Assembly (NCBI GenBank): GCA_937978655.1
Contig: CALJUX010000012.1
Coordinates: 3,438-67,437, forward strand
Reading direction: 5' to 3'
Source: an uncultured Chromatiaceae bacterium
GTDB taxonomy: Bacteria > Pseudomonadota > Gammaproteobacteria > Enterobacterales > Alteromonadaceae
Length of the DNA stretch: 64,000 nucleotides
Part shown: positions 1-64,000 of the stretch, in pieces
Numbering within the stretch: position 1 is the stretch's first letter
How the letters are laid out: each line of letters starts with the position of its first letter
The notes under the pieces: model-generated
Database searches by the model: none
The model's input: the letters and a program-made list of their open reading frames with translations, nothing else
What the model was told of the DNA's origin: nothing
Made by a program: the position numbers and the translations under genes

Positions 1-437
1 ACCGCACCCGGCACGCTGATGGGTAACATGCCCAGTGGCGGAATGTCAGTGCGGCCGAGTTTTTTCACTTCTGCCTGCAGTTGCTCCAGCGTCAGCCCTT
101 TCGGTGAGCGGCCAGACGCGTTCAGGCCGTAGAGTTTTTTGTCTTTGGCTGACCAGACAATGGCGTATAAATCGCCGCCGATGCCACAGCCGGTCGGTTC
201 CATCAGGCCTAAAGCCGCATTGGCAGCAATAGCCGCATCAATCGCATTGCCGCCTTGTTTCATTACATCCAAAGCAATTTGCGTCGCCAGTGGCTGACTG
301 GTCGCTGCCATCGCCTGCGTGGCGATGACTTCTGAACGGCTGGCAAATTCCTGGCCAGTGACCCGGTCATAAGCCTGACTGGAGGCCGCCGGTAATAACA
401 GCAACGGGATCACCACAGATAAAGGGGTTAAACGCAT
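1..437 (-). CDS. ggt: gamma-glutamyltransferase, N-terminal part (gene continues beyond window start)
   Basis: Not in the supplied ORF track because it has no stop in the window. My minus-strand translation from the ATG at 437..435 reads MRLTPLSVVIPLLLLPAASSQAYDRVTGQEFASRSEVIATQAMAATSQPLATQIALDVMKQGGNAIDAAIAANAALGLMEPTGCGIGGDLYAIVW... This is a signal peptide followed by the conserved GGT N-terminal region. Confidence 0.8.
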   Translation of the reverse strand, partial: MRLTPLSVVIPLLLLPAASSQAYDRVTGQEFASRSEVIATQAMAATSQPLATQIALDVMKQGGNAIDAAIAANAALGLMEPTGCGIGGDLYAIVWSAKDKKLYGLNASGRSPKGLTLEQLQAEVKKLGRTDIPPLGMLPISVPGA

Positions 438-635
438 CGACGTGTACTCCGTGAGCAAGACTGACGTTAGTTTAGTGAATTCGAAATTACTGCGAAGCCG
501 GGGCTATTACCAGACCACCGCGACCAAAGCCCCGGCACCGGAGACAGGCCGCAGGGCAGCGCATTGGTCATTCCGTCAGCAACTGGCATTATGAAGTACA
601 ACATCTTTAGTCGTCGTCTGAAGGAATTGATTCTA

Positions 636-2342
636 ATGAAAAAGCTCTATCGCCCTGAGTTTCGTCTGGCGGCGCTGCCGCTGCTGCTGGCTGGCCTGAC
701 CGCCTGTCAGTCGACTGTGGCACCGCTCGACCCGCTGATTGGCGATACCGGCCAGCCGCTGTCTGCTGTGGCGCAGGCGGCCGATGTCAAAACTTATGAT
801 TTAACGCTGGAGATTGACCCGGCCAACCAGAGTATCAGCGGGGTAGGCCGTACCGGTTTTGTTTTGCTGGCGCCGAGCGCGCAAGTGGAGCTGAAGCTCG
901 ATAGTCGCTTCGCAATCGAAAAAATTGAAGTCGGTGGTAAAACCGCCACTTATCAGCGCAATGGCGGTGTGCTGCTGATCGACTTAGGCGGTCAGCAAGC
1001 GGCTGGCAGCGCGGTGGACGTGGCGGTGTTTTATGCCGGCAAGCCGCATGTGGCGAACAATGCGCCCTGGGCTGGCGGTACGGTCTGGGCGAAAACGCCG
1101 GATGGTAAACCCTGGATTGCCACCGCAGTACAAGGCGAGGGCTGTGATTTGTTCTGGCCCTGTAAAGACCATTTTGCTGATAAAGCCGATTCAATGCGCA
1201 TCCGGCTGACGGTGCCCAATGGCCTGTCGGCGGTCACCAACGGCGTATTGCAGCAAGTCACGCCGGTCGGCAAAGACAAACAGCAGTTTGACTGGTTATT
1301 GTCGGTGCCAGCCAGCGATTACAATATTGCGCTGAATATCGGCCCTTATCAGCGGATTCAGCACAGTTATACCAGCGTCAATGGCAGCAAAGTTCCGGTG
1401 GAGTTCTGGGCCTTGCCAGAAAATGCGCAGAAAGCTGAAGCTTTGTGGCAGCAGGATTTACTGCAGCAAGTGCAGTGGTATGAGCGCGTACTTGGCCCAT
1501 ATCCCTGGGGTGACCAGAAACTGGGTTTTGTCGAAACGCCGCACCTTGGCATGGAACACCAGACCGTCAATGCTTATGGCAAAGGTTATAAACGCGATGA
1601 CAACGGCTACGACTGGCTGGCACAGCATGAACTGGCGCATGAATGGTTTGGCAATTTAGTCACGCACAAAACACTGAACCACGCCTGGATCCACGAAGGT
1701 TTTGGCCTGTATATGCAGCCGGCTTATGCCAAAGATAAGCTCGGTATCGCCGCTTATCATTATCAGCTGTATAAATCTTATCTGGGGCTGGTCAACTGCA
1801 ACCCGGTGGTCCGTACCGGCAACGTGACTTCTGATGAAGCATTTAATTCAGATATTTACGGCAAAGGCGGCTGGACGTTGCACACGTTGCGTTATCTGGT
1901 TGGCGATGCGGTGTTCTGGCAGGCCACCCGCGAACTGCTGTACGGCAAGGCTGACACGGCAGCTATCCCGTATCCCATCACACCGAAATATCGCACCACC
2001 GAAGACTTTATTGCCATTGTAAACCGCTTAACCGGTAAAGATTATCAGTGGCTGTTTGATGTTTATCTGTATCAGGCGGCTTTGCCGGAACTGATTGACA
2101 GCACGGCGGGTAATGTCCGCACGCTGAGCTGGAAAGTACCGGCGAATAAGCCATTCCCGATGCCGGTGCCGGTGGTATTAAACGGTCAGCCGACCGTGCT
2201 GGATTTCAGCAAAGGTGCAGTGGTGCTCAAAGCATCTGATCAGCTGCAAATCGACCCGGAAATGCAAATCCTGCGGCAATTACCGTTGATTGGTTTGTGT
2301 GAAGAAAATCAGCTGAAAGTGAAAAACAAACGCAAGGATTAA
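636..2342 (+). CDS. M1-family zinc metallopeptidase, lipoprotein
   Basis: Contains HELAHEWFGN (HEXXH) with a downstream WIHEGFG glutamate and a GMEHQ exopeptidase-like motif. Start chosen at MKKLYRP (ATG 636) with AAGGAA 10 nt upstream. Lipobox LLLAGLTAC. Confidence 0.85.
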   Translation: MKKLYRPEFRLAALPLLLAGLTACQSTVAPLDPLIGDTGQPLSAVAQAADVKTYDLTLEIDPANQSISGVGRTGFVLLAPSAQVELKLDSRFAIEKIEVGGKTATYQRNGGVLLIDLGGQQAAGSAVDVAVFYAGKPHVANNAPWAGGTVWAKTPDGKPWIATAVQGEGCDLFWPCKDHFADKADSMRIRLTVPNGLSAVTNGVLQQVTPVGKDKQQFDWLLSVPASDYNIALNIGPYQRIQHSYTSVNGSKVPVEFWALPENAQKAEALWQQDLLQQVQWYERVLGPYPWGDQKLGFVETPHLGMEHQTVNAYGKGYKRDDNGYDWLAQHELAHEWFGNLVTHKTLNHAWIHEGFGLYMQPAYAKDKLGIAAYHYQLYKSYLGLVNCNPVVRTGNVTSDEAFNSDIYGKGGWTLHTLRYLVGDAVFWQATRELLYGKADTAAIPYPITPKYRTTEDFIAIVNRLTGKDYQWLFDVYLYQAALPELIDSTAGNVRTLSWKVPANKPFPMPVPVVLNGQPTVLDFSKGAVVLKASDQLQIDPEMQILRQLPLIGLCEENQLKVKNKRKD

Positions 2343-2378
2343 AGCGCAAACCCGCAGGCCGGTGGGGTGACCCGCCGG

Positions 2379-3617
2379 CTACTGGGTCAGGATGATTAAC
2401 ACCCCACTCCAGTCCAGGCCGTAACTGGCGCCTTGCAGTGGGGCTATTTCCACACCAGTGTAAATGGCCAGAAATGGGATGCCGGCCGCGATACACAGAT
2501 CCCGCACAATCTCGGCTTCTTCGCCTTCGCTGCCACTGATCGCTGACATCCGTCCACCACAATCAAAATACAACGCCAGCCGGCCGCGCTGTCCGGCGCT
2601 GGCGATCTCTGCCAGCAGACGTTCGGTATTGTCGCGGGCTGATTGCAGCATCAGGGCCGGATCACGGCGCATCAGCATGACCTGCTGGCCTTTGGTTAAA
2701 TCGGCTTCAAACAACATCACGCCGTTATCGTCGGGCAATAAACCGGTCATCAGCCGGGTGACCAGTTGTTGTTCACCGGGATTGGCGTCGAGCGGACGTG
2801 CCAGCGCCAGGCGTGTCACCGGCAGCGGCGCGCCACTGGTTTTGTGTTGTAAATGCCGCCATTGCCGATCGCCGGTCAGCCGGTCCAGCAAAGGTACTAT
2901 CGGTTGCTGATCTAATTGATACAGATAAGGCCCAAACACATCGCTGACGGTGAAATGATGGTCCGACAGCGGCACACAGCCATGCATGATGCAGCTGACC
3001 AGCTGAAATTGTCCGGCCAGCTGCAGTGCGCTGGCGCTGTGGCGGCTGACACCGTCACCGCAAAATTGCCAGGTTAAACCGAATTGACTGTCGGCCAGCA
3101 AGCCCGCGCCAAACAGTGGTAAATGCTTTAAACGCGGGTGGTGGGTGCCGGCGATGATCGGGCCTGCCGGAATTAATACCGGCGGTTGTTGTGCAGTGGC
3201 GGCGAAACGGATTGAATCAAAAAACAGCAATAAACAGCGGCTGTCCGCCAGGCTGGGCAGTTGCCCGGCTAACACCTCGCCGGACAGATGTGGATCACGA
3301 TAAATATCCTGGCTGGTCGCCAGTTGCCATTCCCAATCGTCACCGGCCATCAACACCACGGCGGCGCAGGCGCCCTGCGTCACACATTGAGTTGCCCAAC
3401 ATAATCCCATCGCGGAGCCGCCGACCACGGGGACCCAGTCGCCCAGTAATTGGCGGATGCCGGCATAAAAACCATGCGCATCGACTTCGCCGCTGCAAAA
3501 CGCCAGCGCGAGCCTTGGGGTGAGGTGAGGGGGAAGGTCTTTTAATGCTGCGCTGACGGCCTGAACGCCGGCCTGAAACGCCTGTTCAGCGGTACTGCTT
3601 CCTATTGCAACCTGCAT
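2379..3617 (-). CDS. FIST N/C-domain sensory protein
   Basis: About 410 aa with FIST-like layout (N-terminal ...LALAFCSGEVD...GGSAMG..., C-terminal ...LALYFDCGGR...). Start moved to ATG 3617 (MQVAIGSS) because AGGGA lies 5 nt upstream. The family call is from memory of the domain pattern only. Confidence 0.5.
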   Translation of the reverse strand: MQVAIGSSTAEQAFQAGVQAVSAALKDLPPHLTPRLALAFCSGEVDAHGFYAGIRQLLGDWVPVVGGSAMGLCWATQCVTQGACAAVVLMAGDDWEWQLATSQDIYRDPHLSGEVLAGQLPSLADSRCLLLFFDSIRFAATAQQPPVLIPAGPIIAGTHHPRLKHLPLFGAGLLADSQFGLTWQFCGDGVSRHSASALQLAGQFQLVSCIMHGCVPLSDHHFTVSDVFGPYLYQLDQQPIVPLLDRLTGDRQWRHLQHKTSGAPLPVTRLALARPLDANPGEQQLVTRLMTGLLPDDNGVMLFEADLTKGQQVMLMRRDPALMLQSARDNTERLLAEIASAGQRGRLALYFDCGGRMSAISGSEGEEAEIVRDLCIAAGIPFLAIYTGVEIAPLQGASYGLDWSGVLIILTQ

Positions 3618-3814
3618 CTGATCCCTGATGATTGGCAAATTAGTCTTTGATTGTACCGGGTTTTGCTTAGAAATCAGCCTGATTTTTCAGATTTAATCGT
3701 TGAATAGCAGCTGTTTGCGCTGAAAAGCGGGATTGTGGATCTCTGAGCTGTTGCCGGGGCAAGCCTTACCCCAGCGCACCGGCAAAGGCCTGCAACTGCC
3801 CCAGGCCTGGGTAT

Positions 3815-4171
3815 TCAGAGCACGCCGGCGCTGCGGTGGTTGTAGATGCGGATAGTCATCACAATCAGAACAGTGGCGATCAGGGCCGACACGGCGTGGT
3901 GCATCACCAGATGACCGAGCACGAAAGCCGGCACATCCTGCCAGCCGTCAATTAACCACATTTTGCTGAGCAGCAGCAGATAAGTCGCCAGATGCAGATA
4001 AATACCGGTGCGGAAAATTTGGCGAAAGCGCTGTTGCAGTGGCTGGCTTAAGCCGGCGCCAAACCAGCGCAGTGCCATTAACGCCGCAATACAACAAGCT
4101 AAAGTGATTAAGCCTAAACCCAATAACGAGGTTTTGGCGACCACAGCACTGGCCAGATACCAAGGTAACAT
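3815..4171 (-). CDS. small integral membrane protein, unknown function (last gene of heptose operon)
   Basis: 118 aa with about 4 hydrophobic helices. ATG 4171 has GAGGG upstream. It lies 19 nt downstream of the gmhB stop on the same strand. Confidence 0.4.
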   Translation of the reverse strand: MLPWYLASAVVAKTSLLGLGLITLACCIAALMALRWFGAGLSQPLQQRFRQIFRTGIYLHLATYLLLLSKMWLIDGWQDVPAFVLGHLVMHHAVSALIATVLIVMTIRIYNHRSAGVL

Positions 4172-4189
4172 CTTCAACAAACCCTCATG

Positions 4190-4759
4190 TTATGCTGTGA
4201 TTTGGTTTACGTCGGCCAGCGACGCCCAGACCAAATCCGCGCTTTGTAAATCATCGCCCGACAATTCCTGGCCACTTTGCACCAGAATTTTCCGGCCTAT
4301 ACCGGCGGCGGCGGCGGCCTGCATATCGGCGGCTTTGTCGCCAACCATCAGGCTTAACGCCGGGTCGATGCCATATTCGCGCATTGCCTGCAGCAGCATG
4401 CCCGGATTGGGTTTGCGACAGTCGCAGTCGATGTTGTATGGCACCTGGCCTTTTTCCAGATGGTGCGGGCAATAATAGACGCCGTCGATTTTGACGCCGT
4501 GCGCGGCAAATTGCTGTTTCATCCAGCTGGTCAGCACGGCGAAATCCTGCTCGTTGTAATAGCCGCGGGCAATGCCGGACTGGTTAGTCACGACAATCAG
4601 CAAATAACCGAGGTTTTGCAGATGGCGGCAAGCGTCAAACACACCGTCAATGAAATCAAAATGTTCGGGCTTAAAGGTGTAGCCGTGATCGATATTAATC
4701 ACGCCGTCGCGGTCGAGAAATGCGGCTTTGCGTAATGGCGTCAAAGTGCTTGCGTTCAT
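4190..4759 (-). CDS. gmhB: D-glycero-beta-D-manno-heptose-1,7-bisphosphate 7-phosphatase
   Basis: HAD motif FLDRDGVIN, a zinc-loop CPHH...CDCRKPNPGM, and GDKAADMQAA. Its start overlaps the upstream gene stop (ATGA). Confidence 0.9.
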   Translation of the reverse strand: MNASTLTPLRKAAFLDRDGVINIDHGYTFKPEHFDFIDGVFDACRHLQNLGYLLIVVTNQSGIARGYYNEQDFAVLTSWMKQQFAAHGVKIDGVYYCPHHLEKGQVPYNIDCDCRKPNPGMLLQAMREYGIDPALSLMVGDKAADMQAAAAAGIGRKILVQSGQELSGDDLQSADLVWASLADVNQITA

Positions 4760-5838
4760 CAGAGTCCTTCATGGCGGATCACGGTGTCCAGCATCTGCCG
4801 CACCGCTTCCACAGTAATGTTTTCCATAATATGGCTACCTTTGACCCGGGTGCCCCAAGGCAATTGCGCGGCGGTTTTGCCAGTTTGCGCTTTCAGTTCG
4901 GCGTGATAAGCATCCACCACATACTGGCGATACAAATAAGGCCCGGTGCGGCCCGGATTGCTGTGGCCATACAAACCAATCACCGGCGTGCCGACAGTGA
5001 CCGCCATATGCGCCGGGCCGGTATCTGGTGCCAGCACTATGGATGCCTGCTCCAGCAGTGCCAGCAGTTGTTTCAGGCTGGTTTTGCCGACCAAATCGAT
5101 GAGGTCGCTTTGCGCCTGCGCTTTGATGTCGCTGGCTAATTGCTGTTCCATCGGCGTGGGCCCGCCACAGAGATACACACTGAACCCCTGCGTCGCGGCA
5201 TAATCGGCAATGGCGGCATAACGCACCGGCAACCAGTTGCGTTCGGCTTTGGAAGCGGCCGGGCAAATCACCAGATGGCGCGAGGTGGCCGGATTCAGCT
5301 GCGCTTTGGCCCAGTCTCGGTGTTCATCGGTAATAGGCATCTGCCACTGCGGTTTATCCTGCGGGTTTTGTAAAAACGGCACGCCGAGGTGGCGGGCAAA
5401 ACCGGCAAAACCATCCAGCACATGCGGCTGTTGCTGCGGCGCAATGCGTTCACGCATAAAGAGTGCATGCAGTTCTTTGGCACGCGACCAGTCAAAACCG
5501 ATTTTGCGTCGCGCCGGAATAAACAGCGACGCGACATTGGCGCGCAGGGCGACCTGCATATGCAACAGCACGTCAAACTGCTGGCCTTTGAGCTTGCGGC
5601 TTAAATCGCTGTATGCGCCAAGGCCGAGCTTTTTATCAAACACAATCAGCTCAACGCCCGGCAGGTCTTTCAGCAGCATCGCTTCAACTTTACCGATGAT
5701 CCAGCTGATTTTCGCTTGCGGATAATAACGCTGAATCGCCTGCACTGCGGCGACGGCATGGCAGACATCGCCGATGGCCGACAACCGCAGAATACAAATG
5801 GAGTTCAGCGTGGCTGGCGCCATATTTTGCCCGGACAT
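4759..5838 (-). CDS. GT9-family LPS heptosyltransferase
   Basis: N-terminal ICILRLSAIGDVCHAVAAVQAIQ (GT9 signature) and C-terminal DTGPAHMAVTVGTPVIGLYG. It sits between hldE and gmhB. Confidence 0.8.
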   Translation of the reverse strand: MSGQNMAPATLNSICILRLSAIGDVCHAVAAVQAIQRYYPQAKISWIIGKVEAMLLKDLPGVELIVFDKKLGLGAYSDLSRKLKGQQFDVLLHMQVALRANVASLFIPARRKIGFDWSRAKELHALFMRERIAPQQQPHVLDGFAGFARHLGVPFLQNPQDKPQWQMPITDEHRDWAKAQLNPATSRHLVICPAASKAERNWLPVRYAAIADYAATQGFSVYLCGGPTPMEQQLASDIKAQAQSDLIDLVGKTSLKQLLALLEQASIVLAPDTGPAHMAVTVGTPVIGLYGHSNPGRTGPYLYRQYVVDAYHAELKAQTGKTAAQLPWGTRVKGSHIMENITVEAVRQMLDTVIRHEGL

Positions 5839-5844
5839 CAGCGC

Positions 5845-7290
5845 TTACCCTTTGATTTTTTTGATAATAGCGCTGGTTGAACAGCCGTCGACAAACTGCA
5901 GCACTTTGACTTCACCGCCGCCGGCCAGCACTTCACGGGCGCCGACGATAGTGTCGATGGTGTAATCGCCACCTTTGACCAGCACATCGGGTTTTACTTT
6001 TAAAATCAGCTGCAGCGGCGTGTCCTGCTCGCTTGGGTCGTCGCCAAACGGCAGCACCCAATCGACCGAGGCTAAACTTGCCAGCACTGTAGCGCGCTCA
6101 TCCAGCGGATTCACCGGCCGGCTTTCACCTTTGAGGCGTTTAATCGACGCGTCTGAATTTAGCCCCACCACTAAGCGGTCGCCCTGCGCTTTGGCCTGTG
6201 CCAGATAACGCACATGGCCGGCATGCAGGATGTCAAAACAGCCGTTGGTGAAGACGATGCGTTCGCCATTTTGTTTGGCAAATTCAATATGTTGTAGCGC
6301 TTTATCAAAAGGCGTCAGATAGACATCGCCTTGCGAGAACAAATGCGAATTCAGTTTCGCTGCCAGCTCCTGTGGCGACACCGTCGCAGCGCCTAACTTC
6401 GCTACGACCAGGCCTGCTGCCAGATTGGCCATCTCCACCGCCTGCGGTAACGCCATACCAGCGCCTAACATGACGGCCAGCGTGGCAATTACAGTGTCAC
6501 CGGCGCCGGTGACGTCACTGACTTCCAGCACTTGCGCCGGGAAATGGTGCGTGTCACTTGCGGTAATGAGCGTCATGCCCTGTTCAGAGCGCGTCAGCAG
6601 CATGGCCGCGATACCACAACGTTCCAGCATGGCACGGGCTGAGCTGAACATCGCTGCTTCTGAGCTGGTATCACCACCGGCTAAACGGAATTCAGACAGA
6701 TTCGGCGTGATGATATCGGCGCCGCGATAGACGTCTAAATCGGCTTGTTTTGGGTCGACCAGCACATATTTACCAGCGGCTTTGGCACTGGCAATAATAC
6801 GGCCGACCGCAGCCAGGGAGCCTTTGGCATAATCTGACACCAGCACATAATCATAATCCGGCAAAAGGGCCGTGACCTGATCAGCCAGCGCTTCGGCCTG
6901 ATTACGGCTGAAGTTTTGTTCGATATCGAGCCGCACCACTTGTTGATGGCGCGAAATCACCCGCATTTTGGCAATCGTCGGATGTTCATCCTGTGCCAGT
7001 AATTCCGAGCGGATGCCGTCTGCGGCCAGGATTTGTTTCAGGCTGTCGCCGTTGTCGTCGCGGCCAATCAAGCCAAGTAAACCAACATGGGCATCGAGGT
7101 GCGCGATGTTGCGCGCCACGTTGGCAGCGCCACCGGCTTTGTCTTCAATTTTGCTGACGCGAACCACAGGCACTGGCGCTTCCGGCGAAATGCGTTGCGT
7201 GTCGCCCTGGTAATAACGGTCCAGCATCACGTCACCAACGACCAGAATACGCGCGGCTGACAAGTTGTTTAAACGGCTGATATCAATCAT
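5845..7290 (-). CDS. hldE: bifunctional D-beta-D-heptose-7-phosphate kinase / D-beta-D-heptose-1-phosphate adenylyltransferase
   Basis: Ribokinase-like N-domain ([22 protein letters not shown]) and cytidylyltransferase C-domain ([17 protein letters not shown]). Start set at MIDISRL (7290), giving 481 aa. The longer track ORF would overlap gmhA. Confidence 0.92.
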
Positions 7291-7300
7291 CTTTTGCTTC

Positions 7301-7873
7301 TCAGTTCGCCAGCACCAGGTCCAGTGCTTCACAGAGCCAGTGACCGATAAACATATGCATTTCCTGAATGCGCGCGGTTTCGTCGTAGTTGACGATGATC
7401 GGTAAGCGCGCGATGTCTTTGACTTTACCGCCATCGCGGCCGGTCAGCGCGACAGTAAAGGCGCCCAGTTCATTGGCCGCGGCCAGCGCCAGATTGATAT
7501 TCGGGCTTTTGCCCGATGTAGTCAGGCCAATCACCACGTCGCCGGCGCGGACCAGGCCACGGACCTGACGTTCAAACACTGTGTCAAAGTGATAGTCGTT
7601 GGCGTGCGCAGTCAGAATTGACGTATCTGTGGTTAATGCAATCGACGCCAGCGGGCCACGTTCGGCTTTGTAGCGCACCATAAATTCCGCCGCCAGATGC
7701 TGGCTGTCGGCCGCGCTGCCGCCATTGCCCATCCACACCACTTTGCCACCGGCCTGCAGGCAGGCGACTACAGCGTCCAGCAGTTGCTGGCTCTGCTCAG
7801 CATATTGTTCGGCCACGGCAAACACTTCGCGGTGACGGGCGAGGGCGGCGAGAAAACTGGAAGTCTGATTCAT
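7301..7873 (-). CDS. gmhA: D-sedoheptulose-7-phosphate isomerase (SIS domain)
   Basis: [25 protein letters not shown]; 190 aa. Its start overlaps the stop of the upstream glycosyltransferase gene. Confidence 0.9.
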
Positions 7874-8934
7874 GCGGTTTGTCCTTCAGAAAATGCTGCA
7901 GAGCGGCCTAACAGGCGGAAAATGTCTTTGAGTACCAGTTGCAGGCCAGGTTCGAACTGAAGTTCCGGCTGCAGTGGTGTTTTTAACGCTTTGTGGCATT
8001 GTGCCACGATGTCGGCTTTGGCTAAAGTCGCCGGGTAAATCAAACCGGCCGCGGCGCAGGCCAGCACGCGGTCCGGCTGGTCGCCGGCGACCGGCACTGC
8101 GACGATGTTTTTGCCAAGCACTATGGCCTGACCCATCATATCGCCACCGCCGCTGACAATCAGCGCCGCCTGATTTAACAAGGTCATCAGCTGCTGGTTC
8201 GGCAGCGATTTAACCACGCTGACGCTGTCGGTAGAAGGTAATTCACCGGTGAAGTTGCCGCCGGCCACCAGCAGCGCCGGTTGTTCCGGGGTCGCGACAG
8301 CCAGCGCCGCCTGATAAAACTCTTCAGTGGCGCTTCTGCCTTGCACCTGATGGCCACCGCCGCCGGCGGCCCAGACGCTGTAATTTTTGCCGGCAAACTG
8401 GCTGAATTCGTTTGGTAACTCGGCTTGTGGCGCGCTGAACACCGGGCCGGTGAAAATTGGTTCATCTTTGCCGAGCAGACGTAATTTAAAGCGCTCCAGC
8501 GAGGTTAAATCACCGTCGACAAATTTAAACTGCACAATCCAGTGCGCATCCAACGCGCTTAAGCGGCGCAGGGCAAAACCTTTGGCGCGCTTTTTCTTAT
8601 GCTGTGAGACAAACACCACTTTGGCACCGGCTTTTTTCGCCGCGCGCGCCTGCGACGCCCGGCCTGAGCAATCGAAAATCACCAAATCCGGTTTCAGTTC
8701 GGCCAGCAGCTGGTTGACGGCGGCTTTTTCTTTGGTGGCAGAGTTATTCAGCAGATGGGTTTTAAACGGGCAGCTGGCTGCCGCCGGGGCATGCCGGTTC
8801 AGCACAAACTGGATATCCAGCGTCGGGTCCTGTTGTGCTAAGGCTTCGGCAATGATCAGCGCACGCATATATTCGCCGATGCCTTTGGGGCTGGACACTG
8901 GCAGAAACAGAATTCGGGGAGCGGCAGTTGTCAT
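7870..8934 (-). CDS. GT-B fold glycosyltransferase (MurG/GT28-like C-terminus), putative LPS core enzyme
   Basis: Start set at MTTAAPRILFLP (ATG 8934). The C-terminal GGGDMMGQAIVLGKNIVAVPVAGDQPDR resembles the nucleotide-sugar binding half of GT-B enzymes. It is the first gene of the heptose operon. Confidence 0.55.
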   Translation of the reverse strand: MTTAAPRILFLPVSSPKGIGEYMRALIIAEALAQQDPTLDIQFVLNRHAPAAASCPFKTHLLNNSATKEKAAVNQLLAELKPDLVIFDCSGRASQARAAKKAGAKVVFVSQHKKKRAKGFALRRLSALDAHWIVQFKFVDGDLTSLERFKLRLLGKDEPIFTGPVFSAPQAELPNEFSQFAGKNYSVWAAGGGGHQVQGRSATEEFYQAALAVATPEQPALLVAGGNFTGELPSTDSVSVVKSLPNQQLMTLLNQAALIVSGGGDMMGQAIVLGKNIVAVPVAGDQPDRVLACAAAGLIYPATLAKADIVAQCHKALKTPLQPELQFEPGLQLVLKDIFRLLGRSAAFSEGQTA

Positions 8935-8986
8935 ACTTGTCTGACCTTTGGCAAAATTGCCGCCAGTATAACGGAAAGCCCCTGCA

Positions 8987-9781
8987 TCAAAACAGCAGTA
9001 AATGGCCGTCGCGTTGCACTGTGATTTGCAGTTCCTGTTGAATACGTTGTTGCCATTGCACCGCAATCAGTTCTAATTCGCCATTTTGCTGTAACGCTGC
9101 GGCGGCCTGCCGCCAGCGCTGGACCAGTGCCGGGTTGGCTTGTGCCGGCATGATCAGGTAAACATCACTGCTGCGCAGGGTCAGTGCCAGTTTCGGCGCT
9201 GCGGACTTCACCAGATTTTGCCGGATCTGATAAGCCAGTTCGAGACTGTCGCCGGCAATGGCATCGACGCGGCCACTTTGCAGCATTTGCAGATTTTGCT
9301 GATGACTATTGACCGCGACCAGATTTGTCAGCCCCTGCTGTATCAGGTATTGCTCACGCACGTCGCCACGCACCACACCAATAGCGTTGAGTTTGCGTAA
9401 ATCGGTCAGGCTGCGCAGCAGCAGCCGGCTTTTGGCCGGCAGATAAATCTGCCAGCGCTTGCGCAGCACCGGCAAGACCCAGTGAAACTGTGTTTCGCGT
9501 TCTGCTGTGCGGGAAAAACTGAACAGCAAGGTATTGTGCTGTTGTTGGGCGGTCAGCATGGCGCGACCTTCCGGCATCAGTTCAATCGGGCTGTCGTCCT
9601 GCAGCTGGCGTTGTAAGGCTTTGACCAGATCCACGACAAAACCGTCCAGCTGGCCGTCGGCCAGCGGAAAACTGGCCGGCGGTTCCTCGACGGTAATAAT
9701 ACGCCAGGGCGCATCGACGCACCTGCCGGACAGGGATGTCAGCAACAGCACCAGTGATAACCAACGACCAAACAGTTGCAC
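8987..9781 (-). CDS. periplasmic solute-binding protein, family-3 (amino-acid ABC/PBPb-like), orphan
   Basis: Signal peptide, then ITVEEPPASFPLADGQLDGFVVDLVKAL..., typical of SBP_bac_3. No permease or ATPase gene is adjacent. Confidence 0.6.
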   Translation of the reverse strand: MQLFGRWLSLVLLLTSLSGRCVDAPWRIITVEEPPASFPLADGQLDGFVVDLVKALQRQLQDDSPIELMPEGRAMLTAQQQHNTLLFSFSRTAERETQFHWVLPVLRKRWQIYLPAKSRLLLRSLTDLRKLNAIGVVRGDVREQYLIQQGLTNLVAVNSHQQNLQMLQSGRVDAIAGDSLELAYQIRQNLVKSAAPKLALTLRSSDVYLIMPAQANPALVQRWRQAAAALQQNGELELIAVQWQQRIQQELQITVQRDGHLLLF

Positions 9782-9847
9782 TGTGAATTCCGTTCACTTT
9801 TTGGATACTTATGGCCAGTCTAGCTGTTGCGCCCGAGCCTGGCAAAA

Positions 9848-11152
9848 TCAGTGTGGCTGTGCCAGCTGCTGAGCTGGAGCAGCCCACTGCTGGCGTGCAA
9901 CAAAATCCAGCACTGTGGCATTGATACAATAACGCGGTTGGCCGCCCGGGCCGTCCGGGAACACGTGGCCCAAATGAATACCACTGACTTTGGCGCGAAT
10001 TTCAATCCGCTGCATGCCGTAGCTATTATCCGGCAATTCCACCACACTGTCGGCCACAGGTTTGGTGAATGACAACCAGCCGCTGCCGGAATCAAAACGG
10101 TCGCGGGTGTCGAATAATGGCAGGCCGCTCAGTTTGTCGATAAACACACCGTCCGGCGTGTTTTTGAAAATTTCATATTGTTTGCAAAACCGGCTGTCGG
10201 TGCCTTTATCAAAAGCGACATTAAAGGCCTCGGAATCACCCAGCTGAAAAGCGCCGAGCGCCTGATAAAACTCTTTCGGTGTTAAATACCCCTGATGGCC
10301 AAACACTTCTTTGCCATCCTGCAGAAAGTACAGGGTTGGCGTGGCAAAGGTGGGGGTGTTCAGTGTTAAACCCTGCAGTTGCGCGCTGGTGCGGGTGGTG
10401 ACTGGAATAGCGCCGCGATAATGATCCAGCACTTCTTTGCGGAATTTTTCGCAGTATGGGCAATAACCTTCGGCTTCCAGTACCAACAGTTGTTTGCCTT
10501 TCTGCAAGGCGCTGTTATCGGTGGCGGCGACAGCTGTTGCTGCAAAACGTACGCCGGTGCTGTGGTCCGGGCAATAACCATCCGGGTTTTTCACTAAGTA
10601 GTCCTGATGATAATCCTCGGCCGGGAAAAACTCAGTGAGTGGCTTAATTTGCGTGGTGATAGCGCCGTATCCTGCCGCGCTCAGCAATTGCTGATATTGC
10701 GCTTTGACGGTTTCAGCGAGCGCCTGCTGACTGGCATTTTGCACCAGAATAATCGAGCGGTACTGCGTGCCCACATCATTGCCCTGGCGATTCAGTTGCG
10801 TTGGGTCGTGATTTTCAAAATACACCTGCAGGATCTGGCGCAGCGACACTTTGGCTGGGTCAAAAGTTACCTTGACCACTTCAGCATGATTATTCGGGTC
10901 GAGCCGCCGCGCGGTAGCGGTGATAGCGCGGTAATTCGCTGCCACGCCTTTGCCGTCGGCATAACCGGATACAGCATTCAGCACACCGGGGATGGCGGCA
11001 TAACGTTTTTCTGCGCCCCAAAAACAGCCGGCGCCCAGCACTATGCTGTCGCTTTGCATGCTGGCTTGTGTGGGTGTAGCGGGCGCTGTGGCTTGGGCGG
11101 GCAAGCAGCAGGCGAGGGCGGCGACAATAGCCGCAGTAAAGCAAAAGCGCAT
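9848..11152 (-). CDS. msrAB: exported methionine sulfoxide reductase fusion MsrA - CPYC redoxin domain - MsrB
   Basis: Signal peptide MRFCFTAAIVAALACCLPAQA. MsrA motif GAGCFWGAE...YHQDYL, a middle thioredoxin-fold segment with CPYC, and an MsrB end GSGWLSF...HLGHVFPDGP...RYCIN. Confidence 0.85.
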   Translation of the reverse strand: MRFCFTAAIVAALACCLPAQATAPATPTQASMQSDSIVLGAGCFWGAEKRYAAIPGVLNAVSGYADGKGVAANYRAITATARRLDPNNHAEVVKVTFDPAKVSLRQILQVYFENHDPTQLNRQGNDVGTQYRSIILVQNASQQALAETVKAQYQQLLSAAGYGAITTQIKPLTEFFPAEDYHQDYLVKNPDGYCPDHSTGVRFAATAVAATDNSALQKGKQLLVLEAEGYCPYCEKFRKEVLDHYRGAIPVTTRTSAQLQGLTLNTPTFATPTLYFLQDGKEVFGHQGYLTPKEFYQALGAFQLGDSEAFNVAFDKGTDSRFCKQYEIFKNTPDGVFIDKLSGLPLFDTRDRFDSGSGWLSFTKPVADSVVELPDNSYGMQRIEIRAKVSGIHLGHVFPDGPGGQPRYCINATVLDFVARQQWAAPAQQLAQPH

Positions 11153-11252
11153 GGCAGATCTCCGGTCTTTATCATCTGAGGCTTATACGACAAGACCGGC
11201 CAAACAGCGCACTTTGTGCATCAGGCCAAAAATATTTTCGGGCCAGATAGCA

Positions 11253-11277
11253 GAAAAGCCCGCAAGCGGGCTTTTCT
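11253..11277 (-). terminator. rho-independent terminator after TonB-dependent receptor gene
   Basis: GC stem aaagcccgc/gcgggcttt followed by a T-rich run on the minus strand, 20 nt after the stop at 11297. Confidence 0.6.
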
Positions 11278-11296
11278 TATCGTGCATCTGCAGCTG

Positions 11297-13426
11297 TCAG
11301 AATTTATAACTGACGCCTACGCGCGCAGCGCGTGGCGACGCCGGCGTGATGTTGTTATTGCTGTGTGCGGAGGCGTAATAGGTTTTATCGGTCAGGTTTT
11401 CCAGATTCAGCTGCAGGCGCAATTCCGGCATTGGCGTATAAAACACCGCCGCATCCACCCGGGTGAAACCTGGCAAAGTCACCAAATTGTCCACCGCGAC
11501 AAAAGCTGAAGACTGGCTGACAACACCCAAACCAGCACCCCATTGCTCGTTAATCTGATAACGGTTCCACAGGGAGAAACTTTGCTCCGGTACCTGACTC
11601 AGCTGTTTGCCTTTTTGCGCGGCTGGCGCCAGGATTTCGCTGTCCTGGAAAGCATAACCGGCAACAAAATCCCAGTGGGCGCTGAGTTTGCCGTTCACTT
11701 CAAACTCGACGCCATTGACCTGCTGGCCGTCAACCAGAATAGAGCGGGTCGGATCAACCGGGTCTGTCACCGCCACATTGGTGCGGTCCAGCTGATACAA
11801 CGCCGTCGCCACCGACAGGCTGTCGCTTATATCCCACTTCACACCAAATTCGTGGTTGATAAAAGACTCCGGGTCCAGCGCGGCGTTGCTGATGGTCAGC
11901 GACGCCATTTGTTCACCGGCGCGTGGCACATAGGCTTTGCTGTAATTGAGGTAAACCGACACAGCTTCCACCGGCTTGTAAATAAGGCCAGCGCGCGGCG
12001 ACAATAAATCGTCTTCGCTTTGGATCACGCTGCCATTGCGGTGGTTTTCCAGCTCAACCTGATAATCGTCATAACGTAAACCCAACACCGCCTGCCACTG
12101 TGGCGTGATTTCAATCTGGTCCTGCACATAGACGGCTTTGGCTTTGGCGTCGCTGGTATTATCGGCGTCTGTCGCCGAAGCGCGGAACTGGATCTTGCCG
12201 CGATAGACCGGATTGGCCAGCGTGACAAATGCTGAAGTCACATTGGCACCCATATCAGTGAAATAGCCGGTCAGGCGCTGGTTGTCGGTGTCTTGCTGGT
12301 TCAACTCTGCACCCACCAGCATTTTGTGCGTCACAGTGCCGGCTTTGGCTTCAAAGGTCAGGTCGGTCTGATTCATCAGGTTTTGCCGCGCAGTGCTGCT
12401 ACTATAGGCAGATACAGCAACCCGGCCATTGGCTGGCGTGTAAGCGCCCGGGAAGACGTTGCCATAAAACTTGTCGTAGTCAGCGTAACGCGTTTGGTTG
12501 ACCAGTAAAGCGCCGCTTACAAATTCGTGGCTGAGCGTGGCCGAGACCGCATCCACTGTGGCGGTCGAGTCACTCAGGTCCGGGTTACCGATAAAAGTCG
12601 CGCGGTTGATATTGAGCGGTTTGTTGCTCGCCGGGTCAAACGGAATACCGCGGTCGGTGATGCGCTCGTCGTCAAAATGTTCATAACTGAGCGCCAGCGT
12701 GGTGCGCTCGGCCAGGCGGTAAGTCAGCGTTGGGTTGACGGCAGAACGCTCCAGCGTGTAAAAATCGCGATAGCCTTCGGAATCTTCATACATACCGGTC
12801 AGACGCACCGCCAGTTCGTCATTGACGGCATAGTTGTAGTCGCCGCTGACACGGGCTTGTTGCCAGGAACCAATGGATGCATCGATACCGCCGGTATCGG
12901 ACCAGTTGGCTTGTTTGGTCACACGGTTAATCAGGCCACCGGCGCTGCCACGGCCGAAAATCATGCCGCTGGGGCCTTTTAATACTTCGACGCGCTGCAC
13001 GTTGTATAAATCGCGCAGGTATTGCACGTCATCGCGCATACCGTTGATGTAGAAATCTGCAGTGGAGGTATTGCCGCGGAAAATTGGTGCATCACGGTGG
13101 CCTTCACCTTGCGCCATTTGTACACCCGGCACATAACGCACCACATCGGCCATATTCTGCATGGCCTGGTCGTCAATTTGCTCTTCAGTCAGCACTGTGA
13201 TGGCCTGCGGAATATCACGCAGCGGTGTGTTGGTTTTAGTCGCTGTGCTGATGGCTTCGACTTTGTAAGACTGAACTTCGCCTTTAACTTCAATATGTTC
13301 GATTTTTTTCGAGACATCGTCGAGTTGGTCTGCGGCCATGACGCTTAATGGCAGCGTTGTCGCCAGCAGACTGAGACGGATGGCCTGGGCCACAGGAGAG
13401 AGAAAACGACGTGGTGATACGGGCAT
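11297..13426 (-). CDS. TonB-dependent siderophore-type outer-membrane receptor
   Basis: Signal peptide; plug domain (IEHIEVKG, DIPQAITVLT, RGNTSTADFYINGMRD); 22-strand-type barrel ending ...RVGVSYKF. Confidence 0.85.
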   Translation of the reverse strand: MPVSPRRFLSPVAQAIRLSLLATTLPLSVMAADQLDDVSKKIEHIEVKGEVQSYKVEAISTATKTNTPLRDIPQAITVLTEEQIDDQAMQNMADVVRYVPGVQMAQGEGHRDAPIFRGNTSTADFYINGMRDDVQYLRDLYNVQRVEVLKGPSGMIFGRGSAGGLINRVTKQANWSDTGGIDASIGSWQQARVSGDYNYAVNDELAVRLTGMYEDSEGYRDFYTLERSAVNPTLTYRLAERTTLALSYEHFDDERITDRGIPFDPASNKPLNINRATFIGNPDLSDSTATVDAVSATLSHEFVSGALLVNQTRYADYDKFYGNVFPGAYTPANGRVAVSAYSSSTARQNLMNQTDLTFEAKAGTVTHKMLVGAELNQQDTDNQRLTGYFTDMGANVTSAFVTLANPVYRGKIQFRASATDADNTSDAKAKAVYVQDQIEITPQWQAVLGLRYDDYQVELENHRNGSVIQSEDDLLSPRAGLIYKPVEAVSVYLNYSKAYVPRAGEQMASLTISNAALDPESFINHEFGVKWDISDSLSVATALYQLDRTNVAVTDPVDPTRSILVDGQQVNGVEFEVNGKLSAHWDFVAGYAFQDSEILAPAAQKGKQLSQVPEQSFSLWNRYQINEQWGAGLGVVSQSSAFVAVDNLVTLPGFTRVDAAVFYTPMPELRLQLNLENLTDKTYYASAHSNNNITPASPRAARVGVSYKF

Positions 13427-13580
13427 CTGAGCACTCCGGACAATTTAACTTTGCGTTTGCTTAATATAACACGAACCATTCTTATTTCGCATGCGATTAC
13501 CCAGGCTGGGTCCGGGCACTGCACCGCAGGCCGTCGGCCGGCGTAAAGCGGCCTGCTGGCAAAGCCGTGGCGCAGCCAGT

Positions 13581-15653
13581 ATGATCAGACTTTCTCCTGC
13601 GCAATTGACGGAAGTGCCTTTGTCCCGACTGGCTTTGTTGTTGTATTCCTTGCTGATTTATCTGCTGCGTCCGCTGTTGTTGCTGCTGTTTGTCTGGCGC
13701 AGCCGCGCCGATGCCGCCTATCGGCAACGGTTTATCGAGCGTTTTGCCCTGCAGCCAATCCCGGCGCGGTACCAGGGCGGCCTGCTGGTGCATGCGGTGT
13801 CGATGGGTGAAGTCGTGGCGGCTATTCCGTTGATCGAAGCTTTGCTGCGCGATTATCCGGCCTTACCTTTAACCGTCACCTGCACCACACCCACCGGCTC
13901 GGCACGCATTCGTCAGCATTTTGCCGGTCAGATTTCCCAAGGCAGGGTTTATCACTGTTATCTGCCGTTTGATACGCCGGGCGCTAACCGGCGGTTGCTG
14001 CAGAAGCTGGCGCCACAGCTGGTGTTGTTGCTGGAAACCGAACTGTGGCCAAACTTGTTGCATGCGGCCAGGGCGCATCAGGTGCCGGTGTTATTGGTCA
14101 ATGCCCGTTTGTCGCGGCGTTCAGCGCGTGGTTACCGGCGTTTTGGCTGGTTAGTCAAACCGATGTTGCAGCAATTGAGCGCGATTCTGGCGCAGGATAA
14201 CGCCACAGCCCGGCGTTTTAATGTGCTGGCCGGCCGGGATAAAGCCGCGCCGCTGGCGGTCCGGGCCGGTAATCTGAAATATGATATGCGAATTGCGCCG
14301 GATTTAGCGGCAAGAGCCTCGGCACTTCGCGCCGACTGGGGCGCGCGGCCTGTGCTGGTCGCCGGCAGTACCCACGCCGGCGAAGATGAAATTATGCTGG
14401 ATGCTTTGGCTCAAATTCGACAGCAACAACCGGACCTGCTGTTGATTCTGGTGCCGCGTCATCCGGACCGGTTTGACACTGTTGCCCGGTTGCTTGAAAG
14501 CCGGGGATTGAACTATGTGCGGCGCAGCCGGGATACGGCCGTCTCCGCGGATACTGCCGTGCTGCTGGGTGACAGCATGGGCGAACTGATGCTGTGGTAT
14601 CAGACGGCTGATTTAGTCTTTATCGGTGGTTCATTGATCCCGCGTGGCGGCCACAATCCGCTCGAAGCCATGTGTCTGTCTAAACCGGTGTTATCCGGGC
14701 CGCAGGTATTTAATTTTGCGCTGGCTTATCAATTACTGGAACAGCAGGCTGCCGTGCGTTGGGTGTCAGACGCCACAACCTTGGCTGAGCAGGTACAGAC
14801 GCTGCTCAGCACGCCTGCAGAGCGGCAGCGTCTGGCCGCGGCTGGATTCGCGCTATACCAGCAACAAGGTGGCGCCACAGCGCGCATTCTGGCCAGGATC
14901 AGTGCGCAAGCGCTGGCAAAGCCAGTGGCGCTGCCCGGTGAATTGCGCTGGTGCACACCGGCCCTGGCGCCTGAGCTGCAAGATGCGCCTTTATTTGACC
15001 CGACCTGGTGGCAGGCACAGCAGGCGGTGACCGGGTATTCCAGCGGGCGCAATACGGTGTATTTTGTCCGCGCACCGGGGACCGAAACTGACTGGGTGCT
15101 GCGGCATTATTATCGCGGCGGGCTGATTGGCAAGCTGAACAAGGATTGGTTTGCCCCTGTGCCCGTGGCCCGCAGCCGCGCTTTGGCTGAATTTGAATTA
15201 TTGTTATGGATGCGACAGGCCGGGCTGCCCGTGCCGGCGCCGGTGGCGGCACGTTATCAGCAACGTGGCTTTGGCTACAGCGCCGATATTTTACTGGAGC
15301 GTATTCCGCAGAGTCTGGACTTGTTTCATTATCTGCAACAACAGGCATTAACGCAGGTGCAGTGGCAGCAGCTGGGCGTGTTGGTGGCGCAGTTACAGCA
15401 GGCCGGGGTTTATCACTCCGATTTAAACTGTCACAACATTCTGCTGGATGCTGCCGGGCAATTCTGGCTGATTGATTTTGATAAATGTGCCAGAAGGCCG
15501 GGCACGGATTGGTGGCCTGAACCTGTAGCGCGGTTACACCGCAGTCTGCAAAAAGAGCTGGGGCTGCGCGATGCTTTTCATTTCACCGCTGACAACTGGC
15601 AGGTATTCATCACCGGCTATCAGCAGCAGCTGGCCGAAGCAAAGATTCACTGA
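13581..15653 (+). CDS. waaA: fusion protein: Kdo transferase (WaaA) + Kdo kinase (KdkA)
   Basis: One uninterrupted frame of 690 aa from ATG 13581. The N-terminal ~440 aa are GT30 WaaA-like (VHAVSMGEV..., GGSLIPRGGHNPLEA). The C-terminal ~235 aa are KdkA-like (VLRHYYRGGLIGKLNKDWF, YHSDLNCHNILLD, WLIDFDKC). Confidence 0.85.
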   Translation: MIRLSPAQLTEVPLSRLALLLYSLLIYLLRPLLLLLFVWRSRADAAYRQRFIERFALQPIPARYQGGLLVHAVSMGEVVAAIPLIEALLRDYPALPLTVTCTTPTGSARIRQHFAGQISQGRVYHCYLPFDTPGANRRLLQKLAPQLVLLLETELWPNLLHAARAHQVPVLLVNARLSRRSARGYRRFGWLVKPMLQQLSAILAQDNATARRFNVLAGRDKAAPLAVRAGNLKYDMRIAPDLAARASALRADWGARPVLVAGSTHAGEDEIMLDALAQIRQQQPDLLLILVPRHPDRFDTVARLLESRGLNYVRRSRDTAVSADTAVLLGDSMGELMLWYQTADLVFIGGSLIPRGGHNPLEAMCLSKPVLSGPQVFNFALAYQLLEQQAAVRWVSDATTLAEQVQTLLSTPAERQRLAAAGFALYQQQGGATARILARISAQALAKPVALPGELRWCTPALAPELQDAPLFDPTWWQAQQAVTGYSSGRNTVYFVRAPGTETDWVLRHYYRGGLIGKLNKDWFAPVPVARSRALAEFELLLWMRQAGLPVPAPVAARYQQRGFGYSADILLERIPQSLDLFHYLQQQALTQVQWQQLGVLVAQLQQAGVYHSDLNCHNILLDAAGQFWLIDFDKCARRPGTDWWPEPVARLHRSLQKELGLRDAFHFTADNWQVFITGYQQQLAEAKIH

Positions 15654-15676
15654 TTACTGATGGGGTCAAAACCAAT

Positions 15677-15706
15677 TAAAAAAGCCGCACCAGCGGCTTT
15701 TTTTCT
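15677..15706. terminator. bidirectional rho-independent terminator
   Basis: aaaaaagccgc-acca-gcggcttttttt lies between the convergent waaA-kdkA (+) and S8 protease (-) genes. Confidence 0.75.
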
Positions 15707-15720
15707 TCTATATCAGATTG

Positions 15721-17490
15721 TTATTGTTGGCTGGTGCTGAGCGTCAGCCCGGTCACTGCAGCATAACCATACAAACCTATATGGTAAGTACCAGCAGTTG
15801 GATTGGTCAAACTACAGCTTTCAGTACTACCGGTTTTGTATGGCCGGCAAGTGTAGCTGCTGAGCGTTGGCTGTGAACCCAGCCGCACATACAAGTCCAC
15901 ATCACCAGTACCGCCGGCGGTGCTGATAGTCAGGTTGGTGCGACCAGCCGGCACGGTCAGGGTGTAATATTTCCAGCTGCTTTTGGCCACCGCGATATTC
16001 GGCGTTGTGGTGGTTACTGGTGTGGTGCCGTCACCGTTGCCACCTGCGGCTTTAGTTACCGCTGCGGCGGCATCAACAATACCGCTGCCACAGCTGGTGC
16101 AGGTGGCAGGGAAGCTGCGGGTGGTGGTTTTCAGAATAGACTCCACTTCATCCGGCGTGGCAGTTGGTTTTTTCTGCAGGATCAGCGCCGCAACGCCGGC
16201 CACATGCGGCGCCGCCATCGAGGTGCCTTGCATATAGGTGTACACGTCTGAGCCTGGCGTGGTGGTACCACTGTTGTGGGTCGACAACACGCCGTTGCTG
16301 TCATTGGCTGAGCTTTGTGCGCCACCCGGTGCCGCCACATCAACCGAAGTGCCGTAGTTGGAGTAATAAGCACGGCCACCGTTGCGGTTGGTGGCGGCGA
16401 CATTCACCACACCGGCACAGTTGCCCGGATTGTAGTTGTTGGCGTTGTCATTGTCGTTGCCGGCCGCAATGACCACCACGGTGCCGCGTGAGCGCGCCGA
16501 ATTGATCGCCGCCTGCGTGGTTGAATCACAAGTGCCGGCGCCGCCCAGACTCATATTAATCACTTTGGCCGGATTGGCGTTGGCCGGTACGCCGGCGACA
16601 GTGCCGCCGGATGCCCAGATAATACCGTCGGCAATGTCAGAGGTGTAACCGCCACATTTGCCCAGCACCCGCACCGGCACTACTTTGGCTTTATAAGCCA
16701 CTCCGGCCACGCCGCTGTTGTTGTTGGTCAGCGCTGCGACCGTGCCTGCGACGTGAGTACCGTGCCAGCTGGAGTCCTGAGCTTGCGCCGGCTGGCCATC
16801 ACCACAGGCGCCCGCCGCCACCCAGTCGCCCGGATCTCTGGCATCGTTGTCGCGGCCCGAGCCGTCGTTGCCGATAAAGGTGTCAGAAATCATGTCATAC
16901 CCCGGCAGGATATTGGCATTGAGGTCGGCATGCGGGCGGTAACCGGTATCCAGCACCGCCACAACCACACCGCTGCCGTCGGCGTTGTCCCAGGCGGCCG
17001 GCGCACGTAAGCCGCCGGTAGTTTCATAGTAGTGCCATTGGTTGTTGTATTGCGTGTCATTCGGCGTCGCCATGATTTGCAACAAGCGGTCTTCTTCGAC
17101 TTCACCAACACTTGGGTCGTTTTTCAGCGCTTTGATCATGTCGGCTTTTTCTTTGGCATTGAGCCGGCGTTCGGCGCGGACAATATGGCGGCCGTTCACC
17201 GCACTGGCGCGGACATAATCCAGCTCAGCGCCAGCCAGCACGGCTAAGGTTTGCTCAACATGCTGTTGCACATTGATTTGGTCATCGATGAAACTTTGCG
17301 TGGTCACATCAGCGCCAGACAGCATGTCGCCGCTGGCGTTACCGCTCTGTTTGTAGGTCAGAATAAACTGGGTGTTGGCTTCCGTGGCTGCTTTGCTATC
17401 CGCCAGGCTGACTTCCTGTGCGCTGACTGGGGCCAGCATCAATGCTGTGAGGGTTCCAAGGGCGATTTTATGTAATTTGAATTGTTGCAT
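15721..17490 (-). CDS. secreted subtilisin-like serine protease (S8) with C-terminal pre-peptidase (PPC) domain
   Basis: Catalytic triad contexts VAVLDTGY, HGTHVAGT and GTSMAAPHVAG. Signal peptide present. C-terminal GDVDLYVRLGSQPT is PPC-like. Confidence 0.9.
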   Translation of the reverse strand: MQQFKLHKIALGTLTALMLAPVSAQEVSLADSKAATEANTQFILTYKQSGNASGDMLSGADVTTQSFIDDQINVQQHVEQTLAVLAGAELDYVRASAVNGRHIVRAERRLNAKEKADMIKALKNDPSVGEVEEDRLLQIMATPNDTQYNNQWHYYETTGGLRAPAAWDNADGSGVVVAVLDTGYRPHADLNANILPGYDMISDTFIGNDGSGRDNDARDPGDWVAAGACGDGQPAQAQDSSWHGTHVAGTVAALTNNNSGVAGVAYKAKVVPVRVLGKCGGYTSDIADGIIWASGGTVAGVPANANPAKVINMSLGGAGTCDSTTQAAINSARSRGTVVVIAAGNDNDNANNYNPGNCAGVVNVAATNRNGGRAYYSNYGTSVDVAAPGGAQSSANDSNGVLSTHNSGTTTPGSDVYTYMQGTSMAAPHVAGVAALILQKKPTATPDEVESILKTTTRSFPATCTSCGSGIVDAAAAVTKAAGGNGDGTTPVTTTTPNIAVAKSSWKYYTLTVPAGRTNLTISTAGGTGDVDLYVRLGSQPTLSSYTCRPYKTGSTESCSLTNPTAGTYHIGLYGYAAVTGLTLSTSQQ

Positions 17491-17951
17491 TGTAAGTTCT
17501 CAATAACGGCTTGTTGTGATTGCCTGGACAGTACCCGCTGTAATTGTTGTCACTGCGACGGATGTGCAGCGCTGTGTGCGGGCAGCGCAATAATTCATCA
17601 ATGCCATACTGCTGTAAAGGTAACTAAATTAACATTTGGTTATATAAATGGGACTGCTGATCTATTTAATTGCACCAAAACGGTGCGGCAATGAGGCAAA
17701 AACTGCCTGCGAGCCGGCTTCGCTGCTGTGATTTATTACAAATGGTTACAGCTGTAAATTTATAGCTATCAGTAATAAGCTAGAGTTAAAAGGTATAAAA
17801 AACCTCAGAAATTCCGTTTTTTTGTCATGTAGTGCTGGGTTCCGCCAGGCAGATGTTTGCCTTTCGCGGCGATCCGCCGGACAATAGCGGGTTTTCGGCG
17901 TACGCCCCCTGCGTTTGCGTTGAATCCTGAACGAAGAGGTGAAATATCCAG

Positions 17952-19133
17952 ATGCAACAGTGGGATGTCATTGTGATTGGCGCAGGTGCTGCCGGTTTGT
18001 TTTGTGCGATTGAAGCCGGTAAACGCGGCCGGCGTGTGCTGGTGCTGGATAACGGCAAAAAAATTGGCCGGAAAATTCTGATGTCCGGTGGTGGGCGTTG
18101 TAATTTTACTAACATCTACGCCAGCCACCAGAATTACCTGTCGCAAAACCCGCATTTCTGTAAGTCGGCGCTCAGCCGTTATACCCAATGGGATTTCATC
18201 AGTCTGGTGCAGCAATACCAGATCCCATATCACGAAAAAACTTTAGGCCAGCTGTTCTGTGATGACAGCGCCAAGGATATTGTTGAGCTGCTCAGCAGCG
18301 AATGCCGCAAGGCCGGCGTGCAGATTGCACTGCAGCAGCAGATAAGCGCGGTGACTTTTGCCGATGGCCAGTATCAGCTGGTGACGCCAGAACTGACGCG
18401 GACTTGCCAGAGTCTGGTGGTGGCCTGTGGTGGCCTCAGCCTGCCAAATTTAGGCGCCACCGCCTTTGGTTATCAGCTGGCGGAGCAGTTTGGCCTGAAG
18501 TTATTGCCAGTGCGCGCCGCACTGGTGCCACTGACCTGGCAACCGGCCGACAAAGCGGTGTTTGAAGAGATCAGCGGGGTGTCACTGCCGGTCACCGCCG
18601 CAGCCAACGACGTGCTGTTTCCGGAAGATATGTTGTTTACCCATCGCGGCCTCAGTGGCCCGGCTATTCTGCAAATCTCCTCGTTCTGGCAGCCGGGTGA
18701 TGATTTGTTGATCAACTTACTACCGCAGCTCGATGTCGCCGAATTCTTACGCGAACAACAGCAAAAACATCCGGAGCAGGAGCTGAAAACGGCTCTGGGC
18801 AAAGTGCTGCCCAAACGTTTGGTCGAGAAGCTGATAGAAATCAAAGTGATCCACAACCAGCCACTGAAAGCGCTGCACGCCAAATCGATCACGCAGATTA
18901 GTCAGGCGCTGCAGCATTATGTGTTTAAACCCAACGGTACTGAAGGCTATCGCACCGCCGAAGTGACCCTGGGCGGTGTTGATACCAACGAATTGTCGTC
19001 CAAAACCATGGAAGCCAAAAAGCAGCCGGGTTTGTATTTTGTCGGCGAAGTGATGGATGTCACCGGCTGGCTCGGCGGTTACAACTTCCAGTGGGCCTGG
19101 AGCTCAGGCTGGGTTGCCGGGCAGTATTGCTGA
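17952..19133 (+). CDS. NAD(P)/FAD-dependent oxidoreductase, YhiN/BaiN (HI0933-like) family
   Basis: DVIVIGAGAAGLFCA...GRKILMSGGGRCNFTN and the C-terminal GEVMDVTGWLGGYNFQWAWSSG are characteristic of this family. Confidence 0.85.
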   Translation: MQQWDVIVIGAGAAGLFCAIEAGKRGRRVLVLDNGKKIGRKILMSGGGRCNFTNIYASHQNYLSQNPHFCKSALSRYTQWDFISLVQQYQIPYHEKTLGQLFCDDSAKDIVELLSSECRKAGVQIALQQQISAVTFADGQYQLVTPELTRTCQSLVVACGGLSLPNLGATAFGYQLAEQFGLKLLPVRAALVPLTWQPADKAVFEEISGVSLPVTAAANDVLFPEDMLFTHRGLSGPAILQISSFWQPGDDLLINLLPQLDVAEFLREQQQKHPEQELKTALGKVLPKRLVEKLIEIKVIHNQPLKALHAKSITQISQALQHYVFKPNGTEGYRTAEVTLGGVDTNELSSKTMEAKKQPGLYFVGEVMDVTGWLGGYNFQWAWSSGWVAGQYC

Positions 19134-19513
19134 TGGCCAGCGTCAAACCCGGCCCGGACTGGCTGAGCCGTAAACTGTCGGCGCGCTGCCAGCAGCAGGA
19201 ACAAAAGCTGCGTGACACGCTGCAGTTATTGTGGCCGCAGTGGCAGCAACATGGTTGCTGCGGGTTGGCATATCAGCTGCAGTTTGAGCATTTTCCGCAA
19301 AGCCTGCTGATTTATGTGCTGGCACCAGCGGCGCAGCGGGAGCTGTTGCTGACGTTGTTGCCGGACTGGCAGCTGCAGCTGCAACAAGCGTTATTCAAAA
19401 AAGGCATTGTGCTGAAACCACCGCTGCGTCACATCAGCATCTGCAGCGAATTTCCTCAGCTGGACCATCGATGTTTCTGTGTGTTCAGCGACAGCCGGAC
19501 TGCTTCGTGTTAA
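19133..19513 (+). CDS. hypothetical protein
   Basis: 126 aa from an ATG overlapping the upstream stop (TGATG). L/Q-rich, with no motif I recognise. Its stop overlaps the stop of the convergent SDR gene (TTAA). Confidence 0.35.
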   Translation: MASVKPGPDWLSRKLSARCQQQEQKLRDTLQLLWPQWQQHGCCGLAYQLQFEHFPQSLLIYVLAPAAQRELLLTLLPDWQLQLQQALFKKGIVLKPPLRHISICSEFPQLDHRCFCVFSDSRTASC

Positions 19514-20262
19514 TAGGGCAGCACTGTGCCATCCCAATGCAGCAACGCGCCGTTTTGAGCCGGGGTTAAATCAGCGACCGTTGCAGCCAGTCGCTGAGCT
19601 GTCGCCGCAGGGCTTTGCAACTGGCCGGCCGGCAGATGACGCTGAAAGGGTTTGGACATCCCGGTGTCTGTGGTACCCGGATGTAACGCAACTAAAACGG
19701 CCTGCGGCAGCTGACGTTTCAGTTCAATGGCGGTGCCGCGTATCAGCATATTCAGTGCGGTTTTACTGGCGCGATAACTGTGCCAGCCACCGCTTTGGTT
19801 GTCACCGATACTGCCGACTTTCGCAGACAACCAGCATAATTTCACTTGTGGTGATCTGGTCAGCCAAGGCCAGATCGCTTGCAGCCACAAAGACGGCAAA
19901 ATTGTATTCACTTCAAAGGCCTGGCGTAAGTTGGCGGCGCTGAGATGACGCAGGCTTTTCTCTGGTTGTAGCTCTGCCTGATGCAGCAGCCCGAGACAAC
20001 AAAACACCAGGTCCACCGGCTGGCTGAACACTACGCCCAGCGCGTCTTGCAGCTGCGCGGAACTTTGCTCCAGCTGGTCGGGCTGATACAGATACTGGTG
20101 CAGACCCGGTTGTGATCCCTGTTGCGTCACAGGGGCCGCTATGGCAGGTTCAACCGCCAGTGCAGCACGGCTAAATACCGACACTGTTTCGCCGCGACTC
20201 AGATAATGCGTGGTTAGTGCCGCGCCAATCCCGCTATTTCCACCCAAAATAACCACATGCAT
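19510..20262 (-). CDS. short-chain dehydrogenase/reductase (SDR)
   Basis: VVILGGNSGIGAAL cofactor motif and YRASKTALN catalytic YxxxK. Confidence 0.75.
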   Translation of the reverse strand: MHVVILGGNSGIGAALTTHYLSRGETVSVFSRAALAVEPAIAAPVTQQGSQPGLHQYLYQPDQLEQSSAQLQDALGVVFSQPVDLVFCCLGLLHQAELQPEKSLRHLSAANLRQAFEVNTILPSLWLQAIWPWLTRSPQVKLCWLSAKVGSIGDNQSGGWHSYRASKTALNMLIRGTAIELKRQLPQAVLVALHPGTTDTGMSKPFQRHLPAGQLQSPAATAQRLAATVADLTPAQNGALLHWDGTVLPY

Positions 20263-20597
20263 CTGCAGACTCCTGTTGTTGCCTGCTTACAGGTACGCTG
20301 CAGCGCCTGCTCCGATCAGCGGTTTGGTGTCATGCTGCAGCTGACCGTCACCCAGGCGAAAAAAAATTCCACCGGATGCGACGGAAACACAACCACGGGC
20401 AGATAGCGGCAGATCGGAATAAAACTGAACTTTGTCAGCAGTATAGGGGAACCGTTGTCTGGCGGAGACTGAGTCCAGATGCAGAGTCTGTAAAGCTGGC
20501 GTGGCGCGACCTGCAGCGAAACTATGTGCTGCGCTTGGCGAATCGGCAGCCTTGACTATAGTAAAAAGGTTCAGGCAAACACCGCAGGAGGGATGCT

Positions 20598-20837
20598 ATG
20601 GCAACAATCTCGGAAAATGCATATCGGATGATTCGTTCACACGCGATTGATCCAGTTGAAGCAGAACAATTTTATCAGCAAGGTCTGGCGTATTTTGGCT
20701 CCGACGCATTGTTTGCGCAGTGGCTGACGAATGCCAACGCCTACACCATGGGGCAGGCGCCGATTAACGCGTTATCAGCGGAAAACGGCATTGCCTATCT
20801 GAGTAGTCTGATGCAGCGGATGCAGGACGAATACTGA
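20598..20837 (+). CDS. small protein resembling the Xre/MbcA/ParS antitoxin toxin-binding domain (DUF2384-like), solo
   Basis: LAYFGSDALFAQWLTNANAYTMGQAPINALSAENGIAYLSSLMQRM fits the A..FG...A..WL..N...G..P..L....G...L..L.R pattern. AGGAGG lies 7 nt upstream of the ATG. Confidence 0.45.
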   Translation: MATISENAYRMIRSHAIDPVEAEQFYQQGLAYFGSDALFAQWLTNANAYTMGQAPINALSAENGIAYLSSLMQRMQDEY

Positions 20838-20845
20838 CGCAACAA

Positions 20846-20875
20846 CAATAAAGGCGGCCGAAGCCGCCTTTATTG
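20846..20875. terminator. hairpin terminator between convergent genes
   Basis: 13-bp stem caataaaggcggc / gccgcctttattg with loop cgaa. Confidence 0.6.
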
Positions 20876-20933
20876 TCCCAACCAGTCCGGCCCTGACAGC
20901 CGGTTCCCAACCTGATGAGTGTAACCCGACGCC

Positions 20934-21497
20934 TTATGCGTACAAGCGATCGAAGATATTCAGGAACGTTGGGTGCCGTTCAATTTCCAGTGGTGGTAAG
21001 TGTAGCCGGCTGGCGATATCCCGGGCGCTGATCACACCACGGATCTGGTGATTTTCCAGATCAATCACCACACAAAATGCTTCGCCATTGTGCTGCAGAG
21101 TGTTCAGCACATCACCGACAGTACAGAACTGAATTTGCTGATATGACAGCGCAATCAGATTTTCCCGTGGCCGCATCAGATCCACCACCTGCAATTCACT
21201 GGCTTTCAGATCTTTACTGACATGCTGCATGATGTTCTGGTTTGACAGTTGCTCAGCACTGACCAGACCAATCATTTCACGGTTGGCATCAACCACCAGT
21301 TTAAATGAGCAATGCTCATGTTTCAGAATATCTAACGCTTCCAGTGCATTGGTTTCTGCGTCCAGAATTGCCGGTGCGCTGTGGCGGAAGTCATTGAAAA
21401 TCTGCAGCGCCGGTGATTTTAAGGTGGTGTCAGCGAATTCGGTTGGTTGAATCAAATGATCAATATGATCAACGGTATAAACGTTTAACTTTCTCAT
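20934..21497 (-). CDS. CBS-pair domain protein
   Basis: Two CBS-like repeats (KLVVDANREMIGLVSAEQL; CVVIDLENHQIRGVISARDIA). Confidence 0.6.
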   Translation of the reverse strand: MRKLNVYTVDHIDHLIQPTEFADTTLKSPALQIFNDFRHSAPAILDAETNALEALDILKHEHCSFKLVVDANREMIGLVSAEQLSNQNIMQHVSKDLKASELQVVDLMRPRENLIALSYQQIQFCTVGDVLNTLQHNGEAFCVVIDLENHQIRGVISARDIASRLHLPPLEIERHPTFLNIFDRLYA

Positions 21498-21584
21498 ATA
21501 TGCCTCGCAGGGACCCGCAGTGGCAGGCCCAATCTAATCTGGAATTAACAATGCATTGCTGTTTTCACAGCGGACAAAAACAGA

Positions 21585-21908
21585 TCAGGCGAAAGCAGGT
21601 GGTGCGCGCGGGGAGGTGGTGAATAAATCGGCTCGTTCTGGCAGCTGTTCCGCGGCGTAATCAGTGCAGCTGATGGCATGCAGGGCTGCGGCAACAGTGG
21701 TTGTCTGCAGCAATACCGGGTGTTTGGTTTCAGGATCTTTTGGCGCTTCAGCATCAGCAATCTTGGTAGTTTGCTGGCTGATGAGAGACTGACTATGGCT
21801 GAACTGCGCTTCCGTATTATCTGCCCACGCCTGTGATGCAGACCGGGTTTCCCCCGCCAACAGGACGCTCAGATAAAGGATAGCGAAAAACACATTCAGC
21901 AGACGCAT
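21585..21908 (-). CDS. hypothetical small secreted protein
   Basis: N-terminal signal-like MRLLNVFFAILYLSVLLAG; the rest is low complexity. Coding status uncertain. Confidence 0.3.
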   Translation of the reverse strand: MRLLNVFFAILYLSVLLAGETRSASQAWADNTEAQFSHSQSLISQQTTKIADAEAPKDPETKHPVLLQTTTVAAALHAISCTDYAAEQLPERADLFTTSPRAPPAFA

Positions 21909-21983
21909 AGGAATTTAATCTCTGACAGGCTCAACAGCAGAGCCTTACAGCGACTATAGCAGCGGCTGTTTTGAAAAGACAAT

Positions 21984-22025
21984 AAAAAAAATTGCCCAGT
22001 CTGACTGCAAAAGTCAATCAGACTG
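21984..22025 (-). terminator. rho-independent terminator of the cytochrome bd operon
   Basis: On the minus strand: cagtctga-13 nt-tcagactg, followed by ggcaattttttttatt. Confidence 0.6.
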
Positions 22026-22098
22026 AGTGGGTAAACCCTGATCCAGGTCAATAATCCGCGAGGTTTTACGGCGCGAAGTTGCCGGGAAATGCGCGCTT

Positions 22099-22272
22099 TT
22101 ACAGCAGTTTTATGCCGAATTTCAATAAGCTGGCGATAGCAAATATCGCCAGCAATCCGCCCAGATACAGCAGGAAAAACCAGTGATTTCCCGGACGTTG
22201 TAACCGCTGCCATTTGCGACGAATGGCAGTTTTGAGCGAAAAAATTTCAGCTGTACCGGCTGGTTTTGTCAT
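22099..22272 (-). CDS. small membrane protein downstream of cydB (DUF2474-like)
   Basis: 57 aa from MTKPAG..., with a basic stretch RRKWQRLQR followed by one TM helix WFFLLYLGGLLAIFAIASLL. It starts 1 nt after the cydB stop. The family assignment is from memory. Confidence 0.4.
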   Translation of the reverse strand: MTKPAGTAEIFSLKTAIRRKWQRLQRPGNHWFFLLYLGGLLAIFAIASLLKFGIKLL

Positions 22273-22273
22273 G

Positions 22274-23299
22274 TCAGTAGCCCTCACTGAAGTCTTCTAC
22301 CTTGCCGGCGAAGATGCGGTAACCCCAGCAGGTGTAAGCCAGGATCAAAGGCACAAAAATCAGCACGCCCGGCAGCATAAACTGCAGACTGGCCTGCGGT
22401 GCGACCGCTTGCAGATAACTGAGCCGGCCCGGCACAATGGCCGGAAACAGGCTGACTAACAGGCCGGCAAAACCCAATGCAAACAAGCTGGCGGCCAGCC
22501 AGAACGGCCGGTCTTCATGGCGGCTGTGTGGAATGGCGCCGGCTTTTAAGTGACGCTGCACCCGGCCTAAATCACGGTACAGCAGGCGGGCGGCCAGCAC
22601 CGATAACAACGGCAACGGCCACAACCAGAGGAAATGCCAGCCACCAAACCAGCGTTGCCAGATGTCGTCACTGCCCAGTGCCGTGGCCACACTGACCACC
22701 AGCATCGCCAGCATCAGCACCCACACCAGGCGACGGCCATAGCGCGCCGCGCGCTGTTGGCGCTCGTCGCGGCATTTCATCACCAGATAAGTGCAGGCGA
22801 GCAGGGCATAACCGGCCAGCAAGGCAAAACCGGTAAATACCGTGAAAGGTGTCAGTAAATCCAGCGGCGAGGCTGACACCAACGGTGTCCCGCCAATCAA
22901 CACACCGAGCATCAGGCCCTGACAAAAGGCCGCCACTGTGGAGCCGATAGCAAAAGCCCGGTTCCACCAGCGTTTGGAGGTTGTTGATTTAAATCGGTAT
23001 TCAAAAGCCACACCACGGAAAATCAGCCCTATCAGCATCAACATAATGGGTGCATACAAAGCCGAAGTCAGACCGGCATAGGCCGCCGGAAAAGCGCCGA
23101 ATAAAATCACGCCACCAAACACCAGCCAGGTTTCGTTGCCGTCCCAGACGTGGGAAATCGACCGCATCAGCTGGTCTTTGTCGGCTTCGTCGCGAAACCA
23201 GGGGTATAAAATGCCAATGCCGAGGTCAAAGCCATCCAGCAACACGTACATCAGGATGGCAAAACCCAGCAACAGAAAATAAAACAGTGGTAAATCCAT
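22274..23299 (-). CDS. cydB: cytochrome bd-type ubiquinol oxidase subunit II
   Basis: MDLPLFYFLLLGFAILMYVLLDGFDLGIGILYP is the canonical CydB/CioB N-terminus; 341 aa. Confidence 0.9.
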   Translation of the reverse strand: MDLPLFYFLLLGFAILMYVLLDGFDLGIGILYPWFRDEADKDQLMRSISHVWDGNETWLVFGGVILFGAFPAAYAGLTSALYAPIMLMLIGLIFRGVAFEYRFKSTTSKRWWNRAFAIGSTVAAFCQGLMLGVLIGGTPLVSASPLDLLTPFTVFTGFALLAGYALLACTYLVMKCRDERQQRAARYGRRLVWVLMLAMLVVSVATALGSDDIWQRWFGGWHFLWLWPLPLLSVLAARLLYRDLGRVQRHLKAGAIPHSRHEDRPFWLAASLFALGFAGLLVSLFPAIVPGRLSYLQAVAPQASLQFMLPGVLIFVPLILAYTCWGYRIFAGKVEDFSEGY

Positions 23300-24723
23300 T
23301 ATTTGGCTCCTTCGGTCTGCGTGGTGTCAGTGCCGTGCAGGGTCTTGGTCAGCGCCAGCGCATACCCTGAGGCTTCGACACCAATCAGGTGATGTTGTAA
23401 GTCTGCCAGCGGCGGCGGGCCTTTTTTGATCAGCTTGCGGAAAAAATACAGATAGACGCCAAACAGCAGGCTGTAAGTCAGTACAAACAGAGTCAGCGAC
23501 AAGGCCACCCGTTCCGGCGGCAGCGGCGACACCACTTCGCTGGTGCGGACCAGGCCATAGACAATCCAGGGCTGGCGGCCCACTTCCACCACATACCAGC
23601 CGGCCAGCACGGAAATAACCCCGGTCGGCGCCATCAGACTGCACAGCCACAAAAACAGTGGTTGCTGATACAGCGCGTCGCGCCGGCGCAGCCACAGGCC
23701 CCACAGTGCCAGCACTATCATCAGGACCCCCAGGCCCACCATGATACGGAAAGAGAAAAATACCAGCGTCACATTGGGTCTGTCAGCTTTTGGCACCGAT
23801 TGCAGACCGGTCAGTTCGCCGTGCCAGTCATGCGTCAGGATCAGACTGGCCATGCCCGGAATGGCCAGTTCAAAATGGTTTTTTTCCTGCACCGGGTCTG
23901 GAATCGCGAACAATAACAGCGGCACATGCTGTTCGCGTGCCGGCCAGATGCCTTCCATTGCTGCGACTTTCACCGGCTGATGCTCTTTCACGTTCAGGCC
24001 ATGCAAATCACCGACAAAAGCCTGCAACGGCGCAAAAATTAATAACCACCACAGCGAAAACGACAGGCCTTTGCGCGCAAAGGCGATATGTTCCTTGCGG
24101 CGTAAATACCAGGCCGAAGTTGCCATCACCACTAAGCCGGCGGTCAGCATAGTGGCGAGCAACATATGCACCAGCCGGTAAGGCATCGAGGGGTTAAAAA
24201 TCACTTCCAGCCAGCTTTCGACGACAAATTTACCGTCGACGATGGCGTGACCAGCCGGAGTTTGCATCCAGCTGTTGGCAGCAATGATCCAGAACGCCGA
24301 GATCCAGGTACCGACTGCGACAGTGCAAGTGGCGAAAAAATGCAGCCGCGCGCTGACGCGCTGCCAGCCGAACAGCATCACACCGAGGAAACCAGCTTCG
24401 AGGAAAAACGCCGTCAGCACTTCATAGGCCATCAAAGGCCCGAGCACAGCGCCGGTCAGCTCAGAAAACTTCGAGAAGTTAGTGCCAAATTCATACGACA
24501 ACACAATGCCGGACACCACACCCATACCAAAAGTAATGGCAAAGGGTTTGATCCAGAATTTGGCCAGTTGCAGGTACAGCGGGTTGCGGGTTTTTAGCCA
24601 CAGGCCTTCCCAAATGGCAATCAGTGTTGCCATGCCGATAGTGATGGACGGGAAAATGATGTGGAAGCTGACCGTAAAGGCAAATTGCAGGCGGGACAGA
24701 ATCGCTGAATCCAGTTCCATCAT
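23299..24723 (-). CDS. cydA: cytochrome bd-type ubiquinol oxidase subunit I, short Q-loop (CIO-like)
   Basis: LSRLQFAFTVSFHIIFPSITIG..., GWYVVEVGRQPW. 474 aa from ATG 24723, shorter than the ~520-aa long-Q-loop E. coli type. AGGAG lies 6 nt upstream. Confidence 0.9.
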   Translation of the reverse strand: MMELDSAILSRLQFAFTVSFHIIFPSITIGMATLIAIWEGLWLKTRNPLYLQLAKFWIKPFAITFGMGVVSGIVLSYEFGTNFSKFSELTGAVLGPLMAYEVLTAFFLEAGFLGVMLFGWQRVSARLHFFATCTVAVGTWISAFWIIAANSWMQTPAGHAIVDGKFVVESWLEVIFNPSMPYRLVHMLLATMLTAGLVVMATSAWYLRRKEHIAFARKGLSFSLWWLLIFAPLQAFVGDLHGLNVKEHQPVKVAAMEGIWPAREQHVPLLLFAIPDPVQEKNHFELAIPGMASLILTHDWHGELTGLQSVPKADRPNVTLVFFSFRIMVGLGVLMIVLALWGLWLRRRDALYQQPLFLWLCSLMAPTGVISVLAGWYVVEVGRQPWIVYGLVRTSEVVSPLPPERVALSLTLFVLTYSLLFGVYLYFFRKLIKKGPPPLADLQHHLIGVEASGYALALTKTLHGTDTTQTEGAK

Positions 24724-24824
24724 GACTGACTCCTGCGCGCTGTCGCAAACCACCACAGCGGAGTTAACCCCAGCGCAATTGCCAGAATAAAGCCAACTTC
24801 AGTTAACAAGACTGACCACAACAT
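24720..24824 (-). CDS. candidate 34-aa single-TM mini-protein translationally coupled to cydA
   Basis: MLWSVLLTEVGFILAIALGLTPLWWFATARRSQS. AGGAG lies 7 nt upstream of its ATG. Its TGA overlaps the cydA ATG (ATGA). Confidence 0.35.
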   Translation of the reverse strand: MLWSVLLTEVGFILAIALGLTPLWWFATARRSQS

Positions 24825-24907
24825 CGACGCACTCCTGTGTGCAGTTATCAAAAGCGATGCCAGTCGGATGCGATTGTCAGGCCAATCTGGCTGAAAGCTA
24901 CAAAACA

Positions 24908-24921
24908 TTGATCTATATCAA
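24908..24921. promoter_or_regulatory. FNR/ANR(CRP-family)-type box TTGAT-N4-ATCAA
   Basis: ttgatctatatcaa is a perfect match to TTGAT-N4-ATCAA. It lies in the divergent region between the cyd operon (-) and the histidine kinase gene (+). Confidence 0.5.
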
Positions 24922-25008
24922 TAAATGAGATGTTGCTTGAGGTGGGTGACAAGCTGGTTTACGCTGTAAATAAGATAAAGTGTTAACGACGTTTACAGTG
25001 CAGGGCCC

Positions 25009-26934
25009 ATGATGGATTTAGCAGTGTTATTTGAAACCATGTTGCTGCTGACCAGCCTCAGCGCCTTGTGGACCGGGCTTTGGCTGTGGTGGCATGCGCG
25101 TTTTCAGCCGGTGTTAAAACCGCTGGCCGGTTTTTGCGCCATGATGGCGGCCTGGTGTGGCGGTCATCTGGCCTTGCAGCATGATCTGTTGTTACCCGGT
25201 AAAGCGCTGATCCTGGCCAACCCGCTGATGCCGGCGTTTTTCCTGCAATTTGCGCTGGCTTATGTCTGCAGCACAACGTCGCGGCCGCAGTTGCGCTGGA
25301 TTGAGTGGCTCAGACAGTATCAGGCCTGGTGGTTACTGGCGTCGGTGCTGGTGGTGTTGCTGAGCTGGTCGCAGCCATCGGCCCGGGTGCAGGCGTTGTA
25401 CGGCATGCCGGTGTTTTTCCTGTTTGATGGTTTTGGCTGGCTGAATCTGGGTTACACGGTCGGGTTGGGCGTACTGGCGCACTGGGTGTTGTGGCGGGGC
25501 CGGCATGCGCATGCAGGCAATAAACGCCACTCGATTGTGGCTATTTCAATGACGGCGGGTTTGGGTTTGTTGCTGGCAACCAGCTTTGTGTTTCCGTCTT
25601 TAGGCCTGAACTGGTATCCGTGGCCGATGCTGGTATTACCTTTGTATCTGGTACTGCTGGTGTACAGCGTGGTGCGATATCAGATGCTGGCGGTGAATGC
25701 CTTTGCCAGCCGGGCGTTGGTCTATCTGGTGATGGGCGTGTTGCTGCTGCTGTTGATGGCCTTAATGAGTTCATTGTTTGGCCAGTTGGGGATGCCGGCG
25801 CTGACCACAGTACCGGGCTGGCAACTGTGGTCTTATTCCAGTTTGCTGCTTTTATTGGCCGCGGCGGCCTATCGCCCGGCCAGCCGGCTGGCGGAGCGGC
25901 TGATATTCCCCGGCGTGCAGCTCAGCGAAACGATGGTCAGCCGCTGGCAGCAGCAGCTGGCGCAAGCCGGTGACTGGCAGCAGCTGGCCACTCTGGCCGC
26001 CGCGCTGATCCGTCAGCCGCTGAAGCAGCCGCTGCAAATTTGTCTGCGCCAACAGCAGCAGGTCCTGGCCCAAAGCCAGGAGCCCAGCAGTCTGCAGTTG
26101 CTGGTTAGTCTGACTGCGGTCACCGACCAGACTGAACCCCACTGGACTTATGTGATCCGCGGCGAACAAGGCCTGACCCCGACACTGAAACTGACCGCCG
26201 AAGTGTTTGGCACTTTGCTGCTCAGCAGCTGTGCCCGGTTACAATCGGCGCTGGCACTGGCCGAAGCACAAAAACAACAACTGGCGCAGCAACATCTGGT
26301 CGAACTGGGCGCGCTGGCGGCAGCGATGGCACATGAGCTGCGTAACCCGCTGAATATTATTTCGATGGCCTCGGCCGGGGTCGATGCCGAGCTGCGCGGC
26401 CATATTCAGACACAACTGAAACGCGCCGACCGGTTGATCGCCGACATGCTGGTCTACGCCGGCCGGCTGCAGCTGCAAATCAGCCAGTTCCCGCTGCAAC
26501 CGCTGGCGCAAAGCCTGTTGTTGCAGGCGCCGGCGACGGTGCGCACCGAGCTGTCGGTTGCAGATGGCTTGCAACTGCAGGCCGATCCTTACCGGGTGCA
26601 ACAAGTGCTGCAGAACCTGTTTGATAATGCCTTCGCATTTTTGCGCAACCAGCCTGAGGCTTGTCTGCGGCTGGAAGCGGAGGACCTTGGCACTGAAGTG
26701 TGCATTCGGGTCTGCAATAACGGCCCGGCGCTGGATGCGTCGTTGCTGGATGGTCAGCTGTTCCGGCCTTTTGTCAGTAAAAGAGCGGGTGGCAGCGGCC
26801 TTGGCCTTGCGATTGTCGCCCGGATCATGCAGGCGCATCAGGGCCGTATTGTGCACCGGGCCGACCCGCACTGGCCGGTGTGTTTTGACCTGTTTTTCCC
26901 GACATTCCTGCCGTCTTCCGGAGAGATACGCTGA
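25009..26934 (+). CDS. sensor histidine kinase with large polytopic N-terminal domain (PrsK-like architecture)
   Basis: About 290 aa of multiple TM helices. H-box AAAMAHELRNPL, N-box LQNLFDNAFAF, G-box GSGLGLAIV. Its stop overlaps the start of the response regulator. Confidence 0.85.
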   Translation: MMDLAVLFETMLLLTSLSALWTGLWLWWHARFQPVLKPLAGFCAMMAAWCGGHLALQHDLLLPGKALILANPLMPAFFLQFALAYVCSTTSRPQLRWIEWLRQYQAWWLLASVLVVLLSWSQPSARVQALYGMPVFFLFDGFGWLNLGYTVGLGVLAHWVLWRGRHAHAGNKRHSIVAISMTAGLGLLLATSFVFPSLGLNWYPWPMLVLPLYLVLLVYSVVRYQMLAVNAFASRALVYLVMGVLLLLLMALMSSLFGQLGMPALTTVPGWQLWSYSSLLLLLAAAAYRPASRLAERLIFPGVQLSETMVSRWQQQLAQAGDWQQLATLAAALIRQPLKQPLQICLRQQQQVLAQSQEPSSLQLLVSLTAVTDQTEPHWTYVIRGEQGLTPTLKLTAEVFGTLLLSSCARLQSALALAEAQKQQLAQQHLVELGALAAAMAHELRNPLNIISMASAGVDAELRGHIQTQLKRADRLIADMLVYAGRLQLQISQFPLQPLAQSLLLQAPATVRTELSVADGLQLQADPYRVQQVLQNLFDNAFAFLRNQPEACLRLEAEDLGTEVCIRVCNNGPALDASLLDGQLFRPFVSKRAGGSGLGLAIVARIMQAHQGRIVHRADPHWPVCFDLFFPTFLPSSGEIR

Positions 26935-28343
26935 TGAGCGCTGCATTTTCCCTTGATAACTTTCGTGTCCCCAAAGTGCTGCTGGTCGATGACGAGCCGG
27001 CGTTTCGCCTGCTGGCCGAGCGGTTTTTACAGCAGCAGGGCCATCAGGTGTTGCTGGCTGCAGATTTGGCGCAGGCGCGCACGCTGCTGGCGCAGCAGCA
27101 GGTGGATTTGATCCTGCTGGATCTGTCGTTGCCACCGGCTTTTGATCCGCAGGCAACACTGCAAGCCTTGCCGGAGCTGGCCGGGCCGCCGGTGATTATT
27201 CTGACCGGCCATGCCGAACGGGAACTGGCGCTGCAGGCGATAAGCCTCGGCGCCTGGGATTTTCTCGCCAAGCCGATAGATCCGGATTTGCTGGCGGTGG
27301 TGGTGAAACGCGCCATCAGTAAACATTTGCTGGAACAGGAGCTGCACAGCCTGCGCCGGGGGGCCGGTGCTGCACAGGGCCTGCAGCAGCTGGTCGGGGT
27401 GTCGCCGGCGCTGCGCAACATCCGGACGCTGATTGAACGGATTGCCCCAACCGACGTGCGGGTACTGGTGACGGGACCGTCCGGTACCGGCAAAGAAGTA
27501 GTGTCCAAAGCGTTGCATCAGCTCAGCCTGCGCAGCCGTGGGCCTTTTGTCTCGGTGCATTGTGGCGCCATTCCGGCCGAATTGCTGGAAAGTGAATTGT
27601 TTGGTTATGTCCGCGGTGCTTTTACCGGCGCCGATAAAGACCGGCAAGGGTTGCTCAGCATGGCCGATGGCGGCACGCTGTTTCTCGATGAGATTGGCGA
27701 GATGCCGTTGCCGATGCAGGTGAAATTGCTGCGGGTGTTGCAGGAAGGCACTTTTTACCCGGTCGGCGGCCGGGAGCAGAAAAAAATCGATATCCGGCTG
27801 GTGTCAGCCACCAATGCCCAATTACCGGAGCTGGTGAAACAAGGCCGTTTTCGTGAAGACCTGTATTACCGGATCAAAGGCATCACACTGGAAACGCCGG
27901 CGCTGGATGATCGGCGCGAAGACGTGCCTTTGCTTATTCAGCACTTTTTGCAGCAAATCGCCGCAAAATCAGCACATAACGTCCAGCTGGCGGCGCCGGC
28001 ACTGCAATGGTTTTTACAACGCAGCTGGCCGGGAAATGTGCGGGAGCTGCGCAACACGCTGGAGAGTGTGGTGGCGATCGCCCAACACGGTGTGGTGCAG
28101 CTGGCCGATATTCAGCTGTTGCATCTGGAAAGCAGCGATACGCCCGACCCGGCGCTGTCTTTACCAGCGGGCGGTTCGCTGGATGAGCAGGTGCGCCAGC
28201 TGGAGATCCATTTATTAAGCGAAGCCCTGACCACACATCAGGGCAATCGCAGCCAGGCGGCGCGTCAGCTGGGTTTGTCACGTCAGGGCTTACTGAAAAA
28301 AATTGAACGTTATGGCCTGCAGCAGATGGGACAAACCGACTGA
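26934..28343 (+). CDS. sigma-54-dependent response regulator (NtrC family; PrsR-like)
   Basis: Receiver ([21 protein letters not shown]); AAA+ ([30 protein letters not shown]); C-terminal [24 protein letters not shown]. Confidence 0.9.
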
Positions 28344-28403
28344 ACGTGGTTTTTTGCCTATGCTTAATCAAGAGGAAGCAGACACAGTAGCGGGTGTGTC
28401 GTG

Positions 28404-30002
28404 ATGCAGTACATACAGGTGTCTGATTTAAAAGTCATTCTGGTCGAAGATGAGACCGGCAGCCGCACCTTGTTGCGCCAGCTGTTACGCCAGGCCGGTG
28501 TGAAAAGTGTGCAGGCTCTGGCCAATGGCAGCGCATTGCTGCGGCAATATGAGCGCGTCGACGCCGACTTGTTGCTGTTGGGTTTTGATCTGGGCGACCA
28601 GCTGCGTGGAACCGATTTGGTGCGGTTTCTGCTCAGACGCCAGCGGCTGGCGCCCTGTTGCCGGGTGGCGTTTATTACCAATCAGACGGACGATGCGCTG
28701 GCGGACCTGCCCTGGCTGCAGTTGCCGTGCCGGGTGCTGGCCAAGCCGTTGTCGGCGCTGATGCTGAGCCATCTGTTGCAGGAAACCGCGTTGTTACTGA
28801 GTCAGGCCCGGCCGCTGTTACAGGCCGTCAGCAGTGGGGCTGAGCCGGACACCTTGCGCCGGCTGATCCGGATCCGCGCCGGCCAGTTGCCCGGCATCAG
28901 CCGGGATGCGCTCCGGCAAATGCAGGTGCGGGTGCTGCTGGACTGGCGGTATGCCAAAGAAGCCTGGACTTTGGCCGGGCGTATCCGTGACCCTTTGCTG
29001 GGCCTGGAATTACGGCTGGAGCTGGCTTATCAGCTGGGCGATATTGAGGCGCTGCAGCAACAGCTGCAGCTGATGCAGCAGAATCATCAGCTGAAGCGTA
29101 AACAAAGTTGGTATCTGTGTCGGTTTCAGGCGCTGCAACTGGATGAATTGCCTGAAGATTTATTTGCCAGGCTGCTCGATTCCCAGCTGACGCCCAATGA
29201 AATCAATCTCAAAGCAATTTTGTTATATCAGCAACATCAGCTGGCTGGCGCCCGCACTTTTCTGGAAAACCGGCTGGGTCTGGCGCGTGACGGTTATCAG
29301 CGCAATGCCCTGGTGTTGATGCTGATCACCTTAACATTACTGGATTCGCTGCAGGCAGCGCCCGGCAGCGGTCATTCAGACTGGGCAGCGGACTACGCCA
29401 GCCAGTTTAATCCGGACCTTGGCAACCTCGATTTTCGCCGCTTCGATCAGTTGATCCCACTGGCGCTGGCCGTGACCGTTAATGCAATTGACGATGAAGT
29501 GGAAGCGGCATTACAGCAATTTCAGCAGCAAGAACAACAGCTTGATGTGTTTCAGCTGTTGTTTTTGGCCTACATTTATCTGCGGCTCGGCCGCGAACAA
29601 CATGCCATTGAGCAATTGTGGCGGGCCGAGGTGCAGCTGACCACGATGCCGATGGCGGCTGAGCGGCTGGCCGTTGGTTTTTTTCACCGGATCCTGTTTG
29701 GTTATTGCCATACCGAGGCGTTTTTTGCTGCGCAAACCTATACCCAGTGGGGTCTGATGTTTAATGAACAGAAACAGTGGTACCGGGCGCTGAAAATGTT
29801 CTGGCAGGCGCAGCGTTGCCAGCCACAGGACAGCGATTATCTGCTGAATTTGCTGACGCAGCTGCGGTTATTGCAGCTGGAGCAGTATTGGGATCAGTCG
29901 GCGACCGATTTGGTACAGCGTCTGCAACAGCAGACACTGAACCAGAGCCAGACGCGGCAGCTGCAGGTGCTGAGCTTGCCGCAGGTGCCGCGCCGCGGTT
30001 GA
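28404..30002 (+). CDS. orphan receiver-domain protein with ~400-aa L/Q-rich helical (TPR-like) C-terminal region
   Basis: Intact receiver residues (VEDE, LLLGFDLGD, AFITNQ, LAKPL). The remainder is helical-repeat-like (AYIYLRLGREQHAIEQLWRAE, WYRALKMFWQAQRCQP). It lies 57 nt downstream of the sigma-54 regulator. Confidence 0.6.
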   Translation: MQYIQVSDLKVILVEDETGSRTLLRQLLRQAGVKSVQALANGSALLRQYERVDADLLLLGFDLGDQLRGTDLVRFLLRRQRLAPCCRVAFITNQTDDALADLPWLQLPCRVLAKPLSALMLSHLLQETALLLSQARPLLQAVSSGAEPDTLRRLIRIRAGQLPGISRDALRQMQVRVLLDWRYAKEAWTLAGRIRDPLLGLELRLELAYQLGDIEALQQQLQLMQQNHQLKRKQSWYLCRFQALQLDELPEDLFARLLDSQLTPNEINLKAILLYQQHQLAGARTFLENRLGLARDGYQRNALVLMLITLTLLDSLQAAPGSGHSDWAADYASQFNPDLGNLDFRRFDQLIPLALAVTVNAIDDEVEAALQQFQQQEQQLDVFQLLFLAYIYLRLGREQHAIEQLWRAEVQLTTMPMAAERLAVGFFHRILFGYCHTEAFFAAQTYTQWGLMFNEQKQWYRALKMFWQAQRCQPQDSDYLLNLLTQLRLLQLEQYWDQSATDLVQRLQQQTLNQSQTRQLQVLSLPQVPRRG

Positions 30003-30008
30003 GGCTGT

Positions 30009-31352
30009 TTATTGCGCGCGGATCAGGTGCAGTTGTTGTTGTCTGCCGTCCAGATAATGAAACTGCTGGCCATCAAAATAACCATCTTCTTCCAGCATGA
30101 TCCGGACCTGATTGCCCCAGGCCGGGATGTCCACGGCGACGTTCAGTTCAATCGAATAGGCGGTGTCAGGGTGCAGCGGATAATCACCGTTGCCCGGCGT
30201 CCCGTGCTGGTTGTCCCACATGCCAATGGTCGGGCCGGCGGCGTGACCGTGATGACCAATCGGATGGCTGTAAATGGTGGCGCTCAGCCCTTTGGCTTTG
30301 GCATCTGTCAGGCTTTTCGCCAGCAGCGCATTGCCGCTGAGGCCAGTGCGGAAGTTGCCGGTCAGGATGTCCTGCGCCTGATTGCCCAGCGCCAGCGCTT
30401 GTTTTAGCGCCTGTGGCGCGTCCGTTTCGCCGGGCCGCAGCACATAGGCATGTTGTTGCTGATCTGAATTCAGCCGCAGGTAAGTCAGACCAAAATCGAC
30501 GTGCAGCAAGTCGCCGGGCTGAATGATATTGTCGGCTTTGGCTGCGCTGAAAGCCTTAATCTGGTCAAATTCAGCGGAACTTGGCCGCTGAATGGAGACA
30601 GTCGGATGAAACCACACCGGCAGCCCAAGCACAGTGCTTTGCTGACGTAACCACCAGACCACATCTTCTGTGCTGGTTTTGCCCGGTGTCACCACCTGAT
30701 TGGAAAATGCCTGGGCAATCAGCTGATGGCCAAGCGCAGTTAAATGTTTATATTGCGCGATCTCTGCCGGCAAACGCGTTTCCAGCCAGCCCACTGCCAG
30801 CTTTTCGGCACTGACTAACTTGCCGGATAAGGCTGGGCCAAGCGCCTGTTTCAGCACATCCAGTTCGGTGGCCACCATGCCGTCGGCGTGGCCGTAACTG
30901 GCGGACTGATTAATACCAATGCGTTTGGGGTTTTTGCTGCGGATAAGCTCAGCCAAGGCCTGCCACTGGTCGGGCTGTTTTTCCACGTCCCAGGCTTTTT
31001 TAAACGCAGTGCCAACGTCGTAACGCGCCACGGCATACAGCTGTGGCGGCTGACCGGCGCCCGGATCCACAATCACCAGCATGGTGCGGCGGCGCGCTGA
31101 TAACCAGGTGGCCGGCAACATGGTTTTCAGCACCGGGTCTTCATTGTATTCACGTGAGATCAGCAGCCACATATCGATATTTTCCCGCTGCATCAGCGGC
31201 GGTAACAGCTGGGTCAGGCGTTGCTGCAGGATCTCGTCAATCAGCTGTGCCTGCTCACGCTCTGGCAGTACGGTGCCGGCAGCTGCGGTCGCTGTACCGG
31301 CGGCAATAGCGAGGCTGCTGCACAGCAGCAGGGCAAAACAGTATGATTTCAT
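30009..31352 (-). CDS. secreted M24-family metallopeptidase (Xaa-Pro aminopeptidase-like)
   Basis: Start at MKSYCFALLL (AGGAA upstream) with a signal peptide. Pita-bread motifs DLLHVDFG, YSHPIGHHGHAAGP, SIELN...EED. Confidence 0.8.
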   Translation of the reverse strand: MKSYCFALLLCSSLAIAAGTATAAAGTVLPEREQAQLIDEILQQRLTQLLPPLMQRENIDMWLLISREYNEDPVLKTMLPATWLSARRRTMLVIVDPGAGQPPQLYAVARYDVGTAFKKAWDVEKQPDQWQALAELIRSKNPKRIGINQSASYGHADGMVATELDVLKQALGPALSGKLVSAEKLAVGWLETRLPAEIAQYKHLTALGHQLIAQAFSNQVVTPGKTSTEDVVWWLRQQSTVLGLPVWFHPTVSIQRPSSAEFDQIKAFSAAKADNIIQPGDLLHVDFGLTYLRLNSDQQQHAYVLRPGETDAPQALKQALALGNQAQDILTGNFRTGLSGNALLAKSLTDAKAKGLSATIYSHPIGHHGHAAGPTIGMWDNQHGTPGNGDYPLHPDTAYSIELNVAVDIPAWGNQVRIMLEEDGYFDGQQFHYLDGRQQQLHLIRAQ

Positions 31353-31539
31353 TGGTGATTTCCTGTTCGGTGCGGGCATGGAGAGATTGCGCCTTCTGTG
31401 ACAGCACAACTGACTGAAATTTATCCTAAAAGAAATCTGCGATCAGCAACAGGCGGCTGGACCGGGATTGCCGGGCGTTGGTCTTACCGGGGCTGCTGTT
31501 GCCGCGGTAAGACTTTCGGCAGAGGGTGGTGAACTGCCG

Positions 31540-31577
31540 AAAAAAAAGCCGGAATTTACTGAGAGTAAATCCCGGCT
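31540..31577 (-). terminator. rho-independent terminator after NIDO/PEP-CTERM gene
   Basis: On the minus strand: gccgggatttact-ctc-agtaaattccggc, followed by tttttttt. Confidence 0.7.
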
Positions 31578-31626
31578 TGGTTGCCCCTGTCATGGCATTG
31601 CCGCCACTGAGGCTGGCAGCAGGATG

Positions 31627-32427
31627 TTATGCGCGGCGACGCAACAGCAGTGCGGCAACGCCCAGCGTCAGTAACGCCAGTGAACCTGGTGCTGACACCG
31701 GCGCCGGTGGTAACACCTGACCGCTGCGGACGTTAAACACATAACGGCCGGCCACATTGGAATTTAATGAACCTTTCACCAGTGCGTTGGCACCATTGTC
31801 CAGCAGGGCACCATTAACGGCCGAGCCGGTCAGTTCAAACGATTTGACGTTACCGTTTGACCAGCCCATCCGGGCTGATTTACCGCCGAGGCCATTGACG
31901 CCGCCACTGCTGTTGCCGGTTTCCCAGTTGATTTGGTTGTAGTTAAATTCAAAATCAAAATCACCGGCGAAAATATCGGAACGGTCGGTGATGATTAACT
32001 GGAACTGATTTAACTTATCGGCTTTGCTGGAGAAGTAACCTACGTTAAACCAGTTTACGCCAAAGACATTGCGGCCATTGATGGTGTTCTGACCATACTG
32101 CACTTTACCGCTGGCGATATTACGGGTGTCGACGTCGGCGAAAAATGGTGCCAGCAGCTGACGGTTGGTATTTTGTAAACCAAACGGCGTGAAGGTAGTC
32201 ATCGCCTGATCAAAGGTGACGTTGCCATTGTTATTGACGAACAAACTGGAAGTTTTCAGACCAAAAAAGTCGATAGCAAAGCCCAGGCTGACGCGGGAAG
32301 TTGAGTCATCGTCGTTGGCCGTCAGGGTGTTACCGGTAAACAAATTGAGGTCACGGATAGCGCCAGCCTGTGCCAGGCCAGTGGTCGCCAAACTACAAAC
32401 TAATAAAAAAGTGGATAATTTATTCAT
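31627..32427 (-). CDS. secreted NIDO (nidogen-like) domain protein with PEP-CTERM-like anchor
   Basis: Signal peptide; NIDO pattern VSLGFAIDFFGLKTSSLFVNNNGNVTFD...LLAPFFADVDTR. C-terminus PVSAPGSLALLTLGVAALLLRRRA (motif, TM helix, Arg cluster). Confidence 0.7.
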   Translation of the reverse strand: MNKLSTFLLVCSLATTGLAQAGAIRDLNLFTGNTLTANDDDSTSRVSLGFAIDFFGLKTSSLFVNNNGNVTFDQAMTTFTPFGLQNTNRQLLAPFFADVDTRNIASGKVQYGQNTINGRNVFGVNWFNVGYFSSKADKLNQFQLIITDRSDIFAGDFDFEFNYNQINWETGNSSGGVNGLGGKSARMGWSNGNVKSFELTGSAVNGALLDNGANALVKGSLNSNVAGRYVFNVRSGQVLPPAPVSAPGSLALLTLGVAALLLRRRA

Positions 32428-32490
32428 AATGATTACATCTGCCTGTTAGTTGCTTACATCTTTGCTAAATTTTGCGGTGCGGCGGAGCTA

Positions 32491-32506
32491 AGCAAATAAG
32501 ATGCCA
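32491..32506 (-). promoter_or_regulatory. sigma-54 (-24/-12) promoter upstream of NIDO gene
   Basis: The minus strand reads TGGCATcttatTTGCT, with GG and GC at the canonical 10-nt spacing, about 65 nt upstream of the ATG at 32427. Confidence 0.7.
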
Positions 32507-32604
32507 GAGTGTTAACTTGTTGATTTTGTTTGTTGTAATTGTGATTTTTGTGTTTTTTGAGCGTGACAGTAAAAAAAGCCGACACATATCGCGGGGGACA
32601 GGCG

Positions 32605-32629
32605 AAAAAAAAGCCACCGGGCGGTGGCT
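32605..32629 (-). terminator. rho-independent terminator after PEP-CTERM gene
   Basis: On the minus strand: agccacc-gccc-ggtggct, followed by tttttttt. Confidence 0.7.
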
Positions 32630-32647
32630 TACTTTGCGGTGCTTGCA

Positions 32648-33574
32648 TTAAGCGGCGTTGCGTTTACGCAGGCATAAAACGATCAGGCCAAGCCCCAATA
32701 AAGCTACAGAGGCTGGCGCCGGCACAGTGGCTGTGGCTGGCTTGGTTAAGTGTGGGTCATGCGCGGCAACGGTGATGTGCGATAACTGTTTGTTCAAATC
32801 AGTGGCTGAATTCCATGAACCGGCCAATGTGTAGTTGTTCAGCAGGCTCAGGTTGGTGCCAAAAGCGCTGTTGTGCTGGTCAAAAATACTTTTGAAATTA
32901 AAGTCATACACTACAAAGCCAGTACCGGCTTTTAACAGGATTGCCAGGTGGTCAAAATAAGCGTTGCCGAGTAACTGCTGTGCCGCGGCGATGGCTGTGG
33001 CATTAACAGACAATGACCAGGTACCGGCTTTGCCGCTGGTGTCGGTTGAAAAACCCAGTGTTAACACCTGTGACAGGTCAAAGCCCGCCACGCTGTTGTA
33101 TGACGAGGTGCCACCGACATTTTGCATCGCCAGGCCAATCCAGCCTGGTTGCATCACGCCGTTTTTATCGGCAACCCAACCGGCATATGGGTCAGTCGCG
33201 CTGCCGGTGAATTCAGTGCCGTTAAAATAACGCACATCATCAGTGGCCGGTTTGCCTTTCTGGCCCGGTGCTTTTGGCAGATTCTGTGATACCGCTTCGC
33301 CATTTAACAGACCATCACCGAATGCACCAATGTTGGTGTCGTATTGATACTGGCCGTTTTGGTACTGGTAATCGTTTGGCACAAAACCGATACATTGGGT
33401 CGCGTTGTAGCTGCTTTGCAGCAGATTGCTGCTACCGATGCCATTGCTGACAGAGGTCAGCGATACGGCAGCGCAATTGGTTTTATTAAAACTTTGTGGG
33501 ACTAACAAGGTTGCCTGAGCAGAGACCTGAAGAACACCAACGACAACAAGCGCTTTGGTTAACTGACTAAACAT
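32648..33574 (-). CDS. secreted hypothetical protein with PEP-CTERM-like anchor
   Basis: Signal peptide MFSQLTKALVVVGVLQVSAQA. C-terminus ATVPAPASVALLGLGLIVLCLRKRNAA (VPAP replaces VPEP, then a TM helix and a basic tail). Confidence 0.6.
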   Translation of the reverse strand: MFSQLTKALVVVGVLQVSAQATLLVPQSFNKTNCAAVSLTSVSNGIGSSNLLQSSYNATQCIGFVPNDYQYQNGQYQYDTNIGAFGDGLLNGEAVSQNLPKAPGQKGKPATDDVRYFNGTEFTGSATDPYAGWVADKNGVMQPGWIGLAMQNVGGTSSYNSVAGFDLSQVLTLGFSTDTSGKAGTWSLSVNATAIAAAQQLLGNAYFDHLAILLKAGTGFVVYDFNFKSIFDQHNSAFGTNLSLLNNYTLAGSWNSATDLNKQLSHITVAAHDPHLTKPATATVPAPASVALLGLGLIVLCLRKRNAA

Positions 33575-33606
33575 CTGAATTCCTCTTTAAGTGACTAAGA
33601 TGTCTT

Positions 33607-33622
33607 AGCAAAGCGTGTGCCA
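33607..33622 (-). promoter_or_regulatory. sigma-54 (-24/-12) promoter upstream of PEP-CTERM gene
   Basis: The minus strand reads TGGCACacgctTTGCT, a full match to TGGCAC-N5-TTGCW, about 35 nt upstream of the ATG at 33574. AAGAGGA RBS follows. Confidence 0.8.
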
Positions 33623-33854
33623 CTAATTAATTAAAGACTAATATTGTTATTAATCAATTAGTTATGATGCGTACATCACCATTCCTGTGTCGCAACTGAC
33701 AGTTTCTTTATCACGGCGCCCGTTTTGTACACCGCATAGATGGCTGTGTTTCATTTTAATTTCAGTGGTTGCTTTTGATTAACAAATCAGCGGTTTTTGC
33801 TGCATTTTTGCGTAAAATAAACTGACAGTGCTGTGAGTTTTTTTGACGCTGAAC

Positions 33855-34451
33855 TTAATCCGCGTCCGCCAAGCCCAGGTAATACTGCTCAAACAGCACT
33901 TTTTGCAGTGCCTGTTCCATCGCTTCGTTGATGGGGAAATTCATGCCGCCCAGCTCGTAATCGATTTGGCGGATTTGTTCTTTACCGTTGCGGATCATCG
34001 GTGGCGGGTCCGACTCCAGCGCAATCAGTGTGTCCTGATAGGCTTGCGGATAATCGGCTTTGATATTTTTACAGACGCTGAGCTGCACTTCGCCTTCACG
34101 GCCGTTGTAGCCGGCCGCGCCAAACAGGCGGCAAATGCCAGGGCGTTTTAAGTAGACGCTGCACTGGCCTTGTTTACCATCTTCCGAGTGGCGGCTGTAG
34201 AAAAAACAGCCGTCCTGGTCGTGGGCAGCTAATGCATCAAGCGTGCTTTCGGCTTTGCCTTCTTTCACCAGCTCAAACGCCAGTGGCAGCATTTCCAGTA
34301 CTGTGGCTTCGATGCCCGGGTGCAGACAACATTCACCACAGCCGCTGCGGCAAAATAAGCCGCGTTCACGCTGATATTGCGCATAACGCTGGCCGATGTC
34401 GGCGAAGACGACTTCGACCTGTTCAGATAATTGTTGTAAACGTTGTTGCAT
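33855..34451 (-). CDS. YkgJ-family cysteine-cluster (CxxCxxCC) protein
   Basis: CRSGCGECCLHPG plus the distal CFFYSR...CSVY...PGICRLFG pattern of the UPF0153/YkgJ family. Confidence 0.7.
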   Translation of the reverse strand: MQQRLQQLSEQVEVVFADIGQRYAQYQRERGLFCRSGCGECCLHPGIEATVLEMLPLAFELVKEGKAESTLDALAAHDQDGCFFYSRHSEDGKQGQCSVYLKRPGICRLFGAAGYNGREGEVQLSVCKNIKADYPQAYQDTLIALESDPPPMIRNGKEQIRQIDYELGGMNFPINEAMEQALQKVLFEQYYLGLADAD

Positions 34452-34525
34452 GGCGGCACCTCAGAATGGGCGCGTATTGTACTGAGCGGCAGCACAGCGC
34501 GGCAAGCGCTGTCTGCAGTTGTTGC

Positions 34526-37402
34526 TCAGCCCTGAATATCTGCCAGTGGTCTGGGTTTGGCGATGCCATAACCCTGCGCATAATTAACGCCCATGCGTTT
34601 TAATTCCAGCAGGATATCCTGATTCTCGACAAACTCGGCGATGGTCTGGATGCCCATGGCGGTTGCCACGTCGTGAATGGAATTGACGATGGCACGGTCG
34701 TATTTGTCTTCCAGTAAATCGCGCACAAAATTGCCGTCAATTTTGACAAAATCGACCGGGAAGTTTTTCAGGTAACCATAAGACGAGAAACCGCTGCCAA
34801 AGTCATCGAGTGAAAAATGACAACCTAAGCCTCTGAAATGATGAATAAAATCCAGCGTATTCTGCAAGTTCAGGATGGCCATGCTTTCAGTGATTTCAAA
34901 ACAGATATGCCGCGCCGGAATTTGATATTCATCCAGCAGCCCCTGTACATAGGCTTTAAACAGCGGGTCCACCAGCGATGCGCCGGACAAATTGATACTG
35001 GCCAGGCCCAAAGTGGTTAAATGCTGCGGATGTTGCGCCAGCCAGCGGAAATAACTGCGCAGCACCCAGCGGTCAATCTGTGGCATCAGGCCATAACGTT
35101 CGGCCGAACTTAAGAAATTCCCCGGCGCGATAATGCTGTCGTCTTCACCGACCAGTCGCAGCAGCAATTCATAATGTGCCAGGGTGTCACGCTGCGTGAT
35201 GGCCTGAATAGGCTGCATATACAGCACAAATTTGTCCTGTTCCAGCGCGTGACGCAGTACCTGCAGCCACTGCACTTCAGACTGATGTTTCTGCAGCTCG
35301 GAATCGTCGGCGTTAAACAAATGAATGCGGTTGCGGCCTTTTTCTTTGGCAACAAAACAGGCGGAGTCGGCCTTTTTCAGCGTTTGTTCGGCGGATAAAT
35401 CCTCCGGCGTGATCTCGGTCAGACCAATACTGACACTGATGCTGAACAGGCTGTCCTGCCAGAAGAAGCGGAATTCTTTGACGACGTCCAGTAACGAATA
35501 GGCAATGCTGAAGGCTTCTTGTGCAGTTTTGCCGTTGAGTAACACGCCAAATTCGTCACCGCCAATGCGGGCTAAGATACCGGTTTGGCCTAAAGCGCGT
35601 TTTAACTGGTCACTGATTTGTTTCAGCAGCGCATCGCCGGCGGCATGGTCACAGGTGGTATTGACCAGTTTAAACTGGTCAATATCGATAAAGAGCACCG
35701 CACTGGTGTGCTGTTCCAGTTGCCGGCGTTGCCAGGCCTGTTGTGCCAGCAACAGGAAATGATGACGGTTATACAGGCCGGTTAACGGGTCGTGCGAGGC
35801 CAGATAGGCCAGTTGTTCGTGTGCCACTTTTTGCTCGGTGATATCGACCAGCGAGCCATGAATAAAGGCGTCGCCCTGGGCATTGCGGCTTAACCGGGCG
35901 GACATTTGCGCCCAGAACGGCGTGCCGTCGGCGCGTAAGCCGCGCAGCTCAAAACTCCGATTACTGATGTGCTGCAGCTGGCGGACCATCTGCAGGCGGT
36001 CGTCCGGATTGGCGTAATAGCGGCCCATGCCGTGTTTTTGCACGTCCACTTCCATCTGGCTTAGTTCCTGATAACCGAGGATATTCAGCAAAGCCCGGTT
36101 CGCAGACAACAACTGGCCGTCCAGCGTGGTACTGAACAGACCTTCAACGGCGTTGTGATAAATATCGTAATACTGCTGCAAAGAGCGGATGGTCTGCTGA
36201 TGCGCTTCTGCGCTCTGCTGGCTGGCACTTTGCAGACGCTGCGCCAGGCTGTAGCTCATCAGCAACATACTGCAAATCACCGACATCACTAACAGCCATT
36301 GCCACAAATGCAGATGGTCGAGGTAACCGAATTCGGTCAGCAGCAACACGGCGCTGGCGACAAAAAACAACAGCCAGCCGATGGCAAAAGTGCGTGCCAG
36401 CGGCAGCCCGCTGAAACCATAACGGATGGCCTGTAGCAGGTTCGTAGTCATCACCTGGAACACCACAATCAGCAACAAATCCAGCTGGATACTACGCGGC
36501 GCATATAAGGGGGTGAATAACAGCGCGGCACTGGCGGTCAGGTTCAGCCACCAGAGCCAGCGTTGTTTGCTTTGGACTATGGCGCCGGTCACCAGCGTCA
36601 GAAACAGCATACAGGCGCCGCCGGCCACATAAAAAATCGCCGGGTTCAGTTCCGGATATTCCGGCCAGACCATGGCAAAACCGGCACCGTTTAAGATCGA
36701 GACCATCAGGCTGAAGCTGAAAAAGAAGCCGGCAAAATAACTGTATAACGGTTCCCGCACGTTCAGGTACAACATGGCATTGTACAGCGCCATCACCAGC
36801 AAAATGCCGAGGATCAGGCCGTCTGACAGTTGTCGCTGCAGCAGCTGCCGGCCAAATTCTTCGTTGCTGTAAAGTTGCAGGTTGGACGGGATCACCGCGC
36901 CATCCTGCACTTTGACCAGCAAATCCAGTTCCTGATCGGCTTTAAAATTCAATGCTACGGCGAAGCTGCGCGCCTGCAGCATACGTTCGCTGAAGGGGAA
37001 TTCGGTACCGGAACGATTGAGCAGACTCAGTTCGTGACTTTGCCGGTCGTACAAATAAAACTCAACCCGATCCGCGTTTATCGATTCGTAATTCAGCACC
37101 ACTGTGCCAGGGCGCTGGCTGCTGTAATGCAGACGCGCCATAAACCAGATGGCCTCAGGGTAGCTGCGCAGCGCCTTATTCGGCTGATCCAGCGGCACAA
37201 ACGCATGCAGTCTGGCTGGCTCAAACACGATATCTTCCACCCCGACATTGGCGTCGACCTGTTGATAATACAAATGCGGGAACAGATTTTGTTGTTTCAG
37301 GTTGGGGTCAATGCGGATGATTTCTGCATGGAATGCCAAAGCTGCCGGGCTCAGGCAGCAACACAACCACAGCGCGCAAAGCAGAATAAAATGCGGTCTC
37401 AT
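34526..37402 (-). CDS. 7TMR-DISM sensor - PAS - GGDEF - EAL c-di-GMP turnover protein
   Basis: Signal peptide and periplasmic DISMED2-like region, 7 TM helices, a PAS domain, RIGGDEFGVLL, and an EAL domain (QPI...YELLLR, FEITES, DDFGSGFSS). Confidence 0.9.
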   Translation of the reverse strand: MRPHFILLCALWLCCCLSPAALAFHAEIIRIDPNLKQQNLFPHLYYQQVDANVGVEDIVFEPARLHAFVPLDQPNKALRSYPEAIWFMARLHYSSQRPGTVVLNYESINADRVEFYLYDRQSHELSLLNRSGTEFPFSERMLQARSFAVALNFKADQELDLLVKVQDGAVIPSNLQLYSNEEFGRQLLQRQLSDGLILGILLVMALYNAMLYLNVREPLYSYFAGFFFSFSLMVSILNGAGFAMVWPEYPELNPAIFYVAGGACMLFLTLVTGAIVQSKQRWLWWLNLTASAALLFTPLYAPRSIQLDLLLIVVFQVMTTNLLQAIRYGFSGLPLARTFAIGWLLFFVASAVLLLTEFGYLDHLHLWQWLLVMSVICSMLLMSYSLAQRLQSASQQSAEAHQQTIRSLQQYYDIYHNAVEGLFSTTLDGQLLSANRALLNILGYQELSQMEVDVQKHGMGRYYANPDDRLQMVRQLQHISNRSFELRGLRADGTPFWAQMSARLSRNAQGDAFIHGSLVDITEQKVAHEQLAYLASHDPLTGLYNRHHFLLLAQQAWQRRQLEQHTSAVLFIDIDQFKLVNTTCDHAAGDALLKQISDQLKRALGQTGILARIGGDEFGVLLNGKTAQEAFSIAYSLLDVVKEFRFFWQDSLFSISVSIGLTEITPEDLSAEQTLKKADSACFVAKEKGRNRIHLFNADDSELQKHQSEVQWLQVLRHALEQDKFVLYMQPIQAITQRDTLAHYELLLRLVGEDDSIIAPGNFLSSAERYGLMPQIDRWVLRSYFRWLAQHPQHLTTLGLASINLSGASLVDPLFKAYVQGLLDEYQIPARHICFEITESMAILNLQNTLDFIHHFRGLGCHFSLDDFGSGFSSYGYLKNFPVDFVKIDGNFVRDLLEDKYDRAIVNSIHDVATAMGIQTIAEFVENQDILLELKRMGVNYAQGYGIAKPRPLADIQG

Positions 37403-37449
37403 GCCATCCTTCCCGGTGTTCAGGTCTGAATCGGTTAACTAAATGAATT

Positions 37450-37761
37450 TTAACTAAGATCTTGTGCAAGTAACGCGTGGAGTTCCGACATTAGCATATC
37501 TGCCGGCGCACTGTCAGTATCAATCCAGCAGCTGCCGGTATAGTGTTCCGCGTGCAGATAAAAAGGCTGGTCGCGAAAGCTGAACCTGATTAGCAGTAAA
37601 TCCATACTAAGTTCGGCCTGAAACCGGCTGAGCGGCACAAATTGCTGCAACCACTGCAGCAACTGCGGAGCATCAGCTGCCGGGTCTGGTTGCAGGCTGA
37701 AGTTCAGCTGCAGGTGCGCCGGTGGTTCGGCAGCGCTGGTGATCTGTAACAAACGAAGCAT
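37450..37761 (-). CDS. hypothetical protein
   Basis: 103 aa from ATG 37761 (AGGA 9 nt upstream). No motif recognised. Confidence 0.35.
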   Translation of the reverse strand: MLRLLQITSAAEPPAHLQLNFSLQPDPAADAPQLLQWLQQFVPLSRFQAELSMDLLLIRFSFRDQPFYLHAEHYTGSCWIDTDSAPADMLMSELHALLAQDLS

Positions 37762-37867
37762 AGCCAGAGTCCTGTGGCCGGAAAGCAAACAGCGATTTTA
37801 GCAATTTTCTTGTGTAATCAGCGGCTTTTGCTTTACTCAAACGAACTTTCACGGCGAGGTGCGGCAA

Positions 37868-38206
37868 ATGCGGATATTGATGGGAATGCTCCTGACAGCA
37901 GTGGTGAGCCCGGTGTTGGCTGCGCCGGCCGATCTGAGCCGTGGCGAGGCCAAAGCGGCGATGTGCAGCGCCTGTCATGGCGCAAACGGAATTTCGGTGT
38001 TGGCGGATTATCCCAATCTGGCCGGGCAAAAAGCCGGTTATCTGCAGCAGGCGCTTAAGGCTTATCGGGACGGCCAGCGTCAGCATCTGGTGATGGCGCC
38101 GATGGCGCAGGGCCTGACCGATCAGGAGATCGCCGACGTAGCCGCGTTTTATGCCGCACAACCACAAACCCCGGCCGCAGCGGCAGAGGTTGTGGTGTCA
38201 CAATAA
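37868..38206 (+). CDS. monohaem class I cytochrome c (c4/c553-like), periplasmic
   Basis: Signal peptide, haem site CSACHG, and the distal ...HLVMAPMAQ... Met-ligand region. GAGGTG RBS precedes ATG 37868. Confidence 0.8.
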
Positions 38207-38215
38207 ATGGCTGGT

Positions 38216-38569
38216 TTAACGGCCATCTTCAAAACGCAGCGATGCGTTCAGGTTTTCATAAGTACCGTCGGTATACAGCACCAGCACTGACGCTGAATAT
38301 TCGACAAAAGAATAGGCAGTGAAGGCGCAGCTGGCAGTGGTTTTGCTTTGACATACAGAGGGCGATTGCCAGATGTATTGGCTGACCGCTTTGGCGGTAT
38401 TTTCGACTTTAAAAGACGCCGGTGCTGCGCGTTTACCCCAGATCATGGCGTCGCAGTAGCCGATTTGGCTGTCGCCACCGACGGTGCAGCGTAAGTCCGC
38501 CGCAAAGGCAGAAGAGCTCAGTGCTGACGCAGATAACATAAGTGCAGATAAGATCAGTAATTTTTTCAT
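38216..38569 (-). CDS. hypothetical secreted protein (4 Cys)
   Basis: Start at MKKLLILSALMLSASALSSSAFA (AGGA upstream); 117 aa with no recognised domain. Confidence 0.45.
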   Translation of the reverse strand: MKKLLILSALMLSASALSSSAFAADLRCTVGGDSQIGYCDAMIWGKRAAPASFKVENTAKAVSQYIWQSPSVCQSKTTASCAFTAYSFVEYSASVLVLYTDGTYENLNASLRFEDGR

Positions 38570-38730
38570 CGGGATGTCCTGTTTTTTTGCTGGTTTTTGT
38601 TTGGATGTTTCCGGTAGAGGAAACGGTTCCAGCATGCAAAATGCGCAAGGGCAGGCCTAGATCCTGTGGTGTGATATCAGAAATTTATGCAGGTTTTATC
38701 AGCGGTTTATCAAATGCCTGCTGCAGGTTT

Positions 38731-39344
38731 GGTTTTTTGCCCTGACGGGCGGCGTTTTTGATTTATTTTTCATTTTTTCCTGCTGCCGCTAGTCCGTCTA
38801 GCAAAGAGTTCACCTGCCGGTGAGGCACTTGTTGCTGACGCAGGTCCTTTGCCCGGTTCCGCTCGAAAGCCCGCTGAAAAATGGCAATTTGAGGCGAAAA
38901 CGCAACTCGCGATTCGCTAGCGTCGAATCGCTCAAACACTCGTTTTCTTAAAACCTCAAATCACCATTTGTCATCGGCTCGCTCCAACGGGCAGCCTGCT
39001 GCAGTAGTTAGATTTGCTTTAAAACAATGTTCAGTAAAAACAGTAACAGCTAAGAAAACCAGTCCCCCGTTGGAGCGAGCCGATGCAAATCAATAGTTTG
39101 AGGTTTTAAGACGGCGGGTGTCTGAGCAGGCTGACGGTAGCAGCCTGCGAGTTACGCCGGCGCCTCAAACTGTTGATTTTCAGCGGGCTTTCGAGCGTAA
39201 CCGGGGTCGGTTTTTCTTTGGTTACTTTCTTTTGCTGAAACAAAAGAAAGTAACTCACCGGCAGGTGAACTCTCTGCTAGACGGTCTCACCGCAGAGGAG
39301 ATAATAAATATCACAGTAAAGCCGCCGCCCGCAGGGCAAAAACC
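38731..39344. repeat. 614-bp imperfect palindrome: two diverged inverted copies (38731-38990 and 39066-39344) of a hairpin-rich module around a 75-nt AT-rich centre
   Basis: Reverse-complement blocks include catcggctcgctccaacggg / cccgttggagcgagccgatg, cttaaaacctcaaa / tttgaggttttaag, ccgctcgaaagcccgctgaaaa / ttttcagcgggctttcgagcg, tcacctgccggtgag / ctcaccggcaggtga and ggttttttgccctgacgggcggcg / cgccgcccgcagggcaaaaacc. The internal hairpins covary (see finding). Confidence 0.85.
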
Positions 39345-39359
39345 AGCGCAGCCAGACAC

Positions 39360-41186
39360 CTACTGATCCAAATACTCGGCAATCAAATCCAGAAACTCAT
39401 CGCCATAACGGCTGAGTTTGGTCTGGCCGACGCCGCTGATGGCGAGGAAATCGCTGCGGCTGGTGGGCATTTGCTGGGCCATTTCGATTAACGATGCGTC
39501 GCTGAATACGACAAAAGGCGCGACGTCGGTGCGTTCGGCGATTTGTTTGCGCAGCGCGCGTAGTTTGCTGAACAGCAGCCGGTCGTAATCCTGTTTTTGC
39601 TGGACTTTGCCGGCTTTCGGTGACGTCGGTGCGCTTAAGCGCGGAATCGCCAGTTGCAGGCTGGTTTCGCCTTTGAGTACCGGCCGGGCGGCTGGTAATA
39701 ACTGCAGCACGGAGTGGCGGGTGATGTCTTGTTGCAACAAACCGTAGTGAATCAGCTGGCGCAGTACTGACAGCCAATAATCATGGCTTTTGTCTTTGCC
39801 GATGCCGTAAGTGGACAGTTTGTCGTGGCCAAGTTCAGTGATTCTCTGGCCCTGACTGCCGCGCAGCACGTCGATGACATGGTGCATACCAAAGCTCTGG
39901 CCAACACGAAACACACAAGACAGCGCTTTTTGCGCCAGCTCAGTGCCGTCAAAACGCTGTGGTGGGTCTAGACAAATATCGCAGTTGCCGCAGGCCTGCT
40001 GACTGGCTTCGCCGAAATAATTCAGCAGCACCTGGCGGCGGCAGGTCTGGGCTTCAGCAAAAGCTGCCATCGCATTAAAACGCTGCAAAGTTACTTCAAT
40101 CCGGCTTTGGTTTTCGTCGGTTTCAATCCATTTACGGGTGCGCGCCGTGTCGGCCGGGTCGAATAGCATGATGGCTTCGGCGGCAACGCCGTCGCGGCCG
40201 GCGCGGCCGGTTTCCTGATAATAGGCTTCGATGGTGCGCGGCAAATCAAAATGCACGACAAAGCGGATATTTGGTTTATTCACGCCCATGCCAAAAGCAA
40301 CGGTAGCTACAATCAGCTGCAGCTGGTCGCGTTTGAACTGGTCCTGCACCAGCGCGCGTTGCTCGTTACTGAGGCCAGCATGATAAGCGCCAACGGCAAA
40401 GCCTTTGCCTTTGAGCTGCTCGGCCAGTTCGTCGACTTTTTTACGTGACGAACAATAGACAATACCGCTTTGATTTTCCTGGCTTTTCAGTAATGTGACC
40501 AGCTGTTCCAGCGGGCGGAATTTCTCCAGCACTGTGTAGCGGATATTGGGTCTGTCAAAGCTGCTGATGCTGATAAAAGGTTGGTACAAACCCAGCTGCT
40601 GGCGGATATCCTGCTGCGTCGCCGGGTCGGCGGTGGCGGTCAATGCCAATAACGGCACTTGCGGGAATTGTTGTTTCAGCCGCGATAAGGCGATGTAATC
40701 CGGCCGGAAATCGTGGCCCCATTGCGACACACAATGCGCTTCGTCGATGGCAAACAGGCTGACGCCGACATCACCGAGGCGCTGCAAAAACTGCTCCTGC
40801 AGCAGTCGTTCTGGTGCCACGTACAGCAGCTTAACCTGGCCATCGCGTAAGCGGCGGAACACGTCCAGCACCTGTTCACGCGCCAGGCTGCTGTTAACAA
40901 AATCAGCAGCAATGCCCATCGCCTGTAAACCGTCGACCTGATCTTTCATCAGCGACATCAACGGCGATACCACCACAGTCACGCCCGGCAACAACAACGC
41001 CGGCAACTGATAACACATCGATTTGCCGCCGCCGGTTGGCATCAGCACAAAACAATCGCGGCCAGCCAGCACCTGCTCGATGATCTCGACCTGACCAAAA
41101 CGAAATTCGCTGTAACCAAAGGTTTGTTTCAGCGTTTGGTGTAAAAGATCGGGAGTAGAGGATGCTGGGTGCAAAGCGATGGTCAC
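39360..41186 (-). CDS. recQ: ATP-dependent DNA helicase RecQ
   Basis: FGYSEFRFGQ, PTGGGKS, DEAHCVSQWGHDFRPDY, the zinc-binding CGNCDIC, and a C-terminal HRDC region; 608 aa. Confidence 0.95.
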   Translation of the reverse strand: MTIALHPASSTPDLLHQTLKQTFGYSEFRFGQVEIIEQVLAGRDCFVLMPTGGGKSMCYQLPALLLPGVTVVVSPLMSLMKDQVDGLQAMGIAADFVNSSLAREQVLDVFRRLRDGQVKLLYVAPERLLQEQFLQRLGDVGVSLFAIDEAHCVSQWGHDFRPDYIALSRLKQQFPQVPLLALTATADPATQQDIRQQLGLYQPFISISSFDRPNIRYTVLEKFRPLEQLVTLLKSQENQSGIVYCSSRKKVDELAEQLKGKGFAVGAYHAGLSNEQRALVQDQFKRDQLQLIVATVAFGMGVNKPNIRFVVHFDLPRTIEAYYQETGRAGRDGVAAEAIMLFDPADTARTRKWIETDENQSRIEVTLQRFNAMAAFAEAQTCRRQVLLNYFGEASQQACGNCDICLDPPQRFDGTELAQKALSCVFRVGQSFGMHHVIDVLRGSQGQRITELGHDKLSTYGIGKDKSHDYWLSVLRQLIHYGLLQQDITRHSVLQLLPAARPVLKGETSLQLAIPRLSAPTSPKAGKVQQKQDYDRLLFSKLRALRKQIAERTDVAPFVVFSDASLIEMAQQMPTSRSDFLAISGVGQTKLSRYGDEFLDLIAEYLDQ

Positions 41187-41280
41187 GTTGGTGGTTGAGA
41201 GAGACGGCTATTCTACTGTTTTCAGCGGAACAGGCATAGCGCTTCCTGCCCGGTGAGGCAGGACTGTGTAGCGCGATGCT

Positions 41281-42288
41281 TTACTTGGCGGCCGCCACCG
41301 AATCCCGCTCGATCAGCTGCGATAAAAACAAATGCGTGCGATGCGCCGGCTCTGCCGTTGGGTTGCTGGATAGCTCAATGGCAAGGCGGGCGGCGTAGCT
41401 GGCCATTTCTTCGACCGGGTAATGCATGGTGGTGAGCTGGGGCCGGCAGGCGCGGGCGACAATCAGGTCGTCAAAACCCACCACTGACACATCTTCCGGC
41501 ACGCGTAAGCCGGCGGCAAAGAGTGCATGAATAGCACCGACCGCCATTAAGTCATTGTAGGCCAACAGCGCGGTGAAATGCACTTTGCGTTTGAGCAATG
41601 CCTCAACCGCCTGCATACCACCTTCGATATTGGCGGTGGATTCTTCAATCGCTTCATCTTTGAGCGTGATTTGCGCCCCGGCCAGCGTCTGGCGGATGCC
41701 TTGCAGCCGTGCGCCGGGGTCACGGTTTTGATAAATACTGGTGATGACAGCAAAGTCGCGGTGGTTTTTCTCCAGCAGCATCTGCGTGGCATAAGCAGCG
41801 CCAGCGATGTTATCGAGCCAGACACAACGATGGGCGATGGCCGGAATATAGCGATTGACCAGCACCAGGCCGGGGATCTCTTCGGCCAGTTTAATCAGGG
41901 TTTTTTCGTCGGAATATTCGCTGTGCAGCACTATGGCCTGGCAGTTGTGGTCGCGCAGTGAATTGATGGCGTCCAGTTCCGACTGGGTTTCATACATCGA
42001 ATTGGCCATCAGCAGCTTGTAGCTCTGTTCGCGGGCGGTTTTTTCCACGCCGGCAGCCAGGGTGCCGAAAAAGGTCATCGCCAGTTTTGGTGTGACCAGG
42101 CCAATGGTGCTTTTGGTTTTGCTGACTAAGGCCTGCGCATTGCTGTTGGGCCGGTAACCCAGCTCTTTGATGACTTTTTGCACCCGGGCACGGCAAGCAT
42201 CGCCGACCTTATGATTGCCATTGATGACGCGCGATACGGTCGCAATCGATACGCCGGCGACGCGGGCGACATCTTTAATATTGGCCAT
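41281..42288 (-). CDS. LacI/GalR-family transcriptional regulator
   Basis: MANIKDVARVAGVSIATVSRVING HTH plus a periplasmic-binding-protein-like core. It is the last gene of the galactoside locus, and its ATG overlaps the upstream stop. Confidence 0.85.
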   Translation of the reverse strand: MANIKDVARVAGVSIATVSRVINGNHKVGDACRARVQKVIKELGYRPNSNAQALVSKTKSTIGLVTPKLAMTFFGTLAAGVEKTAREQSYKLLMANSMYETQSELDAINSLRDHNCQAIVLHSEYSDEKTLIKLAEEIPGLVLVNRYIPAIAHRCVWLDNIAGAAYATQMLLEKNHRDFAVITSIYQNRDPGARLQGIRQTLAGAQITLKDEAIEESTANIEGGMQAVEALLKRKVHFTALLAYNDLMAVGAIHALFAAGLRVPEDVSVVGFDDLIVARACRPQLTTMHYPVEEMASYAARLAIELSSNPTAEPAHRTHLFLSQLIERDSVAAAK

Positions 42289-43694
42289 CAGCGGTGTTCC
42301 TCCAAAAACTGCAGCCGCTGCACGTGCCAAAGCACCAACAGGGCGAAAAGACTACAAAGCACAGTGCCGCCACTTAATAACAGCCGCATGGCGTCCAGTA
42401 CGCCGTCAGCCTGCGCTGCACCGGCGCTGGCGGCAAAGCCAAGCGTATTTAAAGCGAGGCCAGACAATAACATAGACAACGCTGCGCTGACACTGACCAC
42501 CCAATGATGCAGCGCAGAGATGGCGCCATATTGGCTGCTGCCGGCCGGTTCGGTCTGGGCTAACAAAGGCGGGATCAGCATCGCCATCGCGGTCCAGGCC
42601 GCACTGCAAAGTAATGCGTCGAATAGCAGCCAATAAGTCGGTTCGCCCTGATACAACCACCATTTGGCGCCGCCGCCGATAAGATTCAGCACAAAGACCC
42701 AGCACAAAGTGCGTACGGCGCCAAAGCGCCGGCTGCTCCAGCCAAGCACGGGGACAAAAGCCAGACCAGCCAAAGCATAGCCACTGGATAACAAGGCTTT
42801 CCACCAGGAACCGGCGACTAAATCGGCCTGATTCATCGCATAGACCAACAGGTAATAATCCAGCGTCGCGACAAAAGCACAGCCACAGAGTTGCAGCAGG
42901 CATAACAGCAATAACCAGCGCAGCAGCGGGCGTTGGCGTAACAGGCTCAGGCTGTCGCGCGCTGCGACCGGGGGCTGTGTTGCCGGTATCGCGCTGTTTT
43001 GGTCGAGGCTTTTATCCTGAGTTGTATCCAGAGTTTTATCGCGGGCGCGAAATGCCAACAATAAGCCTGGCAGCGCAATCAGCAGGGTGCCGGTCAGGGC
43101 GCCGACCCAGCGTACGCCTTGCTGAAAACTGCTGAACAGCGCCAGTTGCGACAACGGCACCAGCCACTGATAGCCCAAAGAGCCGAGTTTTTGCACCGCA
43201 CTGGCCAGGCCAAACACCGCCGTGCGCTGCTGTGGATCTGGTGTTTGCTCAAATACCAGACTTGATAAAGGCACCGCCAATAGCGGCAGCGCCAGAAAAA
43301 ACAACAACGACAGCAGCGAGAAATAGCCGAGTTGCCATAGCGGCGGCCAGTTGGCGGGCACTTGCCACATCAGCACAAAACTCAGGCTTAAGCCCAGCAC
43401 ACCCGCCAGTAAAAACGGCCGGCGCCGGCCAAACCGGCTTTGGCAGCGGTCCGACGCGCGGCCGACATAACCGCTGATACTACTACCCAGCAGCATAGGC
43501 CCGGCGATCGCCAGACTAAGCCAAACCGGGTCCAGTGCCAGCGTCATCTGATAAAACGGCACGGCGAGCACCAGCACACTCTGGTTGGCAAAAAACAATG
43601 CCAAAAAGCCAGCGGCTAATAAGTAGCGCTGGACCTTTTGGCTGGTGTTGGCCTGGGCAGTGTTAGCCTGGTTTTTGGTGGCGCGGTTTGGCAA
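42288..43694 (-). CDS. glycoside-pentoside-hexuronide (GPH) family cation symporter (MFS)
   Basis: About 12 TM helices and the GPH loop motif GRASDRCQSRFGRRRPFLLAG. Confidence 0.65.
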   Translation of the reverse strand: MPNRATKNQANTAQANTSQKVQRYLLAAGFLALFFANQSVLVLAVPFYQMTLALDPVWLSLAIAGPMLLGSSISGYVGRASDRCQSRFGRRRPFLLAGVLGLSLSFVLMWQVPANWPPLWQLGYFSLLSLLFFLALPLLAVPLSSLVFEQTPDPQQRTAVFGLASAVQKLGSLGYQWLVPLSQLALFSSFQQGVRWVGALTGTLLIALPGLLLAFRARDKTLDTTQDKSLDQNSAIPATQPPVAARDSLSLLRQRPLLRWLLLLCLLQLCGCAFVATLDYYLLVYAMNQADLVAGSWWKALLSSGYALAGLAFVPVLGWSSRRFGAVRTLCWVFVLNLIGGGAKWWLYQGEPTYWLLFDALLCSAAWTAMAMLIPPLLAQTEPAGSSQYGAISALHHWVVSVSAALSMLLSGLALNTLGFAASAGAAQADGVLDAMRLLLSGGTVLCSLFALLVLWHVQRLQFLEEHR

Positions 43695-43704
43695 TGAGGC
43701 TCCG

Positions 43705-46275
43705 TTAACGCATTAAACTCACTTCGGCAATTTCCAGTGCGTTATTGCCATCGCTCGGGACTAGCAACTGCCACTGCGTGCCCTGTAGCTGCGACAAATC
43801 ACCGAGGCTCTGGCCCTGATGCGCAAGCTGTGCCGGCATAAAAGTCGGGTAGGCTTGGGTCAGCAGGGTGGGCGTGGCTTGCAGTGCGCTCAGTGGTACC
43901 AGCTGATAACGCCAGTCGGGGCTCGCTTCTAGGTCAATACCAAACGCCAGACCGTCTTTGTTCAGCAGCGCAAAGCGCACCGGCAGCTTTTCTTTCACTG
44001 CACGCATCTTAATAGCGACCTTAGTGTACCCGGCTAAATCGCGTTGCGTCAGCCCCATCACCGCATGGGTTTCGGTGCGCAGCAACGGCAAAGGCGGTTG
44101 TTGCCAGTCCGGCGTTTTGGCCGGCCGTAGCCGTAATGCCAGGCCCTGCTGACGCTCGCCAGCCAGCCATTGCTGAGTGACTTGCGCATCTTTTGGATAG
44201 AGCAAAGTGGTCTGGTCGACGCGCGTATCAAACAGCGGCACTGCAGCGCCGGGTTGTTGCAACAAAGTGCTGAAATGATGTTGCGGGTTTTGCGGGAAAT
44301 CCCAGTCCGACGGCAGCGCTTCGACCGCGCCAGGGAAACTCAGCGTCTTGCTATTTTCTTGTAGTACCAGCTGATATTGCAGCAGACCGCTTTGTGCTGG
44401 CAACTTCAGCTTGGTGCAATAGCGGCCTAAATCTTCCGCTTGCATCGCTTGTTGCTGTACCTGACCTTCACCGGCGAGCCGGTAATACAGGCTGACTTTC
44501 AGGCCGGATACCTGAGAGGCAGATAACTGAGCACAGACCGGCAGCGGCTGGTCGATGGACCATTGGCGCAGCGGTTGATGGACCAGCAGCGCCGGTTTGG
44601 CCATGATTTCCGGTAATAAAAACGGCCGCGTTGAATTTGGCGTTGGCTTTTGCGCTTGTGCCAGCAGCGCTGCTGTTTTCGCCAGCAGATAACGGCCTGG
44701 CGTCAGTGTCACTAAGCCGTTTTTCGCGGCCAGCTGAGTGCCATCTGCGCGTTGTAGCAGAAAATTTTTGCCCAAATCGGCCAGCTGAATCGTCATGTCA
44801 CGCGCACTGACCGACAGCCGCACCGCTTCGCGTTTTAAGCTGGAGTTCTGGTGCGGGTCGTCCAGTTCAGTTGCATCCGGATACACTTCCAGCTGCCATA
44901 AGCCAGCTTGTTGTTGGTCGAGAAAATAAGCGCCGCTGCCTTGATATTGCACCAGCGGCGAGCTGCCGACACCGGCGATATGACGAAGTTGGTCTGCATT
45001 CACAGGCTTATCAGTCGTGCTATTGCTGTGATAAAAACGGCTGCCGTTATTCAGGAGCGCCAGACCGCGCACTGGGTCTAACGTGATATTCAGCGCAGCA
45101 CCACCAAACTGATTCGATGCCGGATAAGCCCCGGTATCCGCGCCGCGTGGCAGGCCACGAAACACCTCGCCGGCAATTAAAAAGCTGATGGCTTTGGCCG
45201 GGGTGTACAGCAAATTTAAATAGTGCGTGTTGTATTCAGCATTGCTGGCGGCAAGCGCGGCCGGGTCGTAGGCAAATTGCGTGGCCCATTGGAAACCAGC
45301 AGTGCGGAAACTGCGCGCCATCGCCGGGTACAGCAGCGGCGCTTTGACATCGGCGGCATCAAATTCGTAAATCATCCGCGCTTTGCCGGCGCATGCCGCG
45401 ATGTCTTTAAACGGGTTGTGATACTGGGCGACTGAACCCAGCACATTGCTCTGCAGGCTGCTGTATTTCAGTAATCCGGTTGGATACCACTGAAAAGACA
45501 CACCATCGATATTGCTTTCACATAGCGCTTTGACAAATTCCGGCCAGTTACCTTGTTCACTGCTGTTGTAAAACAATGGCTTAGTGACACCAGCGTCGCG
45601 CATGACCTGGATCAGGCCGTTGACATAAGCCGTCACCGCGCCGGCGTCGGCGTGTTTCGGTTCGTTAAACAGCTCAAACGCCAGAATATTCGGGTCTTTG
45701 GCGTAGGGCACACCATCGCGGTTTTTATGTGCCATCAGCTGCGTTAAATAGCGCTTTTGCGCTTGAATGGCATCAGCTTTTTCGTTCATCTGGTTTTTGC
45801 TGTACAGCACGGAAAAACCAGGCTCTTGCGGGTCCGGCGCCGGATAACCGCTGCCCCACCAGCCAATCGGCGTCACGACGGCTTTGATGTTGTAGCGCTT
45901 CAGTTCTGAGAGCAAAAAATCAAACAGCTGCAGATGCTCGTTGTTCAGCAGATTGCCGTCGCGGTCACTGATTAAACGGTCCCACAAATGGATGCGGTAC
46001 GCCGTCACACCTAAACGCGCCAGATGCGCCACATCCAGCCGGATCATCTCCTCGTGCGACAAGCCCATAGCTTTGACCGAACGATAACCAAAGGCAAACG
46101 GCAGGCTGTAGTTGGCGCCAAACAGCGCCACTTCTTCCGCTTTGCCTTGCGGTGACGCTGCGCTGGCAGCACCGGTCTGATACCAGATACCGTCTTTGAC
46201 ATAAGATTCGCTGGCGGTGGCGCTGAGTGACAGCGCCGCCAGTGTCAGCAGTGTTTTTGGCTGGAACCGCATCAT
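43705..46275 (-). CDS. secreted glycoside hydrolase, clan GH-A-like catalytic domain plus large C-terminal extension
   Basis: Signal peptide, then a (beta/alpha)8-type acid/base motif ILAFELFNEP and a later IYEFD segment. Lies in the galactose cluster. The precise GH family was not determined. Confidence 0.55.
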   Translation of the reverse strand: MMRFQPKTLLTLAALSLSATASESYVKDGIWYQTGAASAASPQGKAEEVALFGANYSLPFAFGYRSVKAMGLSHEEMIRLDVAHLARLGVTAYRIHLWDRLISDRDGNLLNNEHLQLFDFLLSELKRYNIKAVVTPIGWWGSGYPAPDPQEPGFSVLYSKNQMNEKADAIQAQKRYLTQLMAHKNRDGVPYAKDPNILAFELFNEPKHADAGAVTAYVNGLIQVMRDAGVTKPLFYNSSEQGNWPEFVKALCESNIDGVSFQWYPTGLLKYSSLQSNVLGSVAQYHNPFKDIAACAGKARMIYEFDAADVKAPLLYPAMARSFRTAGFQWATQFAYDPAALAASNAEYNTHYLNLLYTPAKAISFLIAGEVFRGLPRGADTGAYPASNQFGGAALNITLDPVRGLALLNNGSRFYHSNSTTDKPVNADQLRHIAGVGSSPLVQYQGSGAYFLDQQQAGLWQLEVYPDATELDDPHQNSSLKREAVRLSVSARDMTIQLADLGKNFLLQRADGTQLAAKNGLVTLTPGRYLLAKTAALLAQAQKPTPNSTRPFLLPEIMAKPALLVHQPLRQWSIDQPLPVCAQLSASQVSGLKVSLYYRLAGEGQVQQQAMQAEDLGRYCTKLKLPAQSGLLQYQLVLQENSKTLSFPGAVEALPSDWDFPQNPQHHFSTLLQQPGAAVPLFDTRVDQTTLLYPKDAQVTQQWLAGERQQGLALRLRPAKTPDWQQPPLPLLRTETHAVMGLTQRDLAGYTKVAIKMRAVKEKLPVRFALLNKDGLAFGIDLEASPDWRYQLVPLSALQATPTLLTQAYPTFMPAQLAHQGQSLGDLSQLQGTQWQLLVPSDGNNALEIAEVSLMR

Positions 46276-47837
46276 CACCACCACACGCTATAGAACACTA
46301 CCAACACCAAGACGACCAGCGCCAACGACAGGCTAAAACCTTTGCTGGTGTCAAAGCTGATGTCGTTCAGTTCCACCGCACCTGCCTGATTTTTATTGCC
46401 TTGCAACAGAGACACCACGATAGCCAGGCCCAGACACAGCAGGAACACCAGACCAACCCGATCCATAAACGGCAGCGCCGGCCAGAACTGGTAAAACAGG
46501 AAGCTGAATACCGCAGAACCGACCGCAGCCAGCAGCGCAGCATCGGCGGTGGTTTTTTTCCAGAACATGCCCATAAAAAACAGCACCACAATGCCTGGCG
46601 TAAAGAAGCCGGTAAATTCCTGAATATATTGGAACGCCTGGTCAAAATCACCGAGCAGCGGTTTGGCAGTAAAGAGTGCAATCAACAGCGACAGCAAACT
46701 GACGGCGCGGCCGACTAACACATAATGCTGCTGGCTTTCGCTTGGTTTGACCTGCGCATATAAATCCATGGTGAAAATGGTGGCCACTGAGTTGGTCATC
46801 GACGCCAGGCTCGACAAAATCGCCGCCACTAAAGCCGCAAAAATCAGGCCCTTCAGGCCAGAAGGCATCAACGCCATCATTTGTGGATAGGCCTGATCTG
46901 GTTTAGCTAAATCCGGCAGGATCAGCACCGCAGCAATACCCGGTAATACCACAATCACCGGCATTAACAGCTTCAGAAAGGCGGCAAAAGCGATACCTTT
47001 TTGCGCTTCACGCAAGCTGGATGCGGCCAACGCGCGCTGGATAATATATTGGTTAAAACCCCAGTAACTTAAGTTCATCACCCACATACCACCAACCAAC
47101 ACTGAAATGCCCGGCAGGCTGGCATAATGCGGATTGTCCGGACTTAAAATCATGTCGAATTTTTCCGGCGCTTTGGCAAGCAAAGTGTCAAAACCAGCCA
47201 GTACACCAGCGCCGGCGCCAATCATGTTAAGCGCCAGATACGACATAAACAGGCCACCGAATACTAAAAGCACCACTTGCAGAATGTCGGTAAAAGCCAC
47301 GGCTTTAAGGCCGCCATACAGTGAATAGCTGACTGAAAATAACGCCAGTAGCGCCATACTCCAGAACAGGTCAATGCCAGTCAGCGCATTCACCGCCAAA
47401 GCACCCAGCCACAGCACGGCCGTTAAATTGACAAACACATAGACCGCCAGCCAGAAGATGGCGAGTGTGGTACGGACGCGGTTATCAAAACGCTGCTGCA
47501 GGAACTGCGGCATCGTATAGATTTGTTTTTTCAGGAAAATCGGCAGGCAATATTTACCGACTAACATCAGCGTCAGCGCCGCCATCCATTCATAGGATGC
47601 GATGCCAAGACCAATGGCATAACCCGAACCGGACATACCGATGATTTGTTCGGCGGAGATATTTGCGGCAATCAACGAGGCGCCAATCGCCCACCACGGC
47701 AGGCTGTTGCCGGCCAGAAAGTATTCGTTGGTATTTTTCTGATGGCCTTTTTCTTCGCGCGACACCCAATAGGCGACGAACAGCAGGCCGAGGATGTAGA
47801 CGACAAAAATCGCCATGTCGAGTGTTGATAAAGTCAT
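46275..47837 (-). CDS. sodium:solute symporter (SSS family, SGLT-like sugar transporter)
   Basis: N-terminal YFLAGNSLPWWAIGASLIAANISAEQIIGMSGSGY is typical of SGLT/vSGLT; about 14 TM helices. Confidence 0.85.
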   Translation of the reverse strand: MTLSTLDMAIFVVYILGLLFVAYWVSREEKGHQKNTNEYFLAGNSLPWWAIGASLIAANISAEQIIGMSGSGYAIGLGIASYEWMAALTLMLVGKYCLPIFLKKQIYTMPQFLQQRFDNRVRTTLAIFWLAVYVFVNLTAVLWLGALAVNALTGIDLFWSMALLALFSVSYSLYGGLKAVAFTDILQVVLLVFGGLFMSYLALNMIGAGAGVLAGFDTLLAKAPEKFDMILSPDNPHYASLPGISVLVGGMWVMNLSYWGFNQYIIQRALAASSLREAQKGIAFAAFLKLLMPVIVVLPGIAAVLILPDLAKPDQAYPQMMALMPSGLKGLIFAALVAAILSSLASMTNSVATIFTMDLYAQVKPSESQQHYVLVGRAVSLLSLLIALFTAKPLLGDFDQAFQYIQEFTGFFTPGIVVLFFMGMFWKKTTADAALLAAVGSAVFSFLFYQFWPALPFMDRVGLVFLLCLGLAIVVSLLQGNKNQAGAVELNDISFDTSKGFSLSLALVVLVLVVFYSVWW

Positions 47838-47909
47838 AACCTATCCTGGATTTTCCTGTGATCTCCCGCTATGCCGGGAGTTTGTTGTTATAAATTTCAG
47901 CCTTTGGTC

Positions 47910-48950
47910 TTAACTAAAACGGTAAAAAATCTGCTGCTGATACAGCTCGCCCGGCCTGAGCACGGCCGATGGAAAGTCTGGCCGGTTTGGTGCGTCCGGG
48001 AAATTCTGCGCTTCTAAACAGATGCCCTGATAAGGCGCAAAAGGGGCACCTAAATAGGTGCTGACATAAACCTGCACACCGGGCTGGGTAATGCGTAGTT
48101 CCAGCGCGCGTTGCGCTGCGCCGCGGCCGTGACTAAGTCTGGCCTGCAGTGGCAGCGTTTCCTTTGCTGGCTTCACGACAAAGCAATGGTCCAGCCCATG
48201 CGGCAAATCAGTGCTTTGCCGGCACCAAGGCCCAACGGCTTTTGGTGTGCGAAAATCAAACTCATGCCCGCTGACACTGCGCACTGCGTCCGGCAGCGGA
48301 ATACCGCGCTCGTCGACTGCCAGATACTGCTCGGCCATTAACTCTAACTGATGCGCTGCAAGCGCTTCCACTGTTTGTTGCGGCGCCAGGTTAAAGTAAC
48401 AGTGATTGGTCAGGTTGACGACGGTTTCGGCGTCTGTAGTTGCAGTGAAACTGAGCTGTAATTCGCCGCCAGGCCGGCCCAGACTGTCAATAGAATCAAC
48501 CACCTGCAGGCGCTGCTGCACTCTCAAAGTACCGGGAAAACCCTGGTCGCCATTGGGGCTTATCAGTTCCAGTAGCAAGCTGTCGGCGCTGTGCTCCAGG
48601 ACTGTCCAGACGCGCTGCGCAAAACCTTGCGCGCCGCCATGCAGGCAATGCGGTGGCTGACTGGCGCTCAGCTGATGCTGCTGGCCCATGCTATCGGTAT
48701 AACAGGCGCCGGCGATGCGATTGGCATACCGGCCAACACTGGCGCCCAGTGCTGCGCTGTCGGTCAGATAAAACTGTGGGTCGGCTTGCGACAACGTCAG
48801 CTCCTGACCGTGCAGTTTGATGCTTTGCACACGAGCGCCATAAGGCAACACTGTGACTGTGAGGCCACCGCTGCAGCTGATGGCGTGTGGCGTCAGCGCT
48901 GTTGGCGTCAGTTGCAGCGCCAGCCGCTGCGCGGCGACCAGCGCGTTCAT
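47910..48950 (-). CDS. galM: aldose 1-epimerase (galactose mutarotase)
   Basis: GRYANRI, HCLHGG, NLTNHCYFNL motifs. Start at MNALVAAQ (48950) overlaps the galK stop (ATGA). The longer track ORF would overlap galK. Confidence 0.85.
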   Translation of the reverse strand: MNALVAAQRLALQLTPTALTPHAISCSGGLTVTVLPYGARVQSIKLHGQELTLSQADPQFYLTDSAALGASVGRYANRIAGACYTDSMGQQHQLSASQPPHCLHGGAQGFAQRVWTVLEHSADSLLLELISPNGDQGFPGTLRVQQRLQVVDSIDSLGRPGGELQLSFTATTDAETVVNLTNHCYFNLAPQQTVEALAAHQLELMAEQYLAVDERGIPLPDAVRSVSGHEFDFRTPKAVGPWCRQSTDLPHGLDHCFVVKPAKETLPLQARLSHGRGAAQRALELRITQPGVQVYVSTYLGAPFAPYQGICLEAQNFPDAPNRPDFPSAVLRPGELYQQQIFYRFS

Positions 48951-50122
48951 AAAGCGCGGGCTCCGGCGCTGGCCTGACACAAGTAAAAAGTTGGTTCCAA
49001 CTGATGCGCCGCCGGGTAGACCTGGCTTAAATGCTGGCACACCGGCTCGACTAAATCGGCTGGTAACAGCGCGACCACACAACCGCCAAAACCACCGCCG
49101 GTCATCCGCACACCGCCACGTTCGCCACAAATCGCAGCAACTTCAGCCACCAGAAAATCAATGGCCGGCACTGTGATAGCAAAATCGTCGCGCATCGACT
49201 GATGCGACTGCGCCATCAGTGCGCTTAAAGTTTTGATATCGCCGCTTCTGAGCGCCACAGCTGCGGCTTCAGTGCGGTTATTTTCGCTGATGACATGACG
49301 GGCGCGGGCATAAATCAGCGGGTCGAGCTGGCTATTCGAAGCTCCCAGTTGCGCTGCTTCTAACTGTTCCAGCGTGACATCTCTAAGCGCTTTGACACCA
49401 AAAAACTTCGCCGCTGCTTCACACTGTTCCCGCCGCTCGTTGTAAGCGCTGTCGACCAGGCCGCGTTTGACGTTGGAATGGATGATTAATACCTGTAACG
49501 ACTCCGGCATCGGTACCGTCTGATAATCGAGACTGCGACAATCCAGCAGCAGCGCCTGACCGGCTAAACCGGCGGCACTGACCAGCTGGTCCATAATGCC
49601 GCACTGACAACCGGCAAACTGATGTTCAGCCTGCTGACCATTGAGCGCATTGTCGCGTGGCAACAGTGGCGCGCCTGCCAGCGTACTGAGACCAAGCCCC
49701 AACACCATTTCCAAAGACGCTGACGAGCTTAATCCGGCGCCTTGTGGCACGTTGCCGCCGACCACCAGCTGACAGCCTGGCAGCGTCAGACCGCGTTGCT
49801 GTAGACCAGCCACCACACCACGGACATAATTAGCCCAGCGCGGTGTCGACACAGGCTGGATAGTTTCAGTTAAATCAATCACATGCAGCTGCTGATAATC
49901 CGCCGCGAAGATTTCAATCTGGTTTGAACCCGGCACCAGGCGGCTGGCCAGCACCGTTTCAAACTGAATGGCGCAGGGCAGCACAAAACCGTCGTTGTAG
50001 TCGGTGTGTTCGCCAATCAGGTTAACGCGCCCCGGTGCACTGAACAGCTGCGTGGCGTCCGCGCCAAATTCGCGCTGGAAAGTTGTTTTGACCATGTTCT
50101 GAAGAGCGCCGGACAGACTCAT
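48947..50122 (-). CDS. galK: galactokinase
   Basis: APGRVNLIGEHTDYNDGFVLP, GAGLSSSASLE (GHMP kinase), MTGGGFGGC. Confidence 0.95.
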   Translation of the reverse strand: MSLSGALQNMVKTTFQREFGADATQLFSAPGRVNLIGEHTDYNDGFVLPCAIQFETVLASRLVPGSNQIEIFAADYQQLHVIDLTETIQPVSTPRWANYVRGVVAGLQQRGLTLPGCQLVVGGNVPQGAGLSSSASLEMVLGLGLSTLAGAPLLPRDNALNGQQAEHQFAGCQCGIMDQLVSAAGLAGQALLLDCRSLDYQTVPMPESLQVLIIHSNVKRGLVDSAYNERREQCEAAAKFFGVKALRDVTLEQLEAAQLGASNSQLDPLIYARARHVISENNRTEAAAVALRSGDIKTLSALMAQSHQSMRDDFAITVPAIDFLVAEVAAICGERGGVRMTGGGFGGCVVALLPADLVEPVCQHLSQVYPAAHQLEPTFYLCQASAGARAL

Positions 50123-51225
50123 GCTGTGACTCCTGTTGCTGCCTTTTTATAATGAGTGGCCGGCAAATCACGTAAGCGCGCGGCGGCCTGTTCCGGGGTC
50201 ATATCACGCTGGGTTTCAGCCAGCATTTCATAACCTACCATAAACTTTTTCACGCTGGCGGAGCGCAGCAGCGGCGGATAAAAATGCGCGTGCAGCTGCC
50301 AGTGGTCGTTTGTCGCTGACGTGTTATCAGTGACGCCATATGGCGCACAGTGCCAGCCCATCGAATAAGGGAAAGAGCACTGAAACAGATTGTCGTAACG
50401 AATAGTCAGTGCCTGCAGAATTTCCGCGAGGCTCAATTGTTCCGCTTCAGTCAACTGTTCCAGATGCTGCACGGCGCGCTTGGGCAGCAACAGCGTTTCA
50501 AAAGGCCAGCTGGCCCAATACGGCACCACCACCAGCCAGTCGGCATTGTCCAGTACCAGCCGCGAGCGGTCAGCCAGTTCCAATTCGGCGTAGCGCTGCA
50601 ATAAATTCTTGCCATGTTTGGCCAAATAAGCCGCCTGCTGTGCATCTTCGCGTGCCGGCAGCGTCGGAATGCCTTTACTGGCCCAAATCTGGCCATGCGG
50701 ATGCGGATTGGAGCAGCCGTTAATGGCGCCTTTGTTTTCAAACACCTGCACCCAGCCGTAGTCGCGTGATAAATCCTGATATTGGCCAATCCAGCATTGG
50801 ATCACCGCCTGGATTTCGCTGATGCTCAGTTCCGGCAGCGTTTTGCTGTGATCCGGTGAATAGCAGATCACCCGGCTGCAGCCTTGTTCGGCCTGTAATT
50901 GCAGCAAATCTTCCTGATTGAACGCCGCATCCGGCGTCTGGGTATTCAGTGCAGCAAAGTCGTTCTGAAATACAAAAGGACCCTGATACTTTGGGTTGTG
51001 CGCGCCGTTGATCCGCACGTTGCCCGGGCACAGATAACAAGTTTCGTCATAGGACGGCTGCACGCTGTTGTCGGCCGCTTCGACCTGGCCTTGCCAGGGC
51101 CGTTTGGCGCGGTGCGGCGATACCAGCACCCAGTCGCCGGTCAGCGGGTTGAGCCGGCGGTGCGGGTGCTCGACTGGATCAAAAGTAGTGTGCTCAGACA
51201 AGGTATGAACTTCAGACATCAGCAT
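50119..51225 (-). CDS. galT: galactose-1-phosphate uridylyltransferase
   Basis: HPHRRLNPLTGDWVLVSPHRAKRPWQG, CYLCPGN, and the active site SNPHPHGQIWA. The start may be 51219 (MSEVH). Confidence 0.95.
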   Translation of the reverse strand: MLMSEVHTLSEHTTFDPVEHPHRRLNPLTGDWVLVSPHRAKRPWQGQVEAADNSVQPSYDETCYLCPGNVRINGAHNPKYQGPFVFQNDFAALNTQTPDAAFNQEDLLQLQAEQGCSRVICYSPDHSKTLPELSISEIQAVIQCWIGQYQDLSRDYGWVQVFENKGAINGCSNPHPHGQIWASKGIPTLPAREDAQQAAYLAKHGKNLLQRYAELELADRSRLVLDNADWLVVVPYWASWPFETLLLPKRAVQHLEQLTEAEQLSLAEILQALTIRYDNLFQCSFPYSMGWHCAPYGVTDNTSATNDHWQLHAHFYPPLLRSASVKKFMVGYEMLAETQRDMTPEQAAARLRDLPATHYKKAATGVTA

Positions 51226-52279
51226 TTTCCTCTGCAGCGCCGCCAGTGCGATAGCCCTGCGGATTTTGTTGTTGCCAGCGCCAGGTGTCGCTGACCATAT
51301 CAGTTAAATGGAGTTTGGCCTGCCAGCCCAGTTGTTGCAGCGCTTTGCCGGCATCGGCATAACAGGCACTGACATCGCCGGGGCGACGTGGCGCGAAAGT
51401 CAGTGGAATGGGGTGGCCCGACACCTGGCGGAAGGCTTCGACCATATGCAGCACCGAATAACCCTGGCCGGTGCCGAGGTTAAACAGGTGGTGGCCGGGG
51501 CTGTTGTGTAGCTGTTCCAGCGCGCGGACGTGGCCGTCGGCTAAATCCAGCACATGGATGTAATCGCGCACGCCGGTGCCGTCTGGCGTCGGGTAGTCGT
51601 TGCCAAACACGGTGAGCGCCTCACGCCGGCCAACCGCGACCTGGCTGATAAATGGCAATAAGTTGTTCGGGATGCCTTGTGGGTCTTCACCGAGCTGACC
51701 CGACGGGTGCGCGCCGACCGGGTTGAAGTACCGCAGAACCACCGCAGAAAACGCCGGATTGGCCGCGTTATAGTCGGCGAGGATTTGCTCAACCATAAAC
51801 TTACTGCGGCCATAGACACTTTGTGGTCCGGTTGGCGATTGTTCGGTCAGCGGCAGGCTCGCCGGGTCGCCGTAGACTGTCGCCGACGAGCTGAATACCA
51901 GACTGTTCACCTGATACTGCTGCATCACATTCAGCAGCGTCACAGTGCCGGCGACATTGTGCTGATAATATTTCAGCGGTTCGCGCGCCGATTCACCAAC
52001 TGCTTTTAAGCCGGCAAAGTGGATCACGGCATCAAAGTTTTGCCCGGCTGCGGCGTTGTTAGCAAACACGGCAGCCAGTGCCGGGGCATCACAGATATCC
52101 AGCTGGTGAAAATCAAAGCTGCCGGGCAACCCCTGGCTTAAATTACTAAGCCGCTTTAATACTTCGCTTTGGCTGTTACTGAAATTATCCACCAGCACCA
52201 GCTGATGGCCGCGTGCCATCAGGGCCAGCGCGGTGTGAGAACCGATATAACCGGCGCCGCCGGTCAGCAGGATTTTCAT
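51212..52279 (-). CDS. galE: UDP-glucose 4-epimerase
   Basis: MKILLTGGAGYIGSH, YGRSKFMVE (YxxxK), LRYFNPVGAHPSG. Confidence 0.95.
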   Translation of the reverse strand: MKILLTGGAGYIGSHTALALMARGHQLVLVDNFSNSQSEVLKRLSNLSQGLPGSFDFHQLDICDAPALAAVFANNAAAGQNFDAVIHFAGLKAVGESAREPLKYYQHNVAGTVTLLNVMQQYQVNSLVFSSSATVYGDPASLPLTEQSPTGPQSVYGRSKFMVEQILADYNAANPAFSAVVLRYFNPVGAHPSGQLGEDPQGIPNNLLPFISQVAVGRREALTVFGNDYPTPDGTGVRDYIHVLDLADGHVRALEQLHNSPGHHLFNLGTGQGYSVLHMVEAFRQVSGHPIPLTFAPRRPGDVSACYADAGKALQQLGWQAKLHLTDMVSDTWRWQQQNPQGYRTGGAAEENADV

Positions 52280-52292
52280 CCGTGTTACTCCG

Positions 52293-54704
52293 TTAAAATT
52301 GAATACTGGCGGCCGGCAGCCCGGCAGCTGAGACCGTTAAACGGCCTTTGAGGCCCGCCGCGCCGGTTTTCACCAGCACCACGCCAACGCCACGCTCAGT
52401 GACTACCGGTTCCGGGTTAACGATATCCAGATCTGCACTGTGGAAAGTCAGCGTCACGCCGCTGGTGCGCAGCGGGTTGCCTTTGCTGTCGATCAGCTGC
52501 GCTTTGACAAAAACCTCATCAAAGGCTGCCGGCGCCGGGCCTGTGTTATCAACCGCAATTTGAATAGCGGCGGCCGGGCCTGGCGTGTGCACCTGATGTT
52601 CAGTCACCACCTTGCCGTTGATTAGCGCTTTAGCTTCAAGCGTGCCCGGCACAAAAGCCGGCAGGCTGAATTCGAATGGCGGTTTGGCGATGCGGTCAGA
52701 CATCGAATTTTCGCCAGCTTGTCGGGTCGCAGTACGGGTCTCGACCAGCTTGCCGTTTAAGTACAACGCCACTTGGTCGGCATTGCTGAATACCCGCACC
52801 TGCACTTTTTGTCCGACAGCCACGCCTTCGCCAGTCCAGTCACTGGCGATAAACACCATGGGGCCAGAAGGGTAGAGGGCCGATTGTTCACTGGCGGGGC
52901 GCTGGCTTTGGAACAGGTAATAGCTGTATTTCGGCTCACGGTAGATGCTCATCAGGCCCGAGGCTTCCAGGTCATCGGCATAACCTCGGTTGTAGTCAAA
53001 CATCACCCAATAACCGTCGGCAAAAGCTGGCGTGCGCAGGTTGTCGTTGTGCGCTTCCTGCAAATTGCTGGCTTGTTGCAGCAAGCGGGTTTCACCGGCG
53101 GATAACAGCTGGCGCGAAGTGCGCGCTTCGGCTTTTAAACCCTGCCACTGGTGCTGGGCAAAACCGGCGTCCTGCGCGTAGTATTCCCAGTCGCCATATT
53201 CGGACACCACATAAGGCTGAGTGGGTGGCGTGTAATGTTGCAGCCGGTGCTGGCGGGCCTGCAGATACAAATCAAAGCCAGGCATCCAGCCAGCGGAATA
53301 GCCCCAGGGCGCTTCTTGTTTCACCGTCTGATGCAGGCGCTTAATCAACGCCGGCGACATTGGGGTTTCATTTAAGGAACACTCAAAGGCCAGAATGCTT
53401 GGATGATTGCGGCTGCGGCGGATTAAATCGCGGCAGTTTTGCTCCATCAAAGCAGCAAAAGCCGGGTCCAGCGACTGATATTGCCAGCCGGGAATGGCGT
53501 CGAGCAGCAGCAAACCTAAGCGGTCGGCCGTGTCCATAAAGGCTTTGGACTGTGGATAATGCGACAGCCGGACATAATCAAAACCAGCAGCTTTGATGCG
53601 GATGGCGTCACGCTCGTCAGCCAAAGGTCCGACGGCATAACCCAAATGCGGGAATTCCTGATGGCGGTTCACGCCGCGTAAAAAGGTTTTTTGCCCGTTT
53701 AACAGCAGCTGATGCTGGGTATCAAAAGCGATAGTGCGCAGGCCAATGTTACGCTGTTGCCGCTCCAGTAATTGCTCGCCTTGCCACAGTTCGGTCACCA
53801 GCTGATACAACGCCGGTTGTTGCGGGCTCCAAAGCTGTGGTGTCTTGATAGTCAGCTGTTGCTGCAGCGTTTGTTTTTTACCGGCCGCCAGGCTTAATTG
53901 CGCCTGAGTTTGGCTGACCAGTTTGCCGTTTTGCAAAATTCGCTGGCTGAGCCGGGCTGAAGCTGGTGCCGTCGCAGCAGATTGCAGTTCAGTCGCGACC
54001 ATCAGAGTGGCTGACTCCCGGCTTATCTGCGGATAACTGACCGCTACGCCGCCGCCAGCGACTGTGCTGCTTAATTGCTCTGAGCTGATGTGCAGCGTCG
54101 GGCGCAGCGCCAGCGTGACAGGCCGGTACAGGCCGCCATAAGGATTAAAATCGAGTTGCTTGAGTGGTTTTAAACCGGTCAGCGCATGGTCGCGGTTATC
54201 CAGCCGCACCAGTACTTCGACCGTTTCTGGCCGTTTGGCCTGTTGCTGCAGATAAGGCGTTAAATCGACGCTAAACGGCAGATAACCACCAAGATGCTGG
54301 CGTAAATGCATGCCGTCGACATAGACATCGGCCACATTCATCGCGCCGCCAAACTGCAGCCACAGCTGCTGGCCTGATTGCTGTTTCGATAAATCCAGCG
54401 TGGTTTTGTACCACATAGTGCCTTGCCACTGGTCGTTGACGACCATTGGTTCACGCTTGGGCGTATGCGGCAGCCGCACCAGTTCCCAGGTCGCATTGGC
54501 AGCCGGCAGCTGACCGGCGCCCTGGGTGTCTTTGCTGAATAACCAGTGATGCACGGTCAGGTCGCAGGCGCTGGTCTGGAGCTGGGACGGACAGGCCGCA
54601 ACGACTGCAGGAACCGCCGGTAAAGCGACAGTCTCATTGGCAACCGTTTGCCAGCTCAGCAAGCTGAGGCCCAAGGCGGCAGCTGGAACAAAAAAACGCG
54701 TCAT
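52293..54704 (-). CDS. secreted GH2-family beta-galactosidase-like glycoside hydrolase
   Basis: Start at MTRFFVPAAALG (AAGGA upstream) with a signal peptide. Shows the GH2 sugar-binding/Ig/TIM order with NRHQEFP...VRLSHYP and SILAFECSLNE (acid/base NE); 803 aa. Confidence 0.8.
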   Translation of the reverse strand: MTRFFVPAAALGLSLLSWQTVANETVALPAVPAVVAACPSQLQTSACDLTVHHWLFSKDTQGAGQLPAANATWELVRLPHTPKREPMVVNDQWQGTMWYKTTLDLSKQQSGQQLWLQFGGAMNVADVYVDGMHLRQHLGGYLPFSVDLTPYLQQQAKRPETVEVLVRLDNRDHALTGLKPLKQLDFNPYGGLYRPVTLALRPTLHISSEQLSSTVAGGGVAVSYPQISRESATLMVATELQSAATAPASARLSQRILQNGKLVSQTQAQLSLAAGKKQTLQQQLTIKTPQLWSPQQPALYQLVTELWQGEQLLERQQRNIGLRTIAFDTQHQLLLNGQKTFLRGVNRHQEFPHLGYAVGPLADERDAIRIKAAGFDYVRLSHYPQSKAFMDTADRLGLLLLDAIPGWQYQSLDPAFAALMEQNCRDLIRRSRNHPSILAFECSLNETPMSPALIKRLHQTVKQEAPWGYSAGWMPGFDLYLQARQHRLQHYTPPTQPYVVSEYGDWEYYAQDAGFAQHQWQGLKAEARTSRQLLSAGETRLLQQASNLQEAHNDNLRTPAFADGYWVMFDYNRGYADDLEASGLMSIYREPKYSYYLFQSQRPASEQSALYPSGPMVFIASDWTGEGVAVGQKVQVRVFSNADQVALYLNGKLVETRTATRQAGENSMSDRIAKPPFEFSLPAFVPGTLEAKALINGKVVTEHQVHTPGPAAAIQIAVDNTGPAPAAFDEVFVKAQLIDSKGNPLRTSGVTLTFHSADLDIVNPEPVVTERGVGVVLVKTGAAGLKGRLTVSAAGLPAASIQF

Positions 54705-54759
54705 GAAAAATCCTTGCACAAAAAAATGATGAACTGGCTTACGCCCCGTTGTGTTCAAC

Positions 54760-55467
54760 TTAAGCCCAGTTGCGTTCAACTTGTGGCCGCAGCACCAGCT
54801 CGTGCCAATGCGCACTCTGCGGCGCCTGCAACATCGCGAGCGCGGCGGTTGCGACATCGTCCGGCGTTAAGTATTCAGGCCGCGCCTGAGGCCGGAAGCC
54901 GGTATCGACGCCGCCGGGAATTAAATGCAGCACCCGCACGCCGCTGTCCTGCAGTTCCCGCCTCAGTACTTTGCTGTAACTTTCCAGCGCGCTTTTGCTG
55001 GCGCTGTAAGCCGCCACACCGGGATTGGCGAAACTGACGCAAGTGCTCAGCACCTGTAAAATAGTGCCGTGACCACGCGCCAGCATGCCGGGCAACAGGC
55101 ATTCCTGTAGCAGCAGCGGCGCCCGGAAATTCAGCGCCAGCATTTGCTCCAGCGCCGGCCAGTCTGGGCTTTGCGCCGGCGTCCGGCTTAAGTTGGCGCC
55201 GGCACAGTTAATAAGCCCATCAACCGGGCAAGCGGCTTCGGCTTGCTGACAAAAGGCAATCAGCGCGGCCGGGTCGGTTAAATCAAAGGCGGCGTGCTGC
55301 ACGAGCTGCGCTGCCGGTGCCAGGGCCAATACCTGGGCGCAGGTTTCGGCCAGCTTTGCGGCATCACGACCGTGCAAACTGAGGCGATAACCGGCTTTGG
55401 CCAGTTGCAGCGCCAAGACGCGGCCAATGCCGCCCGAAGCGCCGGTCAGCAGCAGATGTTCGGCCAT
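54760..55467 (-). CDS. short-chain dehydrogenase/reductase (SDR)
   Basis: LLLTGASGGIGRVLAL and YSASKSALE. ATG 55467 is preceded by AAGGGAG. Confidence 0.75.
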   Translation of the reverse strand: MAEHLLLTGASGGIGRVLALQLAKAGYRLSLHGRDAAKLAETCAQVLALAPAAQLVQHAAFDLTDPAALIAFCQQAEAACPVDGLINCAGANLSRTPAQSPDWPALEQMLALNFRAPLLLQECLLPGMLARGHGTILQVLSTCVSFANPGVAAYSASKSALESYSKVLRRELQDSGVRVLHLIPGGVDTGFRPQARPEYLTPDDVATAALAMLQAPQSAHWHELVLRPQVERNWA

Positions 55468-55511
55468 CGTTTGCTCCCTTGATTGAGTCAGATCCGGCTT
55501 GTGCCAGCATG

Positions 55512-55545
55512 GAAACAACACCGGCAGGCCAAAGCAGCCTGCCGG
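55512..55545 (-). terminator. terminator after TonB-dependent receptor gene
   Basis: 9-bp stem ccggcaggc / gcctgccgg with a 7-nt loop, followed on the minus strand by tgttgtttcc. Confidence 0.55.
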
Positions 55546-55554
55546 GTTGAACTG

Positions 55555-58203
55555 TTACATCGAGTAAGAGAAACCAATCAGGAAACGGCGGCCCCAGTCG
55601 AGGTAGCTGCCAATCCGGCTTGGGTCATTGTCGAAGTAAGAGGTTGAGGCTTCGTTGGTCAGGTTCTGGCCCTGCAACATCAGCTTCAGCTGGCTGTTCA
55701 CTTCGTACGACACACTGGCGTCCAGCGTGGTTTCTGCGTCTATGCTGTTGATTTCAGACGGTGTCCAGCTGCCGACCCGGGTAAAGCCGCTGCGGTAGTT
55801 GTAAGACACTTTGGCGTCGAAACCGGCTTTGTAGTACCACAGCGTCAGGTTAGCGACGTCTTTGGACAGGCCACCGAGCGGCAGCGGATTGTCTTTTGGT
55901 ACAAACTCATAGACGTTGCTGTCGGTGTAGGAGTAGTTGGCGTAGAACCCCAGGCCATCGAACGGTGCCGGCAGGTTTTTAAACGCCTGCTGATACATCA
56001 TTTCAAAGCCTTTGATTTGACCACCGTCGCCATTGACCGGGCCGGTGAAGTCATAAGTTACACCGTTGAGTGTCAGCTTATCGGTGCTGCTGCCGATGTG
56101 GCTCTCTAAGTCTTTAAAGAAGGTGGAGACGGTTAGAGCCTGATCTTCCGACAGGTAATATTCCACGCCGATATCGAGCTGGTTCGCCACAAATGGGTCT
56201 AACAGCGGGTTACCGCCCGAGCCGGTTTTAACCGGGCTTTGTGAATCGAGCTGGAAGCCGGTACGCATTTCCACCAGCGGTGGCCGTGCTAAAGCGCGCG
56301 ACAGGCCAACCCGCAGTTGGGTTTCATCGTTCAGCGCAAAGTTCAGGTTCAGCGACGGCAGCACTTCGGTGTAGCTGTGGTCGACGCTGATCGGCGAATA
56401 CTGGTTGTCTTTAAACTGGTAACCGCTGGATTCTGAATCAGTTTTCACTAACCGCACGCCGGCGTTACCGGTGTAGCTGAAGCCAAACAGTTCAGAGTTC
56501 AGCCGCACCATGCCATATACCGCCTGGTTTTTCTCGCTGACAAACCAGCTGTTGATGCGGTCCTGGTCGGTTTTGCTGTAAGCCGAACGGTTGTCGATGC
56601 CGCCAAACGCCTGCTGCACTAAATCGCCCCAGTTGTTAAAGCCATACATATCCGGCGACTGTAAACCGCCGCCTAAGGCATAACGGCGGCCGTAGTTCGC
56701 CACATTCGGGTTTTTCACCGCCTGCCACCAGCTTTGCACGTCGTTGTCTTTTTCACGGTCGGAGAAACGGCCACCAAAGGACACACTTTCAATCAGCGCA
56801 TGGTCCAGCCGGCGTTCGAAGTCGAGTTTCAGGCTGCTCATTTCGTCGGTCAGGTCACGGTCACTGTCGACCGTCATGCCGTTCACTTTGTAGTATTCCG
56901 GTTTGCTGATGTCCTCGTTCACCACCACGCCTAAACGGCCACCGGCGGTGGACCACTGCACGTCGAGCGGCGTTGGGCCTGAGTAGCTGGAAGTGACGTT
57001 GACCCAGCGCGATTTGATGCTGGCTTCGGAATAACCGAGGTCGGTACTGATGGTCCAGACATCGCCTTCCCAGACGGACTTGAGGCCAGTACTTAATAAC
57101 TCATTGGCCTGGAACCAGGTAGCGTTGTTGGCCGAATGCGCGCCCCACAACATACCGCCGCCGGTCAGCTGCTGGCTGCCATCAGCTTTGGTAATGATTT
57201 GCGGTTTGGCGACTGAGTTGTTGTAGTTCCAGTTGCTGCCACCGCCCCAGTTGCCCCAGCCGTCAAACCAGAACTGGTCTTCCAGCTCTTCGATATCAAA
57301 TTCGCTGTAAAACAGGTCGTATTTCAGGTTCAGTTGCTCGGAAGCCTGCCATTCCAGGATGGTCATGGCGCCGGTGCGCTGGTTGTCACCGAGTTTGGTG
57401 GCAGTTTTGCCGCCCCATGGCGCCGCTTCGCGGATGCCGTCACCGTTGACATCGCCCTGATCGGCAACGTTTTTGTTGTAGGCCCAGCTGCTGGTTTCGC
57501 GTTGCAGCGATGGCTGGTCCTGATAAGTCAGGCCCAGTACCACACCAAAAGTCTCGCTCCACTGGTCGACATAGCTGAAGCTGCCTTTATGGCCACTGGC
57601 GTCAGCACCGTCGATGTCATGGCCCAGCTGATAATCCATCAGGTGGCCGCTGATATTGATGATGCGTTTGTCTTTGGCCAGCGGGCTGACAAAGTTCATG
57701 TTCACCAGGCCAGAGATACCGCCTTCGACCTGACTGGCCAGCGGGCTTTTGTACACTTCCACTGAGTTAATCAGTTCAGCCGGGAATTGCTCATAACGCA
57801 CTTCACGGCTTGGTTCGGCGCTGACAATTTCTCGGCCCTGCATCGTCGCCATATTCAGGCGCGGGCCCATGCCACGAATAGAAATGCTGCTGGCGTTGCC
57901 GCGGTCGCGTTCTGCTGCCACGCCAGGCAAGCGGCCTAAGGCGTCGGCGATGGTCACGTCCGGCAGCGAACCCAGGTCATCTGTGGAAACGATTTCCACG
58001 ACGGAGTCCGCTACTTTTTTCTGTAATAAGGATTTGCCAAGGGTGGCACCGAAGCCGCGAACTTCAATGGTTTCGATCGCCACTTCTTCTTTGTCTGTTT
58101 TATTAGCGGCAGGCTTTGCCGTGGTCTGCGCCTGGCTGTGCGCGCTGAAAATAGCTGAACTGACGGCCAGTGCCAGCAATGATTTTTGCCATGTTGTCTT
58201 CAT
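55555..58203 (-). CDS. TonB-dependent outer-membrane receptor (carbohydrate-type), first gene of galactoside locus
   Basis: Signal peptide; plug domain (IETIEVRGF, DDLGSLPDVTIADAL, ISIRGMGPRLN); a long barrel; 882 aa. Confidence 0.85.
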   Translation of the reverse strand: MKTTWQKSLLALAVSSAIFSAHSQAQTTAKPAANKTDKEEVAIETIEVRGFGATLGKSLLQKKVADSVVEIVSTDDLGSLPDVTIADALGRLPGVAAERDRGNASSISIRGMGPRLNMATMQGREIVSAEPSREVRYEQFPAELINSVEVYKSPLASQVEGGISGLVNMNFVSPLAKDKRIINISGHLMDYQLGHDIDGADASGHKGSFSYVDQWSETFGVVLGLTYQDQPSLQRETSSWAYNKNVADQGDVNGDGIREAAPWGGKTATKLGDNQRTGAMTILEWQASEQLNLKYDLFYSEFDIEELEDQFWFDGWGNWGGGSNWNYNNSVAKPQIITKADGSQQLTGGGMLWGAHSANNATWFQANELLSTGLKSVWEGDVWTISTDLGYSEASIKSRWVNVTSSYSGPTPLDVQWSTAGGRLGVVVNEDISKPEYYKVNGMTVDSDRDLTDEMSSLKLDFERRLDHALIESVSFGGRFSDREKDNDVQSWWQAVKNPNVANYGRRYALGGGLQSPDMYGFNNWGDLVQQAFGGIDNRSAYSKTDQDRINSWFVSEKNQAVYGMVRLNSELFGFSYTGNAGVRLVKTDSESSGYQFKDNQYSPISVDHSYTEVLPSLNLNFALNDETQLRVGLSRALARPPLVEMRTGFQLDSQSPVKTGSGGNPLLDPFVANQLDIGVEYYLSEDQALTVSTFFKDLESHIGSSTDKLTLNGVTYDFTGPVNGDGGQIKGFEMMYQQAFKNLPAPFDGLGFYANYSYTDSNVYEFVPKDNPLPLGGLSKDVANLTLWYYKAGFDAKVSYNYRSGFTRVGSWTPSEINSIDAETTLDASVSYEVNSQLKLMLQGQNLTNEASTSYFDNDPSRIGSYLDWGRRFLIGFSYSM

Positions 58204-58328
58204 AATCCACCCTTGTCTTACCGGTTATTGTTGTGTTGCCTGCCTGTTGCCCGGCAGTGCGCAGCGTTGCCCTGAAGCCGCTGTCGCTTTTTTCAACAGC
58301 AGTTCACCGGCGGATTTATAGCATAAAA

Positions 58329-58344
58329 GGGAAAACGTTTTCCA
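58329..58344. promoter_or_regulatory. candidate LacI-family operator upstream of TonB receptor gene
   Basis: gGGAAAACGTTTTCCa is a perfect 14-bp palindrome with a central CG, about 130 nt upstream of the ATG at 58203. A weaker half-match tggaaacgcttgc lies at 58407-58419. Confidence 0.5.
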
Positions 58345-58456
58345 ATTGATTTTCAGTGTGTTTTCATGAGTGAGTTTAAATGATTGAATTTATTTAAATT
58401 AAAGTATGGAAACGCTTGCTTTGGCAGCCGCAGCCATTTGGCAATGGCGGGGAAAT

Positions 58457-58573
58457 ATCGGGTAGGTATCGGGTAGGTATCGGCAAGCGTAGCCCGCTGG
58501 CCACCACGTGGCGTACATGAGCCTGCTGGGCGTCACACGATGGGCGTTACACGCTGGCCACCACGTGGCGTAC
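58457..58573. repeat. cluster of short tandem/direct repeats in intergenic region
   Basis: An 11-mer atcgggtaggt occurs 2.5 times (58457-58490). A 22-nt direct repeat cgctggccaccacgtggcgtac occurs at 58495-58516 and 58552-58573, with palindromic core CCACGTGG. 14-mer units tgggcgtcacacga / tgggcgttacacgc lie at 58527-58554. Confidence 0.8.
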
Positions 58574-58780
58574 GTTCAAAGCGCCGCCGTACATTAGCGC
58601 GCCAGTAAAATCTGGCAGCAATAATGGCTGAAATTAGCCAAAGATCGGCAAAATGTGGTGATTTGTAGTGAATTGTTACCTTGCCTGCAAGCGGCTGTCT
58701 CAAGCTGCTAGCATGCGCCGGTTTTGTATTGGTCTGCGCTGTTGTAGCCGCAAGACCTGATTTTACCGGATGAGGTGTTG

Positions 58781-60223
58781 ATGAAATTCTGCAGAATGCT
58801 GCCGCCGTTGTTGGTGAGCTTAGTGTTAGCTGGTTGTGGCAAGGATGGCGAGGCGCCATTACCCGTTGATTATCTGCAACCCGGCGCGCCCATTCAAAGC
58901 GGCAGCGCTGCCAGCCAGTTGGCCAGTGGTGTGGCACAAATCCGTGGCCTGGGTAGTCAATGTACAGGTTTCATTATTAATCATGGCGTTGCGAATGCGC
59001 CGGCCTACCTGATGACCAACGGCCATTGCGTCGAATTATTTGACTCCACCACAGTTCAGCACCAAATCCCGGCCGAAGGCGAAGCGCACTTTCAGCTGTT
59101 TAAAGACAATTTAGCTGCTGCCGTCCGCGTTAATATCAACGAAATCAGTTGGGCCAGCATGCGTGGCACTGATATCGCTATTCTGAAAACCGACCAGACG
59201 TTAGCGCAGCTAAAACAACAAGGTTTCGGCGCGTATACACTGGCGCCGCTGCCAAAACCCGGCACTGCGCTGACAATTGCCGGCGTGCCGGTCAAGGATA
59301 TACCGCAAGACGAATGGGCGCTGCGCCAGGTGCAATGTAAAGCCGGCCAGACCACAAGGCTGTTTGAGTTTGTCTGGATTTGGGACCGGGCGCAGACAGG
59401 GGATTGCGGCGGTATTCTGCCGGGCCACTCCGGCTCGCCGGTATTTGACCCGGCCGGCCAGGTGGTCGGTATCATCAATACCAGCACCATCGGCGCCGAA
59501 GCAGGCGGCAACTGTTACCTCGGCAAACCTTGCGAACTGCGTAAAACCGGCGTGGTTGCCGCGGCTAATACCAGTTATTGGTTGGCGGTCGACGGTGTGC
59601 GTGGCTGTTTCAACGCCGCCGGCGAATTTTCGCTGCAACAGGCCGCCTGTCAGTTAGAACAACCAGAGCCATTCGTGGCACGCAACGCCGCCCGCGTGCA
59701 AAAAGCCCCGGCCGGCTGGCAAGCCGAATTAGCCGGGCCACGCACCATCAGCCTGAAAACGGGCCCGCTACACAGCACCGATTGCCGCGACCCGGCCGGT
59801 TACCGCGGCAGTTATTATGCCGGCGAGCAATTTGAACAGGCGATCAGCAGCAAGCAGGATGGTCATTGGCTGCTCTGTGCCGCCGGTTATGGCGAAGATG
59901 GCAAGATCCAGACCCGCAACGCCGGTTTCACCACGCTGGAACTCGACAACACAGCGCCGGCGCGGCCGATGAAGCTGCACGTGGTGCGTTTTGACGACGC
60001 CTTGCAGTATCAGCCGTTGTTTTCCCCGCCGGAATTGTCGTCTTACCGCTGGAAAGTCGGCAAACCGGCAGAAACCGACTGCGCTGACCCTACGGGCTAC
60101 CGGATCTTCATCCGCATCCCTCGTTTCGCCGAACATAGCGAACTGCCGCTGAAAGTCTGTCTGATTGGCAGCGACGAAGCCGGCAACGAGACCAAACCAC
60201 AAAGCGAAATGCTGGAAAAATAA
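58781..60223 (+). CDS. trypsin-like (S1-family) serine peptidase lipoprotein with C-terminal extension
   Basis: Lipobox LVLAGC. His context LMTNGHCVE, Asp context GTDIAILK, Ser context GDCGGILPGHSGSPVFD. GAGGTG RBS precedes ATG 58781. Confidence 0.7.
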   Translation: MKFCRMLPPLLVSLVLAGCGKDGEAPLPVDYLQPGAPIQSGSAASQLASGVAQIRGLGSQCTGFIINHGVANAPAYLMTNGHCVELFDSTTVQHQIPAEGEAHFQLFKDNLAAAVRVNINEISWASMRGTDIAILKTDQTLAQLKQQGFGAYTLAPLPKPGTALTIAGVPVKDIPQDEWALRQVQCKAGQTTRLFEFVWIWDRAQTGDCGGILPGHSGSPVFDPAGQVVGIINTSTIGAEAGGNCYLGKPCELRKTGVVAAANTSYWLAVDGVRGCFNAAGEFSLQQAACQLEQPEPFVARNAARVQKAPAGWQAELAGPRTISLKTGPLHSTDCRDPAGYRGSYYAGEQFEQAISSKQDGHWLLCAAGYGEDGKIQTRNAGFTTLELDNTAPARPMKLHVVRFDDALQYQPLFSPPELSSYRWKVGKPAETDCADPTGYRIFIRIPRFAEHSELPLKVCLIGSDEAGNETKPQSEMLEK

Positions 60224-60447
60224 CCGGGCTTATGAGGCGGCGGGTGGATGACTTGCGCCGCGCTGCGGTATTCACACCGCGTGGTGCAACAGAACCTGGG
60301 GGGACAGAACTGAGCCGGATCAGTGCCGGCTTCGTTACGCTGTAACCTGTCCCCGGTTCAGCGAAAACGCAAAAATATAGTTTTGATCTCAACAGCAATC
60401 AGTTGCGTTTAGTCTGAGGATTTTTGTGCAACCTCAAGGAAACGACA

Positions 60448-60936
60448 ATGAAGCTCTCTGTACTGTTCAAATCTGCCGTGTTCTCTGCAACTTTGTTGGT
60501 CGCTGGTGCTGTTCATGCGGGTAGTGCCAAATCTGATATCGTCGACACTGCTGTTGCAGCCGGTAGTTTTAATACGCTGGTGACGGCAGTCAAAGCCGCC
60601 GAGCTGGTCGACACGTTAAAAGGCGCCGGCCCATTTACCGTATTCGCGCCAAATGATGCCGCTTTTGCCAAAGTACCGGCCGACACTTTAAAAGGCTTGT
60701 TGGCTGACAAAGCCGCGTTGGCCAAAGTGCTGACTTACCACGTGGTGCCGGGCAAAGTGATGGCAGCAGACGTAGTGAAACTGTCAACTGCCACCACAGT
60801 GCAAGGCCAGGCGCTGAAGATTGAAGTCAAAGACGGCAAAGTGTTCGTCGACGGCGCGCAGGTGATCAGCACCGACATCGAAACCAGCAACGGCGTGATC
60901 CACGTTATCGACAGCGTGGTACTGCCAAAAGGCTAA
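60448..60936 (+). CDS. fasciclin (FAS1) domain protein, secreted
   Basis: Signal peptide, then [33 protein letters not shown]...VLTYHVVPG...[13 protein letters not shown]. Confidence 0.85.
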
Positions 60937-60964
60937 TCGCCAGTTTTCATCTCATTCCATCTAA

Positions 60965-61006
60965 AAAGCCCGCCGGGAGCCAAGCTCCCGGCGGGCTTTT
61001 TGTTTT
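60965..61006 (+). terminator. rho-independent terminator after fasciclin gene
   Basis: 16-bp stem aaagcccgccgggagc / gctcccggcgggcttt with loop caa, then tttgtttt. Confidence 0.85.
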
Positions 61007-61020
61007 GGCAAACAATGTGT

Positions 61021-61062
61021 TGGGCGTCACACGTTGGGCATCATACGTTGGGTATCCCACCC
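61021..61062. repeat. three decaying tandem 14-mers of the same family as at 58527-58554
   Basis: tgggcgtcacacgt / tgggcatcatacgt / tgggtatcccaccc. The 10-mer gggcgtcaca also occurs at 58528 and 62429. Confidence 0.75.
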
Positions 61063-61308
61063 GCCCGCGCCTTACTGAAAATCCTCGATGTCGATCCGGT
61101 TGGCGCTATGAAGGCGTTGCAACTGAAATAAACCCGCCCGGGTTTTATGCGACAGTGCCAAATGGCCATGCTGTTGATCATGCGCAATGATTCCGAATTT
61201 TTTACCAGAAATGCCGGGAAATAAGCAGTAAATGGCTGCTTTGTGCGCGAATTACAGTTATCGTTATTCAGGTTTACCTTATATGCACACACAAGGATTG
61301 GGTCCGTG

Positions 61309-62298
61309 ATGAACGCATGCTGCACTGGTTCAGCGAGTCCGGAAGATTGTGGCAAAGACTGTGCCGCAGATTGTGCTGCGCTGCAGGACAAGCACAACAG
61401 CTATCTGGCGATCAGCACCATTCTGAATAGTCTGGATGCCCTGGTGTATGTGTCGGACTTACAGACTTACGAACTAATCTATTTGAATGATTATGGCGCG
61501 AAGGCGTGGGGGCCAATCGCCGGCCGCAAGTGTTATCAGGTGCTGCAGGCCGGTCAGGATGCACCTTGTCAGTTCTGCACCAACCACTTGCTGACCGACG
61601 CCGCCGGAAAACCCGCCGGTGTGCATGTCTGGGAATTTCAAAACACTCTAAATGGCCGTTGGTATCAGTGCCGCGATCAGGCCATTGTCTGGGTCGATGG
61701 CCGGCTGGTGCGGATTGAAATTGCCACCGATATCACTGAACGCAAAGCCATGGAGCAGCAACTGGCTGCCGCCAAAGCGCTGGCAGAAAAACAGGCCAGT
61801 ACCGACGAATTGACCCAGCTCTACAACCGCCGGGCATTTTTTGCGTTAAGCCGCCACTTATTCCATCAGGCGCACCGAGCCGGTCAAACCCTGGCCGTGG
61901 TGATGTTCGACTTAGACCACTTCAAAAGAATCAACGACCAGGGGAATCACGCCGCCGGTGACGCCGTGCTGGTGAATATCTCCGCCTTAGCCAGCAAAAT
62001 CCTGCCCGGCTCGGCCGTGCTGGCCCGGCACGGTGGAGAAAAATGCGCAATTTTGCTACCCGACACCGACGAAGCCGCCGCCTCGCATCTCGTGGAGCGG
62101 CTACGCGCCGGCTTCGAGCACGGCACCGCCAACGACGACATCCAATGCACCGCCAGTTTCGGCATCACCTACCTGTCAGCTTTCCCAGCAGAATTTGACC
62201 CGGAAACCTTATTAGGCACCTTATTACATCAGGCCGACGTGGCGATGATGCAGGCAAAAGCTGAGGGGCGGAATCGGGTTTGTGTGTTTGGTGGGTGA
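61309..62298 (+). CDS. PAS-GGDEF protein with degenerate active-site motif (GGEKC)
   Basis: Start at MNACCTGSAS (AAGGA upstream). PAS region with CYQVL...CQFC. GGDEF domain (DELTQLYNRRAF, DLDHFKRINDQ, RHGGEKCAILLPD). Confidence 0.8.
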   Translation: MNACCTGSASPEDCGKDCAADCAALQDKHNSYLAISTILNSLDALVYVSDLQTYELIYLNDYGAKAWGPIAGRKCYQVLQAGQDAPCQFCTNHLLTDAAGKPAGVHVWEFQNTLNGRWYQCRDQAIVWVDGRLVRIEIATDITERKAMEQQLAAAKALAEKQASTDELTQLYNRRAFFALSRHLFHQAHRAGQTLAVVMFDLDHFKRINDQGNHAAGDAVLVNISALASKILPGSAVLARHGGEKCAILLPDTDEAAASHLVERLRAGFEHGTANDDIQCTASFGITYLSAFPAEFDPETLLGTLLHQADVAMMQAKAEGRNRVCVFGG

Positions 62299-62299
62299 G

Positions 62300-62740
62300 G
62301 GGCTATTTTCAGAGTTTTTGCTGATTCAATCCTTAAGTAACCCAGCTTCGGTAGCGCATTTTTCTTGCGGATGGCTCGGGATGACGTTGATGGATTGCAG
62401 CAAACGACACGGACGATTACACAAGACTGGGCGTCACATGCACGCCGTGAATACTACCGGGTCTCGCAGACCTGTAGGCTCGTCAGCCGCGTTCCGGGGT
62501 TTTGCATAGCAAAACCCGTTCAGTCGGCAGCAAGTCAGATCTCTGACTTGCTGAGATCCCGCCTTCACCCTGCGGCTGACAGTCTGCTTAAGCAATCGCC
62601 CGACTGTTTTGATGGGCAGTTGAAATGTCACTTTTGCCAGTTGCTGACATTGTAGTTTTCCCACTTGAAGAGCACGCATTTCGAATGCAGAGCGGAATTT
62701 CCTGACAAAACCCTCCTCATTCTGTGTGTTTTTTGAGCTT
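62300..62740 (-). pseudogene. degraded IS3-family-like transposase OrfA (HTH) remnant
   Basis: The minus-strand frame reads ..GFVRKFRSAFEMRALQVGKLQCQQLAKVTFQLPIKTVGRLLKQ.., matching the IS3/IS911 OrfA pattern (RxFSxEFK ... TxxRWxKQ). It has no proper start, stops in adjacent frames and no OrfB. Confidence 0.35.
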
Positions 62741-62947
62741 TATTTTCGAGAGCCTTCCATCTATTCCACGTGACTTCGCCTTATGGTTTCTTAAAAAATC
62801 GGGAGGTCATCATGGAGCGTAATGCCAACCCCACATTTCACAGTTTTTCACTGCCCAAGTGTGCTGATTCTTGAAGCCTCACTGATAACTGAATATTTAA
62901 TTGATTCGATCTAACACTGGATTATTTGAGTGAGTGGATAACACTGA

Positions 62948-62998
62948 TTGACAATGCGCATACCACCTATCAGAATGATAGGTATCAACTTGATAGGT
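62948..62998 (+). promoter_or_regulatory. putative promoter with triple TGATAGGT operator half-sites for the toxin-antitoxin operon
   Basis: TTGACA (62948-62953), 17 nt, CAGAAT (62971-62976). A perfect inverted repeat acctatca-gaa-tgataggt (62965-62983) overlaps the -10. A third tgataggt lies at 62991-62998, just before the ATG at 63004. Confidence 0.55.
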
Positions 62999-63003
62999 GA
63001 CTC

Positions 63004-63345
63004 ATGAGCAACACTGAACCTCAAGGAGTAGATGAGTTTCCTCTGACAGAAGGAACGGCCAGGCAGATCATCAACAATCTGGCTGAGCATCACACGGACA
63101 GGATCCGCTGGAGTAAACACGTCAAAGAACGGATGCAGGAACGAGATGTAACCACCGGTCAAATATTGACGCTGTTGAAAAGCAAACATTCTGTATTCCG
63201 CGAAGGACCGTATCAGGAAACGAATGGCGACTGGAAATTTAATCTCAAAGGAATGGCGGCGGGAACTGTGATAGAACTGGCTGTTGCGCTGAAAAATCAT
63301 CAGCACTCTCCAAGCTCTGTCCTTGTGACAGTTTGGATTAGTTAA
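63004..63345 (+). CDS. DUF4258-family toxin-like protein
   Basis: IRWSKHVKERMQERDVTTGQILTLLKS...VLVTVW fits the DUF4258 pattern (HaxeRMxeRxIt..ei..vl ... vvTvy). It lies upstream of an HTH protein in toxin-first order. Confidence 0.7.
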   Translation: MSNTEPQGVDEFPLTEGTARQIINNLAEHHTDRIRWSKHVKERMQERDVTTGQILTLLKSKHSVFREGPYQETNGDWKFNLKGMAAGTVIELAVALKNHQHSPSSVLVTVWIS

Positions 63346-63355
63346 GGAGATCTCT

Positions 63356-63802
63356 ATGTATCACTACACTGAAAGTGGCTTGCCGAATGTGTACTTGGTG
63401 AATGGCTTTACCGTAGAGACATTGGACGGTGAAGAATACACCAGCATTGACGACATGAACGGTCTGCACAAAACTATTGCTAATGCCATTATCGATAGTC
63501 CCAAACCGTTAACACATCAGGAATTTAGGTTTCTGCGCATTGAAATGAACATATCGCAAAAAACTTTGGGAACACGTTTCGGTGTCGCGGAACAAACAAT
63601 CGCCCGCTATGAGAAAGGCGAATCAAGTATTCCCAGAACTACAGATGCCGCTTTGCGTTCACTGTATATGGAAAGCCAGCAAAAGAATAACCCAGTGAGC
63701 TATTTTCTAGATTTACTCGCCGATACTGAAGCCAAAGCTGCAGCACAAAGTATTCAATTAAAACTGGAAGAAGTTGACGACCATTGGGCTGTCGCAGCTT
63801 AG
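63356..63802 (+). CDS. XRE-type helix-turn-helix antitoxin-like protein (MqsA/HigA-like without zinc finger)
   Basis: LTHQEFRFLRIEMNISQKTLGTRFGVAEQTIARYEKGESSIP HTH. AAGGAG RBS lies in the 10-nt gap after the toxin gene. Confidence 0.7.
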   Translation: MYHYTESGLPNVYLVNGFTVETLDGEEYTSIDDMNGLHKTIANAIIDSPKPLTHQEFRFLRIEMNISQKTLGTRFGVAEQTIARYEKGESSIPRTTDAALRSLYMESQQKNNPVSYFLDLLADTEAKAAAQSIQLKLEEVDDHWAVAA

Positions 63803-63820
63803 TCAAAATTAAGACCCAGC

Positions 63821-63846
63821 AAGCCGACATCATGTCGGCTTTTTTG
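63821..63846 (+). terminator. rho-independent terminator after TA operon
   Basis: aagccgaca-tca-tgtcggctt, followed by ttttt. Confidence 0.8.
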
Positions 63847-63904
63847 TCTGTATTCTGAAAGACGTTTAATCAATTTAATCGGATCGTACTGCATACTAAT
63901 TTAT

Positions 63905-64000
63905 ATGCAGCAGCGGTATTATGACCCAGTGATTGGGCGGTTATATTCGAATGATCCGGTTGATGCGGTTGAACACATGAATACAGAGAATGGTGCTCAT
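63905..64000 (+). CDS. orphan Rhs/YD-repeat core-end fragment (partial, runs off window)
   Basis: My translation reads MQQRYYDPVIGRLYSNDPVDAVEHMNTENGAH... RYYDPxxGR(F/L)xSxDP is the terminal YD/Rhs core motif. The frame is open from 63803, with no SD sequence before the ATG. Confidence 0.5.
   Translation, partial: MQQRYYDPVIGRLYSNDPVDAVEHMNTENGAH

Follow-up and report, generated by a model that had tools for sequence, protein, structure and literature searches.

Paired, inverted structured modules at gene ends form an uncatalogued palindromic repeat family in Rheinheimera- and Alishewanella-type gammaproteobacteria

The window, that is, the whole 64-kb stretch of DNA analysed here, carries a complete recQ gene (product domains DEAD, Helicase_C, RecQ_Zn_bind, RQC and HRDC) and, beyond it, the start of a 117-aa ORF on the minus strand that has no Pfam match. 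Between the start of this ORF (38569) and the RecQ stop (39360) lies a 614-bp imperfect palindrome. A sequence-only reading of this stretch had placed the palindrome there and described it as two diverged, inverted copies of one module around an AT-rich centre, and our searches agreed on each count. The left (38734-38990) and right (39067-39342) sides aligned in blastn at 70.6-70.7% identity over 279-280 columns (E values 9e-30 and 3e-30). An inverted-repeat finder returned inner arms at 38852-38991 and 39066-39205 (140 nt, 75% complementary, 74 nt between them) and outer arms at 38783-38830 and 39248-39295 (48 nt, 85%). The 74-nt centre has a GC content of 38%, compared with 55% for the window. 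There was no third copy in the 64 kb, either by blastn or by a covariance model of the family run without filters, which found these two alone, and a tRNA/tmRNA scan returned nothing.

The features of the element are collected in Table 1. Each module starts at the centre with a 141-nt core, and the linker between the cores consists of a short spacer flanked by the B-type 5' extension, in reverse complement, and the A-type 5' extension, in forward orientation. In some other members of the family described below, this linker position holds cargo genes. The perfect 14-bp hairpin at 39221-39254, which had been taken for an extra of the right arm, is indeed present, but most family members have such a U-rich/AU hairpin segment and it is the left module that has lost it. 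The two arms of this hairpin are the U-runs of an outward-facing and an inward-facing terminator-like site.

Table 1. Features of the palindromic element beside recQ (window coordinates)
Feature	Position	Strand	Basis
Left module, B-type 5' extension	38731..38991, read 38991 down to 38731	-	blastn against right arm; alignments
Left terminal small hairpin, inward-facing terminator-like: TTGCCCTGACGGGCGG then CGTTTTTGAT	38737..38752	+	
Left TCACC-N4-GGTGA box hairpin, here without T-run	38810..38823	.	
Left 141-nt core rod	38851..38991	-	covariance model 161.5 bits, E 7e-41; RNAalifold; fold
Left core, closing helix and P1	38988-38991 with 38852-38855; 38953-38966 with 38882-38895	-	
Left core, P2 and P3 hairpin	38941-38947 with 38896-38902; 38909-38931	-	
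Linker, 74 nt, 38% GC	38992..39065	.	alignments, composition
Right module, A-type 5' extension, full architecture	39066..39344	+	blastn, alignments
Right 141-nt core rod	39066..39206	+	covariance model 162 bits, E 5e-41; RNAalifold; fold
Right core, closing helix and P1	39066-39069 with 39202-39205; 39091-39104 with 39162-39175	+	
Right core, P2 and P3 hairpin	39110-39116 with 39155-39161; 39126-39148	+	
Outward-facing terminator-like site, right after core: hairpin AACCGGGGTCGGTT then TTTCTTTGGT	39199..39222	+	
Perfect 14-bp AU-rich hairpin	39221..39254	.	repeat finder; covarying pair in family
Inward-facing terminator-like site: AGTTCACCTGCCGGTGAGTT then ACTTTCTTTT	39238..39271	-	terminator scan
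Right terminal small hairpin GCCC-TGC-GGGC, outer end of element	39322..39339	-	

The repeat family and its fold

The window element is one locus of an uncatalogued family of ~0.6-kb imperfect palindromes in Rheinheimera/Alishewanella-type gammaproteobacteria. The blocks CGTTGGAGCGAG and GGCTTTCGAGCG are separated by 106-107 nt in each of the four arms of the window element and of its counterpart in L001, a metagenome contig from a close strain that is ~97% identical to the window over 7 kb. These two invariant blocks at fixed spacing served as the first scan pattern, applied to one genome per species. The scan returned 29 stretches. One was a chance match in Novosphingobium; the other 28 come from Rheinheimera (texasensis, tilapiae, EpRS3 and MAGs), from Alishewanella longhuensis and from related gammaproteobacterial MAGs. 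Cultured carriers include R. texasensis DSM 17496, with loci on NZ_KL544005.1 and NZ_JONU01000016.1, and R. tilapiae KCTC 23315. A loop-only pattern, composed of conserved unpaired motifs alone (GGTYTTAA-N8-GTGTYTGAG-N21-CGAGTTRC), found 45 modules in 28 of the loci known by then and 68 additional metagenome contigs. Searches with an HMM of the 141-nt core (nhmmer) and with the covariance model gave 157 and 153 matches, respectively. Together, these searches put the family at ~150 copies of the core in Rheinheimera and Alishewanella genomes and in metagenomes, with at least 3-4 loci per genome, a lower bound from the exact-pattern scan.

The sequence-only reading had recognised no known RNA family in the element. 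In agreement, cmscan against Rfam 15 at gathering thresholds gave 0 matches over the whole window, a permissive search of 38500-39500 gave chance-level miRNA-type matches alone (E at least 0.08), and the modules of five further loci matched nothing. There was likewise no match in plasmid and phage collections (blastn, distant mode) and pattern scans of viral contigs gave 0 hits. We found no earlier description of the family in the literature searched or in Rfam.

Modules are ~280 nt long and stand head to head (5' end to 5' end), on either side of a linker of 74-115 nt, in pairs of two different types, every pair combining one A-type with one B-type or C-type 5' extension. The core 5' ends are 73-75 or 112-115 nt apart in nearly all copies. 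True singles are few, and one single-module locus is kept across genera (L012, L017, L052 and L063), including ~75 nt upstream of the core.

We examined the fold of the module at several levels. The two hairpins with 8-bp stems and 7-nt loops (38909-38931 and 39126-39148) that the sequence-only reading had pointed out are as it described them, five of the 8 pairs differing between arms, and the long-range stems enclosing them were recovered by the repeat finder with 24-nt arms (83% and 88% complementary, 59 nt apart). That reading had also named arm folding as a check. Both arms, at -102.7 kcal/mol (z -4.6) and -120.7 kcal/mol (z -5.8), proved far more stable than their dinucleotide shuffles, of which none in 200 did as well. 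RNAalifold on 33 cores predicted a rod that starts with a closing helix CCCG/CGGG, then a helix GCGAGCC/GGCUU..GC. P1 has 13 predicted pairs and extends further with mismatches. It is followed by the internal loop GGUUUUAAG and by P2 (6-7 pairs), after which an internal loop GGUGUYUGA facing GAGUURC leads to P3 (8-9 pairs), closed by the loop ACGNUAG. The near-invariant unpaired motifs of the core are GGUUUUAAG, GUGUYUGAG, ACGNUAG, GCGAGUURC and CGGGCUUUCGAGCG, and in two divergent subgroups the unpaired motifs stay the same. No pairing between the 5' extension and the 3' domain was predicted.

The rod is backed by covariation. Across the 33 cores, 98.9% of cells at the 42 predicted pairs were paired and double compensatory changes occurred in 19 of the 42 pairs, compared with 83% paired when partners were shuffled and at most 44% when they were slid by 1-3 columns. 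The same test on 138 distinct cores gave 98.0% of cells paired and double compensatory changes in 23/42 pairs (shuffled partners 82%; slid partners at most 45%), counts that lean somewhat towards structure because this alignment was fitted to the model; here one closing pair covaries too. P1, P2 and P3 each exist in several discrete variants, which are reassorted among copies. Some members carry extra hairpins, and these are inserted at loops (inside CGGGCUUU^CGAGCG, after UUUUAA and in the P3 loop), which is a typical mode of variation in structured RNAs.

The fold is also strand-specific. From stem positions that are G-T pairs on one strand and A-C mismatches on the other, the sequence-only reading had proposed that the left copy folds on the minus strand and the right copy on the plus strand. 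This argument holds. On the outward-reading strands of the window element the covariance model gave 162 and 161.5 bits, compared with 19.6 and 17.9 bits on the opposite strands, and fold energies favoured the centre-outward strand in 92/92 unique cores (mean -70.4 versus -51.8 kcal/mol). In the family alignments, wobbles on the outward strand are G-U, with almost no A-C. The outer 150 nt of the arms showed no such strand bias. We conclude that the inner half of the module is under selection to fold on the outward-reading strand. Two divergently transcribed RNAs would account for this bias; a folded DNA single strand fits it equally well.

Coding offers no rival account of the conservation. The sole shared ORF (VSYFLLFQQKKVTKEK...), which reads inward, is hydrophilic and has no conserved start codon, and a 1-nt indel breaks its frame in the P1 type-c subfamily. 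Together with the family-wide covariation, this sustains the earlier view that structure rather than coding is conserved, and we rejected a coding or type I toxin function for this ORF.

Mosaic arms and cargo

The loci are syntenic across species. At recQ, the element is present in the window, L001, L008, L036, L045 and L096. One further recQ locus (L059) has no element, though it is not a clean empty site because the 117-aa gene is missing too, and L053 holds a remnant alone, without cores. Arms within one genome are 70-92% identical, and the lowest values (70-75%) always include those between pair partners. Recent transposition was rejected, as identity between arms of one genome never rises above 92%. 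The outer ends of the elements are inverted repeats (GGTTTTTTGCCC...), and the flanks of 13 complete pairs contained no direct repeat that could be a target-site duplication. Within 4 kb of the modules (~770 kb of flanks), no transposase, recombinase or integrase recurred, and clusters of flanking ORFs comprised just spurious ORFs inside modules and common paralogues (sigma-54 response regulators, LacI-family). The sequence-only reading had held that many copies bounded by target-site duplications would make the element an ordinary MITE or BIME-type repeat. It does occur in multiple interspersed copies, but these are few and old and keep their loci across species, and no duplications were found at the 13 pairs; we therefore do not consider it an ordinary MITE or BIME.

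Comparison of the window with L001 illustrates how the arms have diverged. The immediate flank is 100% identical up to an element boundary near window 38753, just inside the left terminal hairpin, and the linker (the centre of the element) is inverted relative to the flanks. A simple inversion between the two was rejected, since the inverted orientation gives only 83% identity and the arms are three-way mosaics. The gene-side arm of L001 shares its linker and P1 with the recQ-side arm of the window and its outer end with the gene-side arm of the window; its P2 and P3 represent a third variant. Alignments across copies showed the arms of the family to be mosaics as well. No short-read contig with the exact 117-aa protein or the exact RecQ reaches across the element: all stop inside it, and in two the end falls at about window 39228-39244, in the perfect hairpin. 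The elements break short-read assemblies, which matters for metagenome binning in these taxa.

Mosaic arms imply frequent exchange among copies, and this raised the possibility of a decaying, functionless palindromic terminator repeat, whose apparent structure conservation would stem from gene conversion among copies and selection against perfect palindromes. The low similarity of partner arms and the degenerate coreless remnants, such as L053, are in line with such decay. We judge it very improbable, since gene conversion alone does not create new compensated stems, and it would have to accommodate double compensatory changes in 23/42 pairs with 98% of cells paired over 138 distinct sequences, unpaired motifs invariant across two divergent subgroups, and a better fold of the outward strand in all 92 cores. 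More generally, the elements illustrate how a bacterial chromosome can retain a long palindrome: the arms are kept different, and each can still fold.

Most pairs are without cargo. Seven loci have cargo-bearing pairs, in which low-GC DNA (0.39-0.40), 0.35-1.75 kb long, takes the place of the linker and carries accessory genes. These encode a UDG-superfamily protein (L025 and L029), ParD, ParE and a DUF7010 protein (L069, with the ParD region again in L098) or a DUF4238 protein that is also a PADLOC candidate defence family (L089), or are small ORFs (L057/L082 and L042). A synteny group adjacent to trkA comprises five loci with three different cargos. Within this group, the sequences cease to resemble one another exactly at the core 5' ends, and L057 has its arms flipped in comparison with L025. 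Where cargo is present, one of the cores begins 2 nt past the cargo stop codon, its own upstream region having been replaced. Whether the folded strand is RNA or DNA, the elements are markers of fixed positions in the chromosome at which strains exchange toxin-antitoxin and defence-type genes.

Cargo of this kind is like the content of integron cassettes, and in size the core is near long attC sites, which are imperfect hairpins of 57-141 nt; in E. coli, repeats of the QUAD and LDR families proved to be toxin-antitoxin loci of type I. Even so, we find it scarcely credible that the module is an attC-like integron site, a toxin-antitoxin locus of this type or a gene for a small protein. The modules have no paired R''/R' core sites (RYYYAAC, GTTRRRY), and they are inverted rather than arrayed in one orientation, with no integrase recurring in the ~770 kb of flanks. 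Their ends pair CCCG with CGGG, and the 5' GTTGGAG is unpaired, without a 3' partner, in the RNAalifold structure. The properties of the shared ORF, in particular its frame-shift in one subfamily, speak against the toxin and small-protein variants.

Transcription signals and interpretation

Of 100 distinct modules, 97 have a U-rich tract within 32 nt after the core, read on the outward strand, and inward TCACC-N-GGTGA boxes are followed by a T-rich run in 57 of 64. Terminator-like sites were more numerous than in shuffles for the window and three other loci (8 versus 2.0, 11 versus 1.7, 5 versus 2.0 and 5 versus 1.7), and the terminal small hairpins were likewise called terminator-like by the scan. 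In the window, the scan placed inward-facing sites at 39271-39252 and 38737-38752 and an outward-facing one at 39199-39212. The inward-facing site within 39238-39271, about 90-120 nt past the recQ stop, is probably the recQ terminator. The G+C-rich hairpin and U-run of an intrinsic terminator are found in sub-parts of the module alone, which leaves the 141-nt rod unaccounted for. The outward terminator hairpin varies between subfamilies and is absent from the left arm of the window element. Flanks were usable for 31 pairs: 17 of these have convergent neighbours, in 13 one neighbouring gene points in, and just 1 pair has both neighbours pointing out. Sigma-70-like promoters were depleted in 44 distinct linkers (33 versus 59 +/- 9 in shuffles), inspection of the linkers by eye for sigma-54, sigma-32 and sigma-E consensus revealed nothing convincing, and conservation upstream of the core is modest.

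These signals bear on the possibility that the modules are stand-alone, trans-acting sibling sRNA genes of types A and B, arranged divergently, with the accessory genes there by chance. Such genes would explain the strand-specific folded core followed by a U-tract, the conserved loops and the constant pairing of one A-type with one B- or C-type, and a single-module locus kept across genera together with ~75 nt of upstream sequence is what a gene of this kind would leave. We nevertheless hold this reading to be improbable. Sigma-70-like matches in the linkers fall below the shuffle expectation and no recognisable promoter was found, which speaks against an independent sRNA gene with a promoter of its own. 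Furthermore, cargo-bearing copies have the upstream region replaced and the core 2 nt after the cargo stop codon, the left arm of the window lacks an outward terminator, and no single-stranded region resembling a seed could be matched to a target.

The family is a conserved, multi-copy paired module at gene ends, with recombining arms and a central slot for accessory genes. The interpretation that we tentatively favour is that of outward-read structured RNA modules with back-to-back terminators that bracket this slot. The folded strand would then be RNA, read outward from the linker or from a gene inside it, with transcripts beginning at or near CCCGUUGG and ending at the U-tract directly past the rod. 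In the outer ~130 nt of each arm, the inward-facing terminators would stop converging flanking genes, here recQ, so that a pair would act as a two-way transcriptional insulator and an RNA 3'-end structure around the central slot. The conserved arms would in addition provide homology for recombination that swaps arm segments, flips the inner part and exchanges the genes of the slot. A role at cargo 3' ends alone cannot explain the conservation, because most pairs are without cargo, and the conservation of the loops suggests tertiary contacts or a protein that binds them. Several observations sit less well with outward-read RNAs: the depletion of sigma-70-like matches in the linkers and the modest upstream conservation, the subfamily dependence of the outward terminator hairpin and its loss from the window left arm, and the elaborate rod, which termination does not need. 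A folded DNA single strand could likewise show G-T wobbles and loop expansions. Should the cores be RNAs, they constitute a new, strongly covarying structured RNA class, whose ~150 examples, 23 covarying pairs and invariant loops would already allow Rfam-style curation and experimental work in culturable Rheinheimera.

A folded DNA strand is central to another explanation, a non-autonomous mobile or recombination element in the form of a giant REPIN/BIME-like doublet or a mobile insertion cassette. Here, a recombinase or transposase encoded elsewhere would recognise the folded arms, an inverted pair would have one arm in the folding sense whichever strand is exposed, and the centre may hold passenger genes. 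This is possible but on balance unlikely. It draws on the multi-copy, interspersed inverted doublets and singlets, the location at gene 3' ends, like REPs, the lack of a sigma-70-like promoter signal in the linker, the inversions and mosaic arms, and the low-GC (0.39-0.40) passenger genes that differ at one locus; compensatory stem changes are also known from REPIN hairpins (PMC3116915). It is opposed by the lack of target-site duplications at the 13 complete pairs, within-genome arm identities never above 92%, synteny of the loci across species, low copy number and the lack of a recurring transposase or recombinase in ~770 kb of flanks. Moreover, it leaves the conserved U-tract and the back-to-back terminators unexplained, and a REPIN hairpin forms between arms, whereas here each arm folds on itself.

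More doubtful is the view that the paired modules are boundary sites, or 'landing pads', of a new cassette-exchange system for accessory and defence genes. Inverted, strand-specific folded arms, as RNA or single-stranded DNA, would in this case direct capture, inversion and replacement of cassettes. Such a system would be integron-like in effect, with another site architecture and an enzyme that is only postulated.

Comparison with known systems

The nearest known counterparts of the family are short palindromic repeats. REPs and REPINs are extragenic repeats dispersed over the genome, mostly behind the 3' ends of genes, and the usual REPIN is an inverted doublet with a spacer, although singlets occur, that is vertically inherited and long-lived (PMC3116915 and further REPIN papers). 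The doublet with spacer, the singlets, the 3'-end position, the compensatory stems and the long-lived, vertical inheritance are common to both families. The arm of the present element is ~280 nt with a three-helix rod, in contrast to REPs of ~20-40 nt and REPIN spacings of 71-110 bp, and its fold lies within the arm around a central cargo position. BIMEs of E. coli are, like the present elements, mosaics that combine partners of different types (in their case Y and Z REPs). We rejected membership in the REP/REPIN class on unit length, since covarying helices lie inside each arm and partners are 70-75% alike. We also rejected it on copy number and identity, as there are 3-4 loci per genome by the lower-bound scan, compared with tens to hundreds of REPINs, many of them near-identical, and at most 92% identity. 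As to RAYT (TnpA-REP) genes, no transposase-like ORF recurred within 4 kb of the modules in the ~770 kb of loci.

MITEs and mobile insertion cassettes (Correia/NEMIS, ERIC, TIMEs and MIC231) are similar in having non-coding inverted ends that are empty or enclose passengers, in being intergenic and in that they can hold terminators. In contrast, the present family has no target-site duplications, near-identical copies or known parent insertion sequence, and its ~280-nt arms are just 70-75% alike with strand-specific, RNA-like covariation. MITE status was rejected because the terminal inverted repeats of the 13 complete pairs were not bounded by target-site duplications. With attC sites and their cassettes, the modules share conservation of structure more than sequence, a possibly functional single folded strand, and neighbouring toxin-antitoxin and DUF genes. 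They differ in lacking R''/R' sites and a recurrent integrase (~770 kb of flanks), in forming inverted pairs rather than co-oriented arrays, and in the U-tracts after the cores.

Neisserial intergenic mosaic elements and minimal mobile elements are mosaic repeats and fixed sites, respectively, at which accessory genes are exchanged by homologous recombination in the flanks; their repeat units and lineage are unrelated, and these repeats are not known to have a large covarying rod. Two homologous structured RNAs at one locus with compensated stem differences are known from HK022 putL/putR and from OmrA/OmrB, and the put sites are divergent around a central gene region. The present elements differ from these in being a multi-locus repeat family with no promoters identified, and the likeness drawn here concerns structure and arrangement. 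In conclusion, the element resembles known interspersed palindromic repeats in position and doublet form and differs from them in scale, in the covarying RNA-like fold of each arm, in the heterotypic partners and in the cargo slot between them.

Core variants, possible loop contacts and linker promoter matches

Some cores carry extra hairpins. In six loci, a multi-hairpin segment of ∼57 nt interrupts the block CGGGCUUU^CGAGCG, which is invariant in other respects. This segment is built from GGGC-UAA-GCCC, a CCUUCGG motif, CAGC-UAAA-GCUG and CAGCGC-AA-GCGCUG. Further family members carry inserted hairpins after UUUUAA and within the P3 loop.

In many copies, including the window (38909-38931), the P3 loop together with the base pair that closes it gives the self-complementary sequence GCUAGC, and the 3′ domain contains GCUAG as a conserved motif. 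A kissing or pseudoknot contact involving the P3 loop is possible; inspection by eye showed no covariation with the variable P3-loop base. In L085, which belongs to the more divergent subgroup, the AT-rich linker is 145 nt long and contains two sigma-70-like promoter matches directed toward the right-hand core (TTAACT-16-TATAAT and TTTACT-18-TAAAAT). Such linker promoter matches do not occur generally across the family.

Features of the element family (L-numbers denote loci in other genomes and metagenome contigs)
Feature	Coordinates
∼57-nt multi-hairpin insertion	L095:4745-4818; L080:4691-4834; L059:5371-5517; L055:224-383; L044:2502-2636; L069:1587-1732
Linker promoter matches	L085:8855-8922
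Single unpaired module	L012:3720-3935; L017:1910-2125; L052:3425-3640; L063:1285-1500
recQ without element	L059:740-900
Element remnant	L053:7270-7640
Sigma-54-dependent response-regulator gene beside element	L006:3832-5256; L033:3175-4599; L053:7627-9042; others
Cargo-bearing pair, trkA group	L025:240-976; L029:6525-7260; L042:642-997; L057:3880-4332; L082:212-650
Pair enclosing ParD/ParE and DUF7010	L069:1726-3479; also L098:2141-2605
Pair enclosing DUF4238	L089:6914-8067

Genomic settings of the element

The element breaks assemblies. All short-read contigs with an exact copy of either RecQ or the 117-aa protein end inside it. The contig ends (L001-L005, L103) map to window 38745-38903 and 39228-39245, and two of them fall at ∼39228-39244, inside the perfect 14-bp hairpin at 39221-39254.

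In L059, a convergent cytochrome c gene directly follows recQ, with neither the element nor the 117-aa gene. In L053, the 117-aa gene adjoins a remnant that has kept the outer parts of both arms and lost both cores and the linker. Separately, the 117-aa ORF of the window contains a 15-nt tandem duplication (GCAGATAACATAAGT / GCAGATAAGATCAGT; 38529-38558) where it encodes the N-terminal signal-peptide region.

Rheinheimera sp. EpRS3, Alishewanella longhuensis and two metagenomes share a single-module locus, in which ∼75 nt upstream is conserved along with the module. The module has the look of a stand-alone copy whose locus is stable. At several non-syntenic loci, the element adjoins the 3′ ends of NtrC-family response-regulator genes, an adjacency that may reflect the mere abundance of these paralogues.

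Cargo between the cores

Five loci form a single synteny group adjoining trkA, and across them three distinct cargos lie between the cores. One is a UDG-superfamily protein of 228 aa, another an 85-aa ORF and the third a membrane ORF of 78 aa. The core 5′ ends are the exact points where similarity stops, and in L057 the arms are flipped. Elsewhere, a ParD/ParE toxin–antitoxin with a DUF7010 membrane protein is enclosed by a pair, and the pair in L089 encloses a DUF4238 protein. The inserts in these pairs have a GC content of ∼39%, and the DUF4238 protein is also a match to DUF4238-Pers, a candidate defence family in PADLOC.
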